Counted from the stretch's first letter, positions 1 through 64,000 are shown. The stretch: 64,000 bases of DNA from Flavobacterium sp. (GCA_040396655.1 JBEBOB010000006.1:12899-76898); one strand, 5' to 3'. The notes: a model not told the origin generated them from the letters alone. Program-made: numbers and translations.

Positions 1-66
1 AAACAGGGCGTTCCGGGCACTTTTATCCGGGATTTTATAAATAAAAGAGTGTCTTTTGGTTTTTAA
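1..66 (+). CDS. Possible 3' end of a gene entering from the left (partial)
   Basis: Open frame KQGVPGTFIRDFINKRVSFGF ends in TAA at 64-66 and is followed by a terminator hairpin at 114-140. Too short to identify. Confidence 0.3.
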   Translation, partial: KQGVPGTFIRDFINKRVSFGF

Positions 67-113
67 AAAGTTTTCGTTTTCATCGGGTTCTCTTTCATCT
101 GTAATAAAAATAA

Positions 114-140
114 TAAATGCGGGGATATAACCCGCATTTA
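114..140. terminator. Intrinsic terminator-like hairpin
   Basis: TAAATGCGGG-gatataa-CCCGCATTTA, 10-bp stem. Confidence 0.6.
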
Positions 141-438
141 TGCATTGCCACTTCAGAAAAAATTGTATATAAAAAAATAAATAGCGTGTTATGACGCTCA
201 AAAAACAAAAGCATTAATTGTAAGCTCTCCAATACCTGGCAGTATTGCCCGACAGGTAATGTATCTCAAAAGCTATGTTTGTGGACAAATGCAGGACTAA
301 AGTAGAAAAAAGGTTTTAATAAAATGCTGCAATAGAGTATATGAGTAACTATTTGAATATGATTTGCAACTATTTGGTAAGAATGTACAGAAAAGGGATG
401 TTTAAGGAGGTACTTACTGGTGATTGGTAAAATAAACA

Positions 439-463
439 ACCCCTGTTAACTATTAACAGGGGT
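439..463 (-). terminator. Terminator after the META gene
   Basis: ACCCCTGTTAA-cta-TTAACAGGGGT, T-rich tail on the minus strand. Confidence 0.7.
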
Positions 464-480
464 CAGGGTATTGTTAAACA

Positions 481-933
481 TTATTGAATAACGAGTTTTG
501 CTTCTGATGCCCCCGAATTCAGTGTTAAGGTGTCGTTGCTGATATGGAATGTTTTGGCAGTATTTAAAACTTCCAGAAAAGATTGCTCTACTTTCAGGTT
601 CGGACATGCCATTTGTGTAGCTGTAATTTTTGAAAAGCTTATCTGGTCTCCATCAGCTTTGTAACTTCCCCCGAAACCGTTACAGCCCAGATTACCTGAA
701 ACCTGTTCTGTATTGTCAAATTTGATATGAGGAGTTCCCATTTCCGAATCGAGTACCACTGTTTTTCCATCAATCATCACCAGTTTCCAGTTTTTGCCTA
801 CGAGATCTCCTGCAGATACTTTGGTTTCTGCTGTGGGGATATTTTCTGCCCCGTTTACCGGATCGCTCTTTTTCTGGTTGTTACATGAAGCAAAGGCCAT
901 TGTTACGGCCAGGACTAAAAAGTACTTTTTCAT
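481..933 (-). CDS. META domain (HslJ-like) lipoprotein
   Basis: Lipobox MKKYFLVLAVTMAFASC; META motifs WKLV, GNLGCNGFGGSY, ATQMACP. Confidence 0.85.
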   Translation of the reverse strand: MKKYFLVLAVTMAFASCNNQKKSDPVNGAENIPTAETKVSAGDLVGKNWKLVMIDGKTVVLDSEMGTPHIKFDNTEQVSGNLGCNGFGGSYKADGDQISFSKITATQMACPNLKVEQSFLEVLNTAKTFHISNDTLTLNSGASEAKLVIQ

Positions 934-1020
934 AATAGTTATTTTTTAAATTACAACTAAATATAATGTATTTTAACAGAAAAACGTTTTTTCTTTTGTA
1001 ATATTTAAGCAAAAAATAAG

Positions 1021-1989
1021 TTAGTCAATGCGCAGCAAAGGCTGTGTACTGCAGCGGAAAGAACCTCCAAAACTGCGGCTTATGCTGAAATCGACATATT
1101 CAACTTTTACACCTTCCTGTTCAATAAGGTGGCCTATATTTTTAAATTGCGGGTCTGTTATGTAAACATCTGATGATACAGGCAAACCGTTGGTTGCGAG
1201 GTTTTTGGCTTCATCAAGCGTAACAGGTATCTTTTTCCAGTTTCTAAGCAAAGCAGGAACGCCTTTTAGAAATGCCTCTTCGCACAGTACCGCTAATCCG
1301 GGTTTTATAAATCCCAGGGCACAGTCAAGATGCAGGATTTCCGGATGCAGCGGTACCAGTTCGACCGAATAGCCCAACGGATGAAGCAATTTTTTTAACC
1401 ATTCAATTCCCAATTCGTTCGACGCCAGACCTGAGACACCAACCAGCACCTGTTTTCCCAAAAAGAGCACGTCGCCTCCTTCAAGAAAAGGTCCTTTTCC
1501 GTGTGTTGTTGCGTTCAACGGCATTAAGGCGGGCTGAGGGATGGCAACATATTGACAGTCTTCACGGTATACCTCCTGTTCCAAAACGGCCCGTACCGGG
1601 AAAATCTCATTCCTGCGGTGAAGCATCCGGAGCGAACCCTCAATAACGTGATGTCCTATCGTAAAAAAGGGATCCCTTACGAAAAAATTGGCATAACCGT
1701 TGGGACCGGCTGCCTGTTTTTCTTCCGGGGTAAGTTTGCGCGGACGTATTACTTCAACATCGTATTTTCTTAATAAATTATAAAGTTCATCGCGCTCGTT
1801 TTGCCATTGCAGTTGTTGTTCGGGAAATGCTTCCGCATAATCCTTGCCCCTGTTTTCAAAATTTTCCCTGATAGCTGAAGCGTCCAGGAATTTAAGGTCC
1901 TGGGCGCGAGGTTCCTGGGGAAATCCAAATTCAGATTCCGCTAATACTACCCTCCGAAGCTTTGCAAATTCATTTTCAACAAAAATCAT
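1021..1989 (-). CDS. Amidinotransferase / arginine deiminase / DDAH superfamily enzyme
   Basis: Pentein-fold motifs FVRDP, FLEGGDV, LHLDC and C-terminal GGSFRCSTQPL with the catalytic Cys. Confidence 0.85.
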   Translation of the reverse strand: MIFVENEFAKLRRVVLAESEFGFPQEPRAQDLKFLDASAIRENFENRGKDYAEAFPEQQLQWQNERDELYNLLRKYDVEVIRPRKLTPEEKQAAGPNGYANFFVRDPFFTIGHHVIEGSLRMLHRRNEIFPVRAVLEQEVYREDCQYVAIPQPALMPLNATTHGKGPFLEGGDVLFLGKQVLVGVSGLASNELGIEWLKKLLHPLGYSVELVPLHPEILHLDCALGFIKPGLAVLCEEAFLKGVPALLRNWKKIPVTLDEAKNLATNGLPVSSDVYITDPQFKNIGHLIEQEGVKVEYVDFSISRSFGGSFRCSTQPLLRID

Positions 1990-2024
1990 AACGTTAAATT
2001 AGTAAAAAAATCAGTATTTCAGCT

Positions 2025-2843
2025 TCAAATATTACGGTATTCCGTAGGAGAGAATCCGCTTTTCTTTTTAAAAAAGGTCGAGAACATCGAAACCGATTCA
2101 AAACCCAGTTCGAATGTGATTTCCTTGACCGTTTTTTCTGAAAACCTCAATTGGTTTTTTGCTTCCTGCATAAGCCTTTGATTTAACATGCCGGATGCTG
2201 TTATGTTGAGGTGCTTCCTGCAAAGTATGTTCAGGTAATTAGCAGAAATATTGAGCTTTGCAGCGTACCAGTTTACAGCTTTATGCCGGGTATGGTATTT
2301 ATTGATAAGGTTCTAGAAATCCCGGACAAGATTGGGCGTACCGGCCAGCAACGTATCTTTAATGTGGCTTTCTACTTCGTGTTTCATCATCATGGCAAGC
2401 ACATCCATACGCAGTTTTACGATTTCCCGCCACGACTGATCCCCGGTTATAATGGTTAAATCCCTTTCGATACTTGACATTTCATGATTTACAGCCAAAA
2501 ACTTAGTATCTGAAAGTTTAAAAACAGGATGCAGGTTATACCTTATGAAATGCAGTTCGTCAATGCTTGTAAAGGATTCAAATATCCCTTTTCCGACCAC
2601 TATTTTATGCGCTAAGGTTTCTGGACCGGTAACCCAATGATGATGCTGTCCCGGAAAAAGGAAGTGCAGTTGCTTTTCTGCAATCGGGTATGCTACTTCG
2701 TCGATATAGTGAATCCCGCTACCCTTAATGAACAGAACAACGAGAAAATAGGTACATTTCGTTGTTTTATTGTAGTTTTCGATTCCCTTTATCTGTTTAT
2801 ATGTGACCTGGTCATCCTTTAAATGTTTAAATTGAGTATTCAT
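2025..2843 (-). pseudogene. AraC-family regulator interrupted by an in-frame TAG at 2313-2315
   Basis: The cupin-like N-terminal part (track ORF 2313..2936, likely ATG 2843) stops at TAG. The same frame continues NLINKYH...AVNWYAAKLNISANYLNILCRK...VKEITFELGFESVSMFSTFFKKKSGFSPTEYRNI to TGA at 2025-2027, which is a complete AraC double HTH. Confidence 0.8.
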
Positions 2844-3172
2844 GGTAATTCCGGTATTGCTTGTATTTCTTTTTAAGACTGCATTTTTTAGCCCAGGACA
2901 AAAAACACCAGTTATCCGGGAATAACTGGTGTTCAAAAAATGATGTTAATTGTACCCTTATCCAATACTTTATCCCTGCTAAAATTTCAAAAAGTATTGT
3001 AATTGGTTTCTCAAAGATACACTATTACAAGTTTTGAGGTAGTTGATTTTTTTTTAATCTGTTGCAGATTTTGTTAATTCAATTGCAAATTTTATTCATT
3101 TTAGACCCGGTTTAAAAGATTCCATCTCCTATCGTTAATTTAATGATTTAAAATGGAGGAAACCTATATTAT

Positions 3173-3202
3173 AAAAAAACGTTATCCGGAGAGATAACGT
3201 TT
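3173..3202 (-). terminator. Intrinsic terminator downstream of the VOC pair
   Basis: AAACGTTATC-cggaga-GATAACGTTT with a poly-T tail on the minus strand. Confidence 0.65.
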
Positions 3203-3385
3203 CATGTTTAGATAAAATAGGTGTGCTACCGGTTTAAATACCATAATACTAAAAAATAAACGTTAGCAGTACCAGATCAAAAGTACATGAAAACGCACAG
3301 ACATTTTTATGCATATTATCTTAACTGTTATACAAATCGTCTATTTCATATATTATTGAACTTATGGCAAACGTCAGGGCTATTT

Positions 3386-3844
3386 TTATTGATTTGAATC
3401 AGTAAGTTTAAGCCATTCTTCATAGCAAAGAACACCGAGTTCCGGCCTGCCTTCGCCTTCCAGCATGCAGATGAACTCCAGGGCATTACCATCCGGATCA
3501 TTAAAATAAAGGGCAAGTGCGGGCATCCATGCAAAAACCATAGGCTTTTCAGAACCGTCTTTAAGAAAATTATAAGGATGCAGTCCTTTACTTTTCAGGT
3601 AGTCTGTTGCAAAATTTAAAATATCGTCCTTAGCAGCCTTAAAAGCAAAATGGCGGGGCTCAAAATGTTCCTTTTGCTCCCAAAGACCTAACATAGCGCT
3701 CTTGTCTTCGTTGATCCATAAGAATACGATAGGTCTTGTCTCATCGTGGTGCGCGATATGCAAGCCCAGTATTTCCGTATAAAAATGAACGGCATCTTCT
3801 AAATTACGGACCTGGATATGCGTTTCGTATAATCCCTTTATCAT
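3386..3844 (-). CDS. VOC (glyoxalase/bleomycin resistance) family protein
   Basis: KGLYETHIQV, RHFAF, LYFNDPDGNALEF. Start placed at ATG 3844 because the track start (3964) overlaps the upstream gene. Confidence 0.85.
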   Translation of the reverse strand: MIKGLYETHIQVRNLEDAVHFYTEILGLHIAHHDETRPIVFLWINEDKSAMLGLWEQKEHFEPRHFAFKAAKDDILNFATDYLKSKGLHPYNFLKDGSEKPMVFAWMPALALYFNDPDGNALEFICMLEGEGRPELGVLCYEEWLKLTDSNQ

Positions 3845-3872
3845 GATAAAGTATTTTAAAGGAAGAAAACGT

Positions 3873-4253
3873 CTAGGATGCGGAAGGCTCCCATAGCTGA
3901 ATCTTATTTCCTTCCATATCCATGATGTGGACAAATTTTCCGTAATCGTATGATGCAATTTCATCCAGAACCGTTACCCCTTCTTCCTTTAACGCTGCTA
4001 CCAGAGCTTCAATATTTTCCACACGGTAATTGATCATGAAGTCTTTGGAAGAGGGTGCAAAATATGTCGTGGTTTCACTAAAGGGACTCCATTGCGTGGC
4101 ACCGGATTTCTCAGGATCTGCCAGCTCTCTCCATTCGAAAGTGACCCCGTAATCGTTCGTATCCATTCCCAAATGGCTCTTATACCATTCCATCATTTTT
4201 TTAGGGTCTTTACATTTAAAGAAGATCCCTCCTACTCCTGTTACTTTTTTCAT
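3873..4253 (-). CDS. VOC family protein
   Basis: KVTGVGGIFFK, MINYRVEN, YGKFVHIMDMEGNKIQLWEP. Confidence 0.9.
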   Translation of the reverse strand: MKKVTGVGGIFFKCKDPKKMMEWYKSHLGMDTNDYGVTFEWRELADPEKSGATQWSPFSETTTYFAPSSKDFMINYRVENIEALVAALKEEGVTVLDEIASYDYGKFVHIMDMEGNKIQLWEPSAS

Positions 4254-4460
4254 CTTGTGATTATCATTTATTGAGATCAGCGAATATTACGTGTTTGTTT
4301 ACCCGAAATACCTCTAAAATCTTTACTAAGCTAAGCAAATCCAGCAAAAGATAAAAGAGCTCTTTAAAATTAATTAGGGTATTAAAAGAATAAACGGAAT
4401 AAGCTTCTTTAAGTAATCTGTTTTTAATAATTTTGTTATACTTAAATTATTTTAATTGAA

Positions 4461-5714
4461 ATGGAAAATAAACAGCATATTATCGACAGGTTCATCAGCT
4501 ATGTAACCATAGATACAGAATCAGATCCTAATTCAGAAACCACCCCATCAACAAAAAAACAATGGGACCTTGCCAATAAACTCGTAGAAGAGTTGAAGCA
4601 AATAGGTTTGGAGGAAGTGTCGATAGATGAAAACGCCTATATCATGGCGACCTTACCAAGCAATGTTGCACATGAAGTACCTACGATAGGTTTTGTTTCA
4701 CATTTTGATACATCTCCCGATTTTACAGGTGCCAACGTGAAGCCGCAGATTGTTGAGAATTACGATGGTGGCGATATTCTTCTGAACAAAGAGCAGAACA
4801 TTGTTTTATCTCCGAGTTATTTTGATGATCTTCTGCAATACAAAGGACAGACGTTGATTACAACGGACGGTACCACACTGTTGGGGGCCGACGATAAGGC
4901 GGGCGTTTGTGAGATTGTTTCCGCTATGGAATACCTTGTTAAGCATCCTGAAATAAAGCATGGAAAAATCAGAATCGGTTTTACTCCCGATGAAGAAATT
5001 GGACGCGGTGCACATAAATTCGATGTAGCGAAATTTGGAGCTGAATGGGCCTATACCATGGACGGTAGCCAGATCGGGGAATTGGAATATGAAAACTTCA
5101 ATGCTGCAGGGGTGAAACTTATTTTTAAAGGAAAAAGCGTACACCCGGGTTATGCAAAGGGTAAAATGATCAATTCCATGCTGCTTGCCACAAAATTTAT
5201 TTCCAAACTTCCTTTGAAAGAGGTTCCTGAAAAAACCAGCGGCTACGAAGGTTTCTTCCACGTAAACCACATAAACGGGTCACTTGAAGAAACAGAAGTA
5301 CAGCTTATCATCCGCGATCACAGCATGAAGAAATTCAAAAAACGTAAAAAGGTGATTCGCGAGCTGGCCAATAAGTTCAATAAAAAATACGCAGAGAAAT
5401 TCGGTGGTAAAATTGTGGAATGCGAAATCAAGGACCAGTATTACAACATGAAGGAAAAAGTAGAGCCTGTCATGTATATTGTAGATATTGCGGAACAGGC
5501 AATGAAGGAGCTCGAGATTAAGCCTATCATCAAACCGATTCGCGGAGGTACAGACGGTTCCCAGCTTTCCTATATGGGCTTGCCGTGTCCTAATATTTTT
5601 GCCGGCGGACATAATTTCCATGGAAAATACGAATATGTTCCTGTCGAAAGTATCCTGAAAGCAACAGAGGTTATAGTAAAAATTGCAGAGATTACTGCTG
5701 CGAGAAAATTCTAA
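4461..5714 (+). CDS. pepT: Peptidase T (M20B tripeptidase)
   Basis: [40 protein letters not shown]; promoter TAATTTTG at 4428-4435. Confidence 0.97.
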
Positions 5715-5715
5715 T

Positions 5716-5747
5716 AAAAAATCCGCTTCACTGAAGCGGATTTTTTT
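5716..5747 (+). terminator. pepT terminator
   Basis: AAAAAATCCGCTTCA-c-TGAAGCGGATTTTTT. Confidence 0.85.
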
Positions 5748-5864
5748 ATTACAAATGTTTAGTTGTAAACCATTTTAAAGGCGATTTGGTAGATTTTATG
5801 ATTTTTATAAGAAATATGCATTGTTATATTTGATATATTTGGAAAAACATTAAAAAGAAGAAAA

Positions 5865-6155
5865 ATGGATCAGGCGTCTTTAATGGGATTTTTCAAAACG
5901 GTGCTTATCATTGTTTTGATCTATTACTTTATAAAGTTTGCTTTTAAGTTATTAGCTCCTTATCTCATGAAAAAGGCAGTAGACAAACTGAATGATAATT
6001 TTCAGCAGCAACAGCGCGCTTATCAGAATCAACAATATGGGCCTACTTCAGGAAATGAAACACATGATGATTTTGAATCAAGCTTAAAGCAGAATAAAAT
6101 ACCTAAGGAACGTAAGAAAGTTGGTGAATACATCGACTATGAAGAAGTAAACTAA
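5865..6155 (+). CDS. DUF4834-like small membrane protein
   Basis: N-terminal TM helix, Gln-rich middle, C-terminal KKVGEYIDYEEV. Confidence 0.75.
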   Translation: MDQASLMGFFKTVLIIVLIYYFIKFAFKLLAPYLMKKAVDKLNDNFQQQQRAYQNQQYGPTSGNETHDDFESSLKQNKIPKERKKVGEYIDYEEVN

Positions 6156-6316
6156 TATTTATTAAGAATAGGAAAGGGAAGTATTTTTACTTCCCTTTTT
6201 ATTTTGACTCCGGCCGGTTTAAAAATAAAAATTATGAAAAGAATTGTAAAAAGCAGTTTGTTGTATCGTTATAATTAGATTATATTTGTTTTTTTAACAT
6301 TATAACACTTATAAAA

Positions 6317-6790
6317 ATGAAGAAAATTTACTTTTATCTGGCAGTTGCCTCATTTGGTTTGTTCACGATTACTTCTTGTTCTGATGATGAAAAGGCAGGA
6401 CCGGAGCCTACTAAAGATGTATTTCTTGGAAAATGGGATTTAAAAACCCTGAGTTCTAAAGTATACATCAATAATGATCTTGTCGAAGATGTAAAAGAAC
6501 AACCCGTTGAAGGAAAGATGACGCTGCAGTTCGATTTTAAGGCCGATAACAAAGTAGACTATTACATGTATGCACCTGCAACGGAAGACAGAGAAGAAGT
6601 AAAAGTAGATGCATCGGGATCCTATAAAAAAAATGGAACAGAGCTTACTATTACAATTGAAGGGGAAGATCAGATTTTTAAGATTGAAGGCAATGACGCT
6701 GAAAATTTAAAATTGATGCAGTCAGTAGAATTCAAATTTGACGAAGCAACCCTGAAACAGGATGTGACCTTCAACTTTAAAAAGATGTAA
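6317..6790 (+). CDS. Lipocalin-like domain lipoprotein
   Basis: Lipobox TITSCSDD, FLGKWDL lipocalin-like motif, SGSYKKNGTELTI. Confidence 0.7.
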   Translation: MKKIYFYLAVASFGLFTITSCSDDEKAGPEPTKDVFLGKWDLKTLSSKVYINNDLVEDVKEQPVEGKMTLQFDFKADNKVDYYMYAPATEDREEVKVDASGSYKKNGTELTITIEGEDQIFKIEGNDAENLKLMQSVEFKFDEATLKQDVTFNFKKM

Positions 6791-6824
6791 AAAAAAAAAT
6801 CCCGATTCGTTTCGGGATTTTTTT
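6791..6824. terminator. Bidirectional terminator between the lipoprotein gene and dnaB
   Basis: A-run, ATCCCGA-ttcgtt-TCGGGAT, T-run, between convergent genes. Confidence 0.85.
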
Positions 6825-6828
6825 GTAT

Positions 6829-8355
6829 TTAAAAAGGGACATCGTTGTCGTTGCTGAAACTGCTTCCGAAGATCTGGTCTCCCGGAGGAAGGTCGTTCAA
6901 TGCATGGCGCTCGTTCATACTCGAAGGGAATTCGTCAAACGGCATACTTAAATCTTCCAGGTTGTCGAACTTACCGAATTTACCCAGGAACTTCAGGCGG
7001 ATGTTGTCAAGCCCCCCGTTACGGTGTTTCGCAACGATAAACTCGGCCTGCCCTTCAGTAGGACTTTGTTCTTCATCATCCCATACATCGATCTTATAAT
7101 ATTCAGGACGGTAAATAAAGGATACGATATCGGCATCCTGCTCAATAGCTCCGGATTCCCGTAAATCGGAAAGCAACGGACGTTTAGAAGAACCGCGGGT
7201 CTCAACCGCACGCGATAGCTGCGATAATGCAATCACGGGTATATCGAGTTCTTTTGCAAGCCCTTTGAGGTTTCGTGAAATAGTGGAAATCTCCTGCTCC
7301 CGGTTCCCCCCACCTTTGTTATTTCCTCCCGCCGTCATTAACTGAAGGTAATCGATTATGATCAACTGAATATCGTATTGCGATTTAAGCCGTCGGGCTT
7401 TGGCACGCAGGTCAAAAATAGAAAGCGAAGGCGTATCATCAATAAAAAGTGGCGCTTTTTCAAGATCCTTCACCTTCACGTTGAGCTGCTCCCATTCGTG
7501 TTGTTCAAGTTTTCCCGTACGAAGCTTTTCCGAAGACAAACCTGTTTCAGATGAGATCAAACGTGTGATGAGCTGAACACTCGACATCTCAAGGGAAAAG
7601 AACGCAACTCCGCGATTGGCATCAATGGCAATATTCCGGGCCATGGAAAGTACGAATGCGGTCTTTCCCATACCCGGACGTGCCGCTATAATGATAAGAT
7701 CCGATGGCTGCCAGCCCGATGTAAGTCCGTCGAGTTTATGAAAACCTGTTGGTAACCCGGATAAACCTTCTCTTTTTCCGATTTCTTCAATTCGTTTTTT
7801 GGCTTGTGCAACCAACGATTGAGCCGTTTCGGTACTTTTCTTGATATTTCCCTGTGTTACGTCGTAAAGTTTGGACTCGGCCTGATCCAGCAACTCGAAG
7901 ATATCTGAAGACTCGTCGTAGGCATCCTCAATAATTTCGGCAGAGATCTTAATAAGGCTGCGCTGAATGTATTTTTGAAGGATAATGCGTGAGTGAAACT
8001 CGATATGGGCCGATGATGCTATTTTCTGCGTAAGGTTGATAAGGTAAAAATCACCTCCGGCTATATCCAGTTTGCCGTTTTTACGCAACTGGGTGGAAAC
8101 GGTGAGTATGTCGATAGGCTGGCTGGCTTTAAAAAGCATCTCTATGGCTTCATAAATGCAGCGGTGCGCCTCTTTATAAAAAGCATCCGGTTTAAGGATG
8201 TCGATTGCTTCGTCCACCCCTTTTTTATCAATCATCATGGCACCCAGAACGGCTTCTTCAAGATCCACGGCCTGAGGTGGCAACTTGCCTTTTTCGAGCG
8301 CGATGACGTTCTGTTGTTCTTTATAATTTGGTTTTATTGCTCTGTCCTTTTCCAT
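6829..8355 (-). CDS. dnaB: Replicative DNA helicase
   Basis: LPPQAVDLEEAVLGA, AARPGMGKT, FFSLEMS, IDYLQL, SQLSRAVE, LRESGAIEQDAD; promoter TAAGTTTG at 8393-8400 (minus). No intein. Confidence 0.98.
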   Translation of the reverse strand: MEKDRAIKPNYKEQQNVIALEKGKLPPQAVDLEEAVLGAMMIDKKGVDEAIDILKPDAFYKEAHRCIYEAIEMLFKASQPIDILTVSTQLRKNGKLDIAGGDFYLINLTQKIASSAHIEFHSRIILQKYIQRSLIKISAEIIEDAYDESSDIFELLDQAESKLYDVTQGNIKKSTETAQSLVAQAKKRIEEIGKREGLSGLPTGFHKLDGLTSGWQPSDLIIIAARPGMGKTAFVLSMARNIAIDANRGVAFFSLEMSSVQLITRLISSETGLSSEKLRTGKLEQHEWEQLNVKVKDLEKAPLFIDDTPSLSIFDLRAKARRLKSQYDIQLIIIDYLQLMTAGGNNKGGGNREQEISTISRNLKGLAKELDIPVIALSQLSRAVETRGSSKRPLLSDLRESGAIEQDADIVSFIYRPEYYKIDVWDDEEQSPTEGQAEFIVAKHRNGGLDNIRLKFLGKFGKFDNLEDLSMPFDEFPSSMNERHALNDLPPGDQIFGSSFSNDNDVPF

Positions 8356-8518
8356 AAAGCGAATTTACTTTTTTTAATATGAATTGCCTAAGCAAACTTA
8401 TTAACTATAGGATGTTTTTTGGTAACAATTTGATGTTGATAAGTTAATGAGGTTGAAATCTTGTTTGAATAAAAACAAAAGCCGGGCAATTGCCCGGCCT
8501 TATATCATTGCTTTAATG

Positions 8519-9472
8519 TTATTCTGAAAACTCTCCCATGTTTTCGTATTTTTCCATACGCTCATCGATGAGTTTGTCGATATTCTTTTTGGACAATTCA
8601 GCATACGTTTTGACGATGGTGTTTTTTACTGTTTCAAAAGTAGCTTCACGATCGTAATGTGCACCTCCCAATGGTTCAGGAATCACTTCATCTATGAGCT
8701 TGTTCGATTTCATGTCTACCGAAGTAAGCTTGAGTGCATCGGCAGCCATTTCCTTGTATTCCCAACTGCGGAAAAGGATAGATGAACATGACTCAGGTGA
8801 TATTACGGAATACCAGGTATTTTCCAACATGAAAACCTTGTCTCCCACACCAATTCCGAGAGCTCCACCCGAAGCACCTTCACCAATGATGATTACGATG
8901 ATCGGAACCTTAATGCGGAACATTTCGAAAATATTGCGTGCAATGGCCTCTCCCTGCCCGCGTTCTTCAGCTTCCAGTCCCGGATAGGCGCCCGGAGTGT
9001 CGACGAAAGTTACGATGGGCACATTGAATTTTTCAGCCATACGCATAAGGCGCAATGCCTTGCGGTATCCTTCCGGATTGGCCATACCGAAATTACGGTA
9101 CTGGCGTGTTTTGGTATTGGTTCCTTTTTGTTGTCCGATGAACATAAAAGACTGGTCGCCAATTTTTCCCAATCCCCCGATCATGGCCTTGTCATCCTTT
9201 ACACCACGGTCTCCGAAAAGTTCCAGAAAGCTGTCTCCGCAAAGGGCCTTGATATAGTCCAGCGTATACGGGCGGTTTGGATGTCTCGACAGCTGAACGC
9301 GTTGCCACGCCGTTAAATTGCCGTATATCTCCTTTTTGGTTTCTTCCAGTTTCTTTTCTATATTTTTACAAGTGTCGGTAACATCCACCTCAGATTCCTG
9401 TCCGATAATCTGGCATTTATCCAATTGTTCGTTTAACTCTTTTATAGGTAATTCAAAATCTAAATACTCCAT
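8519..9472 (-). CDS. accA: Acetyl-CoA carboxylase carboxyltransferase alpha subunit
   Basis: [46 protein letters not shown]. Confidence 0.97.
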
Positions 9473-9524
9473 AAACCTCGTTGTTTGTCTTTTTTTGTGG
9501 CTACAAATATACTATTTTTATTAA

Positions 9525-10409
9525 TTAGGCAGTTGCTTTACTCCGATTTTTAAAATAGGCATTTAATAATACGGTAAGCAATATGATAACCGCTCCCAAA
9601 TAAAAAGCCGTCGTCATTTTTTCCTGGTCCTTAAACAGAATGACTGCCAGAAGGATACCGTAAATAGGCTCCAGATTAATGGTAAGCATAACGGTATAGG
9701 GCGTCAGGTATTTCATGATGTTAATGGTGGAGATGAACGGGTAAGCCGTACAGATCGATCCCAGAATGCCGATCCACAGGATGTCCAGTTCCTTAAAATG
9801 GAAATTCTCAGCGGTGAACCCGTCCTGGTACCACAGGAAGCAGGCCAGGATAAACAGCCCTCCGAGCAGTTCGTAAAAGCTTATGACAACGCTGTCGTGC
9901 GTATTCGCAAGTTTTCCGTTAATAATCGAAAACGATGCCGACAGGAAAGCCGATAACAGCGCTACTATAATACCCATTTTGTACTGTGATTCAAACCTAA
10001 AGATCAAAAGAAGGCCTGCTACAACGAGACATCCTAAAAGAATCTCATAAAGGATGAACTTACGTTTGTAGAATATGGGTTCGAGTATCGAAGTAAAAAA
10101 GGCCCCGGTCGAAATACAGGCCAGTGTAATGGATATGTTTGAAATTTTAATGGCATGAAAAAAGGTAAGCCAGTGAATGGCTATAACAAATCCGAAGATA
10201 AAGAAACGCAGCATATCCCTTGGACTAATCGCCAGGTTCTTTTTCTTGATGAGCAGGTACAGTAAAATGACGCATACTGCAATGGCAATTCTTGTAAAAA
10301 CAAGCGGTAGCGCCTGAAGGGAGATCAATTCCCCCAATATGGCTGTAAATCCCCATATAAATACAATGATATGGAGATGCAGCTGGTTTTTTAAATTAAC
10401 GTTTGGCAT
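9525..10409 (-). CDS. DMT/EamA family transporter
   Basis: About 10 hydrophobic segments; IWGFTAILG, INLEPIYGI. Confidence 0.85.
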   Translation of the reverse strand: MPNVNLKNQLHLHIIVFIWGFTAILGELISLQALPLVFTRIAIAVCVILLYLLIKKKNLAISPRDMLRFFIFGFVIAIHWLTFFHAIKISNISITLACISTGAFFTSILEPIFYKRKFILYEILLGCLVVAGLLLIFRFESQYKMGIIVALLSAFLSASFSIINGKLANTHDSVVISFYELLGGLFILACFLWYQDGFTAENFHFKELDILWIGILGSICTAYPFISTINIMKYLTPYTVMLTINLEPIYGILLAVILFKDQEKMTTAFYLGAVIILLTVLLNAYFKNRSKATA

Positions 10410-11469
10410 TGTTGAGTAGGTACACGGCTAAAATTCCGAAAATAACGTTTGGAAACCATACGGCGAATAAAGGATTGATGCTTGACGCCTCGGCCAGCGT
10501 CCCGAATATCTTATCAAAGAAGATATAGGTAAAGGCCAAACCAATACCCATGGCAAGGTTGACCCCCATTCCTCCCCTGCGTTTCATCGAAGAAACAGCA
10601 ACCGCAATAATGGTCAGGATAAAAGCAGATACAGGTACACTGTACTTTTTATATTTAACAACAAGGTAGGAACTGATATTGGCAGACCCCCTCATTTTTT
10701 CTTTTTCAATAAACTGGTTGAGTTCTGACAACGTCATGGTCTCTGCAGCATAAATGGCAGGTGTAAGATCGTCAACGTCAAAATTGAATTTGATCCTCTT
10801 TTCCGCTTCCTTCTCTATTTTATCATCATTTACCCCTACTGTACGCTTTCTGTAATCATAAAGGGTGTAATCTTTGGTGCTGTCGTTATATACGATACGC
10901 TCTGCCTGAATTTTGGATACCAGGTCAACGTTGTTAAATTTTTCAAGTGTAAATTTATAGCCCGTTTTGCTTCCGTAACTGAAATTACTCACGAAGATAA
11001 ACTCATTTTTGCTGATCTGTTTGAAAACGTTCTGGGTTTCCCTCACTTCCTTTCGCTTTAAATACTTGTACCTGAAATCATTGTAACCCAGACTGGCTTT
11101 CGGAACAATGAAGAACCCCATAAGCAGGGCGAACATGGAAATAAAGGTTGCCCCTACAATATAGGGCCTTAGGAAACGCATATAGGAAATACCCGAACTT
11201 AAAATGGCTACAATTTCCGTATTGCTGGCCAATTTTGAGGTAAACCAGATGATGGAAATAAACAGGAAGATTGGAAAAAGCATGTTGGCGAAATAAATCG
11301 TAAAGTTCCCATAGTATTTGAGTACGTCCGCCAACGGGATTTCGTTTTCCAGTATCTTATTAATCTTTTCGGCTACGTCCACTACAATACCAATGGGTAC
11401 GAAAAGCAGGATCATTACAAAGAATGTACCCAGATAGCGTTTCAGTATATACCAGTCAATGATTTTCAT
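10396..11469 (-). CDS. LptF/LptG family LPS export permease
   Basis: MKIIDWYILKRYL, SNTEIVAILSSGIS, three TM + periplasmic domain + three TM, WFPNVIF. Confidence 0.9.
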   Translation of the reverse strand: MKIIDWYILKRYLGTFFVMILLFVPIGIVVDVAEKINKILENEIPLADVLKYYGNFTIYFANMLFPIFLFISIIWFTSKLASNTEIVAILSSGISYMRFLRPYIVGATFISMFALLMGFFIVPKASLGYNDFRYKYLKRKEVRETQNVFKQISKNEFIFVSNFSYGSKTGYKFTLEKFNNVDLVSKIQAERIVYNDSTKDYTLYDYRKRTVGVNDDKIEKEAEKRIKFNFDVDDLTPAIYAAETMTLSELNQFIEKEKMRGSANISSYLVVKYKKYSVPVSAFILTIIAVAVSSMKRRGGMGVNLAMGIGLAFTYIFFDKIFGTLAEASSINPLFAVWFPNVIFGILAVYLLNNAKR

Positions 11470-11478
11470 TTTAAGCCG

Positions 11479-12609
11479 TTATAAGCGTGTTGCCATTTGT
11501 TTGACCATTTTTTCCTTCCAGGTATAGAAGGTTCCTGCAAGAATCTGTTTACGCGCTTCACGCACAAGCCACATATAGAAACCTAAATTGTGGATGGTTG
11601 CAATCTGTTTGCCCAGGTATTCGTTAGAGACAAACAGGTGACGTAAATAGGCTTTGGAATATTCGGTATCAACCCAGGTAATCCCCATTGGATCGACCGG
11701 GCTGAAGTCGTCTTCCCATTTTTTGTTCTTTATGTTGATGAAACCTTCCGATGTGAACAGCATTCCGTTACGGGCGTTTCGTGTAGGCATTACGCAGTCG
11801 AACATATCAATTCCCAGAGCAATGTTTTCCAGTATGTTGATAGGAGTACCAACACCCATAAGGTAACGGGGTTTGTCTTTTGGCAGTATGTTCGTTACCA
11901 CTTCGCACATTTCATACATTTCTTCAGCGGGTTCTCCTACAGATAATCCCCCGATGGCATTTCCTACGGCACCTGCATTTGCAATGTATTCGGCCGACTG
12001 TGCCCTTAGATCCTTAAAGGTAGATCCCTGTACAATTGGAAAAAAGGCCTGGTCGTATCCGTATTTTACCGGAACCTTTCCCAGGTGTTCGATGCATCGG
12101 TCTAACCAGCGGTGCGTCATGTGCATAGAACGCTTTGCATAACGGTAGTCACAAGGGTACGGCGTACATTCGTCAAAAGCCATGATGATGTCTGCCCCTA
12201 TCGTCCGCTGTATTTCCATTACATTTTCAGGAGAAAAAAAATGGTAGGAACCGTCGATATGAGATTTAAACTTAACTCCCTCCTCTTTTATTTTTCTCCT
12301 CCCCGATAAAGAATATACCTGGAATCCACCAGAATCTGTTAGGATATTGCGATCCCAGTTCATGAATTTATGAAGTCCGCCTGCCTTTTCCAGAACGTCG
12401 GTTTTGGGACGCAGGTACAGGTGGTACGTATTTCCGAGAATGATATCTGGATTGATGTCTTCTCTTAATTCGCGTTGGTGGACACCTTTCACGGTTGCAG
12501 CTGTACCAACCGGCATGAAGATGGGGGTTTCGATGGTTCCGTGATCCGTTGTAATAACTCCGGCTCTGGCTTTTGAATGTATATCGGTGTGAAGTAAATC
12601 GAATTTCAT
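11479..12609 (-). CDS. tgt: tRNA-guanine transglycosylase
   Basis: ETPIFMPVGT, NTYHLYLRP, LTDSGGFQ, DMFDCVMPTRNAR. Confidence 0.97.
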   Translation of the reverse strand: MKFDLLHTDIHSKARAGVITTDHGTIETPIFMPVGTAATVKGVHQRELREDINPDIILGNTYHLYLRPKTDVLEKAGGLHKFMNWDRNILTDSGGFQVYSLSGRRKIKEEGVKFKSHIDGSYHFFSPENVMEIQRTIGADIIMAFDECTPYPCDYRYAKRSMHMTHRWLDRCIEHLGKVPVKYGYDQAFFPIVQGSTFKDLRAQSAEYIANAGAVGNAIGGLSVGEPAEEMYEMCEVVTNILPKDKPRYLMGVGTPINILENIALGIDMFDCVMPTRNARNGMLFTSEGFINIKNKKWEDDFSPVDPMGITWVDTEYSKAYLRHLFVSNEYLGKQIATIHNLGFYMWLVREARKQILAGTFYTWKEKMVKQMATRL

Positions 12610-12779
12610 ATTTATTGTTTACAAACCGCAAATATACGCTTTTTGCTTCATAAATCTCAGTCGGGAATTTATAGATTTCACAATAAAAAACCGGAATTTT
12701 TCAGGGAATCAGCGAAATAAAAAATGGCAAAAACAAAAATGCTTTTGCCATTTACATTATAAGGCTGATTTTCCAGATT

Positions 12780-13487
12780 TTAATAAAAAAACTGATTGTA
12801 GTCGTCTGAATCCAATGGAGCATTCTGAATGCGCTCTTCAATGATGTAATTCTGCGGATTGTATTTTAAAACAGACGGATACACTACAGTATTACCTCCA
12901 TAGGTTTCATCCCTTTTTATTATATTGTTTTTGTTAATGTACTTTATCGTACGGTAAGCTTTGGGATAGATATTGTAATAAGGGTTCCGGAAAGAATCAA
13001 ACGTAAATGTGGATGTACCGATGCCGGATTTCTGAATGATCAGGTTTTCATCCTTTACAGTCATCATAGGATTGTTCAGGCTTCCGTCGCTGTTATACCT
13101 ATAGCTTTCAGATTTAAGCAGCGTATTGTTTTTATCGTATGTTTTGGCAGTGTCAATCTGATCCTGCGAATTATACGTATAATAAGTGATTTCGTCTTTA
13201 TCGTACTGAGGGAAATCCGGGTGTCCCGAATGATAGCGCACTTCCACTACCTGGTTTAGATTGTTATAAATGAATTTTTCAGATATGGCGTTGTCCCTTG
13301 TGATGCTTATGGAATCGACAAATCCGTTCGAATGGTAAAAGAACTTGTGCGTAAAATAGCCTTCTTTCATTTTCATCTTTAATCCCTGGGGCGGGGTTTC
13401 GGGAATGTTTTTTTCTGTTACATCCTTTATGTCGTCCTCGCATGCGGCCAGGCTTAGGGCCAGGCAAAAGAATAGTAGTTTTTTCAT
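12780..13487 (-). CDS. Hypothetical beta-rich lipoprotein
   Basis: Lipobox LSLAACEDD; YD-like YTYNSQDQ / YRYNSDGS motifs. Confidence 0.6.
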   Translation of the reverse strand: MKKLLFFCLALSLAACEDDIKDVTEKNIPETPPQGLKMKMKEGYFTHKFFYHSNGFVDSISITRDNAISEKFIYNNLNQVVEVRYHSGHPDFPQYDKDEITYYTYNSQDQIDTAKTYDKNNTLLKSESYRYNSDGSLNNPMMTVKDENLIIQKSGIGTSTFTFDSFRNPYYNIYPKAYRTIKYINKNNIIKRDETYGGNTVVYPSVLKYNPQNYIIEERIQNAPLDSDDYNQFFY

Positions 13488-13567
13488 GGTGTTTTTTATT
13501 TAATGGTTAAATTTAATAAAAAAATCCATTCATTTGAATGGATTTTTAACACTTTTGTTTCGATATA

Positions 13568-14869
13568 TTAATTCTCGAACGGGATGGCCGGAAGCAACTG
13601 TGAAGAAACATCTCCGAAACCGATACGTACACCGTCCTTCTCACAATATCCTTTCATGATTACGGTGTCGTAATCCTGTATAAAGGTTCTTGTTGAGCCG
13701 TCGGGCATGTCAATAGGGTTTTGTCCGCCCCATGTAAGTTCAAGCATAGAACCGAAACTGTCTTTGGAAGAACCCGATATCGTTCCGGATCCCATCAAAT
13801 CGCCGGAACTTACCAAACAACCGTTAACGGTATGGTGTGCCAGCTGCTGCGCCATGCTCCAGTACATGTATTTAAGGTTTGATTTACAAACGGTTTTCCC
13901 TTCCTTGTCACCTTCTGGCTGTATGATTACTTCAAGGTTAATATCGAACGCATGATCTCCTTTTTGTTGAAGATAAGGCAGTGGTTTCGGATCTTCCTGC
14001 GCAGGACCGGCACAACGGAAAGGTTCCAATGCATCCATGGTCACGATCCAACATGATATGGATGAACCGAAATTCTTGGCTAAAAATGGTCCGAGCGGAA
14101 CATATTCCCATGACTGAATATCGCGGGCAGACCAATCGTTAAGCAGTACCATTCCAAACATCTGGTCTTCTGCTTCCTCAACGGAAACCCTGTCGCCCAT
14201 AATGTTTGCATCTGCCGTAATAAATGCTGTTTCCAATTCAAAGTCAACGCGTTTTGACGGACCGAAAACCGGTAGTGTTTCACCTTTAGGCAATGATTGC
14301 CCCAAAGGGCGGTTTACAGGTGTACCTGAAGGTACAATGGTAGAACTTCTTCCGTGGTAACCCACCGGCAGGTGCAACCAGTTCGGTAAAAGGGCATTGC
14401 TGGGATCGCGGAACATCATACCAACATTGGTAGCGTGTTCACGGCTTGAATAAAAATCAGTATAATCTCCGATAAAAACAGGAAGTTCAACTGTTACTTC
14501 CGCAACATTGAAAAGAACTTCTTCACGGGCAGCTGCGTCATCGCGCAGTTTTGGATTGTTGGCTTCGAAAATTTCCGAAATCCTGTTGCGTACGGCTCTC
14601 CATACTTCCTTTCCTTCCGAAATAAAGGCATTCAGGGTTTCATCATAAAGTACGTTGTCGTCAAAATCAATATCTTTGAAAAAACCAAGGTCGTTTAAGG
14701 CAGGGAGGCTTATGGCGTAATCGCCTATTCTGGTTCCGGTTACGAGGTGGTCCTCTTCAACGGAAAAAACACCGAACGGAATATTCTGGATGGGGAAATC
14801 ACTGTTTTCTGATACGTTTAACCACGATTTTAAAGCAGGATTGTTCGCAGGTATATTCATTGCTTTCAT
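13568..14869 (-). CDS. fahA: Fumarylacetoacetase
   Basis: SDFPIQNIPFG, DYTDFYSSREHA, DFELE, NDWSARDIQ.WEYVPLGPF. Confidence 0.95.
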   Translation of the reverse strand: MKAMNIPANNPALKSWLNVSENSDFPIQNIPFGVFSVEEDHLVTGTRIGDYAISLPALNDLGFFKDIDFDDNVLYDETLNAFISEGKEVWRAVRNRISEIFEANNPKLRDDAAAREEVLFNVAEVTVELPVFIGDYTDFYSSREHATNVGMMFRDPSNALLPNWLHLPVGYHGRSSTIVPSGTPVNRPLGQSLPKGETLPVFGPSKRVDFELETAFITADANIMGDRVSVEEAEDQMFGMVLLNDWSARDIQSWEYVPLGPFLAKNFGSSISCWIVTMDALEPFRCAGPAQEDPKPLPYLQQKGDHAFDINLEVIIQPEGDKEGKTVCKSNLKYMYWSMAQQLAHHTVNGCLVSSGDLMGSGTISGSSKDSFGSMLELTWGGQNPIDMPDGSTRTFIQDYDTVIMKGYCEKDGVRIGFGDVSSQLLPAIPFEN

Positions 14870-14953
14870 GAAATTTTATTCTATTTAGATTGCTTATGCG
14901 AATATAACAATGATTTTTTATAAATTTGAGTTCAATTTAAAGAATTACTAAAA

Positions 14954-16228
14954 ATGCAACGCGACGAACAAATCTTTGATTTAATTTTAGATGAGCAAGA
15001 CAGACAGGTTCACGGCCTGGAATTAATTGCTTCGGAGAACTTTGTAAGCGACCAGGTTATGGAGGCTGCAGGTTCGGTTTTAACAAACAAATATGCAGAG
15101 GGATATCCCGGAAAAAGATATTATGGAGGATGTGAAGTGGTGGATATCGTGGAACAACTGGCCATTGACAGAGCTAAAGCCTTATTCAATGCAGAATATG
15201 TAAACGTACAGCCCCATTCGGGATCACAGGCCAATACGGCGGTTTATGCAGCCGTTTTAAAACCCGGAGACAAAATTTTGGGGTTTGATCTTTCACACGG
15301 AGGGCATTTAACACACGGATCACCTGTTAACTTTTCTGGAAAATTGTACAATCCGGTATTCTACGGTGTTGACCAGGAAACAGGACTTATTAATTACGAT
15401 AAGATCCAGGAAATAGCAGAACGCGAAAAGCCGCAGCTGATCATTGCCGGAGCTTCAGCTTATTCACGCGATATGGACTTTGAACGTTTCAGAAAGATAG
15501 CCGATTCTGTAGGAGCTATTCTTATGGCCGATATTTCGCATCCTGCCGGACTTATCGCAAAAGGGTTGTTGTCTGATCCTATCCCTCACTGCCATATCGT
15601 TACCACTACCACGCACAAAACGCTGCGCGGGCCGCGTGGAGGTATGATTATGATGGGGAAAGATTTCGAAAACCCTTTTGGTTTAAAAACACCTAAAGGC
15701 GAGACAAGAATGATGTCCTCTTTATTGGATTCAGCTGTATTCCCGGGTAATCAGGGAGGACCTTTGATGCACATTATAGCGGCGAAAGCAGTGGCATTCG
15801 GAGAAGCTTTGCAGGACGAATTCATGCATTATGCACTACAGGTACAGAAAAATGCCAAGGCAATGGCCGAAGCTTTTACTAAACGCGGATACAACATTAT
15901 TTCGGGCGGAACAGACAATCATATGATGCTTATTGATTTACGCAATAAGAACATTTCGGGAAAAGAGGCTGAAAATGCCCTGGTTAAAGCCGAAATTACC
16001 GTAAATAAAAATATGGTGCCTTTTGACGATAAATCGCCTTTTATTACATCGGGAATCCGTGTAGGGACTGCTGCGATTACAACGCGCGGACTTGTTGAAA
16101 GCGACATGGAAACGGTGGTAGACCTTATAGACCGCGTTATTATGAATCATGCGAATGAAGCTGTGATTGAAGAAGTGGCCGACGAAGTAAACGATATGAT
16201 GAGCGAGAGAGCCATGTTTGTATTTTAA
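14954..16228 (+). CDS. glyA: Serine hydroxymethyltransferase
   Basis: [35 protein letters not shown]; promoter TAAATTTG at 14921-14928. Confidence 0.98.
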
Positions 16229-16329
16229 GCATTTTTTTGAATAAAATAGAAAGGATCACGAATTGTGGTCCTTTTTTTGTTAGGATGTAACAACTTACTT
16301 CAAAACATTACTAACTAAAACAAAAAACA

Positions 16330-17496
16330 ATGAAAAACGCTGCATTTATCTTAATGCTGTTCCTGTTTAACAGTATGTATCCGCAAAAACTGATTCAGGG
16401 TGTCGTTAAAGATGCCGAAACCGGCAAACCAGTTGAATATGTAATGGTGACGGGAAATAGTTCCGGAAAAACGACTGTTACGAATTCTGAAGGGCGCTAT
16501 CAGTTCAATATGTCCAAAGAGGATACAAAGCTTATTTTCAGGCATCTTGATTATTTTTCCAAGGAAGTAACAGTAGATAACGCCAATAGCATCAACGTAA
16601 AAATACGGCCTTCGGTAGAATCTCTGGATGAAATTGTGATCCTTACCGTATCGTTAAGAGACGAAATCAACAAAGCAATTAAGACATCGCAGGCTAATTT
16701 TGCAAAGGATCTGAAACTGAATACCTACTATCGCGAACTTATGTACATCAACGGTACTATGTACCAGTATGAAGATGCAGAGCTCGATTATTACCTGCAA
16801 TCCATAAACAAAAGCAATACCATCGTACGGGAGAGCCGCACAATTAAATTTACCAATGAAGAAGCCAAAAAATTTGATTCTTTAACAGGTATCCGTTATT
16901 TCTGGGGTGATTTAAGGGAACGTATTTCTTACGAGTTTGATTTTGAACTTGTAAAGAAAATCATAAACGATAAGGAATATGATATGTACATTACGACCAA
17001 AAAGGCAGCCGACGGAACCGAGCTGAATGTGTTGAACTTCAGTCCGGTAGAAAATGCCAAAAATGCTACATTAACAGGTACCGTGACCTATGGTGCCAAA
17101 GATTACCTTATAAGGGAAGTAAAGGCTAACCTGGCACCCGGTTATATAAAAAACAATCAGTTTCAGCAGCAGTCGAACCATATGTTTAAAAGAAGCTTTT
17201 ATGCCAAAACAACGTTGTTTAACCTGTACAACGGTAAATATTCGCTGGCCTATACAGCTTACCGCATATTCGGCGTATCACAGGTTGCAAACCAGCTTAC
17301 GAAGGTGGGTGGTTTTGTGGAACTGCTGGTAGATACAGTCGATGAATCTTTTGCCAAACCGAATCCCCAGGATTTTTTCGACAGCAATAAGCTTACGCGT
17401 TTAGGCAAAAACTACAAAAACAGATATTGGGAAAAATACAATGTGGTTCCCCTAATTTATAAAGAAGAACAAATGCTGAAGCAGATAAATAAATAG
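16330..17496 (+). CDS. Secreted protein with a carboxypeptidase-regulatory-like (CarboxypepD_reg) N-terminal domain
   Basis: Signal peptide, IQGVVKDAETGKPV...TVTNSEGRY...LDEIVI. Confidence 0.7.
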   Translation: MKNAAFILMLFLFNSMYPQKLIQGVVKDAETGKPVEYVMVTGNSSGKTTVTNSEGRYQFNMSKEDTKLIFRHLDYFSKEVTVDNANSINVKIRPSVESLDEIVILTVSLRDEINKAIKTSQANFAKDLKLNTYYRELMYINGTMYQYEDAELDYYLQSINKSNTIVRESRTIKFTNEEAKKFDSLTGIRYFWGDLRERISYEFDFELVKKIINDKEYDMYITTKKAADGTELNVLNFSPVENAKNATLTGTVTYGAKDYLIREVKANLAPGYIKNNQFQQQSNHMFKRSFYAKTTLFNLYNGKYSLAYTAYRIFGVSQVANQLTKVGGFVELLVDTVDESFAKPNPQDFFDSNKLTRLGKNYKNRYWEKYNVVPLIYKEEQMLKQINK

Positions 17497-17537
17497 TTTA
17501 CGCATAATAAAAAAGCACTTCCGAAAGGAGTGCTTTT

Positions 17538-18275
17538 TTATTTCCAGAGCTGTTTTGCTTTTTCAAGATCTTCTGCAGTATCTATGCCTACTCCTACATG
17601 TTCCGTGAGGACCATTTGCAGGGTTTTTCCATATTCAAGATAACGCAGCTGTTCCAGTTTTTCAGTAGCTTCAAGTCCTTTCATCTGCCATTTCGTAAAA
17701 TCAAGAAGTGCCATTTTACGGTAAGCATAAACACCTATGTGTTGATAATACGGGACGTAGCTTTTTCCATCACGGGCAAAAGGTATCGGAGAACGGGAGA
17801 AATACAATGCCCTGAAGTTCTGGTCTACAACAACCTTTACGTTGTTTGGATTCCGGATCACCTCTTCATCCTCTATCTCGAACATCAGGGATGCGAGGTC
17901 TATGGAATGGTCTTTATCTTCCTTAAATACCCGGATAAGGCTTTCGAGGTTTGATTTGCTTACAAAAGGCTCATCACCCTGGACATTGACTACCACGTCA
18001 CATGCTATATGCTCGATTACTTCGGCAATACGGTCGCTGCCGCTTTCATGGTGATCGGCGCTCATAACGACATTGACACTATATTCCTTCAAAAGGTTAA
18101 AAATGAGCTCATGATCTGTTGCAACCAGCACTTCATCAAAAAGCCCGGTTGCCAAAGTGGCAAGGTATGTCTGTACAACTACAGGTTTCCCTCCCAGGTC
18201 CTGTATAAGTTTCGCCGGAAAACGGGTCGAAGCGTAACGTGCCGGTATTACGGCAATAATCTTTAATTTATTCAT
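17538..18275 (-). CDS. kdsB: 3-deoxy-manno-octulosonate cytidylyltransferase
   Basis: [44 protein letters not shown]; ATG 18275 overlaps the helicase stop. Confidence 0.96.
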
Positions 18276-19692
18276 CGAAAAATTCATCGTTAAAACCTAT
18301 TAAATAAACTTTTTCCTTGGCACGTGTTAAGGCCGTATAAAGCCATCGCATATAATCCTTACTGATGCCTTCCGGCAGGTAGGGTTGCTCTATAAATACG
18401 GTATCCCACTGCCCTCCCTGCGATTTGTGGCAGGTTACTGCATAGGCAAATTTAATCTGTAACGCGTTAAAGTACTCATTATTTTTTACTTTTTGCATAC
18501 GGCGGTAGGCCGTTGGTTCGTCTTCATAATCAAGCAGAACCTCCTGGTAAAGCCTGTTCGACTGTTCATATGTAAGGCTGGCCGATTCCGAATTCAGGGT
18601 ATCGAGCAATACAATGGTGTCAAACGGGGCCAGTTCGGGATAATCGACCATGCGCACCTTTACCGAAGCAAACCTGAAACCGTATAGTTCATGATGTCTG
18701 TAAATTTGCAGTATTTCCAAAATATCCCCGTTGGCAATGAAATCGGCTGATTTGGAATCTTTAAGCCAGAAATAATTGTTTTTTACTACCATAATGTAAT
18801 CTCCGGAGCTCAATTCGCTTTCAAGATCCAAAACCCGCATTCTGATCTGCTGGTTGTATTGATTGGCTCTTTTGTTGGAACGTACGATGAAGATGGTTTC
18901 CTCTGTTCCTTTTCTTGAAAAGGCATCGTGTATGGCATCTAAGGTTTCATAACCGTCCTGTAGCCGTATGATGTCTTTAAAAGGTTTGATGTCAAATGCG
19001 AAAAAATCATAAAATTCCTGTTGCAGCTGTTCCCGCAGTTCCGTTGCATTGTAAAGTATGCCGGATCCTTCCTCCTGCCGCATCACTTCGGTAAGCTCTA
19101 TGTGGTCAACCTTCATCTGGTAGTGAAGGGCGAGCTTGCTTTCCAGTAATGCCGGGCTTTCATCCATTCCTACAGGCGGCAGCTGGGCCGTATCTCCAAC
19201 GATGATAAGTTTACAGTTCTGACCCGAATATACATAATACATAAGGTCGTCGAGCAGGGAACCGTGCGTATACATTGTCGCATCGGTTACATGGTCCGAA
19301 ATCATCGAAGATTCATCTACAATAAAAATGGTATTCTTGTGCTTGTTGGCCTGCATGGTAAAGGCAAGTCCCGAATTTTTATCCTTTTTGGGATAATAAA
19401 TCTTTTTGTGTATGGTATGGGCCGGCTGTTTTGCATAATTGGAAATCACTTTGGCGGCACGTCCCGTTGGGGCAAGCATTACGTATTTAAGGTGAACGGA
19501 TGCCAGCTGGTTGACAAGATTGGACAGCAGTGTTGTTTTTCCCGTTCCGGCATATCCTTTCAGGACAAAGAGCTCGTCCTGGTTTTCGCTTAATACAAAT
19601 CGTGCTATTTTATTTAAAAAAGCATCCTGTTTTAAGGTAACGGCAAACGGAAAAGTATGTTTTAACTGAAGGTAAAATTCGTTTACGGTCAT
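18268..19692 (-). CDS. RecD-like SF1 helicase / ATP-dependent nuclease
   Basis: [42 protein letters not shown]; promoter TATCTTTG at 19713-19720 supports a start at 19692. Confidence 0.9.
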
Positions 19693-19786
19693 GCTGGTCT
19701 GGGATTGTTCCTGCAAAGATACCATTGTTTTGATGAACGTCTGCCAAATCAATAAAAAATTGTACTTTTGAAGCATATTCATTAAG

Positions 19787-20584
19787 ATGCTTATGAGTAA
19801 CGGTACGTTTCAAAAATTGTATTTACAGGTTTCACTGCATGATTTCAGTTTCTGTGTCAAGAACCAGGTAAACAACCAGGTGGTTCACTTTAAATCATTT
19901 TCCCTGGATCCTTATAAGACCATTGAACAGCAACTGGATCTTTTTTTTGATAAGGAAGACATGCTGCAGTCGGGATACGATGACGTGCTTATATTTCACG
20001 ACAACAACCTCAATACCTTTGTACCCTCTGCCCTTTTTGATGAAACAGCGCTAGGCAGCTACCTGCAATACAACATCAAGGTTTTTCCTACCGACTATTT
20101 CGACTATGATTCGATGCCGCAACAGCAAATAGAAAACATCTATGTACCGTATGTAGCCTTTAACAATTATTTCATCGATAAGTTCGGGGGTTTCGAATTC
20201 CAACATATCCATACCGCTCTTTTACAGCATTTTATTAATAAATCCGCGGCGAACGGAAACAGGGAATTTTTTGTTCATATAGCGGAAAAACATTTTGAAA
20301 TCGTCATTATTCAGGATAAAAAGCTGTTGTTTTTCAACAGCTATGAATACCAAACGGCCGAAGATTTCATCTATTATGTTCTTTTTGTAATGGAACAGTT
20401 AAAGATGGATCCCCAGCAGCAGCTCGTGCAGCTTGCCGGAAAGGTTGATGAACATTCAGATTTATTTAAAACCGCGTATAAGTTTATACGCAATGTTCAG
20501 GCGCTTAACCTGCATACGGTGGCACAGACCTTATCGGTTACTCCTGAACAATTGGAACAACATTACATTTTATTACAATCATGA
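19787..20584 (+). CDS. DUF3822 family protein
   Basis: Bacteroidota-typical gene upstream of rsmD; LLFFNSYEYQTAEDFIYYVLFV; promoter TACTTTTG at 19763-19770. Confidence 0.75.
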   Translation: MLMSNGTFQKLYLQVSLHDFSFCVKNQVNNQVVHFKSFSLDPYKTIEQQLDLFFDKEDMLQSGYDDVLIFHDNNLNTFVPSALFDETALGSYLQYNIKVFPTDYFDYDSMPQQQIENIYVPYVAFNNYFIDKFGGFEFQHIHTALLQHFINKSAANGNREFFVHIAEKHFEIVIIQDKKLLFFNSYEYQTAEDFIYYVLFVMEQLKMDPQQQLVQLAGKVDEHSDLFKTAYKFIRNVQALNLHTVAQTLSVTPEQLEQHYILLQS

Positions 20585-21159
20585 GAATTATATCTGGAAA
20601 ATTTAAAGGACGCAGGATTACAGCGCCGAAAAATTTACCCGTACGCCCTACAACCGACCTTAGTAAAGAGTCGCTGTTCAATATATTGAACCACCAGTTT
20701 GCTTTTCGAGAGCTCAGGGTGCTTGACCTGTTCGCGGGTACCGGGAATATCAGTTACGAATTTGCCTCACGCGGGGCAGAACCCATCACATCCGTTGATG
20801 CCGATTTCGGCTGTGTGAACTTTATCAGGAAAACCGCCCAGGAGTTTGAAATGGATATTACGGCGATCAAATCGGATGTTTACAGGTTTCTGGAAAAGAA
20901 TAAAGTTAAGTACGATATCATTTTTGCAGATCCTCCCTATGATTTTACGCAGGAACAGTTTGAACGCATTGCAAAGCTTGTGTTTGAAAACGATTTGCTT
21001 GAAGAAGACGGACTTCTTATAATTGAACATTCCGCGCATACCAGTATGGAGGAACTGGAACATTTTTCCAACAGCCGTAAATACGGCGGATCGGTCTTTT
21101 CCTTTTTTGAGTATGAATTGGAAGATGAAGATGAAGATGATCAAGATTCTGAAGAATAA
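20581..21159 (+). CDS. rsmD: 16S rRNA m2G966 methyltransferase
   Basis: MRIISG.FKGR, VRPTTD, LDLFAGTGNIS, IFADPPY; acidic C-terminal tail. Confidence 0.93.
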   Translation: MRIISGKFKGRRITAPKNLPVRPTTDLSKESLFNILNHQFAFRELRVLDLFAGTGNISYEFASRGAEPITSVDADFGCVNFIRKTAQEFEMDITAIKSDVYRFLEKNKVKYDIIFADPPYDFTQEQFERIAKLVFENDLLEEDGLLIIEHSAHTSMEELEHFSNSRKYGGSVFSFFEYELEDEDEDDQDSEE

Positions 21160-21162
21160 TAT

Positions 21163-21197
21163 AAAACAAATCCCGCCGGAAAAGCGGGATTTGTTTT
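21163..21197. terminator. Bidirectional terminator between rsmD and acs
   Basis: AAAACAAATCCCGC-cggaaaa-GCGGGATTTGTTTT. Confidence 0.85.
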
Positions 21198-23104
21198 TAT
21201 AGAACATCTTTAATAATACTTTCTACTATTTCAGGATTCAGAAGCGTACTGGTATCCCCTAAATTAGTTAAGTCGTTTCCGGCAATCTTCCTTAAAATCC
21301 GGCGCATGATTTTTCCGGAACGGGTTTTAGGAAGCCCTTCCACAAACTGGATCTTGTCAAGTTTGGCAATGGGTCCTATCTTATCCGAAATCTGCTGGTT
21401 TATTTCTTTTCTTAAATTATCCTGGTTACGGTATTCTCCGGTTTCCTTGAGCATTACAAAACCATAAAGTGCATTTCCCTTAATGGGGTGCTCAAAACCA
21501 ACGATGGCTGATTCTGCTACTGCAGGATGTTCATTTATGGCATCCTCAATCGGGGCCGTTGTCAGATTATGACCTGAAACAATGATGACGTCGTCTACCC
21601 GCCCCGTAATCCTGTAATAGCCTACTTCATCCCGAAAAGCCCCGTCTCCTGTAAAATATTTTCCTTTAAAAGTAGAAAAATAAGTCTCTTTGTAGCGGTC
21701 ATGATCTCCCCAAATAGTACGTGCAATCCCGGGCCAAGGGAATTTAATACAAAGCTTTCCTTCCACCTGGTTTCCTTGTATCTCTTTTCCTTCTTCATCC
21801 ATAAGGGCCGGCTGTATTCCTATAAAGGGAAGTGTTGCATAAGTAGGTTTAGTAGGGGTAACAAACGGAATAGGTGAAATAAGGATACCACCTGTTTCTG
21901 TCTGCCACCAGGTATCCACAATGGGACTGTGCTTTTTACCAATGTTGTCGTTATACCAGTGCCATGCTTCTTCGTTTATGGGTTCTCCTACAGACCCCAA
22001 TACCTTGAGTGAAGAAAGATCATACTTTTCCACATATTCAAGACTCTCTTTTGCAAGTGACCGTATAGCAGTCGGAGCTGTATAAAAAATAGAAACTTTA
22101 TGTTTTTCAATAGTCTCCCAAAAACGCCCAAAGTCCGGGTAACTCGGTATGCCTTCAAACAACACGGTCGTAGCTCCATTGGCCAGTGGTCCGTAAACAA
22201 TATAGCTGTGTCCGGTTATCCATCCAATATCGGCGGTACACCAATAAACATCATGTTCTTTATATAGAAAAATATTTTTAAATGTATAGGCAGTGTAAAC
22301 CATATATCCTGCAGCGGTATGAACCATTCCTTTTGGTTTTCCTGTTGAACCCGAGGTGTATAAAATAAAGAGCGGATCTTCCGCATCCATAATTTCAATC
22401 GGGCACTCATCTGCAGCAGCATCCATCAGCGGCTGCAACCACAAGTCCCTTCCTTCCTGCATGTTCACCTGACCGTCTACACGTTGCACCACAAGAACGG
22501 TTTCTACAGAATCGCATTTTTTTAATGCCTCGTCCACAATTTCCTTGATGTTGATGGTTTTAGAACCACGGTATGATTTATCCGACGTAATAACCAGCTT
22601 ACACGAAGAATCTGTGATACGTGCTTCAAGAGCTGATGAAGAGAAACCGGCAAAGACAACCGAATGAATCGCTCCTATACGGGCACAAGCTAAAAGTGCA
22701 ACGGCCAGTTCCGGAATCATGGGAAGGTAAATGCACACGCGGTCCCCTTTTTTTATTCCCCTGGCTTTAAGGACGTTCGCCATTTTACACACGCTGTGAT
22801 AAAGCTGCCGGTAGGTTATATGTTGTGCAGGTTCATCCGGATTGTTGGGTTCAAATATAAGGGCGGTTTTATGAGCCCGCGTTCTTAGATGGCGGTCGAT
22901 ACAGTTTTCGGAAACATTGAGTTTTGCTCCTTCGAACCATTTGATTTCGGGTTTTTCAAAATCCCAGCTTAAAATCCGGTCCCATTTTTTATGCCATACA
23001 AAGTGTTCTTCCGCAAGTTCCTCCCAGAAACTTTCCGGATGGTTGACAGATTTTCTGTAAATATGAAAATATTCTTCAAAATGCTTGATATGATAATTAC
23101 TCAT
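21197..23104 (-). CDS. acs: Acetate--CoA ligase
   Basis: LYTSGSTGKPKG, WCTADIGWITGHSY, DTWWQTETG, YFTGDG, PKTRSGKIMRR. Confidence 0.96.
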   Translation of the reverse strand: MSNYHIKHFEEYFHIYRKSVNHPESFWEELAEEHFVWHKKWDRILSWDFEKPEIKWFEGAKLNVSENCIDRHLRTRAHKTALIFEPNNPDEPAQHITYRQLYHSVCKMANVLKARGIKKGDRVCIYLPMIPELAVALLACARIGAIHSVVFAGFSSSALEARITDSSCKLVITSDKSYRGSKTINIKEIVDEALKKCDSVETVLVVQRVDGQVNMQEGRDLWLQPLMDAAADECPIEIMDAEDPLFILYTSGSTGKPKGMVHTAAGYMVYTAYTFKNIFLYKEHDVYWCTADIGWITGHSYIVYGPLANGATTVLFEGIPSYPDFGRFWETIEKHKVSIFYTAPTAIRSLAKESLEYVEKYDLSSLKVLGSVGEPINEEAWHWYNDNIGKKHSPIVDTWWQTETGGILISPIPFVTPTKPTYATLPFIGIQPALMDEEGKEIQGNQVEGKLCIKFPWPGIARTIWGDHDRYKETYFSTFKGKYFTGDGAFRDEVGYYRITGRVDDVIIVSGHNLTTAPIEDAINEHPAVAESAIVGFEHPIKGNALYGFVMLKETGEYRNQDNLRKEINQQISDKIGPIAKLDKIQFVEGLPKTRSGKIMRRILRKIAGNDLTNLGDTSTLLNPEIVESIIKDVL

Positions 23105-23121
23105 GATGTGGTTTTTATTTG

Positions 23122-25008
23122 TTATATTTTATGTTGTTGGTATACTTGAACTATTTCATCTATTATGGCAGGGTCGTCTATTGTGGAAGGTACCTGAACT
23201 TCTTTTTTATCTGCGAGATCCCTTAAGAGCCTGCGCAGTATTTTCCCGGATCTCGTTTTGGGCAGCCGTTCAACGGAAATAACGCGTTTAAGGCTTGCAA
23301 TAGTTCCGATTTCGGATCTTATCCTCATAGCAATTTCCTGTTCTGTAACCGATTCTGCAATGGTGTAACCTGGCTTGGCTACAATAAGCGCAAGAGGGGT
23401 TTGCCCTTTAATCGAATCATGAATACCGAAAACAGCGCACTCCGCAACTCCGGGATGTGCTGAAATCACTTCTTCCATCTCAGCTGTGGAAAGCCGGTGT
23501 CCTGCAACGTTGATAACATCATCTACCCTGCCTGTGATGTAAATAAAGTCCTCTGAATCTTTATAGCCCCCGTCGCCCGTGAAGTAAAAACCTTTAACAG
23601 GCGTGAGGTATGAAGAAACAAAGCGTTCTTCTCCGTTCCATATACCTGTGAGGGTGCCGGGGGGTAATGGAAGCTTCACTACAACGAACCCTTCTTTGTT
23701 AGGAGGAAGTTCATTGCCTTCTTCATCGACAATGCGTATGTCGAATCCGCATACTGCTTTGGAAACCGATCCGGGTTTTATAACCGGTTCATCAATTTTC
23801 GTCATAATGGAAGCCATGGGCCAGCCCGATTCTGTTTGCCACCAATGATCGATAACAGGACGGTTGATTTTATCTTTTAACCAGGAAACCGTTGCGGAAT
23901 CACTTCTTTCTCCGGCAAGAAAAAAATAGTTTAAACAGGAAATGTCGTATCCATTCATAAGAAGTGCATCGGGATCTTCCTTCCTTATGGCTCTGATAGC
24001 GGTTGGAGCCGCAAAAACAGACCGTACTCTGTATTCGCTTATTATGCGCCAGAAAGAGGATGCATCAGGCGTTTTTACGGGTTTCCCCTCGTACAGTACT
24101 GTTGCGTTCCTGTTCAATAGCGGGCCGTATACAATAAAGCTGTGTCCTACGACCCATCCTACATCGCTTGCAGCCCAGAAAGCATCACCTGGATTTACAT
24201 TGTAGATATACTCCATGGTGAATTTAAGTGCAGTTGCATATCCTCCCGTATCACGCACAATACCTTTAGGTTTCCCCGTAGTTCCGGAAGTATGCAGTAC
24301 GTATAAAGGATGTGCTGATTCCACCATAACCGCATCTGTCTCAGATGATTCGTTTACCAGGGAGTCATAGTCGATATCATATTTCTTTTCAGGAACAACC
24401 GCCCCCAGGTATCTTTTGTATAACACGACATGGTCCGGTTTGTGATCTGCTGATTCTATTGCTGCATCAACAAAAGGTTTATACGGAAGAATGCGGTCTA
24501 CTTCCACTCCACTTGATGCTGTTAAAATAATTTTTGGTTTGCAGTCGTCGATGCGTACAGCCAGTTCATTAGGAGCAAATCCTCCAAAAACAACGGTATG
24601 CGTAATTCCAAGTCGGGCACATGCCAGCATTGAAAAAACGGCCTGGGGAATCATAGGCATATAAATAAGAACGGTATCGCCTTTGCATGCACCGAGTTTC
24701 TGAAGGCCTCCGGCCAACCGGCTTACTTCGCTGTACAGATCGTTAAATGACAGGGTGCGTTTCCTGTTTGTGACAGGAGAATCGTAAATAAGTGCTGTTG
24801 CATCGCCAAATCCGTCTTCGATGTGTTTATCTATACACAGGTAACTCATATTAAGCATGCCGTCTGAAAACCACGATGCATACGATTGGGTATTCCGGGT
24901 TAAGATATTTTGCGGGAACTGCTTCCATGAAATTTTTGAAGCCTGCTCTTTCCAGAACCGCTCGGGTTCTTTTAAACTTAGTTTGTATAAATCGTTATAT
25001 ACTTCCAT
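23122..25008 (-). CDS. prpE: Propionate--CoA ligase (PrpE/ACSS3-like)
   Basis: LHTSGTTGKPKGIVRDTGG, SDVGWVVGHSF, DHWWQTESGW, LPKTRSGKILR; start set at ATG 25008 downstream of TACCTTTT. Confidence 0.8.
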   Translation of the reverse strand: MEVYNDLYKLSLKEPERFWKEQASKISWKQFPQNILTRNTQSYASWFSDGMLNMSYLCIDKHIEDGFGDATALIYDSPVTNRKRTLSFNDLYSEVSRLAGGLQKLGACKGDTVLIYMPMIPQAVFSMLACARLGITHTVVFGGFAPNELAVRIDDCKPKIILTASSGVEVDRILPYKPFVDAAIESADHKPDHVVLYKRYLGAVVPEKKYDIDYDSLVNESSETDAVMVESAHPLYVLHTSGTTGKPKGIVRDTGGYATALKFTMEYIYNVNPGDAFWAASDVGWVVGHSFIVYGPLLNRNATVLYEGKPVKTPDASSFWRIISEYRVRSVFAAPTAIRAIRKEDPDALLMNGYDISCLNYFFLAGERSDSATVSWLKDKINRPVIDHWWQTESGWPMASIMTKIDEPVIKPGSVSKAVCGFDIRIVDEEGNELPPNKEGFVVVKLPLPPGTLTGIWNGEERFVSSYLTPVKGFYFTGDGGYKDSEDFIYITGRVDDVINVAGHRLSTAEMEEVISAHPGVAECAVFGIHDSIKGQTPLALIVAKPGYTIAESVTEQEIAMRIRSEIGTIASLKRVISVERLPKTRSGKILRRLLRDLADKKEVQVPSTIDDPAIIDEIVQVYQQHKI

Positions 25009-25128
25009 ACTGTAGCGTAAAAAAGGTATTATTAAAACGATAAATTTTTTAATACAGGAAAACATATTGCTGTGTTGTTCAGCAATAAGAAGAAGTCGTA
25101 TCTGAAAATCATACCGTTAATGAAACAT

Positions 25129-25150
25129 GTTCAGTTTGCACACAAAACAA
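25129..25150 (+). promoter_or_regulatory. Candidate operator, copy A (GTTC-N4-TGCACACAAAACAA)
   Basis: GTTCagttTGCACACAAAACAA about 100-120 nt upstream of the prpE-acs promoter; matches 31509-31530 (minus) at 18/22. Confidence 0.5.
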
Positions 25151-25152
25151 GC

Positions 25153-25515
25153 CTAATTAAGCAGTTCGTTGATTTCCGCAATCATTTTTTTCAGTGAAAA
25201 AGGTTTGGTTACATAGCTTGCTGCACCAAGTTGCAGTCCCTTTTCAATATCCGTTGTTTTATTTTTGGCAGAAAGAAAAACGACTTTTACAGCATTCAGT
25301 TTTTCATTCTCCTTTATTTTCTGCAATGTTTCGAAACCGTCAACGTTCGGCATCATAATATCGAGCAGAACAAGGTCGGGTATGTGCTTTTTAAGGATAT
25401 CAAGAGCTTCCTGGCCATCCCTTGCTACAAATACTTCAAACCCGTTTTTTTGTAAAGCATATTCTAATGACATTATGATGTTGGGTTCATCATCAACAAT
25501 TAAAATCTTCTTCAT
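25153..25515 (-). CDS. Single-domain (REC-only) response regulator
   Basis: KILIVDDE, LLDIMMP, FLSAK, KPF; no output domain; ATGA overlap with the kinase stop. Confidence 0.93.
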   Translation of the reverse strand: MKKILIVDDEPNIIMSLEYALQKNGFEVFVARDGQEALDILKKHIPDLVLLDIMMPNVDGFETLQKIKENEKLNAVKVVFLSAKNKTTDIEKGLQLGAASYVTKPFSLKKMIAEINELLN

Positions 25516-28196
25516 TTAGGTAATTTTACAAAAAAACAAACACCTTTAACTTTTTGTTCAGCCCATATCGCGCCTTTATGCCCTTCTACGATGTGCTTAC
25601 AGATGGAAAGTCCGAACCCGCTGCCTACCGGCTTTCTGGTGGTTTGGTTATGAGACTGGTAAAATTTATCGAATATAAATTCGAAATCTTCTTCCGGAAT
25701 CCCCTTTCCGTTATCTTCCACAGCAAGCACTATATAAGTTCCCTCCTCCTTCATGGTTATTTCAATTTCGCCGGTTGAGGGATCTACGAATTTAATTGCA
25801 TTTGTAAGCAAGTTAATAAAAACTTGTAAAATGCGGTCATTATCATAATTAAAAAATAAAGATTTAACATTATTTTTAATCGTGATGTTTTTTTCATAAG
25901 CCAGTTGTCCTACATAATGAATGGAATCGGAAATTGTCAGCCTTATATCGTTCAGGGTAATGTCAAGCTTTTCCCGTCCGTTTGCCAGCTTTTCAAGATC
26001 CAGTATATTGTTGATAAGTTTAGACAGCCTGTTGCTGTCATCTACTATGTTGTTTAGAAATCTCTGTTTAAGATCCAGGGGCATTTCATCGTCAAGTAGC
26101 AATACTTCAGCAGATGATTTAATAGCCGTAATAGGGGTTTTCAGCTCGTGAGCCACGGTATCCAGAAAATCGTCTTTCTGCTGGTCCTTTAAAAGGAGTT
26201 CATCATTCGCGGCCTTGAGTTCTTCTGTGAGTTTTGTTAATTGTTCTGATTTTTCCTTCAGGAATTTGTTGCTGCTTATGGTTTCCTTACTTTCTTCAAG
26301 AATTTTCAGTACCTCTGTCAGTCCAATGGCTTGTTCTTTTACAACATTGCTTATCAGGATTCTGGAAGAAGTACTTCCGATGATACCGGTAAGCAGTTTT
26401 TCAGAAAAATTGATAAACCGTGCATCGGCCGTGACGGTCTGTTTGGGAATGCTGTTCCGGGTAAAAAATACGTTGATGGCCCTAGCTGTTTTCTCGGTGC
26501 CCAGAAAACGTTCCAGTACGTTCCGGATATCTGCTACATAAGCCTCCCCTTTCCATACGTAACCCGTTTCCGAAAATAAGGCAAAATCGGTAGAATCGGA
26601 AACAAACAATTCAGCATAATTGCGCTCCCGGTAGCTTTCCTTTATGTAAACAGAACCAATTAGGTACATTACAGTATTTGCCGCCATACTCCAAAAGAAC
26701 GAATTGGTAATGGGCGTAAGAAAGTCCAGTCCAAAAAGCTTGTAGGGTTTCAATAAGGAAATACCGAATGGGCCATTGCCTGTAAATTCATAATTTCCCA
26801 ATATTGCATCGCAGATGAAGGGAATAATTAACGTATATACCACTACAAGAAAACCGGCACAGATTCCCATAATGGTTCCGGAGGAGTTCCCTTTTGTCCA
26901 GAACATTCCAATAAAGAATGAAGGTGCAAGCTGCGCAATGATTACAAATGAAATATACCCTATAGAAAACAAGGTAATTTCAATAGAAAAGTTAAAATAG
27001 AAAATGTAGGCAAGTACGATGAGTGTGAAGATTGAAAAACGCCGGATGTTTTTAATGTACTTTGCATTTTTTTCGGGATTATTCTTATTCAGGGTTTCCA
27101 AAAAGCCGTAAGGGATGATCAAAGAGTTACTTACCATATTGGATAATGCTACAGTAGATACAACCACCATTGAGATTACGGCAGAAAGACCGCCGATAAA
27201 AACAAGCAGTGCCATCCAGAATGAACCGTACTTTAACGGAAGCAATAATGTATAATAATCTGCATTGACAGTATCTGCATCGAAATTTAACTTTCCGGCC
27301 CATGCAATATAAATAACAAAAATATTAAAAAGCAGCAGGTACATGGGGAAAAACCATATGGCGGTTTTAAGATGTGATTCCCGGTCGTTAGAAACAACCG
27401 TCATCTGAAACTGTCTGGGCAACAGGAAAATGGCAATAAAGGATAAGGCAATCATGTAGAACATGTTAACTCCTTCTGTAAGTCCGCTGAGCGTACTTAA
27501 ACTATATACATCAAACGAAGTACCGGCCTTTTCTAATAGATCTTCAGTTCCGTCATAGATGAAAAAAGTGACGTATATTCCGATCATGATGAAAATAACC
27601 AGTTTTATAAGTGATTCAACGGCAACAATGAATACGATTCCCTTACGTTTATCAGTCGTGTCAGCGGTCTGAGTACCGAAAAAGGTAGCAAATAGGGCAA
27701 CAAGTACAGCAATATAAAAAGTAAAATCTTTAAATATAGAATGTGTCCTCACACTTTGTTCGTTTACGATGATCTGAAATGTTTCAGAGATAGCTTTAAG
27801 CTGAAGGGAGATATAGGGAATGATGCCAATAAGACATATAACGGTTACCAGTGCCCCTATAAACCGGTGGTTTCCATAGCGCAATGCGATGAAATCAGCA
27901 ATGGATGAAATCTTCTGGTATTTGACAATACGCAGAATCTTGGGGAGAATGTACACCCATACCGGAGCTGCAATAACAGGCCCCAGATAAGTAGTCAGGA
28001 ACCCGATACCGCTTGTTGCCGCTATACCAACGCTTCCGTAATAGGTCCAGGCAGAACAGTAAACACCAAGGGAAAGACTGTATACATACGGATTGTTTAC
28101 CCATTTGCTGTTTACGTTTTTTTCTGACCACAGGGCAATAAGGAATAAGAAGGCAAAATAGCCTAATATTATAAAAACAAGTACATAATTACTCAT
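25512..28196 (-). CDS. SLC5 (sodium:solute symporter)-STAC-histidine kinase hybrid, CrbS/CbrA-like
   Basis: About 13 TM N-terminal region with YSLSLGVYCSAWTYYGSVG and LPRQF; STAC-like FSEKLLTGIIGSTSSRILI; H-box VAHELKTPIT; N-box NLLTNAIKF; DNGKGI; GSGFGLSIC. Confidence 0.88.
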   Translation of the reverse strand: MSNYVLVFIILGYFAFLFLIALWSEKNVNSKWVNNPYVYSLSLGVYCSAWTYYGSVGIAATSGIGFLTTYLGPVIAAPVWVYILPKILRIVKYQKISSIADFIALRYGNHRFIGALVTVICLIGIIPYISLQLKAISETFQIIVNEQSVRTHSIFKDFTFYIAVLVALFATFFGTQTADTTDKRKGIVFIVAVESLIKLVIFIMIGIYVTFFIYDGTEDLLEKAGTSFDVYSLSTLSGLTEGVNMFYMIALSFIAIFLLPRQFQMTVVSNDRESHLKTAIWFFPMYLLLFNIFVIYIAWAGKLNFDADTVNADYYTLLLPLKYGSFWMALLVFIGGLSAVISMVVVSTVALSNMVSNSLIIPYGFLETLNKNNPEKNAKYIKNIRRFSIFTLIVLAYIFYFNFSIEITLFSIGYISFVIIAQLAPSFFIGMFWTKGNSSGTIMGICAGFLVVVYTLIIPFICDAILGNYEFTGNGPFGISLLKPYKLFGLDFLTPITNSFFWSMAANTVMYLIGSVYIKESYRERNYAELFVSDSTDFALFSETGYVWKGEAYVADIRNVLERFLGTEKTARAINVFFTRNSIPKQTVTADARFINFSEKLLTGIIGSTSSRILISNVVKEQAIGLTEVLKILEESKETISSNKFLKEKSEQLTKLTEELKAANDELLLKDQQKDDFLDTVAHELKTPITAIKSSAEVLLLDDEMPLDLKQRFLNNIVDDSNRLSKLINNILDLEKLANGREKLDITLNDIRLTISDSIHYVGQLAYEKNITIKNNVKSLFFNYDNDRILQVFINLLTNAIKFVDPSTGEIEITMKEEGTYIVLAVEDNGKGIPEEDFEFIFDKFYQSHNQTTRKPVGSGFGLSICKHIVEGHKGAIWAEQKVKGVCFFVKLPK

Positions 28197-28383
28197 AGTA
28201 TTTCTTCAGGATATAGTAAGACCAAAGAACGGCCAGAAGCCAGATCGAGAAAATAAACAGGTAAAATACCGGTATGCCCGCAACGCCGGTTTTATGGTTA
28301 AACATAAAAACCATCGGTACGTTAAACAAGGTAAATAAAAGCAATGCAATCAACAGGAACTTCTGTTTATGTCTTTTTTTCAT
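28189..28383 (-). CDS. Small two-TM protein overlapping the kinase start (CbrX-like position)
   Basis: 64 aa, two hydrophobic helices; ATGAGTAA overlap with the kinase; TATATTTAG element at 28387-28395. Confidence 0.7.
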   Translation of the reverse strand: MKKRHKQKFLLIALLLFTLFNVPMVFMFNHKTGVAGIPVFYLFIFSIWLLAVLWSYYILKKYYE

Positions 28384-28399
28384 ATTCTAAATATACAAA

Positions 28400-28423
28400 G
28401 AAACAGTGCATTTGCACTGTTTC
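28400..28423 (-). terminator. Hairpin between the transporter operon and the kinase operon
   Basis: GAAACAGTGC-attt-GCACTGTTTC. Confidence 0.6.
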
Positions 28424-28459
28424 ATGTTAAAAAACGGAATTAAACACAATAAACTTTAG

Positions 28460-28684
28460 TTATAATTTTTTATCGCTGTATTCGTCTGTTAATGCATAAT
28501 ACCCAAATACTATTAACCCCAGCGTGATTAACGGCATTAAAACAAACAAAATAATAATTCCAAAAACAATACCGTCCTGGGTTCCCGAAGTAAGGCGCGG
28601 ATAACCAAAATCGATTAGAAAATATGCTGTTGCTACTCCAAGCAAGATCCAGAGGATGCCTAATATTCTTTTTAATGCTTCCAT
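28460..28684 (-). CDS. Small membrane protein (DUF6814-like)
   Basis: 74 aa, two TM, LKRILGILWILLG...FGYYALTDEY. Confidence 0.65.
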   Translation of the reverse strand: MEALKRILGILWILLGVATAYFLIDFGYPRLTSGTQDGIVFGIIILFVLMPLITLGLIVFGYYALTDEYSDKKL

Positions 28685-28692
28685 AACTCTTA

Positions 28693-30234
28693 TTATTTAT
28701 CGGCGTATTTGGCCACTTTTTTGTTAATATAAATCAATCCGATGATAAAGCTGATTGCCCCTACGATTATAGGATACCAAAGCCCTTCCAGAAAAAATTC
28801 AGGATGTCCCGATGTTTGTGCATTTGTAACAAAGTAGGTAGAAATGGCAGGTAAAAGCCCACCGAAAATTCCGTTTCCAACATGGTAAGGAAGCGACATG
28901 GAAGTATACCGTATTTTAACAGGGAACAGTTCTACAAGGAAGGCGGCAATTGGTCCGTAAACCATTGTGACGAAAATTACCTGTATGAAAATAAAGAACA
29001 CCAGTTTCCACTTGGTGGAATTGCTTATAAGTACGGCTTTTTTTACATTTTTATCCACTTCTCCTTTTTCATTGAATTTTGCACTTCCATTTTCCAGGTG
29101 AACAGTACTGGTTTCATGATATTCTGTACCGTCTGAATAGAATTTTTTTACCATATAGACAGAATCGACAGATTTTGTGTCGGTTTTAAGTTCGGAACTG
29201 CTGATCCTTTTCTCTACTATTTCTGTTTTTAACTTAAGGTCGGTACTGGCATACATAGCACGGTAAATCGGCCTGTAGGAGATGACGGCAATAAGCATAC
29301 CTGCAAGCAGAATAGGTTTTCGGCCCACTTTATCGCTGAGCCAGCCAAATACCACGAAAAACGGGGTGCCAAGCAATAAGGCAATTCCCAGCAGGGAATC
29401 TACCTGATTGGAATCTACGGCCATTACGGTCTTCAGAAAGCTCATTGCATAAAACTGACCTGTATACCAGATGACCCCCTGTCCCATGGTAGCTCCAAAA
29501 AGAGCCAGCAGTACAAACTTCAGGTTAAAACGGTTTCCAAAACTTTCTTTAAGCGGGTTGGTACTGGTTTTTCCTTCTTTCTTTGCTTTGGCAAACTCGG
29601 GCGATTCGCTCATGTTTTTACGGATGAGGTACGAAACGTACACCATAACAATGGAAAGCCAGAAAGGAACGCGCCATCCCCAGGTGTCAAATTGTTCTTC
29701 CGACATAAGTGAACGGGTGATGAGAATGACCACAAGCGAGATGAACAATCCTACGGTCGCTGTTGTCTGTATCCAGGAAGTCCAGAAACCGCGTTGTCCT
29801 TTTGGAGCATGCTCAGCCACATAAGTGGCGGCTCCTCCATATTCCCCTCCAAGGGCAAGGCCCTGTAAAAGGCGCATGATTAAAACAATGACAGGAGCAA
29901 TAAATCCAATGGATTCATAACTTGGGATACATCCGATAACGAAGGTTGCCCCACCCATTAGCATTAATGTAACCATGAAGGTATATTTCCTTCCGATGAG
30001 GTCGCCGAGCCTTCCGAAAAAGAGTGCTCCAAAAGGTCGAACCACAAATCCGGCAGCAAATGTGGCGAGCGTGGAAAGAAATGCTGCTGTAGGGTTATCA
30101 GAAGGAAAGAATTTGGTAGACAGTACAATGGCAAGACTTCCAAAGATGTAAAAATCATACCATTCGATTAGCGTTCCCATGGATGAAGCCATGATAACGC
30201 TCCAAATACTACTTTTTTTAGTTTCGGTATTCAT
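28693..30234 (-). CDS. MFS metabolite:H+ symporter (MHS family)
   Basis: GTLIEWYDFYIF, RPFGALFFGRLGDLIGRK, QGLALGGEYGGA; about 70-aa soluble insertion before the last helices. Confidence 0.92.
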   Translation of the reverse strand: MNTETKKSSIWSVIMASSMGTLIEWYDFYIFGSLAIVLSTKFFPSDNPTAAFLSTLATFAAGFVVRPFGALFFGRLGDLIGRKYTFMVTLMLMGGATFVIGCIPSYESIGFIAPVIVLIMRLLQGLALGGEYGGAATYVAEHAPKGQRGFWTSWIQTTATVGLFISLVVILITRSLMSEEQFDTWGWRVPFWLSIVMVYVSYLIRKNMSESPEFAKAKKEGKTSTNPLKESFGNRFNLKFVLLALFGATMGQGVIWYTGQFYAMSFLKTVMAVDSNQVDSLLGIALLLGTPFFVVFGWLSDKVGRKPILLAGMLIAVISYRPIYRAMYASTDLKLKTEIVEKRISSSELKTDTKSVDSVYMVKKFYSDGTEYHETSTVHLENGSAKFNEKGEVDKNVKKAVLISNSTKWKLVFFIFIQVIFVTMVYGPIAAFLVELFPVKIRYTSMSLPYHVGNGIFGGLLPAISTYFVTNAQTSGHPEFFLEGLWYPIIVGAISFIIGLIYINKKVAKYADK

Positions 30235-30266
30235 AATTTTTTATAGTTTTAGTTTGTTGTTGGTTG

Positions 30267-31484
30267 CTACAGGTAAATCATGGCCTGAAGGGTAATGACG
30301 TCTTTTTTGGCCGTGCCGAAATCTTCGTGTGAATATTCCAGGGTAAGTTTTGAATTATTTCCGCTGAGGTAAATATTGGTTCCAATATTGAAAATATTCC
30401 GGTTGTCCTTTACAGCGTCATAGCTGTTAAGGGCAGCAGCAGCATAAGGCTGCAGTTTTGTCTTTTTACCTATTGTTCCGGGTATGACGTAGCCTACATG
30501 TGCGTATGTCATACTTCCCGTACCGTAAGCATTGTAAAGATAGTTGGTTCCGTAATCATTGTGCTGGTAAGTAGCATAAGCGGTAAAGGCGGCTCCGTTT
30601 TCTCCAATAGGAGTATCATAAAAAGCATCAACAGCAAATATGTTCACATCCTCGCCTTTTGTTTCATTATCAGATAAAATAGCCGCTCCTGATGGATGCG
30701 TGAAAAAGCCGGCTCCAAGGTTGAATACCTTCTTGGCTCCAAGATAGGTACCTACTTTGTAGGGCAGGAAATTAGATTCCATATCCAGGAAATTGTATTC
30801 AAAATACCCCGCATACGTTTTCCCTGCTTTTTTAGATCCCAACAGTCTTCTTCCGCCGTATACTGCCTGCCCTTCCTGTGCATCCCGGGCGTCAAGACTG
30901 TTGGTTATGGCGTCATTAACGGATACACGGTAATGAAGTTTGCCGAACTCTCCCTTCGCATAAAAACCCAGATGACGGGCGAACTGGTCAGAAAGCCCCA
31001 GGGTCGCCCATGATTGCCGGTTGTTATCCATGGTGAGGAAGTTTAGCGTTCCCTGATTATTCAAACGGGAAATCCCGTTGTAATAATGAAGTCCTCCGCC
31101 AAGATAATGGGTTGGTGCAACCCTGTATTGTGCTATAACGTCGTGTAGGAAAAACTGTGATGCTTCACCTGTACCTGTGGGGGAAAGATTGTTTGCATTA
31201 AGGCTGTTCAGTCCCAAATGGGTAAGGATTAAAAAATCTTCATTGAGCTGTGCATATAAAATAGCACGTGCCCGTCTTAGGTTAAAATTGGTTTTACTCT
31301 GATCTTCAGCTACGTTGTTGTTGTATGAAGCCTGTACCTGCGCCCATGTTATAAGCCGGAAATATTTGCTGCCTCCTTCATTGAGGTTCACCTTAAGACC
31401 GCTGCCGTAATCAGGTGCGGCTTGTGAATACATTCTCGAGCAGAAGAGGCTCAGGGCAATCCCCAAAATTATTTTTCCTTTCAT
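30267..31484 (-). CDS. Outer membrane beta-barrel / porin-like protein
   Basis: Signal peptide ending YS-Q, amphipathic beta strands, C-terminal ITLQAMIYL; likely ATG 31484. Confidence 0.7.
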   Translation of the reverse strand: MKGKIILGIALSLFCSRMYSQAAPDYGSGLKVNLNEGGSKYFRLITWAQVQASYNNNVAEDQSKTNFNLRRARAILYAQLNEDFLILTHLGLNSLNANNLSPTGTGEASQFFLHDVIAQYRVAPTHYLGGGLHYYNGISRLNNQGTLNFLTMDNNRQSWATLGLSDQFARHLGFYAKGEFGKLHYRVSVNDAITNSLDARDAQEGQAVYGGRRLLGSKKAGKTYAGYFEYNFLDMESNFLPYKVGTYLGAKKVFNLGAGFFTHPSGAAILSDNETKGEDVNIFAVDAFYDTPIGENGAAFTAYATYQHNDYGTNYLYNAYGTGSMTYAHVGYVIPGTIGKKTKLQPYAAAALNSYDAVKDNRNIFNIGTNIYLSGNNSKLTLEYSHEDFGTAKKDVITLQAMIYL

Positions 31485-31508
31485 AATGTAAAGTTTATAC
31501 TGTTTGGT

Positions 31509-31530
31509 TTGTTTTGTGTGCAGTACGAAC
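31509..31530 (-). promoter_or_regulatory. Candidate operator, copy B (GTTC-N4-TGCACACAAAACAA)
   Basis: GTTCgtacTGCACACAAAACAA on the minus strand, about 25 nt upstream of the porin ATG. Confidence 0.5.
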
Positions 31531-31587
31531 TTCAATCTTTTTTTTATTATGGTGAAAAATAATATATATATCTGTTAAATATGTATA

Positions 31588-32007
31588 TTAATTCTTGAAA
31601 CGTTCCCATTTTATGACCATAAACTTATCTCCCAGTTCTGTCACAATTACACCCGAACCTTTAATGTTTTTTGGATTGTCGAAATACTTGCTGAGCTCTG
31701 CGGCATTAAGGATTTTATAGGTAGGGTGGTATTCGGAATTATAAGGACGCTTGATGTTGTATTTCTTAACCCAGTTCATGATGGTTACATGCGAAATTCC
31801 GAGTATACGTTCAATTTCACGATATGTAAGCCCCTCCAGGTAAAGCTGAAGTGATTTGTTTACATAGTAGTCGTCAATTTGTTTTCCCAGTTTGTTTACC
31901 GTGAAAAAGTAGTTGCACTTTTTACACTTAAAACGCTGACGCTCATTTACAATTCCTGCCTTAACGTATAAATCGGATCCGCAATTTGGACATGTATTTT
32001 GTTTCAT
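31588..32007 (-). CDS. Stand-alone IS1 InsA-like C4 zinc finger + HTH protein (probable regulator)
   Basis: CPNC-x19-CKKC finger, LYLEGLTYREIERILGISHVTIMNWVKK HTH; no InsB/DDE frame and no terminal inverted repeats seen. Confidence 0.75.
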   Translation of the reverse strand: MKQNTCPNCGSDLYVKAGIVNERQRFKCKKCNYFFTVNKLGKQIDDYYVNKSLQLYLEGLTYREIERILGISHVTIMNWVKKYNIKRPYNSEYHPTYKILNAAELSKYFDNPKNIKGSGVIVTELGDKFMVIKWERFKN

Positions 32008-32327
32008 GTATATTATTTTAGCATAAATATAATAAATTAGCAATATATACAATATTTTAATACGTTAATGTTAATTAAATTCATTTAAAAAAATATAAAG
32101 TATAAAAAAAAGTTTCTTTTTGTGTAAAATTGATAAGTATTTTGCTTTTATTCCAATAATGCTTTTTTTTCTTTTTCTATATATACCGGGTTTGTTTTTT
32201 TGATGAGGTCTAAAAACCGGCTTTAAGAGAGAAACTTTAAAACAAAAACAACCTCTGTGTAAGCGAATTTTAATAAATTTAAATAATGTACTTTTAGACC
32301 GTTTTTATTTTGATTAATTCACAGCAT

Positions 32328-33062
32328 ATGAGCAAGTTTATATATTTTGTTTTTATTTTATCTTCTTTTACAACCATGGCACAGGAACTTAAAAAAATTA
32401 CTTATACCGATGGAACTTCTGAGCATATTGCAGAAGCCATAATTCAAAAAAAAGGACTACCCGGAGTTCTCATCCTTCCGGCGTGGATGGGAATCGATGA
32501 GGAAGCGCGTACTGCTGCAAAAGAACTGGCCCAAAAAGGGTACAATGTACTGATTGCCGATATATACGGAACCTTCGATACGCCTTCGTCAATGGAGGCT
32601 GCTAAAAAGATATCCGGTTTTTACAAGGAACATCCTGATGCGTTTCAACATAAAATAAGACTTGCCCTGGAACAGCTTGTCTCATTGGGAGCCATAGCTG
32701 AAAAAACGGCTGTAATAGGTTACTGTTTCGGAGGAACGGGCGCTGTTGAGGCTGCGCGCGGAAACCTGCCCTTTACCGGGGTGGTATCAATTCACGGCGG
32801 ACTTAAAAAAGCCGATAAAACCTATTCAGAGATACGGCCCAAAGTGTTGATCGTAAACCCTTCTGAAGATGAATCGGTTTCGAAGCAGGATATAGATTCG
32901 TTCATGGACGAAATGCGCAAAGGGCATGCAGATTGGCAGTTCATCTATTATGCAGACAGCAAGCATACTTTCACGAATCCGTCCTCAAAAGATTACAATC
33001 CTGTAATGGCGCAACGGGCATGGAATCATACCGTGATGTTCCTGGAAGAGGTCTTAAAGTAA
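32328..33062 (+). CDS. Dienelactone hydrolase family protein
   Basis: GYCFGG nucleophile elbow, VSIHGGL, HTFTNP; signal-like N-terminus. Confidence 0.9.
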   Translation: MSKFIYFVFILSSFTTMAQELKKITYTDGTSEHIAEAIIQKKGLPGVLILPAWMGIDEEARTAAKELAQKGYNVLIADIYGTFDTPSSMEAAKKISGFYKEHPDAFQHKIRLALEQLVSLGAIAEKTAVIGYCFGGTGAVEAARGNLPFTGVVSIHGGLKKADKTYSEIRPKVLIVNPSEDESVSKQDIDSFMDEMRKGHADWQFIYYADSKHTFTNPSSKDYNPVMAQRAWNHTVMFLEEVLK

Positions 33063-33081
33063 TCTCAGGGTACTGCCCTAC

Positions 33082-33666
33082 CTAGAAAGAAGCTGTTATT
33101 CCTGCTGCCTGCATATAACTTCTCAATATCGTTTTACCGGCAAAATCCATAACGCTTGAAAGGCGGTCGTTATATTCAAACTGCAGGTCTTCATGCAGTT
33201 TGGAATAAAGGGTTATGATGGTTTTAATACGGGTTGCCTGATAAACAAAGTGGGCTTCATTATAAGCAGAACGGAGAGCTTCTTCGTAAATATGGGGATA
33301 GGTTTGGAATGACCATTCAACAATCATAAGGCGTAAATCAAGTTCACTTTCCTTGTTTTTGGTGATGGCAGCATGCTCGTTTACGATTCCGCTTGCAGCT
33401 TTCAGATAAGCCGTAAGTTCTTTATACCGTTTTGCAGCCCGCTGTTTCGCATTACCCTTAATCGCTCTCGAAAAAACGATTTCTAGTTTTTCCTTTACCT
33501 GACGGATACGCGAATAAAGGTCGTTTTCATCTTCAAGTAAGAGGTAATGAAGCTGTTCCATAAGCCTTTTATCCTTGTTGATGAGTCGCACTAAAAGTTT
33601 ATCCTTTTCTTTTTGGGATTGACGCAGGATAGCCTCTTTAAGTTCGGGTTGCTGGTTTAAAGTCAT
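33082..33666 (-). CDS. Hypothetical alpha-helical protein
   Basis: 194-aa ORF, KEKDKLLVRLINKD. Confidence 0.6.
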   Translation of the reverse strand: MTLNQQPELKEAILRQSQKEKDKLLVRLINKDKRLMEQLHYLLLEDENDLYSRIRQVKEKLEIVFSRAIKGNAKQRAAKRYKELTAYLKAASGIVNEHAAITKNKESELDLRLMIVEWSFQTYPHIYEEALRSAYNEAHFVYQATRIKTIITLYSKLHEDLQFEYNDRLSSVMDFAGKTILRSYMQAAGITASF

Positions 33667-33817
33667 GATAAAGAGTCAGAATTATACAGTACAAATCTAC
33701 ATTTATTATAAGCATCTCCCGTACCTGTATACCATAAATTATAGTAAATGAGCGTCTTTGTGTGTTTGAACGGAAATATTTTGTAACTTTGTCTTTCATT
33801 AAAAAGTTTCGAGGTAT

Positions 33818-33856
33818 GTGAAAAGCACATTTTTTCAGATTGTTAGATTAAAATAA
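33818..33856 (+). other. Candidate leader peptide uORF (GTG start) MKSTFFQIVRLK
   Basis: Lies between promoter TAACTTTG (33784-33791) and the ABC-F ATG; ends in RLK-stop. Confidence 0.4.
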
Positions 33857-33902
33857 ATCACCAAGTGGTTTGTTTCATTTTGTACATCTTTAAAAATGAA
33901 TC

Positions 33903-35489
33903 ATGTTTACCTTACAGAATATATCGTACTTTCATCCCAACAGGGATCTTTTGTTCCGTAACATCAGTTTTACTGTGAACAAGAATACTAAAGCGGCGTT
34001 GGTTGGAAATAACGGTGCCGGAAAATCAACTCTTTTAAGAATAATGGCGAAAGAACTTGAGCCGTCGGAAGGAAGCCTTATAACAGAAGCTTTGCCTTAT
34101 TATGTACCTCAGGTTTTCGGACAGTTCAATCATCTTACGGTTGCGGAAGCACTGAATATAGACGGAAAGCTCAGGGCGTTGCACGAAATTTTAAAAGGAA
34201 ATGTTACTGAAGGCCTATATGAGGCGTTGAACGACGACTGGACAGTTGAGGACCGTTGCCGCGAAGCTCTGGAGTACTGGAAATTATCGGAAATTGGCCT
34301 TTTTCAGAAAATGGATACGTTGAGTGGAGGCCAGAAAACAAAAGTTTTTCTTGCGGGAATCCATATCCACCGGCCGGAACTTATCTTGCTCGATGAACCA
34401 AGCAACCACCTTGATATACAGGGGCGGCAGCTTCTGTACGACTTTATCGTTTCAACGGGCAGTACCGTACTGGTTGTGAGCCATGACCGTGTGCTGCTGA
34501 ACCTTCTTGATGTTATTTATGAATTAGATAGGCGCGGTATAACAACGTATGGCGGCACTTATAATTTTTTCTGTGAACAGAAACGCCTGGAGGCAGCATC
34601 CCTGGCCCACGATGTGCTGAGTAAGGAAAAGGAATTGAAGAAGGCAAGGGAAAAAGAACGGGAAACCCAGGAAAGGCAGCAAAAGGCAGATGCCAGAGGC
34701 AGGAAAAAACAGGAAAAAGCCGGTGTTGCCAGAATCATGATGAACACGCTAAGGAATGGTGCCGAGAACAGTACGGCCAGGCTAAAAGGCGTTCATGAAG
34801 AAAAGATAGGCGGAATTTCGCAAGAGTTGCGTGCATTAAGAAACGGGCTTCCGGGTATAGACAAAATACAGTTCGGTTTTGGGGTTTCTTCTATACCTAA
34901 TGGAAAAATGCTGTTCCGGGCAGAACAGCTAAATTATCGCTATGAAAAGGCCAATCTGTGGCAGGAAGGCCTTACTTTTCAGATTGTAAGCGGTGACCGT
35001 GTAACGTTAAAGGGCGCAAATGGTTCGGGCAAAACAACACTGATCCGGATGCTGATGGGAGAATTGGAGCCTTTTGAAGGCGTGCTGACGCGTACCCAGG
35101 TAAAACCTGTTTATATAGATCAGGATTATTCCGGAATTCAGCCGGGAATTACCGTCTATGAACAGGCTCAGGCAGCCAATACGGACTCCTTGCCGGAGCA
35201 CGAGATCAAAACAAAACTCAGCCAGTTTTTATTTACAAGCCATGAATGGAACAAACCATGTGAATCTTTAAGCGGAGGGGAAAGAATGCGGTTGCTGTTA
35301 TGTTGCCTAACCATCTCCATAAAAGCACCGGATGTCATCATACTTGACGAACCGACCAATAACCTGGATGTCCAGAATATTGAAATCCTTACAAAGGCAA
35401 TTAATGAATTTAAAGGGACCCTCATTGTTGTATCGCATGACACCTCATTCCTCAATGATATTAATATAGTGAAAAATATTATAATATAG
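33903..35489 (+). CDS. ABC-F family ATPase (ribosome-associated, possibly antibiotic resistance type)
   Basis: Two NBDs: GNNGAGKST/LSGGQ/LDEPSNHLD and GANGSGKTT/LSGGE/LDEPTNNLD; charged helical linker; no TM. Confidence 0.92.
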   Translation: MFTLQNISYFHPNRDLLFRNISFTVNKNTKAALVGNNGAGKSTLLRIMAKELEPSEGSLITEALPYYVPQVFGQFNHLTVAEALNIDGKLRALHEILKGNVTEGLYEALNDDWTVEDRCREALEYWKLSEIGLFQKMDTLSGGQKTKVFLAGIHIHRPELILLDEPSNHLDIQGRQLLYDFIVSTGSTVLVVSHDRVLLNLLDVIYELDRRGITTYGGTYNFFCEQKRLEAASLAHDVLSKEKELKKAREKERETQERQQKADARGRKKQEKAGVARIMMNTLRNGAENSTARLKGVHEEKIGGISQELRALRNGLPGIDKIQFGFGVSSIPNGKMLFRAEQLNYRYEKANLWQEGLTFQIVSGDRVTLKGANGSGKTTLIRMLMGELEPFEGVLTRTQVKPVYIDQDYSGIQPGITVYEQAQAANTDSLPEHEIKTKLSQFLFTSHEWNKPCESLSGGERMRLLLCCLTISIKAPDVIILDEPTNNLDVQNIEILTKAINEFKGTLIVVSHDTSFLNDINIVKNIII

Positions 35490-35594
35490 TTTTATTTCAC
35501 TGATATTTATTGTTTTATGTTGTTTATCTGTAGTTAAAGTTTAGTCTTGTTAAATAAAAAATGCCTCTTTTAAGAGGCTTTTTTTATTTAAGTT

Positions 35595-36827
35595 TTAGTG
35601 GGCATGGCCACCTGAATTGCTTAATTTTGCATTGATGAAAAAGGCTCCTTTGGTCACTATTACGACATCCGGGGCAAGCTTTTTTACAGGTGTAATAGCA
35701 GTGTATCCCAAATTGGAAACACCCTTTGCTACTTCTATTTTTTCAAATGTAATTCCGCTTTGCGCGCCGTGTTCATGGTCGTGCTCCTCACCTTCTTTAT
35801 GAACGTGTTTTTCTGCTTCGGTCCGTATAAAGATGTAATACGATCCATCGGCTTCCACTATAGCATCATTAGGAACAGCATCAAGAAAAACATTATCCGT
35901 AGCAATCATACCGGTCACGTTCATCCCGTCTATAAGGCCGTCGACATTTCCGGTCACCTTACAATGTACGTCAATCGTTTTACTGTCGTTCTCGAACGAT
36001 GTACCGATGCTGAATACTTTGGCGTCATAGGTCTTTTCCGGGTTATTGGTTAACGTAAAATGAACCATCTGTCCTTCCTTAACTTTAAGCAGGTCTTTTT
36101 CAAATATCTGCAGGTCCAGGTGAAGCGATTCATTGTCAACAATTTCCGCTACAGGAGAAGACACGTCCACATAACTGCCTATGGAAGCCGTAACATTGCT
36201 TATTGTTCCTGATATGGGACTTATCACGGTTAATACCGTTTTAAGGTTTCCGTTGTTAAGGCCGTCCGGGTTCACTCCCATAAGCTGTATTTGTTTGCGC
36301 AGTGATGCCTTCCGTGTTTTAAGGGCATTAAGTGTTGCAGAGGCGCTTTGAAGGTTCTTCTTGGCCCCGGCATTCCCTTCGAACAATTCGTTCTGCCTCC
36401 GCATTTCCTGTTCAGCCAGTACTAACTGGCTGTTAATGGTGAGGTAATCTTCCTGCAACTGTATAAATTGCGGATTGGAAATGGTCGCAATTACCTGTCC
36501 TTTGCGTACATGGTCTCCAAGCTGGACATTGAGTGTTTTGATAACCCCTCCGAACAAGGCCGTAATGCTGGCTTTTCTGTCGTTGGGTACACGTAAAAAG
36601 CCATTGGCCTGTATGCTTGCGGTAAGCTGCTTCTGTTCAACAGAACCAAACGTAATACCGACCTCTTTAATTTGCTCGGGAGTAAGTGTGGCACTTGTTC
36701 CGCCCGTTTCATGCTGTTCTTCCTCATGTCCGTGTCCGTGAGCATCACTTTCTGCTTTCTTCTGACCGCAACTGGCAATGAGTAATAGGATTACAGGTAG
36801 GTACAGATGTTTTACTAGGTGTTTCAT
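35595..36827 (-). CDS. Heavy-metal RND periplasmic adaptor (CzcB/CusB-like) lipoprotein
   Basis: Lipobox LLIASC, His-rich segments (HGHGHEEEQHE, HVHKEGEEHDHEH), C-terminal GGHAH. Confidence 0.9.
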   Translation of the reverse strand: MKHLVKHLYLPVILLLIASCGQKKAESDAHGHGHEEEQHETGGTSATLTPEQIKEVGITFGSVEQKQLTASIQANGFLRVPNDRKASITALFGGVIKTLNVQLGDHVRKGQVIATISNPQFIQLQEDYLTINSQLVLAEQEMRRQNELFEGNAGAKKNLQSASATLNALKTRKASLRKQIQLMGVNPDGLNNGNLKTVLTVISPISGTISNVTASIGSYVDVSSPVAEIVDNESLHLDLQIFEKDLLKVKEGQMVHFTLTNNPEKTYDAKVFSIGTSFENDSKTIDVHCKVTGNVDGLIDGMNVTGMIATDNVFLDAVPNDAIVEADGSYYIFIRTEAEKHVHKEGEEHDHEHGAQSGITFEKIEVAKGVSNLGYTAITPVKKLAPDVVIVTKGAFFINAKLSNSGGHAH

Positions 36828-36833
36828 GGTAAA

Positions 36834-39800
36834 TTATTTGTTGTTGAAATAATGATATTGAATGACCGACTGGTTATATTGGTTCAGTACGTCGAGGTAG
36901 TTCTGACGTATACTTATGGCCTGGCTCAGGAACTGGCTAAGCTCAGCAAAACTGATTTCGCCGGCCTTATATGCAAGGCTCGATGCTTTGATGATGGCAT
37001 CAGCATGTTGCAACCCGCTGTCTTCATAAAAACGGAGCAGTTCTTCATTTTTATCGATCTCGGTAAGGGCATTCTGCTTTTGGGTTTGCATATACTGTTG
37101 TTCATAAAGCAATTTTTCCTGCTCCACGTCCTTTTCAGCTATGGCTGTTTTTACCTTGTTTCTGTAAGCACCTGTTCCGAAAAGCGGGAACGAGGCGGAG
37201 ACCGAAAAGCCGGACATAGGGTTTTCAGCTCCCCAAAGGCGCTGGCTGAAGAAACGGCCAGAGAATTCTGGTTTGTTGGTGTTTTTAACAACAGAAATAT
37301 TCGAAGCCGCGACATGAACAGATTGCTGCTGCTTTAGTACCAGCGGATGCTGTGCAATTTCTCCTTCCGGTTCCTGCTCTATTTTTATGAGGGGCATATC
37401 AACCGGAACGATAAGGTCTTCAACGTTTAACAGCAGCATAAGCTGTTTTTGTTCCATACTGAAATCCTGGGTATTCTGGTTTATACGCGTTCGCAGCTCT
37501 TTCATTTTAACCTCTGCAGAAATCTGGTCAAGTTTGGCAACATCACCTGCTTTCACACGTGTTTCTGCAGCCTGATAAAGCGAAGTATAGATGCTGTCGA
37601 GCCTTTGAAGGAGCTTGTGTTGCTCCTGCAGGTACCACAACTGGAAATAGGTCGAACGAACTTCCTTCACGATATTGAGGTTGAGCACTTCCCTGTTCAG
37701 CTGTGTGGATTTTAACTGTTCCTGGAAATAATTCTTCCGCGCGGCATAAAGTCCCGGCCATTCGATGTTCTGCATGATTCCTATTTTTAAAACACCGGTA
37801 TGGTCAGTGGGACGAAGGTCTTCGTTCTCAACAAAAAAGCCTGTTTTCGGAAGCTCACTGGCTGTTTGTACATTGAAAGACGAAGATCGCAGTTCAGCGT
37901 CGTTGATGCTGTACTGGCGATTTCCGGTAAGAGCCGTTTCCACTGCCTGATTCAGGGTAACGGGCTGCTGGGCCTGCATGGTCATGCTTCCCAGAAGCAT
38001 ACCTGTGAATAAGAAGGTTTTCATAGAAGTTTTAAGGTTTGGTCGAAATTTACTGTTGACGATAAGGTACAGCAACGGCAGTACGAAAAGCGTAAGGAAC
38101 GTGGCACTTGCAAGTCCCCCTATCACGACCGTTGCCAGAGGTTTCTGTACTTCTGCCCCTGCTCCGGAACTGATGGCCATTGGCAGAAAGCCAAGTGAAG
38201 CAACAGTAGCTGTCATGAGTACGGGGCGAAGTCGCGTTTTAGTCCCCTCCATCACACGCTTAAGGATATTGTCTTCCCCTTCTTTTTCCAATTGGTTAAA
38301 CGTCCCTATAAGGACGATACCGTTTAAAACCGCAACACCAAATAAGGCAATGAAGCCTATGGCCGCACTTATGCTGAAAGGCATATCCCGAATAAGAAGG
38401 GCAAACACCCCTCCTATGGCGCTCATAGGAATCGCGGTGAAGATAAGTACAGCCTGTTTAAACGAATGGAAGGTAAAATACAGCAACATAAAGATGAGCA
38501 ATAAAGAAACAGGGACGGCGATCATTAAACTGGCACTGGCTTTCTGAAGATTTTCAAACTGCCCCCCGTAGGTGAAATAGTAACCAGACGGCAAAGGTAC
38601 TTTTGCATTGAGCTCGGCCTGTATGTCTTCTACGACACTTTGCACATCGCGTCCCGAAACATTGAATCCGATGACAATTCTGCGTTTCCCGGCTTCCCGG
38701 CTTATCTGTGCAGGTCCCAGCTTATAATCAACGGTAGCTACCTGTGTAAGCGGTATCTGCTGCCCTGTTTTTGTTGAAATTGTAAGGTTTCGTACGTCCT
38801 CAATACTGGTACGGTGGATGCTGTCAAGACGTACGACAAGATCAAAACGACGCTCGTTTTCAAAGACCACTCCGGCACTTTTACCTGCAAAAGCCGTACT
38901 GAGAATATTGTTTACATCCACAACAGACAACCCATAATTTGCCAGGCGCGTTCTGTTGTACGTTACATTGATCTGTGGAAGACCGCTGATGCGTTCCACC
39001 TGTGGTGCAGTAGCCCCGTTTACCGATTTGATCACCTGTTCGGCTTTGTCGGCGTAAAGTGCAAGGGTATCGAGGTTTTCGCCGAATATTTTAACGGCAA
39101 CGTCCTGTCTTATTCCGGTCATAAGTTCATTAAAACGCATTTGAATGGGTTGGTTTTTCTCAAAGAATACGCCGGGTACCACTTCTAGTTTTTCCATGAG
39201 TGCATTGGCAAGTTCTTCATAGCTCCTGCCCGATTTCCACTCGTCCTGAGGTTTTAATACGATGATAAGGTCGGTGGCCTCAGGAGGCATGGGGTCGGTA
39301 GGAACTTCGGGTGCCCCCGTTTTACCGACAACCATCTTAACTTCATCAAACTGCTTTATAATACGCGAAGCCAACATGGAAGTTTCTAAACTCTGGCTCA
39401 GGGAACTTCCCTGCGGAAGAATACAGTGAAAAGCAAAATCACCTTCTTTAAGCTGAGGAATGAATTCGCCCCCCATGTTATTGAAAAGGAAAGCACTTAA
39501 GGCAAAAACAGCAAGAGTACCGCCCACAAGCACATATTTTATCTTTATTGCTTTGCGCAAAAGAGGTTCGTAGATGCTGTGAAAGAAATCCATCATACGA
39601 TCACTGAAATTGCGTTTGTGTTCTGTCTTTTTAGAAAGGAACAGGGCACACATCATCGGGATATACGTAAGGGAAAGGATGAGCGCTCCTAAAATGGCAA
39701 AACCTACTGTTTTAGCCATAGGGGTAAACATTTTTCCTTCTACTCCTACAAGTGTAAGGATGGGAATGTATACAATGAGTATGATGATTTCTCCAAATGC

Positions 39801-41144
39801 CGCACTGGTACGTATTTTAGAAGCTGATTCATATACTTCCTGATCCATTTCGTGCTGGGTAAGCACTTTTTTCGATTTACGCTGGGTAATGTGGTGTAGG
39901 GTTGCTTCTACAATAATAACCGCACCATCCACTATGAGCCCGAAATCTATGGCGCCTAAGCTCATAAGGTTGGCGCTTACCCCGAATAAATCCATCATGC
40001 CCAAAGCAAAAAGAAGCGACAGCGGAATGGCTGAAGCCACGATAAGCCCTGCCCTGAAATTTCCCAGAAAAAGCACGAGTACGAAGATTACGATGAGCGC
40101 TCCTTCAATAAGGTTCTTTTCTACTGTTTGTATGGCCCGGTCAACCAAGTCGGTCCGATCCAGGTAAGGTTCAATAACGACGTCTTTCGGCAATGATTTT
40201 TGGATAACGGGAAGCTTTTCCTTGATGCGGTTGACCACCTCGTTGCTGTTTTCCCCTTTAAGCATCATAACCACACCTCCTACCGCATCAACCTCACCGT
40301 TATAGGTTAGGGCTCCGTAGCGGGTGGCATATCCGAAATGTACTTTGGCCACGTCCTTAATAAATACCGGTACAGCGCCCGAATTTTTAACGGCAATATT
40401 TTCTATATCTTCAAGTGAAGTAACCATGCCTATCCCCCTGATAAAGTAAGCGTTAGGTTTTTTGTCGATATAGGCTCCACCCGTATTCTGGTTGTTTTGT
40501 TCAAGAGCGTCAAACAGGTCGTTGATGCCGATGCCCATGGCACGCAGACGGTTGGGATCTACAGCTACTTCATATTGTTTAAGCTCTCCTCCGAAGCTGT
40601 TGACCTCTGCAATACCCGGCGTTCCGATCAGTTGCCGGGCTACGATCCAGTCCTGCATGGTACGCAGGTCTTTGGCGCTGTATTTATGCTCGCTTCCCTT
40701 TTTGGGATGTATGATGTACTGGTATACCTCACCGAGCCCGGTACTTACAGGTGCCATTTCTGGCCTCCCGGTATTCGCCGGAATGGCTTCTTCTGCTTCT
40801 TTGAGTTTTTCGCCAATAAGCTGGCGTGCAAAGTAAATATCCACATTTTCCTTGAATACGACCGTTATAACAGATAATCCGAAGCGCGAAATACTGCGTA
40901 CTTCTTCAATATCCGGAATGTTGGCAATACTCTGTTCAATGGGAAAAGTTACCAGCTGCTCTACTTCCTGACTTGCCAGGGTTGGACAAGTGGTGTAGAT
41001 CTGCACCTGGTTGTTGGTAATGTCCGGTACGGCATCTATGGGAAGTCGGGATGCGCTCCATATTCCCCAGATAATCCATACCAGCGTCATCAGCCCAATA
41101 ATAATCTTATTCTGGATGCTGAATTTAATGATACGGTCTAGCAC
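36834..41144 (-). CDS. CzcA/CusA heavy-metal RND transporter fused to a C-terminal TolC-like domain
   Basis: LPIDAVPDITNNQVQ, LGAIDFGLIVDGAVIIVE, TRLRPVLMTA, QKPLATVVIGG; about 380-aa OMF-like tail; GTG start. Confidence 0.93.
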   Translation of the reverse strand: MLDRIIKFSIQNKIIIGLMTLVWIIWGIWSASRLPIDAVPDITNNQVQIYTTCPTLASQEVEQLVTFPIEQSIANIPDIEEVRSISRFGLSVITVVFKENVDIYFARQLIGEKLKEAEEAIPANTGRPEMAPVSTGLGEVYQYIIHPKKGSEHKYSAKDLRTMQDWIVARQLIGTPGIAEVNSFGGELKQYEVAVDPNRLRAMGIGINDLFDALEQNNQNTGGAYIDKKPNAYFIRGIGMVTSLEDIENIAVKNSGAVPVFIKDVAKVHFGYATRYGALTYNGEVDAVGGVVMMLKGENSNEVVNRIKEKLPVIQKSLPKDVVIEPYLDRTDLVDRAIQTVEKNLIEGALIVIFVLVLFLGNFRAGLIVASAIPLSLLFALGMMDLFGVSANLMSLGAIDFGLIVDGAVIIVEATLHHITQRKSKKVLTQHEMDQEVYESASKIRTSAAFGEIIILIVYIPILTLVGVEGKMFTPMAKTVGFAILGALILSLTYIPMMCALFLSKKTEHKRNFSDRMMDFFHSIYEPLLRKAIKIKYVLVGGTLAVFALSAFLFNNMGGEFIPQLKEGDFAFHCILPQGSSLSQSLETSMLASRIIKQFDEVKMVVGKTGAPEVPTDPMPPEATDLIIVLKPQDEWKSGRSYEELANALMEKLEVVPGVFFEKNQPIQMRFNELMTGIRQDVAVKIFGENLDTLALYADKAEQVIKSVNGATAPQVERISGLPQINVTYNRTRLANYGLSVVDVNNILSTAFAGKSAGVVFENERRFDLVVRLDSIHRTSIEDVRNLTISTKTGQQIPLTQVATVDYKLGPAQISREAGKRRIVIGFNVSGRDVQSVVEDIQAELNAKVPLPSGYYFTYGGQFENLQKASASLMIAVPVSLLLIFMLLYFTFHSFKQAVLIFTAIPMSAIGGVFALLIRDMPFSISAAIGFIALFGVAVLNGIVLIGTFNQLEKEGEDNILKRVMEGTKTRLRPVLMTATVASLGFLPMAISSGAGAEVQKPLATVVIGGLASATFLTLFVLPLLYLIVNSKFRPNLKTSMKTFLFTGMLLGSMTMQAQQPVTLNQAVETALTGNRQYSINDAELRSSSFNVQTASELPKTGFFVENEDLRPTDHTGVLKIGIMQNIEWPGLYAARKNYFQEQLKSTQLNREVLNLNIVKEVRSTYFQLWYLQEQHKLLQRLDSIYTSLYQAAETRVKAGDVAKLDQISAEVKMKELRTRINQNTQDFSMEQKQLMLLLNVEDLIVPVDMPLIKIEQEPEGEIAQHPLVLKQQQSVHVAASNISVVKNTNKPEFSGRFFSQRLWGAENPMSGFSVSASFPLFGTGAYRNKVKTAIAEKDVEQEKLLYEQQYMQTQKQNALTEIDKNEELLRFYEDSGLQHADAIIKASSLAYKAGEISFAELSQFLSQAISIRQNYLDVLNQYNQSVIQYHYFNNK

Positions 41145-41241
41145 AAATTCTAAAATTTAAAATATAACAATAACGACCGTTCGCAGCTTTGCGAACAGCA
41201 TGCCCGATCCGCATAAAGGGGATTACAGGCTTAAAACAATG

Positions 41242-41577
41242 TTATACAGTAATTTTAGGAGGTTGCCAGATACTTCCAAAGTAAGAGGACTGAAGTATGT
41301 TTTTACGGATGATAACCTTTTTCGAAACAACAGGAATGTGCTGAACGGAAATTTCAGGCATCTCATACTGCTGAAAAGCTGTTGGCACGCCGCAGCAGGC
41401 ACAGTAACAAAAAGGAGAACAACTGTCGGCATGTCCGCGGTCTCTTAGGTGCATGTGGTTTTCCGTATGTCCGGCAGATGCATGTTGGTGGTCGTTGCGT
41501 ACGGATACGGCATCACTGCAGGGCACGAAAGAAAGTGCCAGCATATAAAGCGTCCATATTGCAAATAACCATTTCAT
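41242..41577 (-). CDS. Small His/Cys-rich protein (DUF6660-like) heading the metal efflux operon
   Basis: Hydrophobic N-terminus, HQHASAGHTENHMH, CSPFCYCACC, IWQPPK; promoter TATATTTG at 41583-41590. Confidence 0.75.
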   Translation of the reverse strand: MKWLFAIWTLYMLALSFVPCSDAVSVRNDHQHASAGHTENHMHLRDRGHADSCSPFCYCACCGVPTAFQQYEMPEISVQHIPVVSKKVIIRKNILQSSYFGSIWQPPKITV

Positions 41578-41673
41578 TAGGGCAAATATACTTATTTTAG
41601 AAATACAAGCACGCTCCTTATCTAAAAAAGGAGGAAATCAGGGTGAAGATAGTTGGCTGAACATGATGTTCCA

Positions 41674-44490
41674 TCAGCTTCCGAATCTTTTAATCTGGAT
41701 TGTTTTCTGCCTTACCTGGATGATGAATGCCGGCAGGCGGGTCATTTTACCAGATTCAACACGCACTTCTGATACGGGATTTTCACAGAACGTATTTTCT
41801 GCCAAAGAGGTTTCAGCGAGCACAACCTGGTACGTTCCCGTTGGAAGGAATGCGGTAAAATGACCTTCATCGGTTGTCGCTACTTTCTGGATGACTTTCC
41901 CGTTTTGCAGAATATTCAGGACGAGGCCTCCGAGTTTAGGTTCAAAATCAAGCACGCGTTTCTCGTCATATTCATAAGTTACCGAACCGTTTACAGAACC
42001 ATTCTGGTGTAACGGGATGTCGATACTGGTGCGGTAATCGGATACGTTAAAAGCATTCACTGCAGGATACCATCCCTTTTGAACAAGTGTCTGTATGGTA
42101 TAATCTCCAAACGGCACCGATCGGTAAAACAGCTGGCCTTTATCGTCTGTTTTAAAAGATGTGTTGTTGAGTATCGTCATATAATCAGTTGCCAGTTCGT
42201 CTCCTTCATCCCATATGCTGTTTGCATTCTTGTCATAGAAAACGCGGGCACTTACCCGGCTTTTCTTTCCGGCAGATGGGGTTCTGCGGTCAAAATTGAA
42301 ACGGATTCCTGCTTCGATTGTCAGTAGATGGCTGGGGTAAGCATAAGCTAAAGTGCGGTCTGTATCGTATTTGTACCACGAAGTATTGAGGTAGCACTGC
42401 CACGTTTGGTTGGGTGAATAGCTGGTATTGAAGAAAAGTGATGGTGTACTTCCTATCATAGGGTCGTCCATATACGAAACTCCGGAGTTCAGCATCAGTT
42501 TTTCAGCAAAAAACTGTTTCTGGAATGATGCCGATGCCATAAGGCGGTAAAAGCTGTTATCGGGTGATGTCCTGTAATAAGAAAGGTATTCCGAAAGGTA
42601 ATAGCTGCCCTTCTGGTATGAAATGCTGGAATTGAATGCTTTATACGAATAATTTGCCTGTGCTTTTCCCTGGAATGCCATTTTTTTCTGCAATGGGTAC
42701 TTCGCAAGGCCGTTTTCAAATTCCAGATGAATAAAGTGCAGCTGGTTTGGACTTGCCCAGTTAAAATGCTCGGTAAGCCTGTGGGCGTAAAGTTTTGGCA
42801 AATAAGAAGCATCCAGGCCTACAATACCGTTATAATTTGAAGAAGCTTCGTTTTGAAACTGGTAGCCGATACCCATTCCCAATTCCTGGAAGGGTTTCCA
42901 GCGGTACATAAATTCCGCACGGGAACTGGCCGATTTTGACTGCATGAAGTAAACAGGTGATTTCGGTGCAAAGCGCGAATAAAAATAGGAAGCCGTTAAG
43001 GATCCGGTTTCTCCTATTTCCCTGTTGATGCTTTGTTGTAGCTGTGTAACGCCGCGGCGGTTTCCGGGAAAAAAGTAACTGCTTACGAAATAATTTCCAA
43101 AAAGCTTATAAGCACCCAAAACCCCGTTATACTGGGTTTCAAGGGCATAGGATGCTTTGTTTGACGAAAGTCCGTCATAACTGCTCAAAGCACCATGTAT
43201 TTTGGTATTCAGGCGCCATTTCGCTGTAAATTCCCTGGTCATTTCACCGCTGACCATCTGATGTTTCGCTGATTCAAACGGATCTTCCCTGAAAAGGTAG
43301 GTACCCGCAAAATTTTTCGAATAATTCGATCCGCCCAGTATACCGTGTGCATAAAAACCGTAACCGTTTTTAAGAAAGCCGTTCTGCTGTATAAGGTTAA
43401 ACTGCTGATCAATAAAACCTACCTCAACCGATTTGTCCTTCCTGCCGTCCCCAGTAAGGATCGACATTCCGCGCCCCAGCAGTGACATTTCGAACGGTTT
43501 GCTTAAGTTTCCTACGACAAGCTGGTTGTTGTTAAGGGTATACGAAAGTGAAGTATTGTTTAAAACATACTGGTTGTCGTTGCTGCTTTTATAGGCTATA
43601 CCACGCAGCGAAAGATACCCGGCAGGAAGGTCGATATCGGCGGCACCTTGCAGTTGTGCTATTCCGGTGTCCTCTCCTATCTGACGGTAGCTGGCGGTCA
43701 CGGTATTTTTTTGACGGAAGTTACTCCAAACCGTATTCTGCGAATGAACGAACTGTTGGGATGAAGCCACGTTCTGTACCACGATGTTGAGGTTTCCGAA
43801 CAATTCCTTTTCCGCACCGCGCAGGCCTGTAATCTGTATATTGAACTGTTGCAGCTGTAACAGCCTGCGGTTAGGCATAAAGGTAAAAACAAAGGTAGAA
43901 TCACGTTGTACCTGTATATTGCCTTTAAGTTCAAAAAAGTTTGTTTCCCCAACAAGTTCCGGGATTTTTACCACGAGCGTAACGTCCTGCGACCTGTTTC
44001 CAAGATTGCTTACCTGCGTTTTTATGCGAAGAGAATCATTGGGGTTACTCAGATAAATCATCGAAAGGTCGGTGTACATCTTAAGCTGGTTGTTTTCTTC
44101 AACCTGGCGTTCCATGTTTTGGCGCGACACCACTTCGTTCCGACCGTTAACGATGCTGAAAGAAAGAGTGTTCATACCTGCTTCCGCCTCTTTCTGTATC
44201 CATATTTTCACGGGGATGAATTGCTGCTCGCCGGGTTTTAGTTCCACATCTATTGAGGTTCCCGATATGCTCCGCATCCCCTGGGGAACGGATATGAGGA
44301 TTTTTCCGCTGAATACCTTAGATTCAGCATTTTTTACCGATAAGGTTACATCAAGCAAATCCGTTTTTCCGGCATTTATTTCGCTGTTTGCTTCCAATTG
44401 AATACCGCCTGTATCTTGTGCCATACAGCTATATGCAATGAAGACAAACCAAAAAATAAACAATATTTTCCGGAAACTGGAATTTCTCAT
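41674..44490 (-). CDS. Large outer-membrane protein, putative pilus usher
   Basis: Signal peptide ending CMA-Q; N-terminal Ig-like domains (VELKPGEQQFIPV, VSNLGNRSQDVTL); long amphipathic beta-strand region ending IEAGIRFNF; C-terminal SdrD-B/CarboxypepD-like domains (VFYDKNANSIWDEGDE, KTDDKGQL, TTDEGHF). Confidence 0.55.
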   Translation of the reverse strand: MRNSSFRKILFIFWFVFIAYSCMAQDTGGIQLEANSEINAGKTDLLDVTLSVKNAESKVFSGKILISVPQGMRSISGTSIDVELKPGEQQFIPVKIWIQKEAEAGMNTLSFSIVNGRNEVVSRQNMERQVEENNQLKMYTDLSMIYLSNPNDSLRIKTQVSNLGNRSQDVTLVVKIPELVGETNFFELKGNIQVQRDSTFVFTFMPNRRLLQLQQFNIQITGLRGAEKELFGNLNIVVQNVASSQQFVHSQNTVWSNFRQKNTVTASYRQIGEDTGIAQLQGAADIDLPAGYLSLRGIAYKSSNDNQYVLNNTSLSYTLNNNQLVVGNLSKPFEMSLLGRGMSILTGDGRKDKSVEVGFIDQQFNLIQQNGFLKNGYGFYAHGILGGSNYSKNFAGTYLFREDPFESAKHQMVSGEMTREFTAKWRLNTKIHGALSSYDGLSSNKASYALETQYNGVLGAYKLFGNYFVSSYFFPGNRRGVTQLQQSINREIGETGSLTASYFYSRFAPKSPVYFMQSKSASSRAEFMYRWKPFQELGMGIGYQFQNEASSNYNGIVGLDASYLPKLYAHRLTEHFNWASPNQLHFIHLEFENGLAKYPLQKKMAFQGKAQANYSYKAFNSSISYQKGSYYLSEYLSYYRTSPDNSFYRLMASASFQKQFFAEKLMLNSGVSYMDDPMIGSTPSLFFNTSYSPNQTWQCYLNTSWYKYDTDRTLAYAYPSHLLTIEAGIRFNFDRRTPSAGKKSRVSARVFYDKNANSIWDEGDELATDYMTILNNTSFKTDDKGQLFYRSVPFGDYTIQTLVQKGWYPAVNAFNVSDYRTSIDIPLHQNGSVNGSVTYEYDEKRVLDFEPKLGGLVLNILQNGKVIQKVATTDEGHFTAFLPTGTYQVVLAETSLAENTFCENPVSEVRVESGKMTRLPAFIIQVRQKTIQIKRFGS

Positions 44491-44504
44491 GGATGCAGGT
44501 CTCT

Positions 44505-45530
44505 TTATTGAGGTGTTATTTCATATTGCAAAACGGTGGAATATTCTTCCATTTTTGCCTGTAAAAGTGTGATATCGTTAGGTTGGGTTGCATATTTTAT
44601 GTCATAATATGCCATTTTCCCCTGTGTAGAAGTTCCGTTTGCAATCTTCTGCATTCCGGCACTCAATACAATGGGAAATACCGTAGCGGTGGCTCCTGTT
44701 GAAGGGACCAGCGACATATGTACCGTCTGCAACGGCAGGGTATTGCCGTTTTGCGATGTGAAGGTACCGTATATCGATTTTACCTTCAACTGGTAATCCG
44801 TACTGGATTGTGCAATAAGGCCGTTGGGAACGATGATCTGTGCGCCCTGAACATAGTCGGTCTGGTTTGTAAGGTTAAGCAGCGTGTTTTTCGCGTGGGC
44901 TGCCACCTTAAGCGAGATCTGGTTGGTCACCGGTGGGGTTCCCGACAAATTCCCTATCTGTAATGTGTAGCGTTGCTCGCTGGTGCCTAATACGGTATTG
45001 TTCTGGTCGTAAAAACGGAATTCAAGAACCATTGTAAAATTTGACCAGGTCGTAAACGAACCAAGGTACGCCCCTCCTTCTACTTTGAGGTTAAAAGGCA
45101 TAAGCAGGTTAAAGTACGCATTATTGCTTTTAGGGTTGTTATACAGGGCAGCTTGCGACTGCGGAACAAGGAATACTTCCTGTGAAGTATTCAGTATTAC
45201 CTGTCCCGGCATCCCTATCTGTACAACAGTAGGCGGGCCGTTCGGATTAAACTCCCCGGAAGTCGCCGTAGGAAGCAGGCTTATTTTGTCTGCAGGAAAA
45301 ATCTGGCTGCCATTGCTTATGGGTTGCTTTAAACGAACCGAAATACGCCATGTAGGCATCTGGATAAACCCGTTCCCGTCAATCTTTAAAGTATAGGCGT
45401 CGTTTGATAAATTGCCGCTGTAGGAATCAATCTGCAGGTAATTGTTGCTCCAGGCAGAAAAACGGGCTTGCTGGGCATGAGAAAGTACCGAAAAGCAGAT
45501 GCAGAAAATAAGATATAAATGCTTATTCAT
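44505..45530 (-). CDS. Two-domain secreted protein, putative tip adhesin
   Basis: Signal peptide ending SHA-Q; C-terminal half homologous to the 180-aa protein (DYVQG, LIAQSSTDYQLKVKS, YSTVLQYEITPQ). Confidence 0.55.
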   Translation of the reverse strand: MNKHLYLIFCICFSVLSHAQQARFSAWSNNYLQIDSYSGNLSNDAYTLKIDGNGFIQMPTWRISVRLKQPISNGSQIFPADKISLLPTATSGEFNPNGPPTVVQIGMPGQVILNTSQEVFLVPQSQAALYNNPKSNNAYFNLLMPFNLKVEGGAYLGSFTTWSNFTMVLEFRFYDQNNTVLGTSEQRYTLQIGNLSGTPPVTNQISLKVAAHAKNTLLNLTNQTDYVQGAQIIVPNGLIAQSSTDYQLKVKSIYGTFTSQNGNTLPLQTVHMSLVPSTGATATVFPIVLSAGMQKIANGTSTQGKMAYYDIKYATQPNDITLLQAKMEEYSTVLQYEITPQ

Positions 45531-46320
45531 AAGTAAATTTTAATTCAGCCATTTCAAGTGAACGCTCATCTCCGTAATCTATCAGTATCGTACCAATATA
45601 TTTCACTCCCTTTTCGAGTGTCTTTGGAAGTGCAAATACCATAGACCTGCTGTTGCCCGGTAAACTGTAAAATACCGTTGTGCTTGTATGCTCTTTTTTT
45701 CCTGTCTGGGGATTCAGTACATCGAGAAATATTTTTCCGTCGGTCCACACGTTCCCAAGGTTTTCAAATAACAGCCCGATATCGTGCGTATCTTTATTAA
45801 AGACCGCATCCTTAATTTCGATTTTTCGTTTTTTAATCCCGGGATTTTTATGAAAAAGCTTGATACCCGAACGTACGCTTACCTTGATATTAGAGCCTTT
45901 GGCATCCATGTCATCAATAGGGTTCATCTGGGTTACATACAGCATGGCCGTATGTACGCTCAATGTATCGCCGGGAATATTAGGAGCGGTAAGCGTGACT
46001 TCCAATTCCTTTTTTTCACCGGGTTTTAACGAAAAATAACTGTCTTCCTTTTTAATGGTCACCCATGAAGCACACGAAACCGGAAGGGTTTGCGCCTCGT
46101 GCATAATGTTTTCACCATAACGGTCGTATTCCCAGTCTCCAAGGCTCACGGCAAGATCCAGTGAATTGGAAGCACTTACGTTTGTAACCATGACCTTCTG
46201 AGTGGTACTCTGGCCGCTGCCGTTTTCAAAATAAAGCCTTGGGGGCGATACAGATACACCGGTTTGTGCCCAGCCGGCAAGTTGGAAAAGGACAAAACAA
46301 AGGAAACAGATGTTTTTCAT
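45523..46320 (-). CDS. PapD/DUF916-like periplasmic chaperone
   Basis: Signal peptide ending GWA-Q; GVSVSPPRLYF, SWVTI, FSLKPGEKKELEVTL, AMLYVTQ, IKVSVRSGIKL; two Ig-like halves. Confidence 0.65.
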   Translation of the reverse strand: MKNICFLCFVLFQLAGWAQTGVSVSPPRLYFENGSGQSTTQKVMVTNVSASNSLDLAVSLGDWEYDRYGENIMHEAQTLPVSCASWVTIKKEDSYFSLKPGEKKELEVTLTAPNIPGDTLSVHTAMLYVTQMNPIDDMDAKGSNIKVSVRSGIKLFHKNPGIKKRKIEIKDAVFNKDTHDIGLLFENLGNVWTDGKIFLDVLNPQTGKKEHTSTTVFYSLPGNSRSMVFALPKTLEKGVKYIGTILIDYGDERSLEMAELKFTYE

Positions 46321-46342
46321 TTCAGACAGTTTTAAAAAGTAT

Positions 46343-46374
46343 AAAAAAAGTGTTACGGTATTACGGTAACACTT
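46343..46374 (-). terminator. Intrinsic terminator between the major pilin and chaperone genes
   Basis: Minus strand AAGTGTTAC-cgtaatacc-GTAACACTT followed by a T run. Confidence 0.7.
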
Positions 46375-46396
46375 ATAAATTTAAACATAATTTTAA

Positions 46397-46939
46397 TTAC
46401 TGTGCTACGATCGTATAAGTAACCTGAGTTGTATAAACAGTAGGATTTTGACCTGCTACGTAGTTGTTAAGGTAAGTGTCAGCACCTGCTCCTTTATAAG
46501 AAACAGATATTTTTTTATCAACACCCCCTGTAGTTGCAGAAACGATAAGCTTATCATCACCAGTTAATAGCTGCGGAGTATATACACCGTTTATTACGGG
46601 CTCAGTACCTGCTTCGGCGATAATGTTGATTGAATTTGAAGCGATAGTTCCGTTAGAACCGGCGGCTGCATTTTGCAGGTTGGCAGAAGCGCTTTTTACC
46701 TTTACCTGGAAACCTCCTGTGCTGTAAACCGTTAGGTGGTCAGGATTTGGAACTGTTACACCTTGAGCATAATCGCTTTTGCTTACGTAATCGATATTAA
46801 CGATTTTTTGTGCAGGGTTTACTACAAGGGTTTGGATCGGGTTTAAGCGAACATTCAATGTTACGTTCTCAGAGTTAGTTTGTGCGAACGACGATAATCC
46901 CATTAACAATGCAAATGCTGCCAAAATTTGTTTTTTCAT
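46397..46939 (-). CDS. Putative major pilin subunit
   Basis: Signal peptide ending SFA-Q; N-terminal alternating NVTLNVRLNPIQTL; C-terminal YTTQVTYTIVAQ; no Cys; Gly/Ala/Asn/Thr-rich beta protein. Confidence 0.6.
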   Translation of the reverse strand: MKKQILAAFALLMGLSSFAQTNSENVTLNVRLNPIQTLVVNPAQKIVNIDYVSKSDYAQGVTVPNPDHLTVYSTGGFQVKVKSASANLQNAAAGSNGTIASNSINIIAEAGTEPVINGVYTPQLLTGDDKLIVSATTGGVDKKISVSYKGAGADTYLNNYVAGQNPTVYTTQVTYTIVAQ

Positions 46940-46985
46940 CTTTTCTTAATTTTTTCTTATTGTTTGTTGTGTAAGTTTGCCGGAG

Positions 46986-46993
46986 CAAAGGTA
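46986..46993 (-). promoter_or_regulatory. Bacteroidota -7 promoter of the major pilin gene
   Basis: TACCTTTG on the minus strand, 46 nt upstream of the ATG. Confidence 0.65.
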
Positions 46994-47210
46994 TGTTGTT
47001 GTTGCCGTTTCGACCTTGTAAAAAAAGGAATAAAAACTGTTATTTTTTGAAATTCAGCTGTTTATCGTTTTTTTTACTTTTCGAAATCGGATGCAAAATT
47101 AGGGTGTGTTTTTTGAACCCTTCTTGTGAAAAAATGTAATTATTTGGTAGAATTATGCATTTGAACCGTTTTAACAATTTATAAAGAATTGTAGTGGTGA
47201 CACGCATTTG

Positions 47211-47618
47211 CTAATGAGAAACTATGGTATAAACATAGTGGGGTACTTCTTTGTCGTTAAATGATGTAGAAGGTGTTTTTTGGTAATTTTCAGCAGAAAC
47301 AGTATGAATGCTCTGCTGCGTCCCGCTGTTGGTGGAAACGATTTTCTGAATGTCTGCTTCAGATGTACCTGAAGTTTCTGAAGTATTCCGGTGTTTTTTT
47401 TCACTTTCGGTTCTTTCTCTGTGAAGGCGAACCGTATACCCGTAGGTACTGGTTATCTGTAAATTGTTTATGCGGGGAATTTCTTTTTCAGTGCTGTTCT
47501 GTACAGACAGAAGCTGTACGGGTTCCAGTCTTACGTTTAGTTGAACAGATGCCGTATTTTGTGCCTTTAAACCGGACAAACCTCCTATTAAGAAAAATAA
47601 ACAAAAACGGACAAGCAT
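47211..47618 (-). CDS. Putative minor pilin (paralog of the 180-aa protein)
   Basis: Signal peptide ending LKA-Q; SVQLNVRLEPVQLL, LQITSTYGYTVRL, HYVYTIVSH. Confidence 0.55.
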   Translation of the reverse strand: MLVRFCLFFLIGGLSGLKAQNTASVQLNVRLEPVQLLSVQNSTEKEIPRINNLQITSTYGYTVRLHRERTESEKKHRNTSETSGTSEADIQKIVSTNSGTQQSIHTVSAENYQKTPSTSFNDKEVPHYVYTIVSH

Positions 47619-47679
47619 AAAGAAAAATACTGTTGTTTATACTTGTCCTAAATTAAGAAAAAAAAGAATAAAAAGCACT

Positions 47680-48534
47680 TTAATTATGCAGCATTTTCAA
47701 TTCTTTCGGATTTTTTCCTGAATGTTTTTTTATGAGTTTGCTGAAGTTTGCTTCATCGTTGAATCCCAGGTGATAAGATACTTCGGCTATGGTAACATCG
47801 CTGTTTTGCAGCAGCCGTTTGGTTTCGTGTACAATTTTATCCAGGATTACCTGTTTGGCCGTTTTTCCAAGGGTTACTTCGCAAATCTCGGTAAGCTTGC
47901 GCGGAGTTAAATGCAGCAGGCGTGCATAGAACTGTACCGTTTTTTCACTGATGAAGTTCTTGTGAAGCTGTAGTTTAAACTTATTGACCGTCTTAAGATA
48001 GGAAAAATCCTTAAGTTTGATGAAAGGGTCGTCTTCCAGAGCCAGCAAACCATCAAGAACCAGTGATTCAATGCAGTTATGGGCAAATGGGATATACAGG
48101 TTCGGACTGCGTTTTTCATAAACCTTAAGTCGTTTTATCACATGTTTCTTGAAATCGGCCAGACTGATTTGCGTATCGATGATGTGAAGGTCCTTGGAAC
48201 AGTCGAAGAATAAAGTGGAATTAAGCAGGTAGGAATCCTTTGCCGATTTTTCGTAAAAGAAAGAGGAAAACGTAATCACATAAACATATTCAGAATCGGG
48301 ATTAATGAACTTAATAAAGGTTTCCTGACCAATAAAAACCAGTTTCTGAGCCGGAATCGTGTAAAGGTTACCCTCTACTTCCAGCTGGGTTTCCCTGAAT
48401 ATTTTAAGTATGACGAAATATTCCATGGTAGAACTGTAAAAGCGCCCCTCATTCTTTCTGGTCAGATCCTTAAGGGAATTGATACTGAAGCCGTCCTGAA
48501 TAAATTCTTCTGTAAGTTTTGCATTTTGTTTCAT
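47680..48534 (-). CDS. AraC-family transcriptional regulator
   Basis: KTVQFYARLLHLTPRKLTEIC, IAEVSYHLGFNDEANFSKLIKKHSGKNP. Confidence 0.92.
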   Translation of the reverse strand: MKQNAKLTEEFIQDGFSINSLKDLTRKNEGRFYSSTMEYFVILKIFRETQLEVEGNLYTIPAQKLVFIGQETFIKFINPDSEYVYVITFSSFFYEKSAKDSYLLNSTLFFDCSKDLHIIDTQISLADFKKHVIKRLKVYEKRSPNLYIPFAHNCIESLVLDGLLALEDDPFIKLKDFSYLKTVNKFKLQLHKNFISEKTVQFYARLLHLTPRKLTEICEVTLGKTAKQVILDKIVHETKRLLQNSDVTIAEVSYHLGFNDEANFSKLIKKHSGKNPKELKMLHN

Positions 48535-48791
48535 GTCTTATGTTGTTTACACAATTATAGTAAATATTGACAAAAAAATGAAATGTGTAGTGTTAAGGAA
48601 TTTTATTAAGGTTAAATAATCCTTAATGCTTCTTAAAATAGTGATGAATGTACATTTCAAACCAAAATTACTTAATCATTCAATAACAATTACTTCAGGA
48701 CAATGTGCATAATGATAGCCGCTGGTAAAAAGCGTATTACGATCATAAGAAAAATTTTAGTTGCAGATGAAAAAAAAAATAACATTATAAT

Positions 48792-48823
48792 TTATTTAGA
48801 ATAAATAAAAATAAATACATTTG
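48792..48823 (+). promoter_or_regulatory. Fur-box-like element and -7 promoter of the first TonB receptor
   Basis: TTATTTAGAATAAATAAAAATAA (48792-48814) next to TACATTTG (48816-48823). Confidence 0.55.
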
Positions 48824-48840
48824 CCAAAATTTTTAACAAA

Positions 48841-51021
48841 ATGAAGAAAACGGCTACTCTTGTATCTGTACTTTGTGCCTGTCTGGCACACGCGCAACAA
48901 ACCGATTCACTTCAGGTGAGTAACCTTGATGAAATCATCATCAATGCAAAGTATTACAAAAAGTATGTGGAAAAAGAAGGTTCTTCTTCTTTAAGGCTTG
49001 ATGAAGAGCTTATTAAAATACCGCAGAATATTTCCATCATTACAAACCGTGCCCTGGAAGATCAGCAGGTGACAACGTTGAGCGACGGAGTTTTACGTAA
49101 TGTTGCCGGAGCCCAGCGCCTGGAACACTGGGGTGATATGTATACCCGCGTAAATATGAGGGGATCAAGAGCAGCAGCTTTTTTTAACGGAGTAAACATT
49201 ACATCCAACTGGGGGCCGTTGAGTGAAGATATGAGCTACGTAGACCATATTGAATTTGTTAAAGGACCTTCGGGCTTCCTTATGTCTAACGGGGAACCCA
49301 GCGGTATCTACAACATTGTAACTAAAAAACCTACAGGAAAAGCACTGAACGGCTATACGCGCTTTACGCTTGGAAGCTTCGATATGTACCGGACCGAAAC
49401 CGATATAGATACAAAACTCAGCGATAAATCGGCTTTCCGGTTGAACGTGATGGCGCAGAACAAGAACAGCTTCAGAAAATATGAATTCAACGACAGGTAC
49501 ATATTCAACCCTTCTTTTAAGTTCAACCTTTCCGATAAAACCGTCCTTACAACCGAATACATCTACCAGAAAGCCCGGATGTCGGAAGTTGGATCTGCCT
49601 ACGTCTTTACCTTCGACGGTTATGGTACAAAACCGGTAGATTATACCATTACCGATCCCGGAATTGCACCTACAGAAGTAGACAACCATACATTCAACCT
49701 CAATTTAACCCATCAGTTTAATAAAAATTGGCGACTGACCTCCCAAGTATCGTATATCAACGAATATACCATGGGAAGCGATATCTGGCCAAGTACGTTC
49801 CTTCCAAACGGGATGATGATCAGAAGGCTTAATTTCTGGGAAGCAAGCAATGTCATGAAGTTCGGACAGGTATTCCTTAACGGTTATGAAAAAACCGGCA
49901 GCGTATCACATAAGATTCTGGCAGGACTTGATTTAGGATCCAAAACGTATCTGGCCGACTGGACACAGTGGGGCGATCTCGATAAATACAATGAAAACAA
50001 TGATCTGGAAAGTAATCCCGATTATGCTTATTGGTACGATACCAACAACAATGGGGAATACAAACCGCCTGTAAACGGGTACCCTGTATTCAATTCAAGC
50101 AAACCGCTTAAACAAAGAGCTACGCCATACGGAACCATTGAGCAGGTATATACAGGGCTTTACCTGCAGGATGAACTGGGCTTCTTTAACGATGACCTTC
50201 GTTTAACGCTGGCTGCGCGCTACACCAGTGTGCGTCAGAACGATTACGGAACAGAAAAAAAGGCGGAAAAAGTGACACCGCGCATCGGGCTGAGTTATTC
50301 TGTTGATTCAGGTACTTCGGTATATGCCCTTTACGATCAGGCATTTGTACCTCAGGCAGGATTACTTCGTAACAATGAAACAATAAAGCCGATTACGGGC
50401 AATAATATGGAGATCGGTATTAAACGAGACTGGTTTGGCGGAAAATGGAACAGTACTTTGTCGTTATATAATATTTTACAAAAGAATAAATTAGAGCAGG
50501 ATCCGGAAGATGCGACAGGTAGGTTTTCGATTGTAATGGGCGAAACCCGCGTTCAGGGAGTGGAATTTGATGTAAAAGGGGAAGTTGTAAAAGGGTTCAA
50601 CGTTATTTTCAATTATGCTTTTACCGAAAACAAAGTAACAAAATCAAATACGAACAAGTTTCCTTTGGGAAGCCGTGTTCCGGGATACGCCAAACATACT
50701 TTGAACGGTTGGCTTAACTATATGTTGACCGAGGGAGATCTGGCCGGACTGGGGCTGAGTTTCGGAGGAACCTTTATGGCGGACAGAAGCAGCTGGGACT
50801 GGGGTGCACCGGGAATTCAACAGATGAACGATTACGTTAAGTTTGATGCCGGACTGTCATGGGAAAATTCCAATGTACGCCTGAACCTTAATGTATTCAA
50901 TGTGTTCAACCGCTACCTTTATTCAGGAAGCCCGTACCCTTACGGACCCGATCTTAACGGATATTATTATCAGGCAGAAGCGCCTAGAAACTGGAGATTT
51001 TCTGTCACGTATAAATTTTAA
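48841..51021 (+). CDS. TonB-dependent siderophore receptor
   Basis: Signal peptide, plug (IPQNISII, IEFVKGPSG), barrel, C-terminal PRNWRFSVTYKF. Confidence 0.93.
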   Translation: MKKTATLVSVLCACLAHAQQTDSLQVSNLDEIIINAKYYKKYVEKEGSSSLRLDEELIKIPQNISIITNRALEDQQVTTLSDGVLRNVAGAQRLEHWGDMYTRVNMRGSRAAAFFNGVNITSNWGPLSEDMSYVDHIEFVKGPSGFLMSNGEPSGIYNIVTKKPTGKALNGYTRFTLGSFDMYRTETDIDTKLSDKSAFRLNVMAQNKNSFRKYEFNDRYIFNPSFKFNLSDKTVLTTEYIYQKARMSEVGSAYVFTFDGYGTKPVDYTITDPGIAPTEVDNHTFNLNLTHQFNKNWRLTSQVSYINEYTMGSDIWPSTFLPNGMMIRRLNFWEASNVMKFGQVFLNGYEKTGSVSHKILAGLDLGSKTYLADWTQWGDLDKYNENNDLESNPDYAYWYDTNNNGEYKPPVNGYPVFNSSKPLKQRATPYGTIEQVYTGLYLQDELGFFNDDLRLTLAARYTSVRQNDYGTEKKAEKVTPRIGLSYSVDSGTSVYALYDQAFVPQAGLLRNNETIKPITGNNMEIGIKRDWFGGKWNSTLSLYNILQKNKLEQDPEDATGRFSIVMGETRVQGVEFDVKGEVVKGFNVIFNYAFTENKVTKSNTNKFPLGSRVPGYAKHTLNGWLNYMLTEGDLAGLGLSFGGTFMADRSSWDWGAPGIQQMNDYVKFDAGLSWENSNVRLNLNVFNVFNRYLYSGSPYPYGPDLNGYYYQAEAPRNWRFSVTYKF

Positions 51022-51033
51022 CCGAAGGGGTTC

Positions 51034-52245
51034 ATGACGAAGCAAAAAAAGAAAAAAAATAGTTTTATAAAAAGAATGTCGGCCAAACTGCATTTGTGGT
51101 TAGGACTTTCCGTAGGTGTGCTCGTATTTGTCATTTCCATTACAGGCTGCCTTTACGTATTCAAAGACGAAGTTGAAGGTATTACGCGGAAAGAAGTCAT
51201 CCGCCATCATGAACCCGACACAGAGATGAAACAGGTATTGCCGATAAGGGAACTTGAGCGAAGGGTACAGCAGCAGGTACAGGAAAAATATCCCGTACAC
51301 TGGGTAGATGTACCTATTGACAAAGACCTTTCCTACCGGTTTAACTATTACGAACACAATCCTGCACCTGAGGCATGGAACTATTTTCAGGAACTTGTAG
51401 TGTATAAAACAGCGTATGTAAATCCGTATACGGGAAAAGTGCTGGCTGTTTACGACGAAAAAAACGGTTTTTTCAACATTGTGAAGTTCATTCACTGGAG
51501 TTTCCTGCTGAAATCGGAATGGGGTACTTATGTAGTAGGGATTCCTACACTGATTTTCTTTGTAATGCTCATTACGGGAATTGTTTTGTGGTGGCCTAAA
51601 AACAAAGCGGCAAGGAAACAACGTTTCTGGTTTCGCTGGAAGAACGTAAAAGGCTGGAAACGTAAAAACTACGATATGCACAATATTCTGGGATTTTATG
51701 CTTCGTTTATTGCGGTTATCATTGCCGTTACGGGGTTGTTTTATGCTTTTACCTTTGTACAGGGACTGGTGTATTTTGCTTTTTCGGGTGAAACCCAATA
51801 TCCCGATTTTTCAAAGTATACCACCACGGCTCCGGCCGAACTTCGAAACGAAGAAACGCTTGATAAAATTGGTCGCAAAGTGGAATCACTTTATCCGGAT
51901 GCGTACGGTTACAGTCTTGATCTGGGACACGAACACCTGGACGACCACGAGCATCCCAATTTTGAGATTTACGTGAAGCACCTCTCGTATTCTTACCATA
52001 AAAGCAGCAGCCTTATTTTTGATGAGAATTCCGGAGAGCTGCTTCATCAGCATGATCCGGCCGATAAAAATATGGGAGAAAAAATGGTAGCGGCTAATTA
52101 TGATATCCATGTTGGCGCCATTTTCGGAATCTGGACCAAGATTCTGGCTTTTATAGCAAGTGTTATCTGCGCTTCACTCCCCATAACGGGATTCCTCGTC
52201 TGGCAGGGCCGCAGAAAGAAAAACGCAGCGAAAAAGAATAGCTGA
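51034..52245 (+). CDS. PepSY-associated TM helix protein (ferri-siderophore reductase-like)
   Basis: KLHLWLGLSVG, FIHWSFL, ITGIVLWWP, YDMHNILGFY, YDIHVGAIFG, ITGFLVW. Confidence 0.9.
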   Translation: MTKQKKKKNSFIKRMSAKLHLWLGLSVGVLVFVISITGCLYVFKDEVEGITRKEVIRHHEPDTEMKQVLPIRELERRVQQQVQEKYPVHWVDVPIDKDLSYRFNYYEHNPAPEAWNYFQELVVYKTAYVNPYTGKVLAVYDEKNGFFNIVKFIHWSFLLKSEWGTYVVGIPTLIFFVMLITGIVLWWPKNKAARKQRFWFRWKNVKGWKRKNYDMHNILGFYASFIAVIIAVTGLFYAFTFVQGLVYFAFSGETQYPDFSKYTTTAPAELRNEETLDKIGRKVESLYPDAYGYSLDLGHEHLDDHEHPNFEIYVKHLSYSYHKSSSLIFDENSGELLHQHDPADKNMGEKMVAANYDIHVGAIFGIWTKILAFIASVICASLPITGFLVWQGRRKKNAAKKNS

Positions 52246-52247
52246 AT

Positions 52248-52280
52248 AAAAAACGTATGGTCAAATACCATACGTTTTTT
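52248..52280 (+). terminator. Terminator after the PepSY gene
   Basis: AAAAAACGTATGG-tcaaata-CCATACGTTTTTT. Confidence 0.8.
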
Positions 52281-52419
52281 ATTTTGAAATACCCGTTTTG
52301 CAAATACGATGAGTGTAAAGGGCAATTTTAACTTTTTTAAAAGTTCAATTTGTTGATTTTTAACTGTTTAAATATCCGCTAAAAATCAGGAAAATAGACG
52401 AAAACTCGATACTGTGCCG

Positions 52420-52447
52420 TATATTTGTTTTTAATAAATCTAAATAA
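52420..52447 (+). promoter_or_regulatory. -7 promoter and Fur-box-like element of the second TonB receptor
   Basis: TATATTTG (52420-52427) overlapping TTGTTTTTAATAAATCTAAATAA, whose reverse complement matches the 48792 box at 19/23. Confidence 0.55.
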
Positions 52448-52705
52448 ACATTATGAAATTTTCTGTCAAACTTCTGACCAGAGGATCCGTAAAGGATGCA
52501 ATCAGTTCCATGTCTTTTATCTGTTGCTTTACCCCTCACCTGTTACTTACTGTTTGCGGTACTCCTTAATTCCGTAAACATGCCCTTATAAGGCACCCTT
52601 AACCCGCTTTACAGATTTCAGTTTTCAACTAAAATACCTGCCGGAATACCCTCAATTAGGTAATCCGGTAAGGTTCATAATATCCATCACTAAAAATCAT
52701 TCACA

Positions 52706-55126
52706 ATGAAAAAAATGCGATCATTTATTTTTTGTTTCGCCTTCATCCTGTTCTCTCTGGGCGGTATTGCCCAGCAAAAAGAAAGGATACAGGGCCGGAT
52801 TATGCTTACCGGGGATCTTCCGGTAAAAAACGCTGTTTTAAAACTGCTTAATACACCTTATCAAACTAAAACCGACGGTTCGGGAACATTTTTCTTTAAC
52901 GGGGTTCCCACCGGTGAATACACTCTTCAGGTTTTGGTGAACGATATGGAGCTTACACGTGAAAATATCGAAATCGAATCGGGACAATACGAGATTCCCG
53001 TCATCTATGCAACGGCATACCATTCCGAACTGGAAGGGCTTACCGTTTATGCTTACGGAAGGAACAGGTTTTACGATAAGGACAGTACTTCCGTTGCTAA
53101 AATGCCTCTCAAAAGGTTAGAAAATCCACAATCCTATACAAGCATCAACAGGCAGCTGCTTAAAGAGCAGCTTACAACAGATGTTTCAGAAGCCCTTAAA
53201 AATACGCCCGGAATGGTGAAAATGCAGGGAAGCCCCGGCCGGGCCGGCGGTGACGGTAGTTTTTATTACAGTTTAAGGGGATTCCCCACCAAGATTTCAA
53301 TGGTAGATGGGGTTCCGGCCAATACCAACGGGGAAATAGATCCTGCAGATATTGAACGTATCGAAGTAATCAAAGGGCCTTCTGGAACGTTATACGGAGG
53401 TGCTGTTACTTCCTTTGGAGGGCTCGTAAACATTGTAACCAAAAAGCCTAAAGATTATTTCGGAGGGGAAGTATCCTACCTGTTTGGAAGCTATAACCTT
53501 AACCGTTTAACGGCAGATGTCTACGGACCTTTGACAGATTCTGACAAAACCCTGTTCCGTTTCAACACCGCTTATCAGTACCAGAACGGTTTCAGGGATT
53601 CGGAATTCAGGAAATCGTTTTTTGCCGCTCCCAGCTTCAGCTATCAGGTAAACGACCGGATGCAGTTCAACATCAGTGCCCAGGTTTACAATTACGAAGG
53701 TACAAATACCCCGATCATCTTTTTGGCAAGGACACGGCCGTTTTTTGCCCATACACCTGAAGAACTTGGTTTTGACTGGAAAAGGTCTTATTCAAACAGC
53801 GATATGACATTGAAAGCGCCCTCTATCAATATCAGGGCCGAAGTTGGCTACAAAATTTCCGATAAATGGAGTTCGCAGACCCTTATTTCAAGGAACTCCA
53901 GAAAAACCGAAGGCCTTTATCAATATCAGTTCATCAGGGGAAATGAAAGCGATGCACTGCTGGAGCGAAACATACAGTGGCAGAATGCCGAAGCCTCGTC
54001 TACAAGCATTCAGCAGAACATCAACGGTATTTTCCACATAGGGTCTGTTAAGAACAAGCTGCTCGTGGGACTCGATTACCTGAATCAGTCGTTGCGCAAC
54101 AACAACTCCCCTATCGTAAAATTCGACACCATCAACGGCAGGGACCTTGCCAACGATTACGGCTATATTTCACGTGATCAGGCGCTGAAAAGCATTCAGA
54201 ATGCCAAAGGCGACATGGTCCGGAACTATACTTCCAGCAATATATACGGAGCTTATATTTCGGATGCGGTATACCTTACCGATCGCTGGATCACGCTTTT
54301 AAGCCTGCGCTTAGACCATTACGACAGCAGGGGTCAGCTTAACCTTAACAACAACAAACGCTCGGGTAATTTCAGCCAGACGGCCTGGTCGCCAAAGTTG
54401 GGAATGGTCTACCAGCTGCTGAAAGACCGTCTCTCGGTTTATGCAAACTATATGAACGGTTTCAGTTATGTTGCGCCGGTAACGCAAGAGCTTCCCGACT
54501 ACAGCGGCGATCTCAAACCACAGCTTGCAAGCCAGTGGGAAGCCGGGATCAAGGCAAGCTTTTGGAACAACCGTCTTCATTTTTCAGGAGGATACTATGA
54601 CATACTCGTGGATAATATGTCGAGAGGAATTGAAGTGGAAAGAGACGGGAAAAGCTACAACATTACCATTCAGGACGGTCAGCAGCGCAGTAAGGGAATC
54701 GATTTTGAAATTACGGCCAATCCGGTTGAAGGCCTCAATATTGTAGCTGGATATGCTTATAACGACAGTAAGTTTGTGAAGGCAGATGCCACTGTGGAGG
54801 GCCGCAGACCAGGATCGGCAGGTCCGGCACGTGTATTCAATTCCTGGATAAGCTACGTACTGCCTGTGCACGGACTTCAGGGAATAGCTTTAGGATTCGG
54901 GGTTAACCGGGTAAGCGAACAGATAACGGAAGATAAAACGACAACGGGAAGGTTTACCTTTCCGGCATATACCCTTATCAACGCCTCTGTTTCACTGGAG
55001 AAAGAACGCTATCGTTTCGGGGTAAAAATGAACAACATTGGAAATGCCCAGTATTTCGCAGGTCAGGGCGTTGTTGTGGCACAGATGCCGCGCAACTTTG
55101 CCGCTGAACTTGTCCTTAAGTTTTAA
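52706..55126 (+). CDS. TonB-dependent receptor with an N-terminal CarboxypepD-like domain
   Basis: KTDGSGTFFFNGVPTGEYTL, ENPQSYTSI, IERIEVIKGPSGTLYG, C-terminal PRNFAAELVLKF. Confidence 0.93.
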   Translation: MKKMRSFIFCFAFILFSLGGIAQQKERIQGRIMLTGDLPVKNAVLKLLNTPYQTKTDGSGTFFFNGVPTGEYTLQVLVNDMELTRENIEIESGQYEIPVIYATAYHSELEGLTVYAYGRNRFYDKDSTSVAKMPLKRLENPQSYTSINRQLLKEQLTTDVSEALKNTPGMVKMQGSPGRAGGDGSFYYSLRGFPTKISMVDGVPANTNGEIDPADIERIEVIKGPSGTLYGGAVTSFGGLVNIVTKKPKDYFGGEVSYLFGSYNLNRLTADVYGPLTDSDKTLFRFNTAYQYQNGFRDSEFRKSFFAAPSFSYQVNDRMQFNISAQVYNYEGTNTPIIFLARTRPFFAHTPEELGFDWKRSYSNSDMTLKAPSINIRAEVGYKISDKWSSQTLISRNSRKTEGLYQYQFIRGNESDALLERNIQWQNAEASSTSIQQNINGIFHIGSVKNKLLVGLDYLNQSLRNNNSPIVKFDTINGRDLANDYGYISRDQALKSIQNAKGDMVRNYTSSNIYGAYISDAVYLTDRWITLLSLRLDHYDSRGQLNLNNNKRSGNFSQTAWSPKLGMVYQLLKDRLSVYANYMNGFSYVAPVTQELPDYSGDLKPQLASQWEAGIKASFWNNRLHFSGGYYDILVDNMSRGIEVERDGKSYNITIQDGQQRSKGIDFEITANPVEGLNIVAGYAYNDSKFVKADATVEGRRPGSAGPARVFNSWISYVLPVHGLQGIALGFGVNRVSEQITEDKTTTGRFTFPAYTLINASVSLEKERYRFGVKMNNIGNAQYFAGQGVVVAQMPRNFAAELVLKF

Positions 55127-55140
55127 AATCAGATAAAACG

Positions 55141-55173
55141 AAAAATCCCGGGATACTGTCCCGGGATTTTTTT
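55141..55173. terminator. Bidirectional terminator
   Basis: AAAAATCCCGGGA-tactg-TCCCGGGATTTTT. Confidence 0.85.
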
Positions 55174-55193
55174 ATTATGCATTAAAATAAAGG

Positions 55194-55448
55194 TTATCCA
55201 TGCTTATCGGTACAAAGCATTCTTACCGTTATGCGGTTATTTGAAATATCATCGCCTACGGTGGCAATGGTTAACTGCAGTTCGTAATTTTCATCAATAA
55301 GGGTATTGATAAGCCTTTTGACATCGTCCTTAGTTTGTGAAATAAGGTGGATCATCTCCCTTTTTTCCAGCTTTTTACGGATAAGATCAAGGTCTGTTTC
55401 ATAAAAGCGGTCTGATGCTTCATGAGGTCCGTCCATACTGTTTCCCAT
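55194..55448 (-). CDS. Hypothetical protein
   Basis: 84-aa ORF downstream of dps, no recognised motif. Confidence 0.5.
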   Translation of the reverse strand: MGNSMDGPHEASDRFYETDLDLIRKKLEKREMIHLISQTKDDVKRLINTLIDENYELQLTIATVGDDISNNRITVRMLCTDKHG

Positions 55449-55507
55449 AACATTAATGTAAAGTGATTAACGATTTAAAATACGTTCAGCCGGGGCCGTA
55501 TTGGAAT

Positions 55508-55987
55508 TTATTTCAGGTAGCGTCTGAGCGTCCAGGCCATTTTTTCATGGGCACGGATAAGGTCGGTAAGGAAATCTGCGGTACCCTGATCAGAATATTT
55601 TTCATCGGCATCGTCAATTCCCGCACGGAGGTTCTTGATCACTGTTTCATGATCGCCCAATAATTCCGCAATCATCTCCATATTGGCCGGGTTTTTCCCG
55701 GGATGTTCCTTAAGGGAAGAATTCTTTGAAAACTCTGAGGTGGTACCGATGGCGATTCCGCCCAGTTGGCTGATGCGTTCTGCTATGTTGTCGATGGCTT
55801 CCTGAACCTGTTCGTAATGGGTCTCAAACAGCTGGTGCAGCTCCATAAAATTATCGCCCTGCACATTCCAATGGTATTTTCGCAATTTAAAATACAGTAT
55901 ATGCGAATCGGCAAGGCAGTTGTTCAATATGCCGCAAACGGCTTTGAGGTTTTTGTCGGTAATTCCAATGTCTGGTTTCATAATCAC
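55508..55987 (-). CDS. dps: Dps family DNA-protection ferritin
   Basis: KLRKYHWNVQGDNFMELHQLFE, DNIAERI, HEKMAWTL. Confidence 0.95.
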   Translation of the reverse strand: MIMKPDIGITDKNLKAVCGILNNCLADSHILYFKLRKYHWNVQGDNFMELHQLFETHYEQVQEAIDNIAERISQLGGIAIGTTSEFSKNSSLKEHPGKNPANMEMIAELLGDHETVIKNLRAGIDDADEKYSDQGTADFLTDLIRAHEKMAWTLRRYLK

Positions 55988-56154
55988 AATTTTTTAATTT
56001 CTTTATGTTGAAAATACGAAAAAAAACCGAGATAACCTATTTTATTTAAAGACCAATAATCTTTTATGCACTGTATAAGATCAACATCAAACATCTTATG
56101 TTAAAGAAAATGTTTTTTTTAAATTTGTTAACATTAATAAACCTAAAGTGTATT

Positions 56155-56478
56155 ATGAGATTAAGCATTAAATCAAAAGACCCGCATATGCTATTGGAAA
56201 AAATCCAGCATTTTCTGCATTCTAACAGTAATTTCGGCTGGCATATGGTAACAAATAAAGACGGCCTGGCTGAATTTACCCCTAAGGACGGAATGTTTCA
56301 GGATAAAACCTCTATGTATTTTTACTTAAGGCCATTGGGAAACAAAGTGTATCTTCGAGGGGAGTTTACAAAAAACAGTACAGACCCGTTCCTTAACAAT
56401 TCCATACTCGGAATGCTTATAGGCACGCTGCTGAATAATTTCAGATCAGACATTACACGCCTGAGCGTATTAAAATAA
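56155..56478 (+). CDS. Hypothetical protein
   Basis: Promoter TAAATTTG at 56120-56127 favours ATG 56155; terminator AAAGCGGGC-ata-GCCCGCTTT at about 56501-56521. Confidence 0.55.
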   Translation: MRLSIKSKDPHMLLEKIQHFLHSNSNFGWHMVTNKDGLAEFTPKDGMFQDKTSMYFYLRPLGNKVYLRGEFTKNSTDPFLNNSILGMLIGTLLNNFRSDITRLSVLK

Positions 56479-56935
56479 TACCTTATATACCAACATACGT
56501 AAAGCGGGCATAGCCCGCTTTTTTTGGTGTTTTTAGGTTTATTTACTGATTCAGTCAAGCAGTTATCCTGTGGCTGGGAGTTAAACATCTGTAATTTAAA
56601 AATGTAATTCGTTCAAAATAAGGTGTTTATTTAGAATGTTTTGAAAAATGTTAAATTCTAATCGGATTTTAATATATTGTTAAAATTTTTACATTACCTT
56701 TGCTTAAATACGTGTTTTTTTGGTTTTATAGGCATCTGTCGGCTTCGGCAGGTGCTTATATTTTTTATAGCTAAATTCTTTTATATCCAGGTATACTGGT
56801 TAATGTGTCCAAATAGGTAAAAAAAGGAATAAACAGCATTTAGGATGTTAATTTAATGGAATTAAAGCGTTTTAATTTAAATATTATTGTGTATATTTAT
56901 AAGTGAATTTATATAATATTTAAATTTAACAAGCT

Positions 56936-57316
56936 ATGAGAAAAACAGGAAACACATTGGCCGCCGTTCTTGCGGGAGCAGCTGCGGGGGCACTGGCAGG
57001 CGTATTGCTTGCCCCGGATCAGGGTAAAGAAACCAGAAGAAAGATTTCCGATGGTATCAAATCCGGAGCAGACGATCTTAACAGCAAGATGGACCAGTTG
57101 AAACAAACCGTTTCGGGTTTTGTTTCTTCTAAAAAAGAAGACTTCGAATCGGGATTTAACAGTCTTATCGAAAAAGCAAAAGCAGAAAAACATGATGTCA
57201 TTGCCGCGCTTGAACAGAAATTATCCGAACTAAAAGGCAGCAACATGCCAATGGCCGGCAGTACTTCAGACAAGATGAATGCTTCAAACAATAACAGAAC
57301 CAATCTCAAAGGTTAA
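56936..57316 (+). CDS. YtxH domain general stress protein
   Basis: LAGAAAGALAGVLLAPDQGKETRRKI. Confidence 0.9.
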   Translation: MRKTGNTLAAVLAGAAAGALAGVLLAPDQGKETRRKISDGIKSGADDLNSKMDQLKQTVSGFVSSKKEDFESGFNSLIEKAKAEKHDVIAALEQKLSELKGSNMPMAGSTSDKMNASNNNRTNLKG

Positions 57317-57397
57317 ACGAAGCAGGAAAAACTCTTAAAAAAGAGGTCTTAAAAGTACAGGATAGTAAAAAAAAGAAAATCATTAAAAAAAATTGTT

Positions 57398-57556
57398 ATG
57401 AGAGATTTAATTTGGCTTATAGCCGTGGTGCTCATTATATTATGGGCTGTTGGTTATTTTGGTTTTGGAGAAGCAGTAGGTAGCTTCATCCACATTTTAT
57501 TGGTATTGGCTGTCATTGTAATCCTTTATCGTCTGATTACCGGCAGAAGGCCTTAA
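57398..57556 (+). CDS. lmo0937/DUF5670-like small membrane protein (not in ORF track)
   Basis: 52 aa MRDLIWLIAVVLIILWAVGYFGFGEAVGSFIHILLVLAVIVILYRLITGRRP; terminator at 57566-57591. Confidence 0.85.
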   Translation: MRDLIWLIAVVLIILWAVGYFGFGEAVGSFIHILLVLAVIVILYRLITGRRP

Positions 57557-57649
57557 ACTACATAGACAAACCTCCCGAACGGGAGGTTTGTTATTATAGG
57601 GTTTTACCCTTTACAGTAGTATACTTAAAACCTTACTCCCCATCGTTAT

Positions 57650-57910
57650 ATGGAAGATATTACAGGAATCGTTGCCGGAATCCTTACTTCAGCGGCTATG
57701 GTTCCGCAGCTCGTCAAAGTCCTCAGGGAAAAAAATGTTGAAAACCTTTCAAAGGTAATGCTGTGCGTTTTAATTTTGGGCGTTTCGCTGTGGGTGGTAT
57801 ACGGTGTGCTTAAAAGTGAGTGGCCCATTATTCTTTCCAATGCTTTTTCAGTGGCGGTTAACAGCACCCTGCTCCTATGCTGCTTCCTATTTGAAAAGAA
57901 GAAAAACTGA
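57650..57910 (+). CDS. SemiSWEET (PQ-loop) sugar transporter
   Basis: AGILTSAAMVPQLVKV, LWVVYGVL, PIILSN; three TM. Confidence 0.9.
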   Translation: MEDITGIVAGILTSAAMVPQLVKVLREKNVENLSKVMLCVLILGVSLWVVYGVLKSEWPIILSNAFSVAVNSTLLLCCFLFEKKKN

Positions 57911-57918
57911 CAATGACA

Positions 57919-58197
57919 TCAGCGGAACGAATGTGAGGTCCTCTTCATCTTTTTACATAGCAGTTCCAAACTGCTTTTTTCTTCATGCGGAAGTGTATTT
58001 TTGTAAAGGTACATCCTAACCTGCATATTAAGTTCATGCAGGTAAGTACCTACCACTGCCTTTTGTAAATCCAGTTTTTGCACCAATTCGTTCCATATTC
58101 GCAATTTATCAGCAGGAATCACATCTGTATGACCTTGTTCCATAATGTGTTGCATAACCATTTTCAGTAATACGTATTCTTCAGAATTGAATTTCAT
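57919..58197 (-). CDS. Hypothetical protein
   Basis: 92-aa ORF, no recognised motif. Confidence 0.45.
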   Translation of the reverse strand: MKFNSEEYVLLKMVMQHIMEQGHTDVIPADKLRIWNELVQKLDLQKAVVGTYLHELNMQVRMYLYKNTLPHEEKSSLELLCKKMKRTSHSFR

Positions 58198-58410
58198 GCT
58201 TCATCAAATTACAAAATGCAAAAATACTTATTATAGTTTTAGATCCCTAAAAGGGTTCTTAAAATAGTGTGTATTCAAGTAATAAATTTTGTTTTAACCT
58301 CTTTAAAATGGAAATATTTTTTTAGGTGAAAGCAGCACTTTTTATATCTTAGCTCCGTCATCAGCAAATTCCATTAAACAAACATCAAAAGCAAGAAAAC
58401 ATCAGAACTT

Positions 58411-59205
58411 ATGGACCATTGTCAAAATTGCAATCAGGACATTAACGGAAATTTCTGTTCCAACTGTGGTCAGAAAAAATACAAACGTATTGATAAAAAG
58501 TATATCTGGGATGAAATACAGTATACCATACTGCATACCAATAAAGGGTTTCTTTATTCGGTTAAGAGCATTCTTAAAAATCCGGGTGCTACTGCTAAGG
58601 AGTTTATAGAAGGAAACAGGGTCAACCATTACAAACCCATTTTGTTGGGGTTTGTATTAAGTGGACTTTCTGCGTTTGTTTCCTATAAAGTTTTGGGATT
58701 CAAAGAAGTAATGACGGCGTTTATTAATGAGAAACATTTGAATTCGAACTTAATGACGGATATGATGTCTTTTATGACAAGTTATAATTCCATTATTATG
58801 TTGTTTATGATTCCTTTATTTGCACTTATAACTAAAATTGCCTTTCGCAAATGGGGACATAATTATTATGAGCATGTTGTAATGAATGCCTATATTTTAT
58901 CTTTTTACAATTTGGTGAGCATCTTATTGCTCTATCCCATTATGTTTGCATTCCGTCATAATCCCGATGTATTTTTTATTATGACGCAGACGTCGGTTCT
59001 TTTTATACCGTTTATCCTGTTATGGTTTTTTATGGGGTTTTATAAGGAAAGAACATTTAAGGCTGTACTTATACGCGTGTTGGGTGTTATGGCACTTACT
59101 CTTTTATTTTATCTATTTCTCGTGGTGATGGCTTCCTTGCTTGCAGGTATTGTTATGGCTTTAATAAAAGGGCCTGAAGCAATGAAATACATACAACCCA
59201 AATAA
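58411..59205 (+). CDS. DUF3667 domain membrane protein
   Basis: Zinc ribbon CQNC...FCSNCGQ, NPGATAKEFIEGNRVNHYKP, several TM helices. Confidence 0.85.
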   Translation: MDHCQNCNQDINGNFCSNCGQKKYKRIDKKYIWDEIQYTILHTNKGFLYSVKSILKNPGATAKEFIEGNRVNHYKPILLGFVLSGLSAFVSYKVLGFKEVMTAFINEKHLNSNLMTDMMSFMTSYNSIIMLFMIPLFALITKIAFRKWGHNYYEHVVMNAYILSFYNLVSILLLYPIMFAFRHNPDVFFIMTQTSVLFIPFILLWFFMGFYKERTFKAVLIRVLGVMALTLLFYLFLVVMASLLAGIVMALIKGPEAMKYIQPK

Positions 59206-59216
59206 TATTTTTCGGG

Positions 59217-59262
59217 TTTTAATATAAAAAGGTGGATTTAAATCCACCTTTTTATATTAAAA
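59217..59262. terminator. Perfect 46-bp palindrome, bidirectional terminator
   Basis: TTTTAATATAAAAAGGTGGATTT|AAATCCACCTTTTTATATTAAAA between convergent genes. Confidence 0.8.
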
Positions 59263-59285
59263 ATTCTGAAAGCTTCAGATTTCGG

Positions 59286-60401
59286 TCAGGATGTTCCGGT
59301 TTTCCCTGTATCAAGATTCTTGGTAAGCAGCTGAACCAGCCGGTTGTCAGGAAAAAATTCTCTTAAAATAACCTTTATCGAAGTATAAAGCGGAACGGCT
59401 ATGATCATCCCGAACACGCCTGTAAGCAGTCCGCTGATAAGAATAACAAGAAAGATTTCAAGCGGATGCGATTTTACACTGTTCGAAAAAATATAGGGTT
59501 GCAGGAAATTGTTATCGAGAAACTGAATAACAATATAGGCCACCGATACATATAAGGCATGCGGTAAGGCTACCGTCATAAAATCCTGATCGATATAGCT
59601 CATGAGCGTAAACAATGAAGCAAGAACGTTGGCGATAAGCGGCCCTATATAGGGAACTATATTAAGCAGTGCGCTGATAAGTGCAATTACGATGGCCGTT
59701 TTGGTTCCAAATACAAGCAGTACGATATAGCAGGCTGCAAAAAAAATAAGCAGCTGTATACCCAGACCAAAGAAATATCTGGAAAGCAGGCGCTCAATCA
59801 TGTCAAAAGCCGTCATGAACTTATCGGTATGCGCTTCGGGGATCACATATTTTCTGATCTGATACTGGAAAACGGTTTTGTCGCGCAACAGAAAAAAAGT
59901 CATAAAGAAGGTTGCGCCCAAACCAATCGCGAACTGTCCCAGGAATCCAAAAAAAGAGTTGATGAACAGGGAAAGTTTCTCTTCTGTAAGCACGCTTGCA
60001 AATTTCCGGCTTCTCAGAAAATCGGCTTCGATACCAACGGTGGAAAGAGACTGGTGTATTTTTTCCTGGTATTCGCGGATGCTGAGCTGTATTTTTTGAA
60101 AATCGTTACCGCTTAAATGTTCCAGCTGGGCAGAAAAAAGCGGTACGAACATGCCGACGAATATAAGCAGCACCAGGCCGTATATTACAAGAACAAGTGA
60201 AACCGAGAGCGTTTTGCCGCACCTGCATCGATCCGAAAAAAAATTGCGCAGCGGTGTTCCCATAAGGGTAAGGATGACGGCGAGCAAAAGATAAATAAAG
60301 ACCGATTTTATGAGGTAAAGAAGGTATAAAATGCTGCATCCCAAAACAATAATGGCAAAAGCATTTACAATACCTTTTGTTATTTCTTTGGATGGTTTCA
60401 T
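59286..60401 (-). CDS. AI-2E family transporter
   Basis: LLNIVPYIGP, QFLDNNFLQPYIF, SVKSHPLEI, GMIIAVP. Confidence 0.92.
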   Translation of the reverse strand: MKPSKEITKGIVNAFAIIVLGCSILYLLYLIKSVFIYLLLAVILTLMGTPLRNFFSDRCRCGKTLSVSLVLVIYGLVLLIFVGMFVPLFSAQLEHLSGNDFQKIQLSIREYQEKIHQSLSTVGIEADFLRSRKFASVLTEEKLSLFINSFFGFLGQFAIGLGATFFMTFFLLRDKTVFQYQIRKYVIPEAHTDKFMTAFDMIERLLSRYFFGLGIQLLIFFAACYIVLLVFGTKTAIVIALISALLNIVPYIGPLIANVLASLFTLMSYIDQDFMTVALPHALYVSVAYIVIQFLDNNFLQPYIFSNSVKSHPLEIFLVILISGLLTGVFGMIIAVPLYTSIKVILREFFPDNRLVQLLTKNLDTGKTGTS

Positions 60402-60554
60402 GTTTTTTATTATAAATTTAATAAAAATAGTATTGATGTTTTATGTTTTTTAGCTTTTACATTGAAAATGATTTACATTCTGACTTCATGGAATGATGAA
60501 TAAATAATACCCTGTTTCCGATTGAAGGCTGGAATAGGGTATTTGATGGGTTTT

Positions 60555-60767
60555 TTAGGATTTTTTCTTTGTGGAGCTGCTTTTTTTAGAGGCATGTTTC
60601 TTTTTGGGCAGGTGGGCTCCTTCTTCCCTGGCTTTTGAAAGTCCGATGGCAATGGCCTGTTTACGGCTTGTCACCTTTTTACCGGTACCCGTTTTAAGGG
60701 TTCCTTCCTTCATCTCATGCACGGCTTTGCCGACCTTTTTGCCGGCCAGTTCACTTGATTTTGACAT
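60555..60767 (-). CDS. DUF6496-like small basic protein
   Basis: HEMKEGTLKTGTGKKVTSRKQAIAIGLSKAR, Lys/Ser tail; likely ATG 60767. Confidence 0.8.
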   Translation of the reverse strand: MSKSSELAGKKVGKAVHEMKEGTLKTGTGKKVTSRKQAIAIGLSKAREEGAHLPKKKHASKKSSSTKKKS

Positions 60768-60792
60768 AATATCTATTTTTTGTGATGATGCT

Positions 60793-61332
60793 TTATAAAG
60801 CAGAAACAACCTCCATAATCTTTTTGTTGAAGGCCGGGAGGTCTTTCGGAGTTCGGCTTGTAATAAGCCCCCTGTCTTCCACTACTTCGGCATCCTTCCA
60901 GTCCGATCCGGCATTGATTAGGTCTGCTTTGATGGCATTAACCGAAGTCAGCTTTCTGTTCTTTACAACCTCTGCATTAATGAGTACCTGCGGACCATGA
61001 CAAATTGCGGCAACAGGTTTTGCTGTTTCAAAAAAATGCCGGACAAAGGAAATTGCCTGTTCATTTGTACGCAGCTTGTCAGGATTCACGACTCCGCCCG
61101 GAATAACAAGGGCGTCGTAATCATTGGGCGAGGCTTTGGACAAGGGTACATCGGTATCGTAGTATTCCGACCATTCGTCTCCCGATTTTGACCTTACCCT
61201 GTCTGCCTGAGGTGAAACGATATGTACGGTGGCTCCGGCCTGGCGCAAAGCCTGCATCGGGCTTGTGAGTTCTATTTCTTCAAAACCGTTTTCGGTTAAA
61301 ATGGCAATTTTTTTTCCTTCGAGTTGTTGCAT
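60793..61332 (-). CDS. pfpI: PfpI/DJ-1 family (type 1 glutamine amidotransferase-like) stress protein
   Basis: GFEEIEL, DALVIPGG, AICHGP, LITSRTPKDL. Confidence 0.92.
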   Translation of the reverse strand: MQQLEGKKIAILTENGFEEIELTSPMQALRQAGATVHIVSPQADRVRSKSGDEWSEYYDTDVPLSKASPNDYDALVIPGGVVNPDKLRTNEQAISFVRHFFETAKPVAAICHGPQVLINAEVVKNRKLTSVNAIKADLINAGSDWKDAEVVEDRGLITSRTPKDLPAFNKKIMEVVSAL

Positions 61333-61343
61333 ATCATTTGTTT

Positions 61344-61772
61344 TTAAAGTTTAACGCCTGGTGTTTCAGCTTCGCTTAAAATTTTTTCTTCAGAGTGCGG
61401 AGTACCCGGGTGAGCGTTTATATAGTTGCCCGATATCCTGTCGAATTCTGCTGCCCGGTTTATAATGTGGCGCAACAGCTCGAAATGGATAATGGAACAG
61501 CTTAAATATTCCTGAATATTTAAAAATTCGTTGATCCGCTTGTTTGCCGCTAACGGACAAATAAGGTGTACGTATCCTACCACCATACGGTAAGCTTCGT
61601 CTTTCTTTAAAAGAACTGCTTCGGTAAATTCCGGTAAGCATTCAACAGCCGGTGAAGCTTCCTGTTCGTAAAAAGAGATAAGGTCGCTCTTTATCATGTT
61701 AAAATAACGCTCGGCTTTTTCAAAAAGGCGTGAATATTGTGCTGTATGAGGTAAAGTTGAAAAGACTGTCAT
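61344..61772 (-). CDS. Hypothetical protein
   Basis: 142-aa ORF, co-oriented and 11 nt upstream of pfpI. Confidence 0.5.
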   Translation of the reverse strand: MTVFSTLPHTAQYSRLFEKAERYFNMIKSDLISFYEQEASPAVECLPEFTEAVLLKKDEAYRMVVGYVHLICPLAANKRINEFLNIQEYLSCSIIHFELLRHIINRAAEFDRISGNYINAHPGTPHSEEKILSEAETPGVKL

Positions 61773-61879
61773 GATTTCTTTTATAGCATTATAAATTTAA
61801 CAATTTTATTCCTTATATAAAATGTAACTGTCTGTTAAACAGTTTGTTGTTGTTTTAACTGCGGTCAACAGTTATTTGT

Positions 61880-62104
61880 TCATCCATTAAGCGGGGTCTT
61901 GACGTAATTTTTATCCATAGGCAAAGAGTATGGCCGAAGTGTATCCTTTATAGGAACTTTTTCTTCTGTGATGGTCTTTTGCGGCTTTAACATAAGATAG
62001 CTGCCACCTATGAGCATAGCTGTAGGTAAAAGTGATATAGCTGTTACAACGAGTATGGGTATAAGTTTGTCAATAACGCGATGTTTAAAAGAAAGAATAT
62101 CCAT
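61880..62104 (-). CDS. Small single-TM hypothetical protein
   Basis: 74 aa with one hydrophobic helix. Confidence 0.45.
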   Translation of the reverse strand: MDILSFKHRVIDKLIPILVVTAISLLPTAMLIGGSYLMLKPQKTITEEKVPIKDTLRPYSLPMDKNYVKTPLNG

Positions 62105-62479
62105 ATGAAAGATATTTTAATGAAATAAATAAATCAGATACATGAAGAACATTAAGGGTATCAGTAAATCAATCAGATATAACAAAAAAATCCCTGTTTG
62201 GCCTTGCGGCAACAGAAAGAAACAAAGAGAACCTTAAGAAAAACAAAATAAAGAACGTTAGGAAAAAAGAGCTGCCTTAGGGCAGCTCACTTCTTTTCCA
62301 AGCAATTTTAGGGGGTGCATCCGGAAGTACTTTTACAACATCAGAAATGTATATGATCAACTCAAAAAGCATGTATTTCCAGATCTTAAAAACAAAGGGG
62401 AAAAAACGTCAATACGATGCGTAGGCCCTGTTGTTGTAAAGACGACTTCCGTTGCAAACTATAGTGATTAACCCGGAGG

Positions 62480-63175
62480 TTAAGATAATGATTCGCTTTT
62501 AGCTTCGAAATTAACATGCTCTTCTGCAATTTCTGTGAGGAGGAAATCGGTTTCTTCCTCTTCGTCGAGCGTCATTTCGAGCAGGTCGGCCACTTTTTCA
62601 TATCCAAGGGTAATGGCAATCTGTAGAAGGCCCCCATAGGTGGCAATTTCATAGTGCTCTACTTTCTGGGTACCTATAATCAGGGCAACATCGCGCGTCA
62701 TAGAACCGTCTTCGGTGTCTTTGACCATTTCGTCTACCTCTTTAAGGATTCCGTCAATGGCGTCGCATTTTTTCTTTTTAGCTTCCTTTCCCAGGTGTTT
62801 AAAAACCTTTTCGAGTCGGAGTATCTGCTTACGCGTTACGAGCTCGTGGTCTTCAAGAGCTTCCTGCAGCTCTTCGGAAGTGGCTTTGCCTTTAACCTTG
62901 GCAAGAGCCTGTTCTATAGCGGCCTCGGCATAATAAATATCCTGTAGGGCGCTTATAAAGAACTTTTCCAGTTCGGTATGAGGATGTTTGTTTTCCATAG
63001 CCTGTTCGTTTTTAGCTGTTTTCTTTTTTTGCATATCGGACTGCGAATCGGTATTATGAGTAGAAAGTTCCTGCTTTTCAACAGTATCGTTGTTTTCTTC
63101 TTCTATGGCAATAGTTCCGGCCTCTTCATTTTTTGAAGGAACCGATTTTTCTGCGGTTTTATCTTTTGCATTCAT
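62480..63175 (-). CDS. DUF892 (YciE/YciF) ferritin-like protein with a disordered N-terminus
   Basis: LQDIYYAE, RLEKVF, KKCDAIDGIL, QKVEHYEIATYG, TLDEEEETD. Confidence 0.93.
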   Translation of the reverse strand: MNAKDKTAEKSVPSKNEEAGTIAIEEENNDTVEKQELSTHNTDSQSDMQKKKTAKNEQAMENKHPHTELEKFFISALQDIYYAEAAIEQALAKVKGKATSEELQEALEDHELVTRKQILRLEKVFKHLGKEAKKKKCDAIDGILKEVDEMVKDTEDGSMTRDVALIIGTQKVEHYEIATYGGLLQIAITLGYEKVADLLEMTLDEEEETDFLLTEIAEEHVNFEAKSESLS

Positions 63176-63226
63176 ACATAAACATTTAAAGATTAATAAA
63201 GAAGAGGGAGGAATCTCCCTCTCTTC

Positions 63227-64000
63227 CTAACTATTTCTTCTGCCGCCGAAGCCAGAACGGCTTCTGCCAGATGCCAGACCTCCCATTCGGGCAATCTTTG
63301 TTCTCTTGGCTTTGCTCATGGATGCAAATCCTCGGTTTGAAGTATCTCCTGTGCTTCCGTTGGAACCTGAATTAGATCGTCCACGTCCTGAACGGTTTGA
63401 AGATGAACCTGAATTAGATCCGCTTCGGCTTGAAGATGAGCCTGAACTGCTGCGTCCTGAACCTGAATTAGAACCGCTGCGGTTTGAAGATGAACCTGAG
63501 CTGCTGCGTCCTGAACCTGAATTAGATCCGCTGCGGTTTGAAGATGAACCAGATCTGCCGCGTCCTGAACCTGAATTAGATCCGCTGCGTCCTGAACCTG
63601 AATTAGATCCGCTACGGTTTGAAGATGAACCTGAACTGCCGCGTCCGGAACCTGAATTAGATCTTCTCCGGTCTGAAGTTGAACTTGACCCACTACGTCC
63701 TGAGCCTGAATTAGATCCACCACGTCCTGATCCAGAACTTCTTCCACCTCTCGAAGATCCGCTTCGTGATCCTCCGCGTCCCTGAGAAGTAAATCGTCCC
63801 TGAGAATCTCTTGGATGTTGCTGATCGAAATCGTCCTCCTCATCGTCCCAGTCTTCCTCCTCATCGTCCCAGTCTTCCTCTTCATCATCCCAGTCTTCGT
63901 CTTCGTCGTCCCAATCCTCGTCTTCATCGTCCCAGTCTTCGTCTTCATCGTCCCAGTCGTTTCCGCTACCGGAATTGGAATGACCTTCGTGGAAATCATC
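63227..64000 (-). CDS. Partial KGG-motif stress protein with acidic DWDDEDE repeats and an S/G/R low-complexity tract (not in ORF track)
   Basis: Open minus-strand frame from 64000 to TAG at 63227-63229: ...(DWDDE[D/E][E/D])x6-DFDQQHPRDSQGRFTSQ-(GSNSGSGRS / GSSSNRS)n-NRGFASMSKAKRTKIARMGG...; hairpin terminator at 63201-63226. Confidence 0.85.
   Translation of the reverse strand, partial: DDFHEGHSNSGSGNDWDDEDEDWDDEDEDWDDEDEDWDDEEEDWDDEEEDWDDEEDDFDQQHPRDSQGRFTSQGRGGSRSGSSRGGRSSGSGRGGSNSGSGRSGSSSTSDRRRSNSGSGRGSSGSSSNRSGSNSGSGRSGSNSGSGRGRSGSSSNRSGSNSGSGRSSSGSSSNRSGSNSGSGRSSSGSSSSRSGSNSGSSSNRSGRGRSNSGSNGSTGDTSNRGFASMSKAKRTKIARMGGLASGRSRSGFGGRRNS
63345..63780 (-). repeat. Degenerate 21/27-bp coding repeats (S/G/N/R)
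   Basis: Recurrent GGATCTAATTCAGGTTCAGGACGC and GGTTCATCTTCAAACCGC units. Confidence 0.85.
63833..63958 (-). repeat. Six tandem 21-bp coding repeats
   Basis: GAC TGG GAC GAT GAA GAC GAA-type units with mostly third-position variation. Confidence 0.9.

Follow-up and report, generated by a model that had tools for sequence, protein, structure and literature searches.

The operon described here, carried on the minus strand of a 64,000-nucleotide window of Flavobacterium sp. DNA, is a Bacteroidota version of the chaperone-usher type, both new and very divergent. Three of its products, p180, p135 and p341, are probably subunits of a single donor-strand-exchange surface fibre built by a very divergent Flavobacteriia pathway of the chaperone/usher type. 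A preliminary description of the locus had proposed subunits linked by donor strands, and four independent lines now support that proposal: the p265 chaperone, the fold of p938, the model of p180, and an alignment of the p180 strand with that of the TLP-1 fibril. All of the structural and assembly components are missed by curated models, yet chaperone, pore and subunits indicate one mechanism, and they extend the reach of donor-strand exchange machines.

A conserved operon missed by family models

The genes run from an AraC-family regulator through two subunits, a chaperone and a two-domain subunit to a pore protein (Table 1), an arrangement shared by about 66 of 80 related loci. Most of the 80 have an AraC orthologue immediately ahead of the cluster, with a full-length AraC-type match in 66, and a paralogue of ~120-155 aa bearing the LNVRLxPxQ motif occupies the p135 position in 51. 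No paralogous cluster was found elsewhere in the source genome. Neighbouring genes of the operon lie in different reading frames. The RNA hairpin that follows the p180 gene folds with a predicted energy of -14.8 kcal/mol (z -2.3). A search for RNA runs covering the locus returned none. All of the peptides quoted in the preliminary description were recovered in the minus-strand ORFs of p135, p180 and p341.

The regulator is the only operon protein recognised by Pfam or NCBIfam. Scans of the six proteins and 66 family members with these libraries gave only sub-threshold matches for the structural and assembly proteins, and none of the PapD_N, Usher, Fimbrial, SCPU and DUF4402 models reached threshold on any component. 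SCPU (PF05229) and DUF4402 (PF14352) matched nothing at E<=10 in the genome, nor in the 66 family members scanned; some homologue clusters are nevertheless named DUF4402 in UniRef. PDB searches with single sequences and first profiles returned nothing usable for p180, p341 or p938, and early PDB sequence searches with p265 returned FaeE alone (E 0.12).

Table 1. Features of the operon, in positions of the 64,000-nucleotide window.
Feature	Position	Strand	Basis or remark
AraC-family regulator, operon head	47680..48534	-	Pfam HTH_18, E 1.6e-15
p135, 135-aa ORF	47211..47618	-	signal peptide and N-terminal strand; small, fast-evolving subunit paralogue
p135 N-terminal strand motif SVQLNVRLEPVQLL (residues 24-37)	47508..47549	-	translation; aligned to p180 motif
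p180, 180-aa ORF, candidate major subunit	46397..46939	-	family size, AF2 model, Foldseek
p180 N-terminal strand motif NVTLNVRLNPIQTL (residues 25-38), candidate donor strand	46826..46867	-	
Hairpin and T7 run, attenuator-like	46343..46374	-	past the p180 stop, ahead of the gene for the chaperone p265
p265, PapD-like periplasmic chaperone (predicted)	45523..46320	-	hhalign vs E. coli K-12 chaperones
p341, 341-aa ORF, two-domain subunit	44505..45530	-	translation
p341 N-terminal domain (residues 21-198), candidate tip/receptor-binding domain	44937..45470	-	
p341 C-terminal pilin domain (residues 206-341), without N-terminal strand	44508..44915	-	hhalign
p938, usher-like outer-membrane protein (predicted)	41674..44490	-	AF2 and Foldseek

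Three homologous subunit domains, one without the N-terminal strand

The domains of p180, p135 and p341 had been described as paralogous, and their similarity is indeed far above chance by both BLASTP and hhalign. BLASTP matches p180 to p135 with an E-value of 2e-8 and to p341 with an E-value of 2e-4, the latter across the DYxQG...KVKS block. Profile-profile alignment, suggested earlier as a check and run here with hhalign on orthologue alignments from the 80 related loci, bore out the homology of p180 with p135 (99%, E 5.7e-18, full length with internal deletions) and with p341 (residues 38-180 against 207-341; 97.5%, E 8e-12). With a broader family profile, A6, residues 206-341 of p341 aligned to mature residues 18-161 of p180 (99.0%, E 3.6e-18). 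p135 and p341 are joined solely via p180, direct comparison by hhalign reaching only 9.5% and giving no detection.

In p135 the strand motif directly follows the predicted signal cleavage site between Ala and Gln. The motif is shared by p180 and p135 and missing from p341, as originally noted: the p341 match starts just after the VTLNVRLNPIQ strand, and a match that begins exactly past this strand shows that the motif is truly absent. Likewise, the pilin domain of p341 is confined to the C-terminal half, while the N-terminal half (residues 21-200) matches no other operon protein. A conserved GTPP linker precedes the pilin domain, and P199 is invariant. The N-domain (~180 residues) is unrelated to the pilin domain and has no profile match to it, nor to p135, p265 or any Pfam or PDB entry; its orthologues share 58% mean pairwise identity, making it slightly more conserved than the pilin domain of the same protein. 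Internal duplication within p341 was considered and rejected because the N-domain matches neither the pilin domain, p135 nor p265. The hhalign boundaries give p341 a strand-less, two-domain architecture of the tip type, and p341 is likely the tip subunit.

The p180 family comprises 543 clusters at 50% identity in public data, and its N-terminal and C-terminal strands are its most conserved segments. In a p180 acceptor, QTLVV is taken as the first strand and VTYTIVA as the last. BLASTP picks up few of the small paralogues at the p135 position, these being 22-37% identical, and p135 is likely a minor subunit.

A PapD-like chaperone and an usher-like barrel

Against the PapD_N HMM, p265 scores 13.5 bits, below the 23-bit cut-off. 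Comparison by hhalign with 11 E. coli K-12 chaperones gave 89.6% at first and 97.1% with a broader alignment (E 4.7e-11), which spans 209 columns and both domains. The alignment pairs SPPRLYF of p265 with GTRVIY, and KVSVRSGIKLFHKNP of p265 with QLAFRTRIKLFYRP of the E. coli chaperones. R28 and K154 of p265 align to R8 and K112 of PapD, the arginine and lysine that anchor the C-terminal carboxylate of the subunit. Both are invariant in 23 orthologues, and the Arg and Lys are sometimes absent in more distant relatives. Judged from these alignments, p265 is a PapD-like two-domain periplasmic chaperone encoded with the subunits.

The AF2 model of p938 (pLDDT 83.3) shows a barrel of about 26 strands with two β-sandwiches on its N-terminal side and two on its C-terminal side. 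Its top 11 Foldseek matches in the PDB are all full-length FimD or PapC structures (E 6.7e-15 to 1.3e-10, 758-855 aligned columns) at modest TM-scores of 0.27-0.38; TonB-dependent barrels match far more weakly. Across residues 263-732 DSSP assigns ~26 long strands, without a plug-sized insertion of ~80 residues. By sequence the resemblance disappears: the Usher model PF00577 is absent from the genome at E<=10 and from all 89 homologues (0/89), and hhalign of p938 against nine E. coli ushers gives a probability below 1%. The model points to an usher-like fold without a sequence match to ushers, and p938 would offer an usher-like pore that is built differently, having more strands and lacking an obvious plug.

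The p180 fold and its relationship to TLP-1

Mature p180 has 161 residues, and its AF2 model has a pLDDT of 90.2. Structure prediction of the monomer, proposed earlier as a check, leaves the first 16 mature residues without a paired strand by DSSP. These residues have pLDDT values of 82-91, from which AF2 may be docking the segment onto the protein's own body. The top two Foldseek matches of the model in the PDB are TLP-1b and TLP-1a (E 1.6e-4, TMq 0.52-0.55), followed by an archaeal bundling pilus, the FimA rod, CfaB, PapA, the pilin domains of FimH and PapG, TasA and CsuA/B. The best fold matches are almost all donor-strand filaments, with modest TM-scores of 0.35-0.55. The likeness to CfaB drawn in the preliminary description is reflected in this ranking, where CfaB stands fifth.

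[quoted passage not shown] In the cryo-EM fibril the N-terminal β1 strand completes the Ig-like fold of another protomer, the donor being protomer n+4 in an 8-nm tubule (PMC11494351). The source organism, genes and assembly machinery were not known to the authors, who obtained a Flavobacteriales protein as their best match by predicted fold (PMC11494351). When profile A6 was searched against PDB sequences, TLP-1b and TLP-1a ranked first with E-values of 0.22 and 0.47, which are not significant alone, and the p180 motif aligned to NVTVTMDLQPVLQL, with which the TLP-1 chain begins. A bridge comes from another Flavobacteriales genome, G018, in which p265 and p938 homologues adjoin subunits with 33-35% identity to the TLP-1 N-terminus; these subunits match the TLP-1 fragment (E 5e-9 to 3e-6) as well as the HMM of the p180 family (~1e-8).

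The p180 family thus matches the TLP-1 class in fold (Foldseek) and in N-terminal donor-strand motif (profile), and the two have in common an N-terminal NVT-x-x-x-x-L-x-P motif together with (D/E)Y-x-x-G and L-(S/T)-V-x-S-T. They differ in length, TLP-1 protomers having 236-237 residues against the 161 of mature p180, and an 8-nm tubule with n+4 donors would not easily pass, as one chain, through a single usher pore (PMC11494351). p180-type subunits are distant relatives of TLP-1, and the operon is a candidate machinery for TLP-1-class fibrils. We give even chances to the broader reading that these loci form a distinct, unrecognised Bacteroidota chaperone-usher lineage and are the genetic source and assembly machinery that TLP-1 fibrils have so far lacked. 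As so read, the lineage combines an AraC regulator and p180-type subunits with a PapD-like chaperone, a two-domain subunit that lacks the strand, and a plugless usher-like barrel of the COG1470 type with ~26 strands.

Proposed assembly pathway and alternatives

In the pathway that we favour, the five products would be exported by Sec, each with a predicted cleavage site between Ala and Gln. Once in the periplasm, the open β-sandwich of each subunit would be capped by the G1 strand of p265 (NIKVSVRSGIKLF), with Arg28 and Lys154 holding the subunit's C-terminal carboxylate. At p938, a putative usher-like outer-membrane barrel flanked by β-sandwich domains, the N-terminal strand of the next subunit (V-T-L-N-V-R-L) would take the place of the chaperone strand. 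p180, with the largest family and with a hairpin and T-run after its gene, would be the polymerising major subunit, and p135 a trimmed, fast-evolving minor or adaptor subunit that retains the strand. p341 would stand at the distal end and carry its extra N-terminal domain there, putatively as an adhesin; we propose this end as its sole possible place because its pilin domain would accept a strand and donate none.

The same subunit family could instead exchange strands in a multi-start tubule of the TLP-1 kind with n+4 donors, in which p341 would act as an initiator, cap or pore-gating subunit and p938 as a secretion pore or platform unlike FimD. The closest structural and sequence relative does use n+4 donors (PMC11494351), the p938 model combines ~26 strands with no recognisable plug, the slightly better conserved N-domain of p341 lacks a lectin-like match, and the chaperone gene of G018 is followed by one for a single-domain protein of 178 aa, not a two-domain one. 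Against these points, p180 is shorter than TLP-1 by a third, so that lateral contacts need not persist; a strand-less two-domain subunit is the classical tip architecture; and p938 parallels ushers in domain order and finds full-length ushers as its best matches. On balance we consider such a tubule unlikely.

A reading without polymerisation, in which the three proteins would be secreted or periplasmic β-sandwich proteins, the motif an intramolecular edge strand and p265 a general partner of Ig folds, seems distinctly improbable. No family model recognises the three proteins, and the confident placement of the N-terminal segment in the p180 monomer model would suit an edge strand, but DSSP leaves that segment unpaired and its homologue in TLP-1 forms a strand between subunits (PMC11494351). 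Moreover, every one of the nearest solved relatives is a donor-strand polymer, p265 retains the Arg and Lys that anchor the carboxylate, and an usher-like barrel is co-conserved with the subunits. A type V (FimA/Mfa-like) pilus or a set of type IX secretion (T9SS) cargo, for both of which the phylum is known, was rejected on signal-peptide and domain evidence as scarcely credible: the translated subunits have no lipobox cysteine and no Cys at the cleavage site, Pfam scans of operon proteins and family members gave no P_gingi_FimA/Mfa-like or T9SS C-terminal-domain match, the conserved strand is N-terminal and all three subunits stop 1-2 residues past the last strand, and a PapD-like chaperone and an usher-like barrel are present.

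Comparison with known strand-exchange systems

The fibre proposed here has the same set of parts as classical chaperone-usher pili (FimA/FimC/FimD/FimH; PapA/PapD/PapC/PapG): subunits, a periplasmic chaperone of two domains that has a G1 strand and anchors through Arg and Lys, a barrel with flanking sandwiches, and a strand-less two-domain subunit. Classical ushers, however, have an N-domain of their own and a 24-strand barrel with a plug between strands 6 and 7, whereas the model of p938 shows two N-terminal COG1470/NEW3-like sandwiches and ~26 strands with no plug-sized insert. Also unlike classical pili, the gene for the two-domain subunit lies between those for chaperone and usher, and the host phylum is Bacteroidota.

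Class 5 (alternate) CFA/I pili (CfaB/CfaA/CfaC/CfaE) resemble the operon in their N-terminal donor strand, with alternating hydrophobics ending before a proline, and in a four-gene operon with a two-domain tip; the Foldseek match of p180 to CfaB, in the CfaA-CfaB complex, has an E-value of 7.5e-3, but there is no sequence relationship and the TM-score is only 0.36-0.38. Archaic (sigma) Csu-type pili also occur outside Proteobacteria, and CsuA/B is among the fold matches of p180 (7ZL4_B, E 0.1). Their subunits have SCPU domains, for which the source genome gave no match at E<=10 with either the SCPU or the DUF4402 model, and Csu ushers match the Usher model PF00577, which p938 does not.

To our knowledge, the strand-exchange pili known in Bacteroidota are of type V. 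These share with the proposed fibre the phylum and subunits joined by strand exchange, but their subunits are lipoproteins that mature by proteolysis and use a C-terminal donor strand, with neither chaperone nor usher, and none of the type V features (lipoprotein signal, FimA/Mfa domains) was seen in the operon proteins. Chaperone-free fibres, namely TasA, archaeal bundling pili and the Sulfolobus 0406 filament, are among the top fold matches (7UEG, 8AUR, 7PNB) and have an N-terminal donor strand; they lack a PapD-like chaperone and an outer-membrane barrel, both of which the operon co-conserves. A full-text search of a literature library found no description of a chaperone-usher system in Flavobacteriia or Bacteroidota, and literature on DUF4402, on chaperone-usher with Chryseobacterium and on donor strand with Flavobacterium yielded nothing on the operon. 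The operon gives a gene-level handle on TLP-1 fibrils, whose structures came from pond water with no producer known, and since Chryseobacterium and Flavobacterium strains that can be cultivated carry related operons, the link to TLP-1 is directly testable.

A conserved cluster of six genes

The cluster in the window comprises six co-oriented genes, all on the minus strand, and the products other than the regulator are named here by their length in residues. All five of these carry signal peptides ending A/Q without a lipobox cysteine. None reached a curated cut-off in Pfam and NCBIfam scans, except for a marginal SpaA-domain match at the C terminus of p938 (23.8 against a cut-off of 23.1 bits). 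Membership in the Pfam families Usher, PapD_N, Fimbrial, SCPU and DUF4402 was rejected, none matching at curated thresholds, as was identity with a type V pilus.

Orthologues were extracted from 80 related loci, which come from genomes of Chryseobacterium, Flavobacterium, Myroides, Niabella and Taibaiella. In ~66 of the 80 the gene order is conserved: the regulator first, then a small paralogue or a second copy of p180, then p180, p265, p341 and p938. The 3.15-Mb genome holds one copy of the cluster. The chaperone family has a patchy distribution, with members in 9 of the 401 Bacteroidota genomes sampled and in 3 of ~20 genomes of the same genus. Searching at E ≤ 1e-3 gave a large p180 family of 543 clusters at 50% identity, and no Pfam family matched any of 66 scanned members.

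Features of the gene cluster and its candidate expression signals.
Feature	Position	Strand	Remark
AraC-type regulator	47680-48534	minus	
p135	47211-47618	minus	
TAATTTTG	47094-47101	minus	in 272-nt gap upstream of p180, ~155 nt before start codon
p180	46397-46939	minus	
Hairpin and T7	46343-46374	minus	directly 3' of p180 stop codon, ahead of chaperone gene
p265	45523-46320	minus	
p341	44505-45530	minus	8-base overlap with p265
p938	41674-44490	minus	

Three putative subunits share a pilin-like domain

Every peptide quoted in the preliminary description is present in the translations, and the paralogy it proposed for p180, p135 and p341 is borne out by BLASTP and profile-profile comparison. 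BLASTP relates p180 to p135 (E = 2e-8) and to p341 (E = 2e-4), with no match between p135 and p341. Profiles of orthologues from the 80 loci align p180 with p135 over the full length (99%, E = 5.7e-18) and p180 residues 38-180 with p341 residues 207-341 (97.5%, E = 8e-12), while a broader family profile places the p341 C-domain (206-341) on mature p180 residues 18-161 (99.0%, E = 3.6e-18). Because this alignment begins at mature p180 residue 18, the p341 pilin domain is without VTLNVRLNPIQ, in agreement with the donor-strand motif having been reported absent from the putative tip. Its first strand is QTLVV/ISLKV, preceded by a conserved GTPP linker. The different N-terminal domain noticed earlier in p341 is also there, as 180 residues ahead of the linker, for which profile comparison returned no match.

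p135 keeps the N- and C-terminal strands, has internal deletions, and evolves fastest of the genes (22-37% identity to the few orthologues detected by BLASTP, against 52-69% for p180). At loci L002, L020, L045, L061, L062 and L069 (~8840-9710), from Flavobacterium and Myroides, the small p135-like gene gives way to another p180 paralogue of full size (36-57% identity), which suggests that p135-type genes derive by trimming from a duplicate of the major subunit. Some Chryseobacterium genomes (loci L028, L023, L068, L070) have further p180-like genes that are not part of the operon and have no chaperone or pore gene nearby; those of L028 lie at 5623-6712 and 13933-14478, beside an 864-aa ORF.

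Chaperone and pore candidates

Weak PapD_N and fimbrial-chaperone matches at p265 residues ~92-166 are the one suggestive family signal that Pfam and NCBIfam give in the cluster, and FaeE is a weak PDB sequence match to p265 (E = 0.12). The p265 orthologue alignment matches 11 PapD-like chaperones of E. coli K-12 at 89.6% (E = 1.9e-6), and at 97.1% (E = 4.7e-11; 209 columns, both domains) with eight distant Bacteroidota relatives added. SPPRLYF pairs with chaperone GTRVIY, KVSVRSGIKLFHKNP with E. coli QLAFRTRIKLFYRP, and IDYGD with NDFGG. Arg28 and Lys154 occupy the places of PapD Arg8/Lys112, the pair holding the subunit carboxylate; they are invariant in p265 orthologues and variable in the most distant relatives.

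No relationship between p938 and ushers was detected by sequence, which places it outside the usher sequence family, and it possibly lacks the usher plug as well. In its AF2 model (pLDDT 83.3), beta-sandwiches at 30-130 and 136-240 form the N-terminal part; after a disordered linker (241-260) come ~26 long barrel strands at 263-732 without a plug-sized insertion, and then two further beta-sandwiches at the C terminus. Full-length FimD and PapC fill the first 11 places among the Foldseek matches in the PDB (E = 6.7e-15 to 1.3e-10), usher translocation domains come next, and TonB-dependent barrels appear only from E = 6e-8. As modelled, p938 is usher-like in fold and domain order. Two COG1470/NEW3-like sandwiches stand where an usher has its N-domain, and p938 homologues are listed at NCBI as "COG1470 family protein".

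The candidate major subunit resembles strand-exchanged fibrils

Mature p180 was modelled with AF2 (pLDDT 90.2, pTM 0.82) as a seven-strand sandwich from residue 17 on, and the motif-bearing residues 1-16 are in no paired strand. As a strand-exchange interface predicts, the N- and C-terminal strands are the best conserved in the family (0.70 and 0.67 against 0.50). Foldseek ranked TLP-1b and TLP-1a first and second in the PDB (E = 1.6e-4; TMq 0.52-0.55, the TM-scores being modest, as they are for p938), ahead of an archaeal bundling pilus, the FimA rod, CfaA-bound CfaB and the PapA rod and, at lower ranks, FimA, the FimH and PapG pilin domains, the Sulfolobus 0406 filament, TasA and CsuA/B. In nearly all of these a donated N-terminal strand joins the subunits.

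A profile of 40 distant p180-family members also placed TLP-1b and TLP-1a on top among PDB sequences (E = 0.22 and 0.47), pairing NVTLNVRLNPIQTL with NVTVTMDLQPVLQL, DYAQG with EYIGG and HLTVYSTGG with DLSVSST. Neither fold nor sequence search is decisive alone; that both independently chose the same two chains from the whole PDB makes the kinship persuasive. TLP-1a/b are cryo-EM fibrils from pond water, whose authors obtained a Flavobacteriales protein as best predicted-fold match and could not identify the organism or machinery (PMC11494351).

With a TLP-1 fragment as query, we found 162-182-residue subunits, 33-35% identical to it, in a Flavobacteriales genome (G018), where they adjoin homologues of p265 (29% identity, E = 2e-30) and p938 (898 residues, E = 1e-9). 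One of these subunits also matches p180 and ends in YTANVTYTISAQ. The G018 cluster (L110 5286-11283 and L111 5273-7378) is a second, more distant type from another Flavobacteriales family. Three TLP-1-like subunits accompany the pore protein, the chaperone and a 178-aa subunit are divergently transcribed, and a two-domain p341 homologue is absent.

A probable donor-strand exchange fibre

The analysis shows the homology of the subunits and their domain boundaries, the chaperone kinship of p265, the usher-like fold of p938, a conserved gene order, and a relationship to a fibril in which strand exchange was seen by experiment. The earlier proposal that donated strands join the subunits is supported; the subunit order, adhesin function and exact strand pairing are what we infer. 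The best-supported reading is that the cluster encodes a chaperone/usher-type donor-strand exchange fibre, working like chaperone-usher pili, with TLP-1 closest to p180 in subunit. p180 would polymerise, p135 would be a minor subunit bearing the strand, and p341 would be the distal subunit, accepting a strand and unable to donate one. In TLP-1 the donor is protomer n+4, in an 8-nm tubule (PMC11494351), an arrangement at odds with one chain passing through one pore. The literature searched contains no account of a comparable system from Flavobacteriia or Bacteroidota.

Expression signals and surroundings

The 9-bp hairpin and T7 after the p180 stop codon look like an attenuator favouring the major-subunit message, which would raise it above those of the downstream genes; a consensus terminator scan made no call there. 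TAATTTTG fits TAnnTTTG, the Bacteroidota -7 promoter element.

No RNA runs carrying positions 44505-47618 were found. Near-identical DNA to this segment (word share 0.6-1.0) occurs in insect, fertilizer, faeces, plant and soil metagenome contigs. A 1436-aa ORF at 36834-41144, an apparent fusion of an RND (CzcA-like) pump and a TolC-like outer-membrane factor, adjoins the operon but is unrelated to it.
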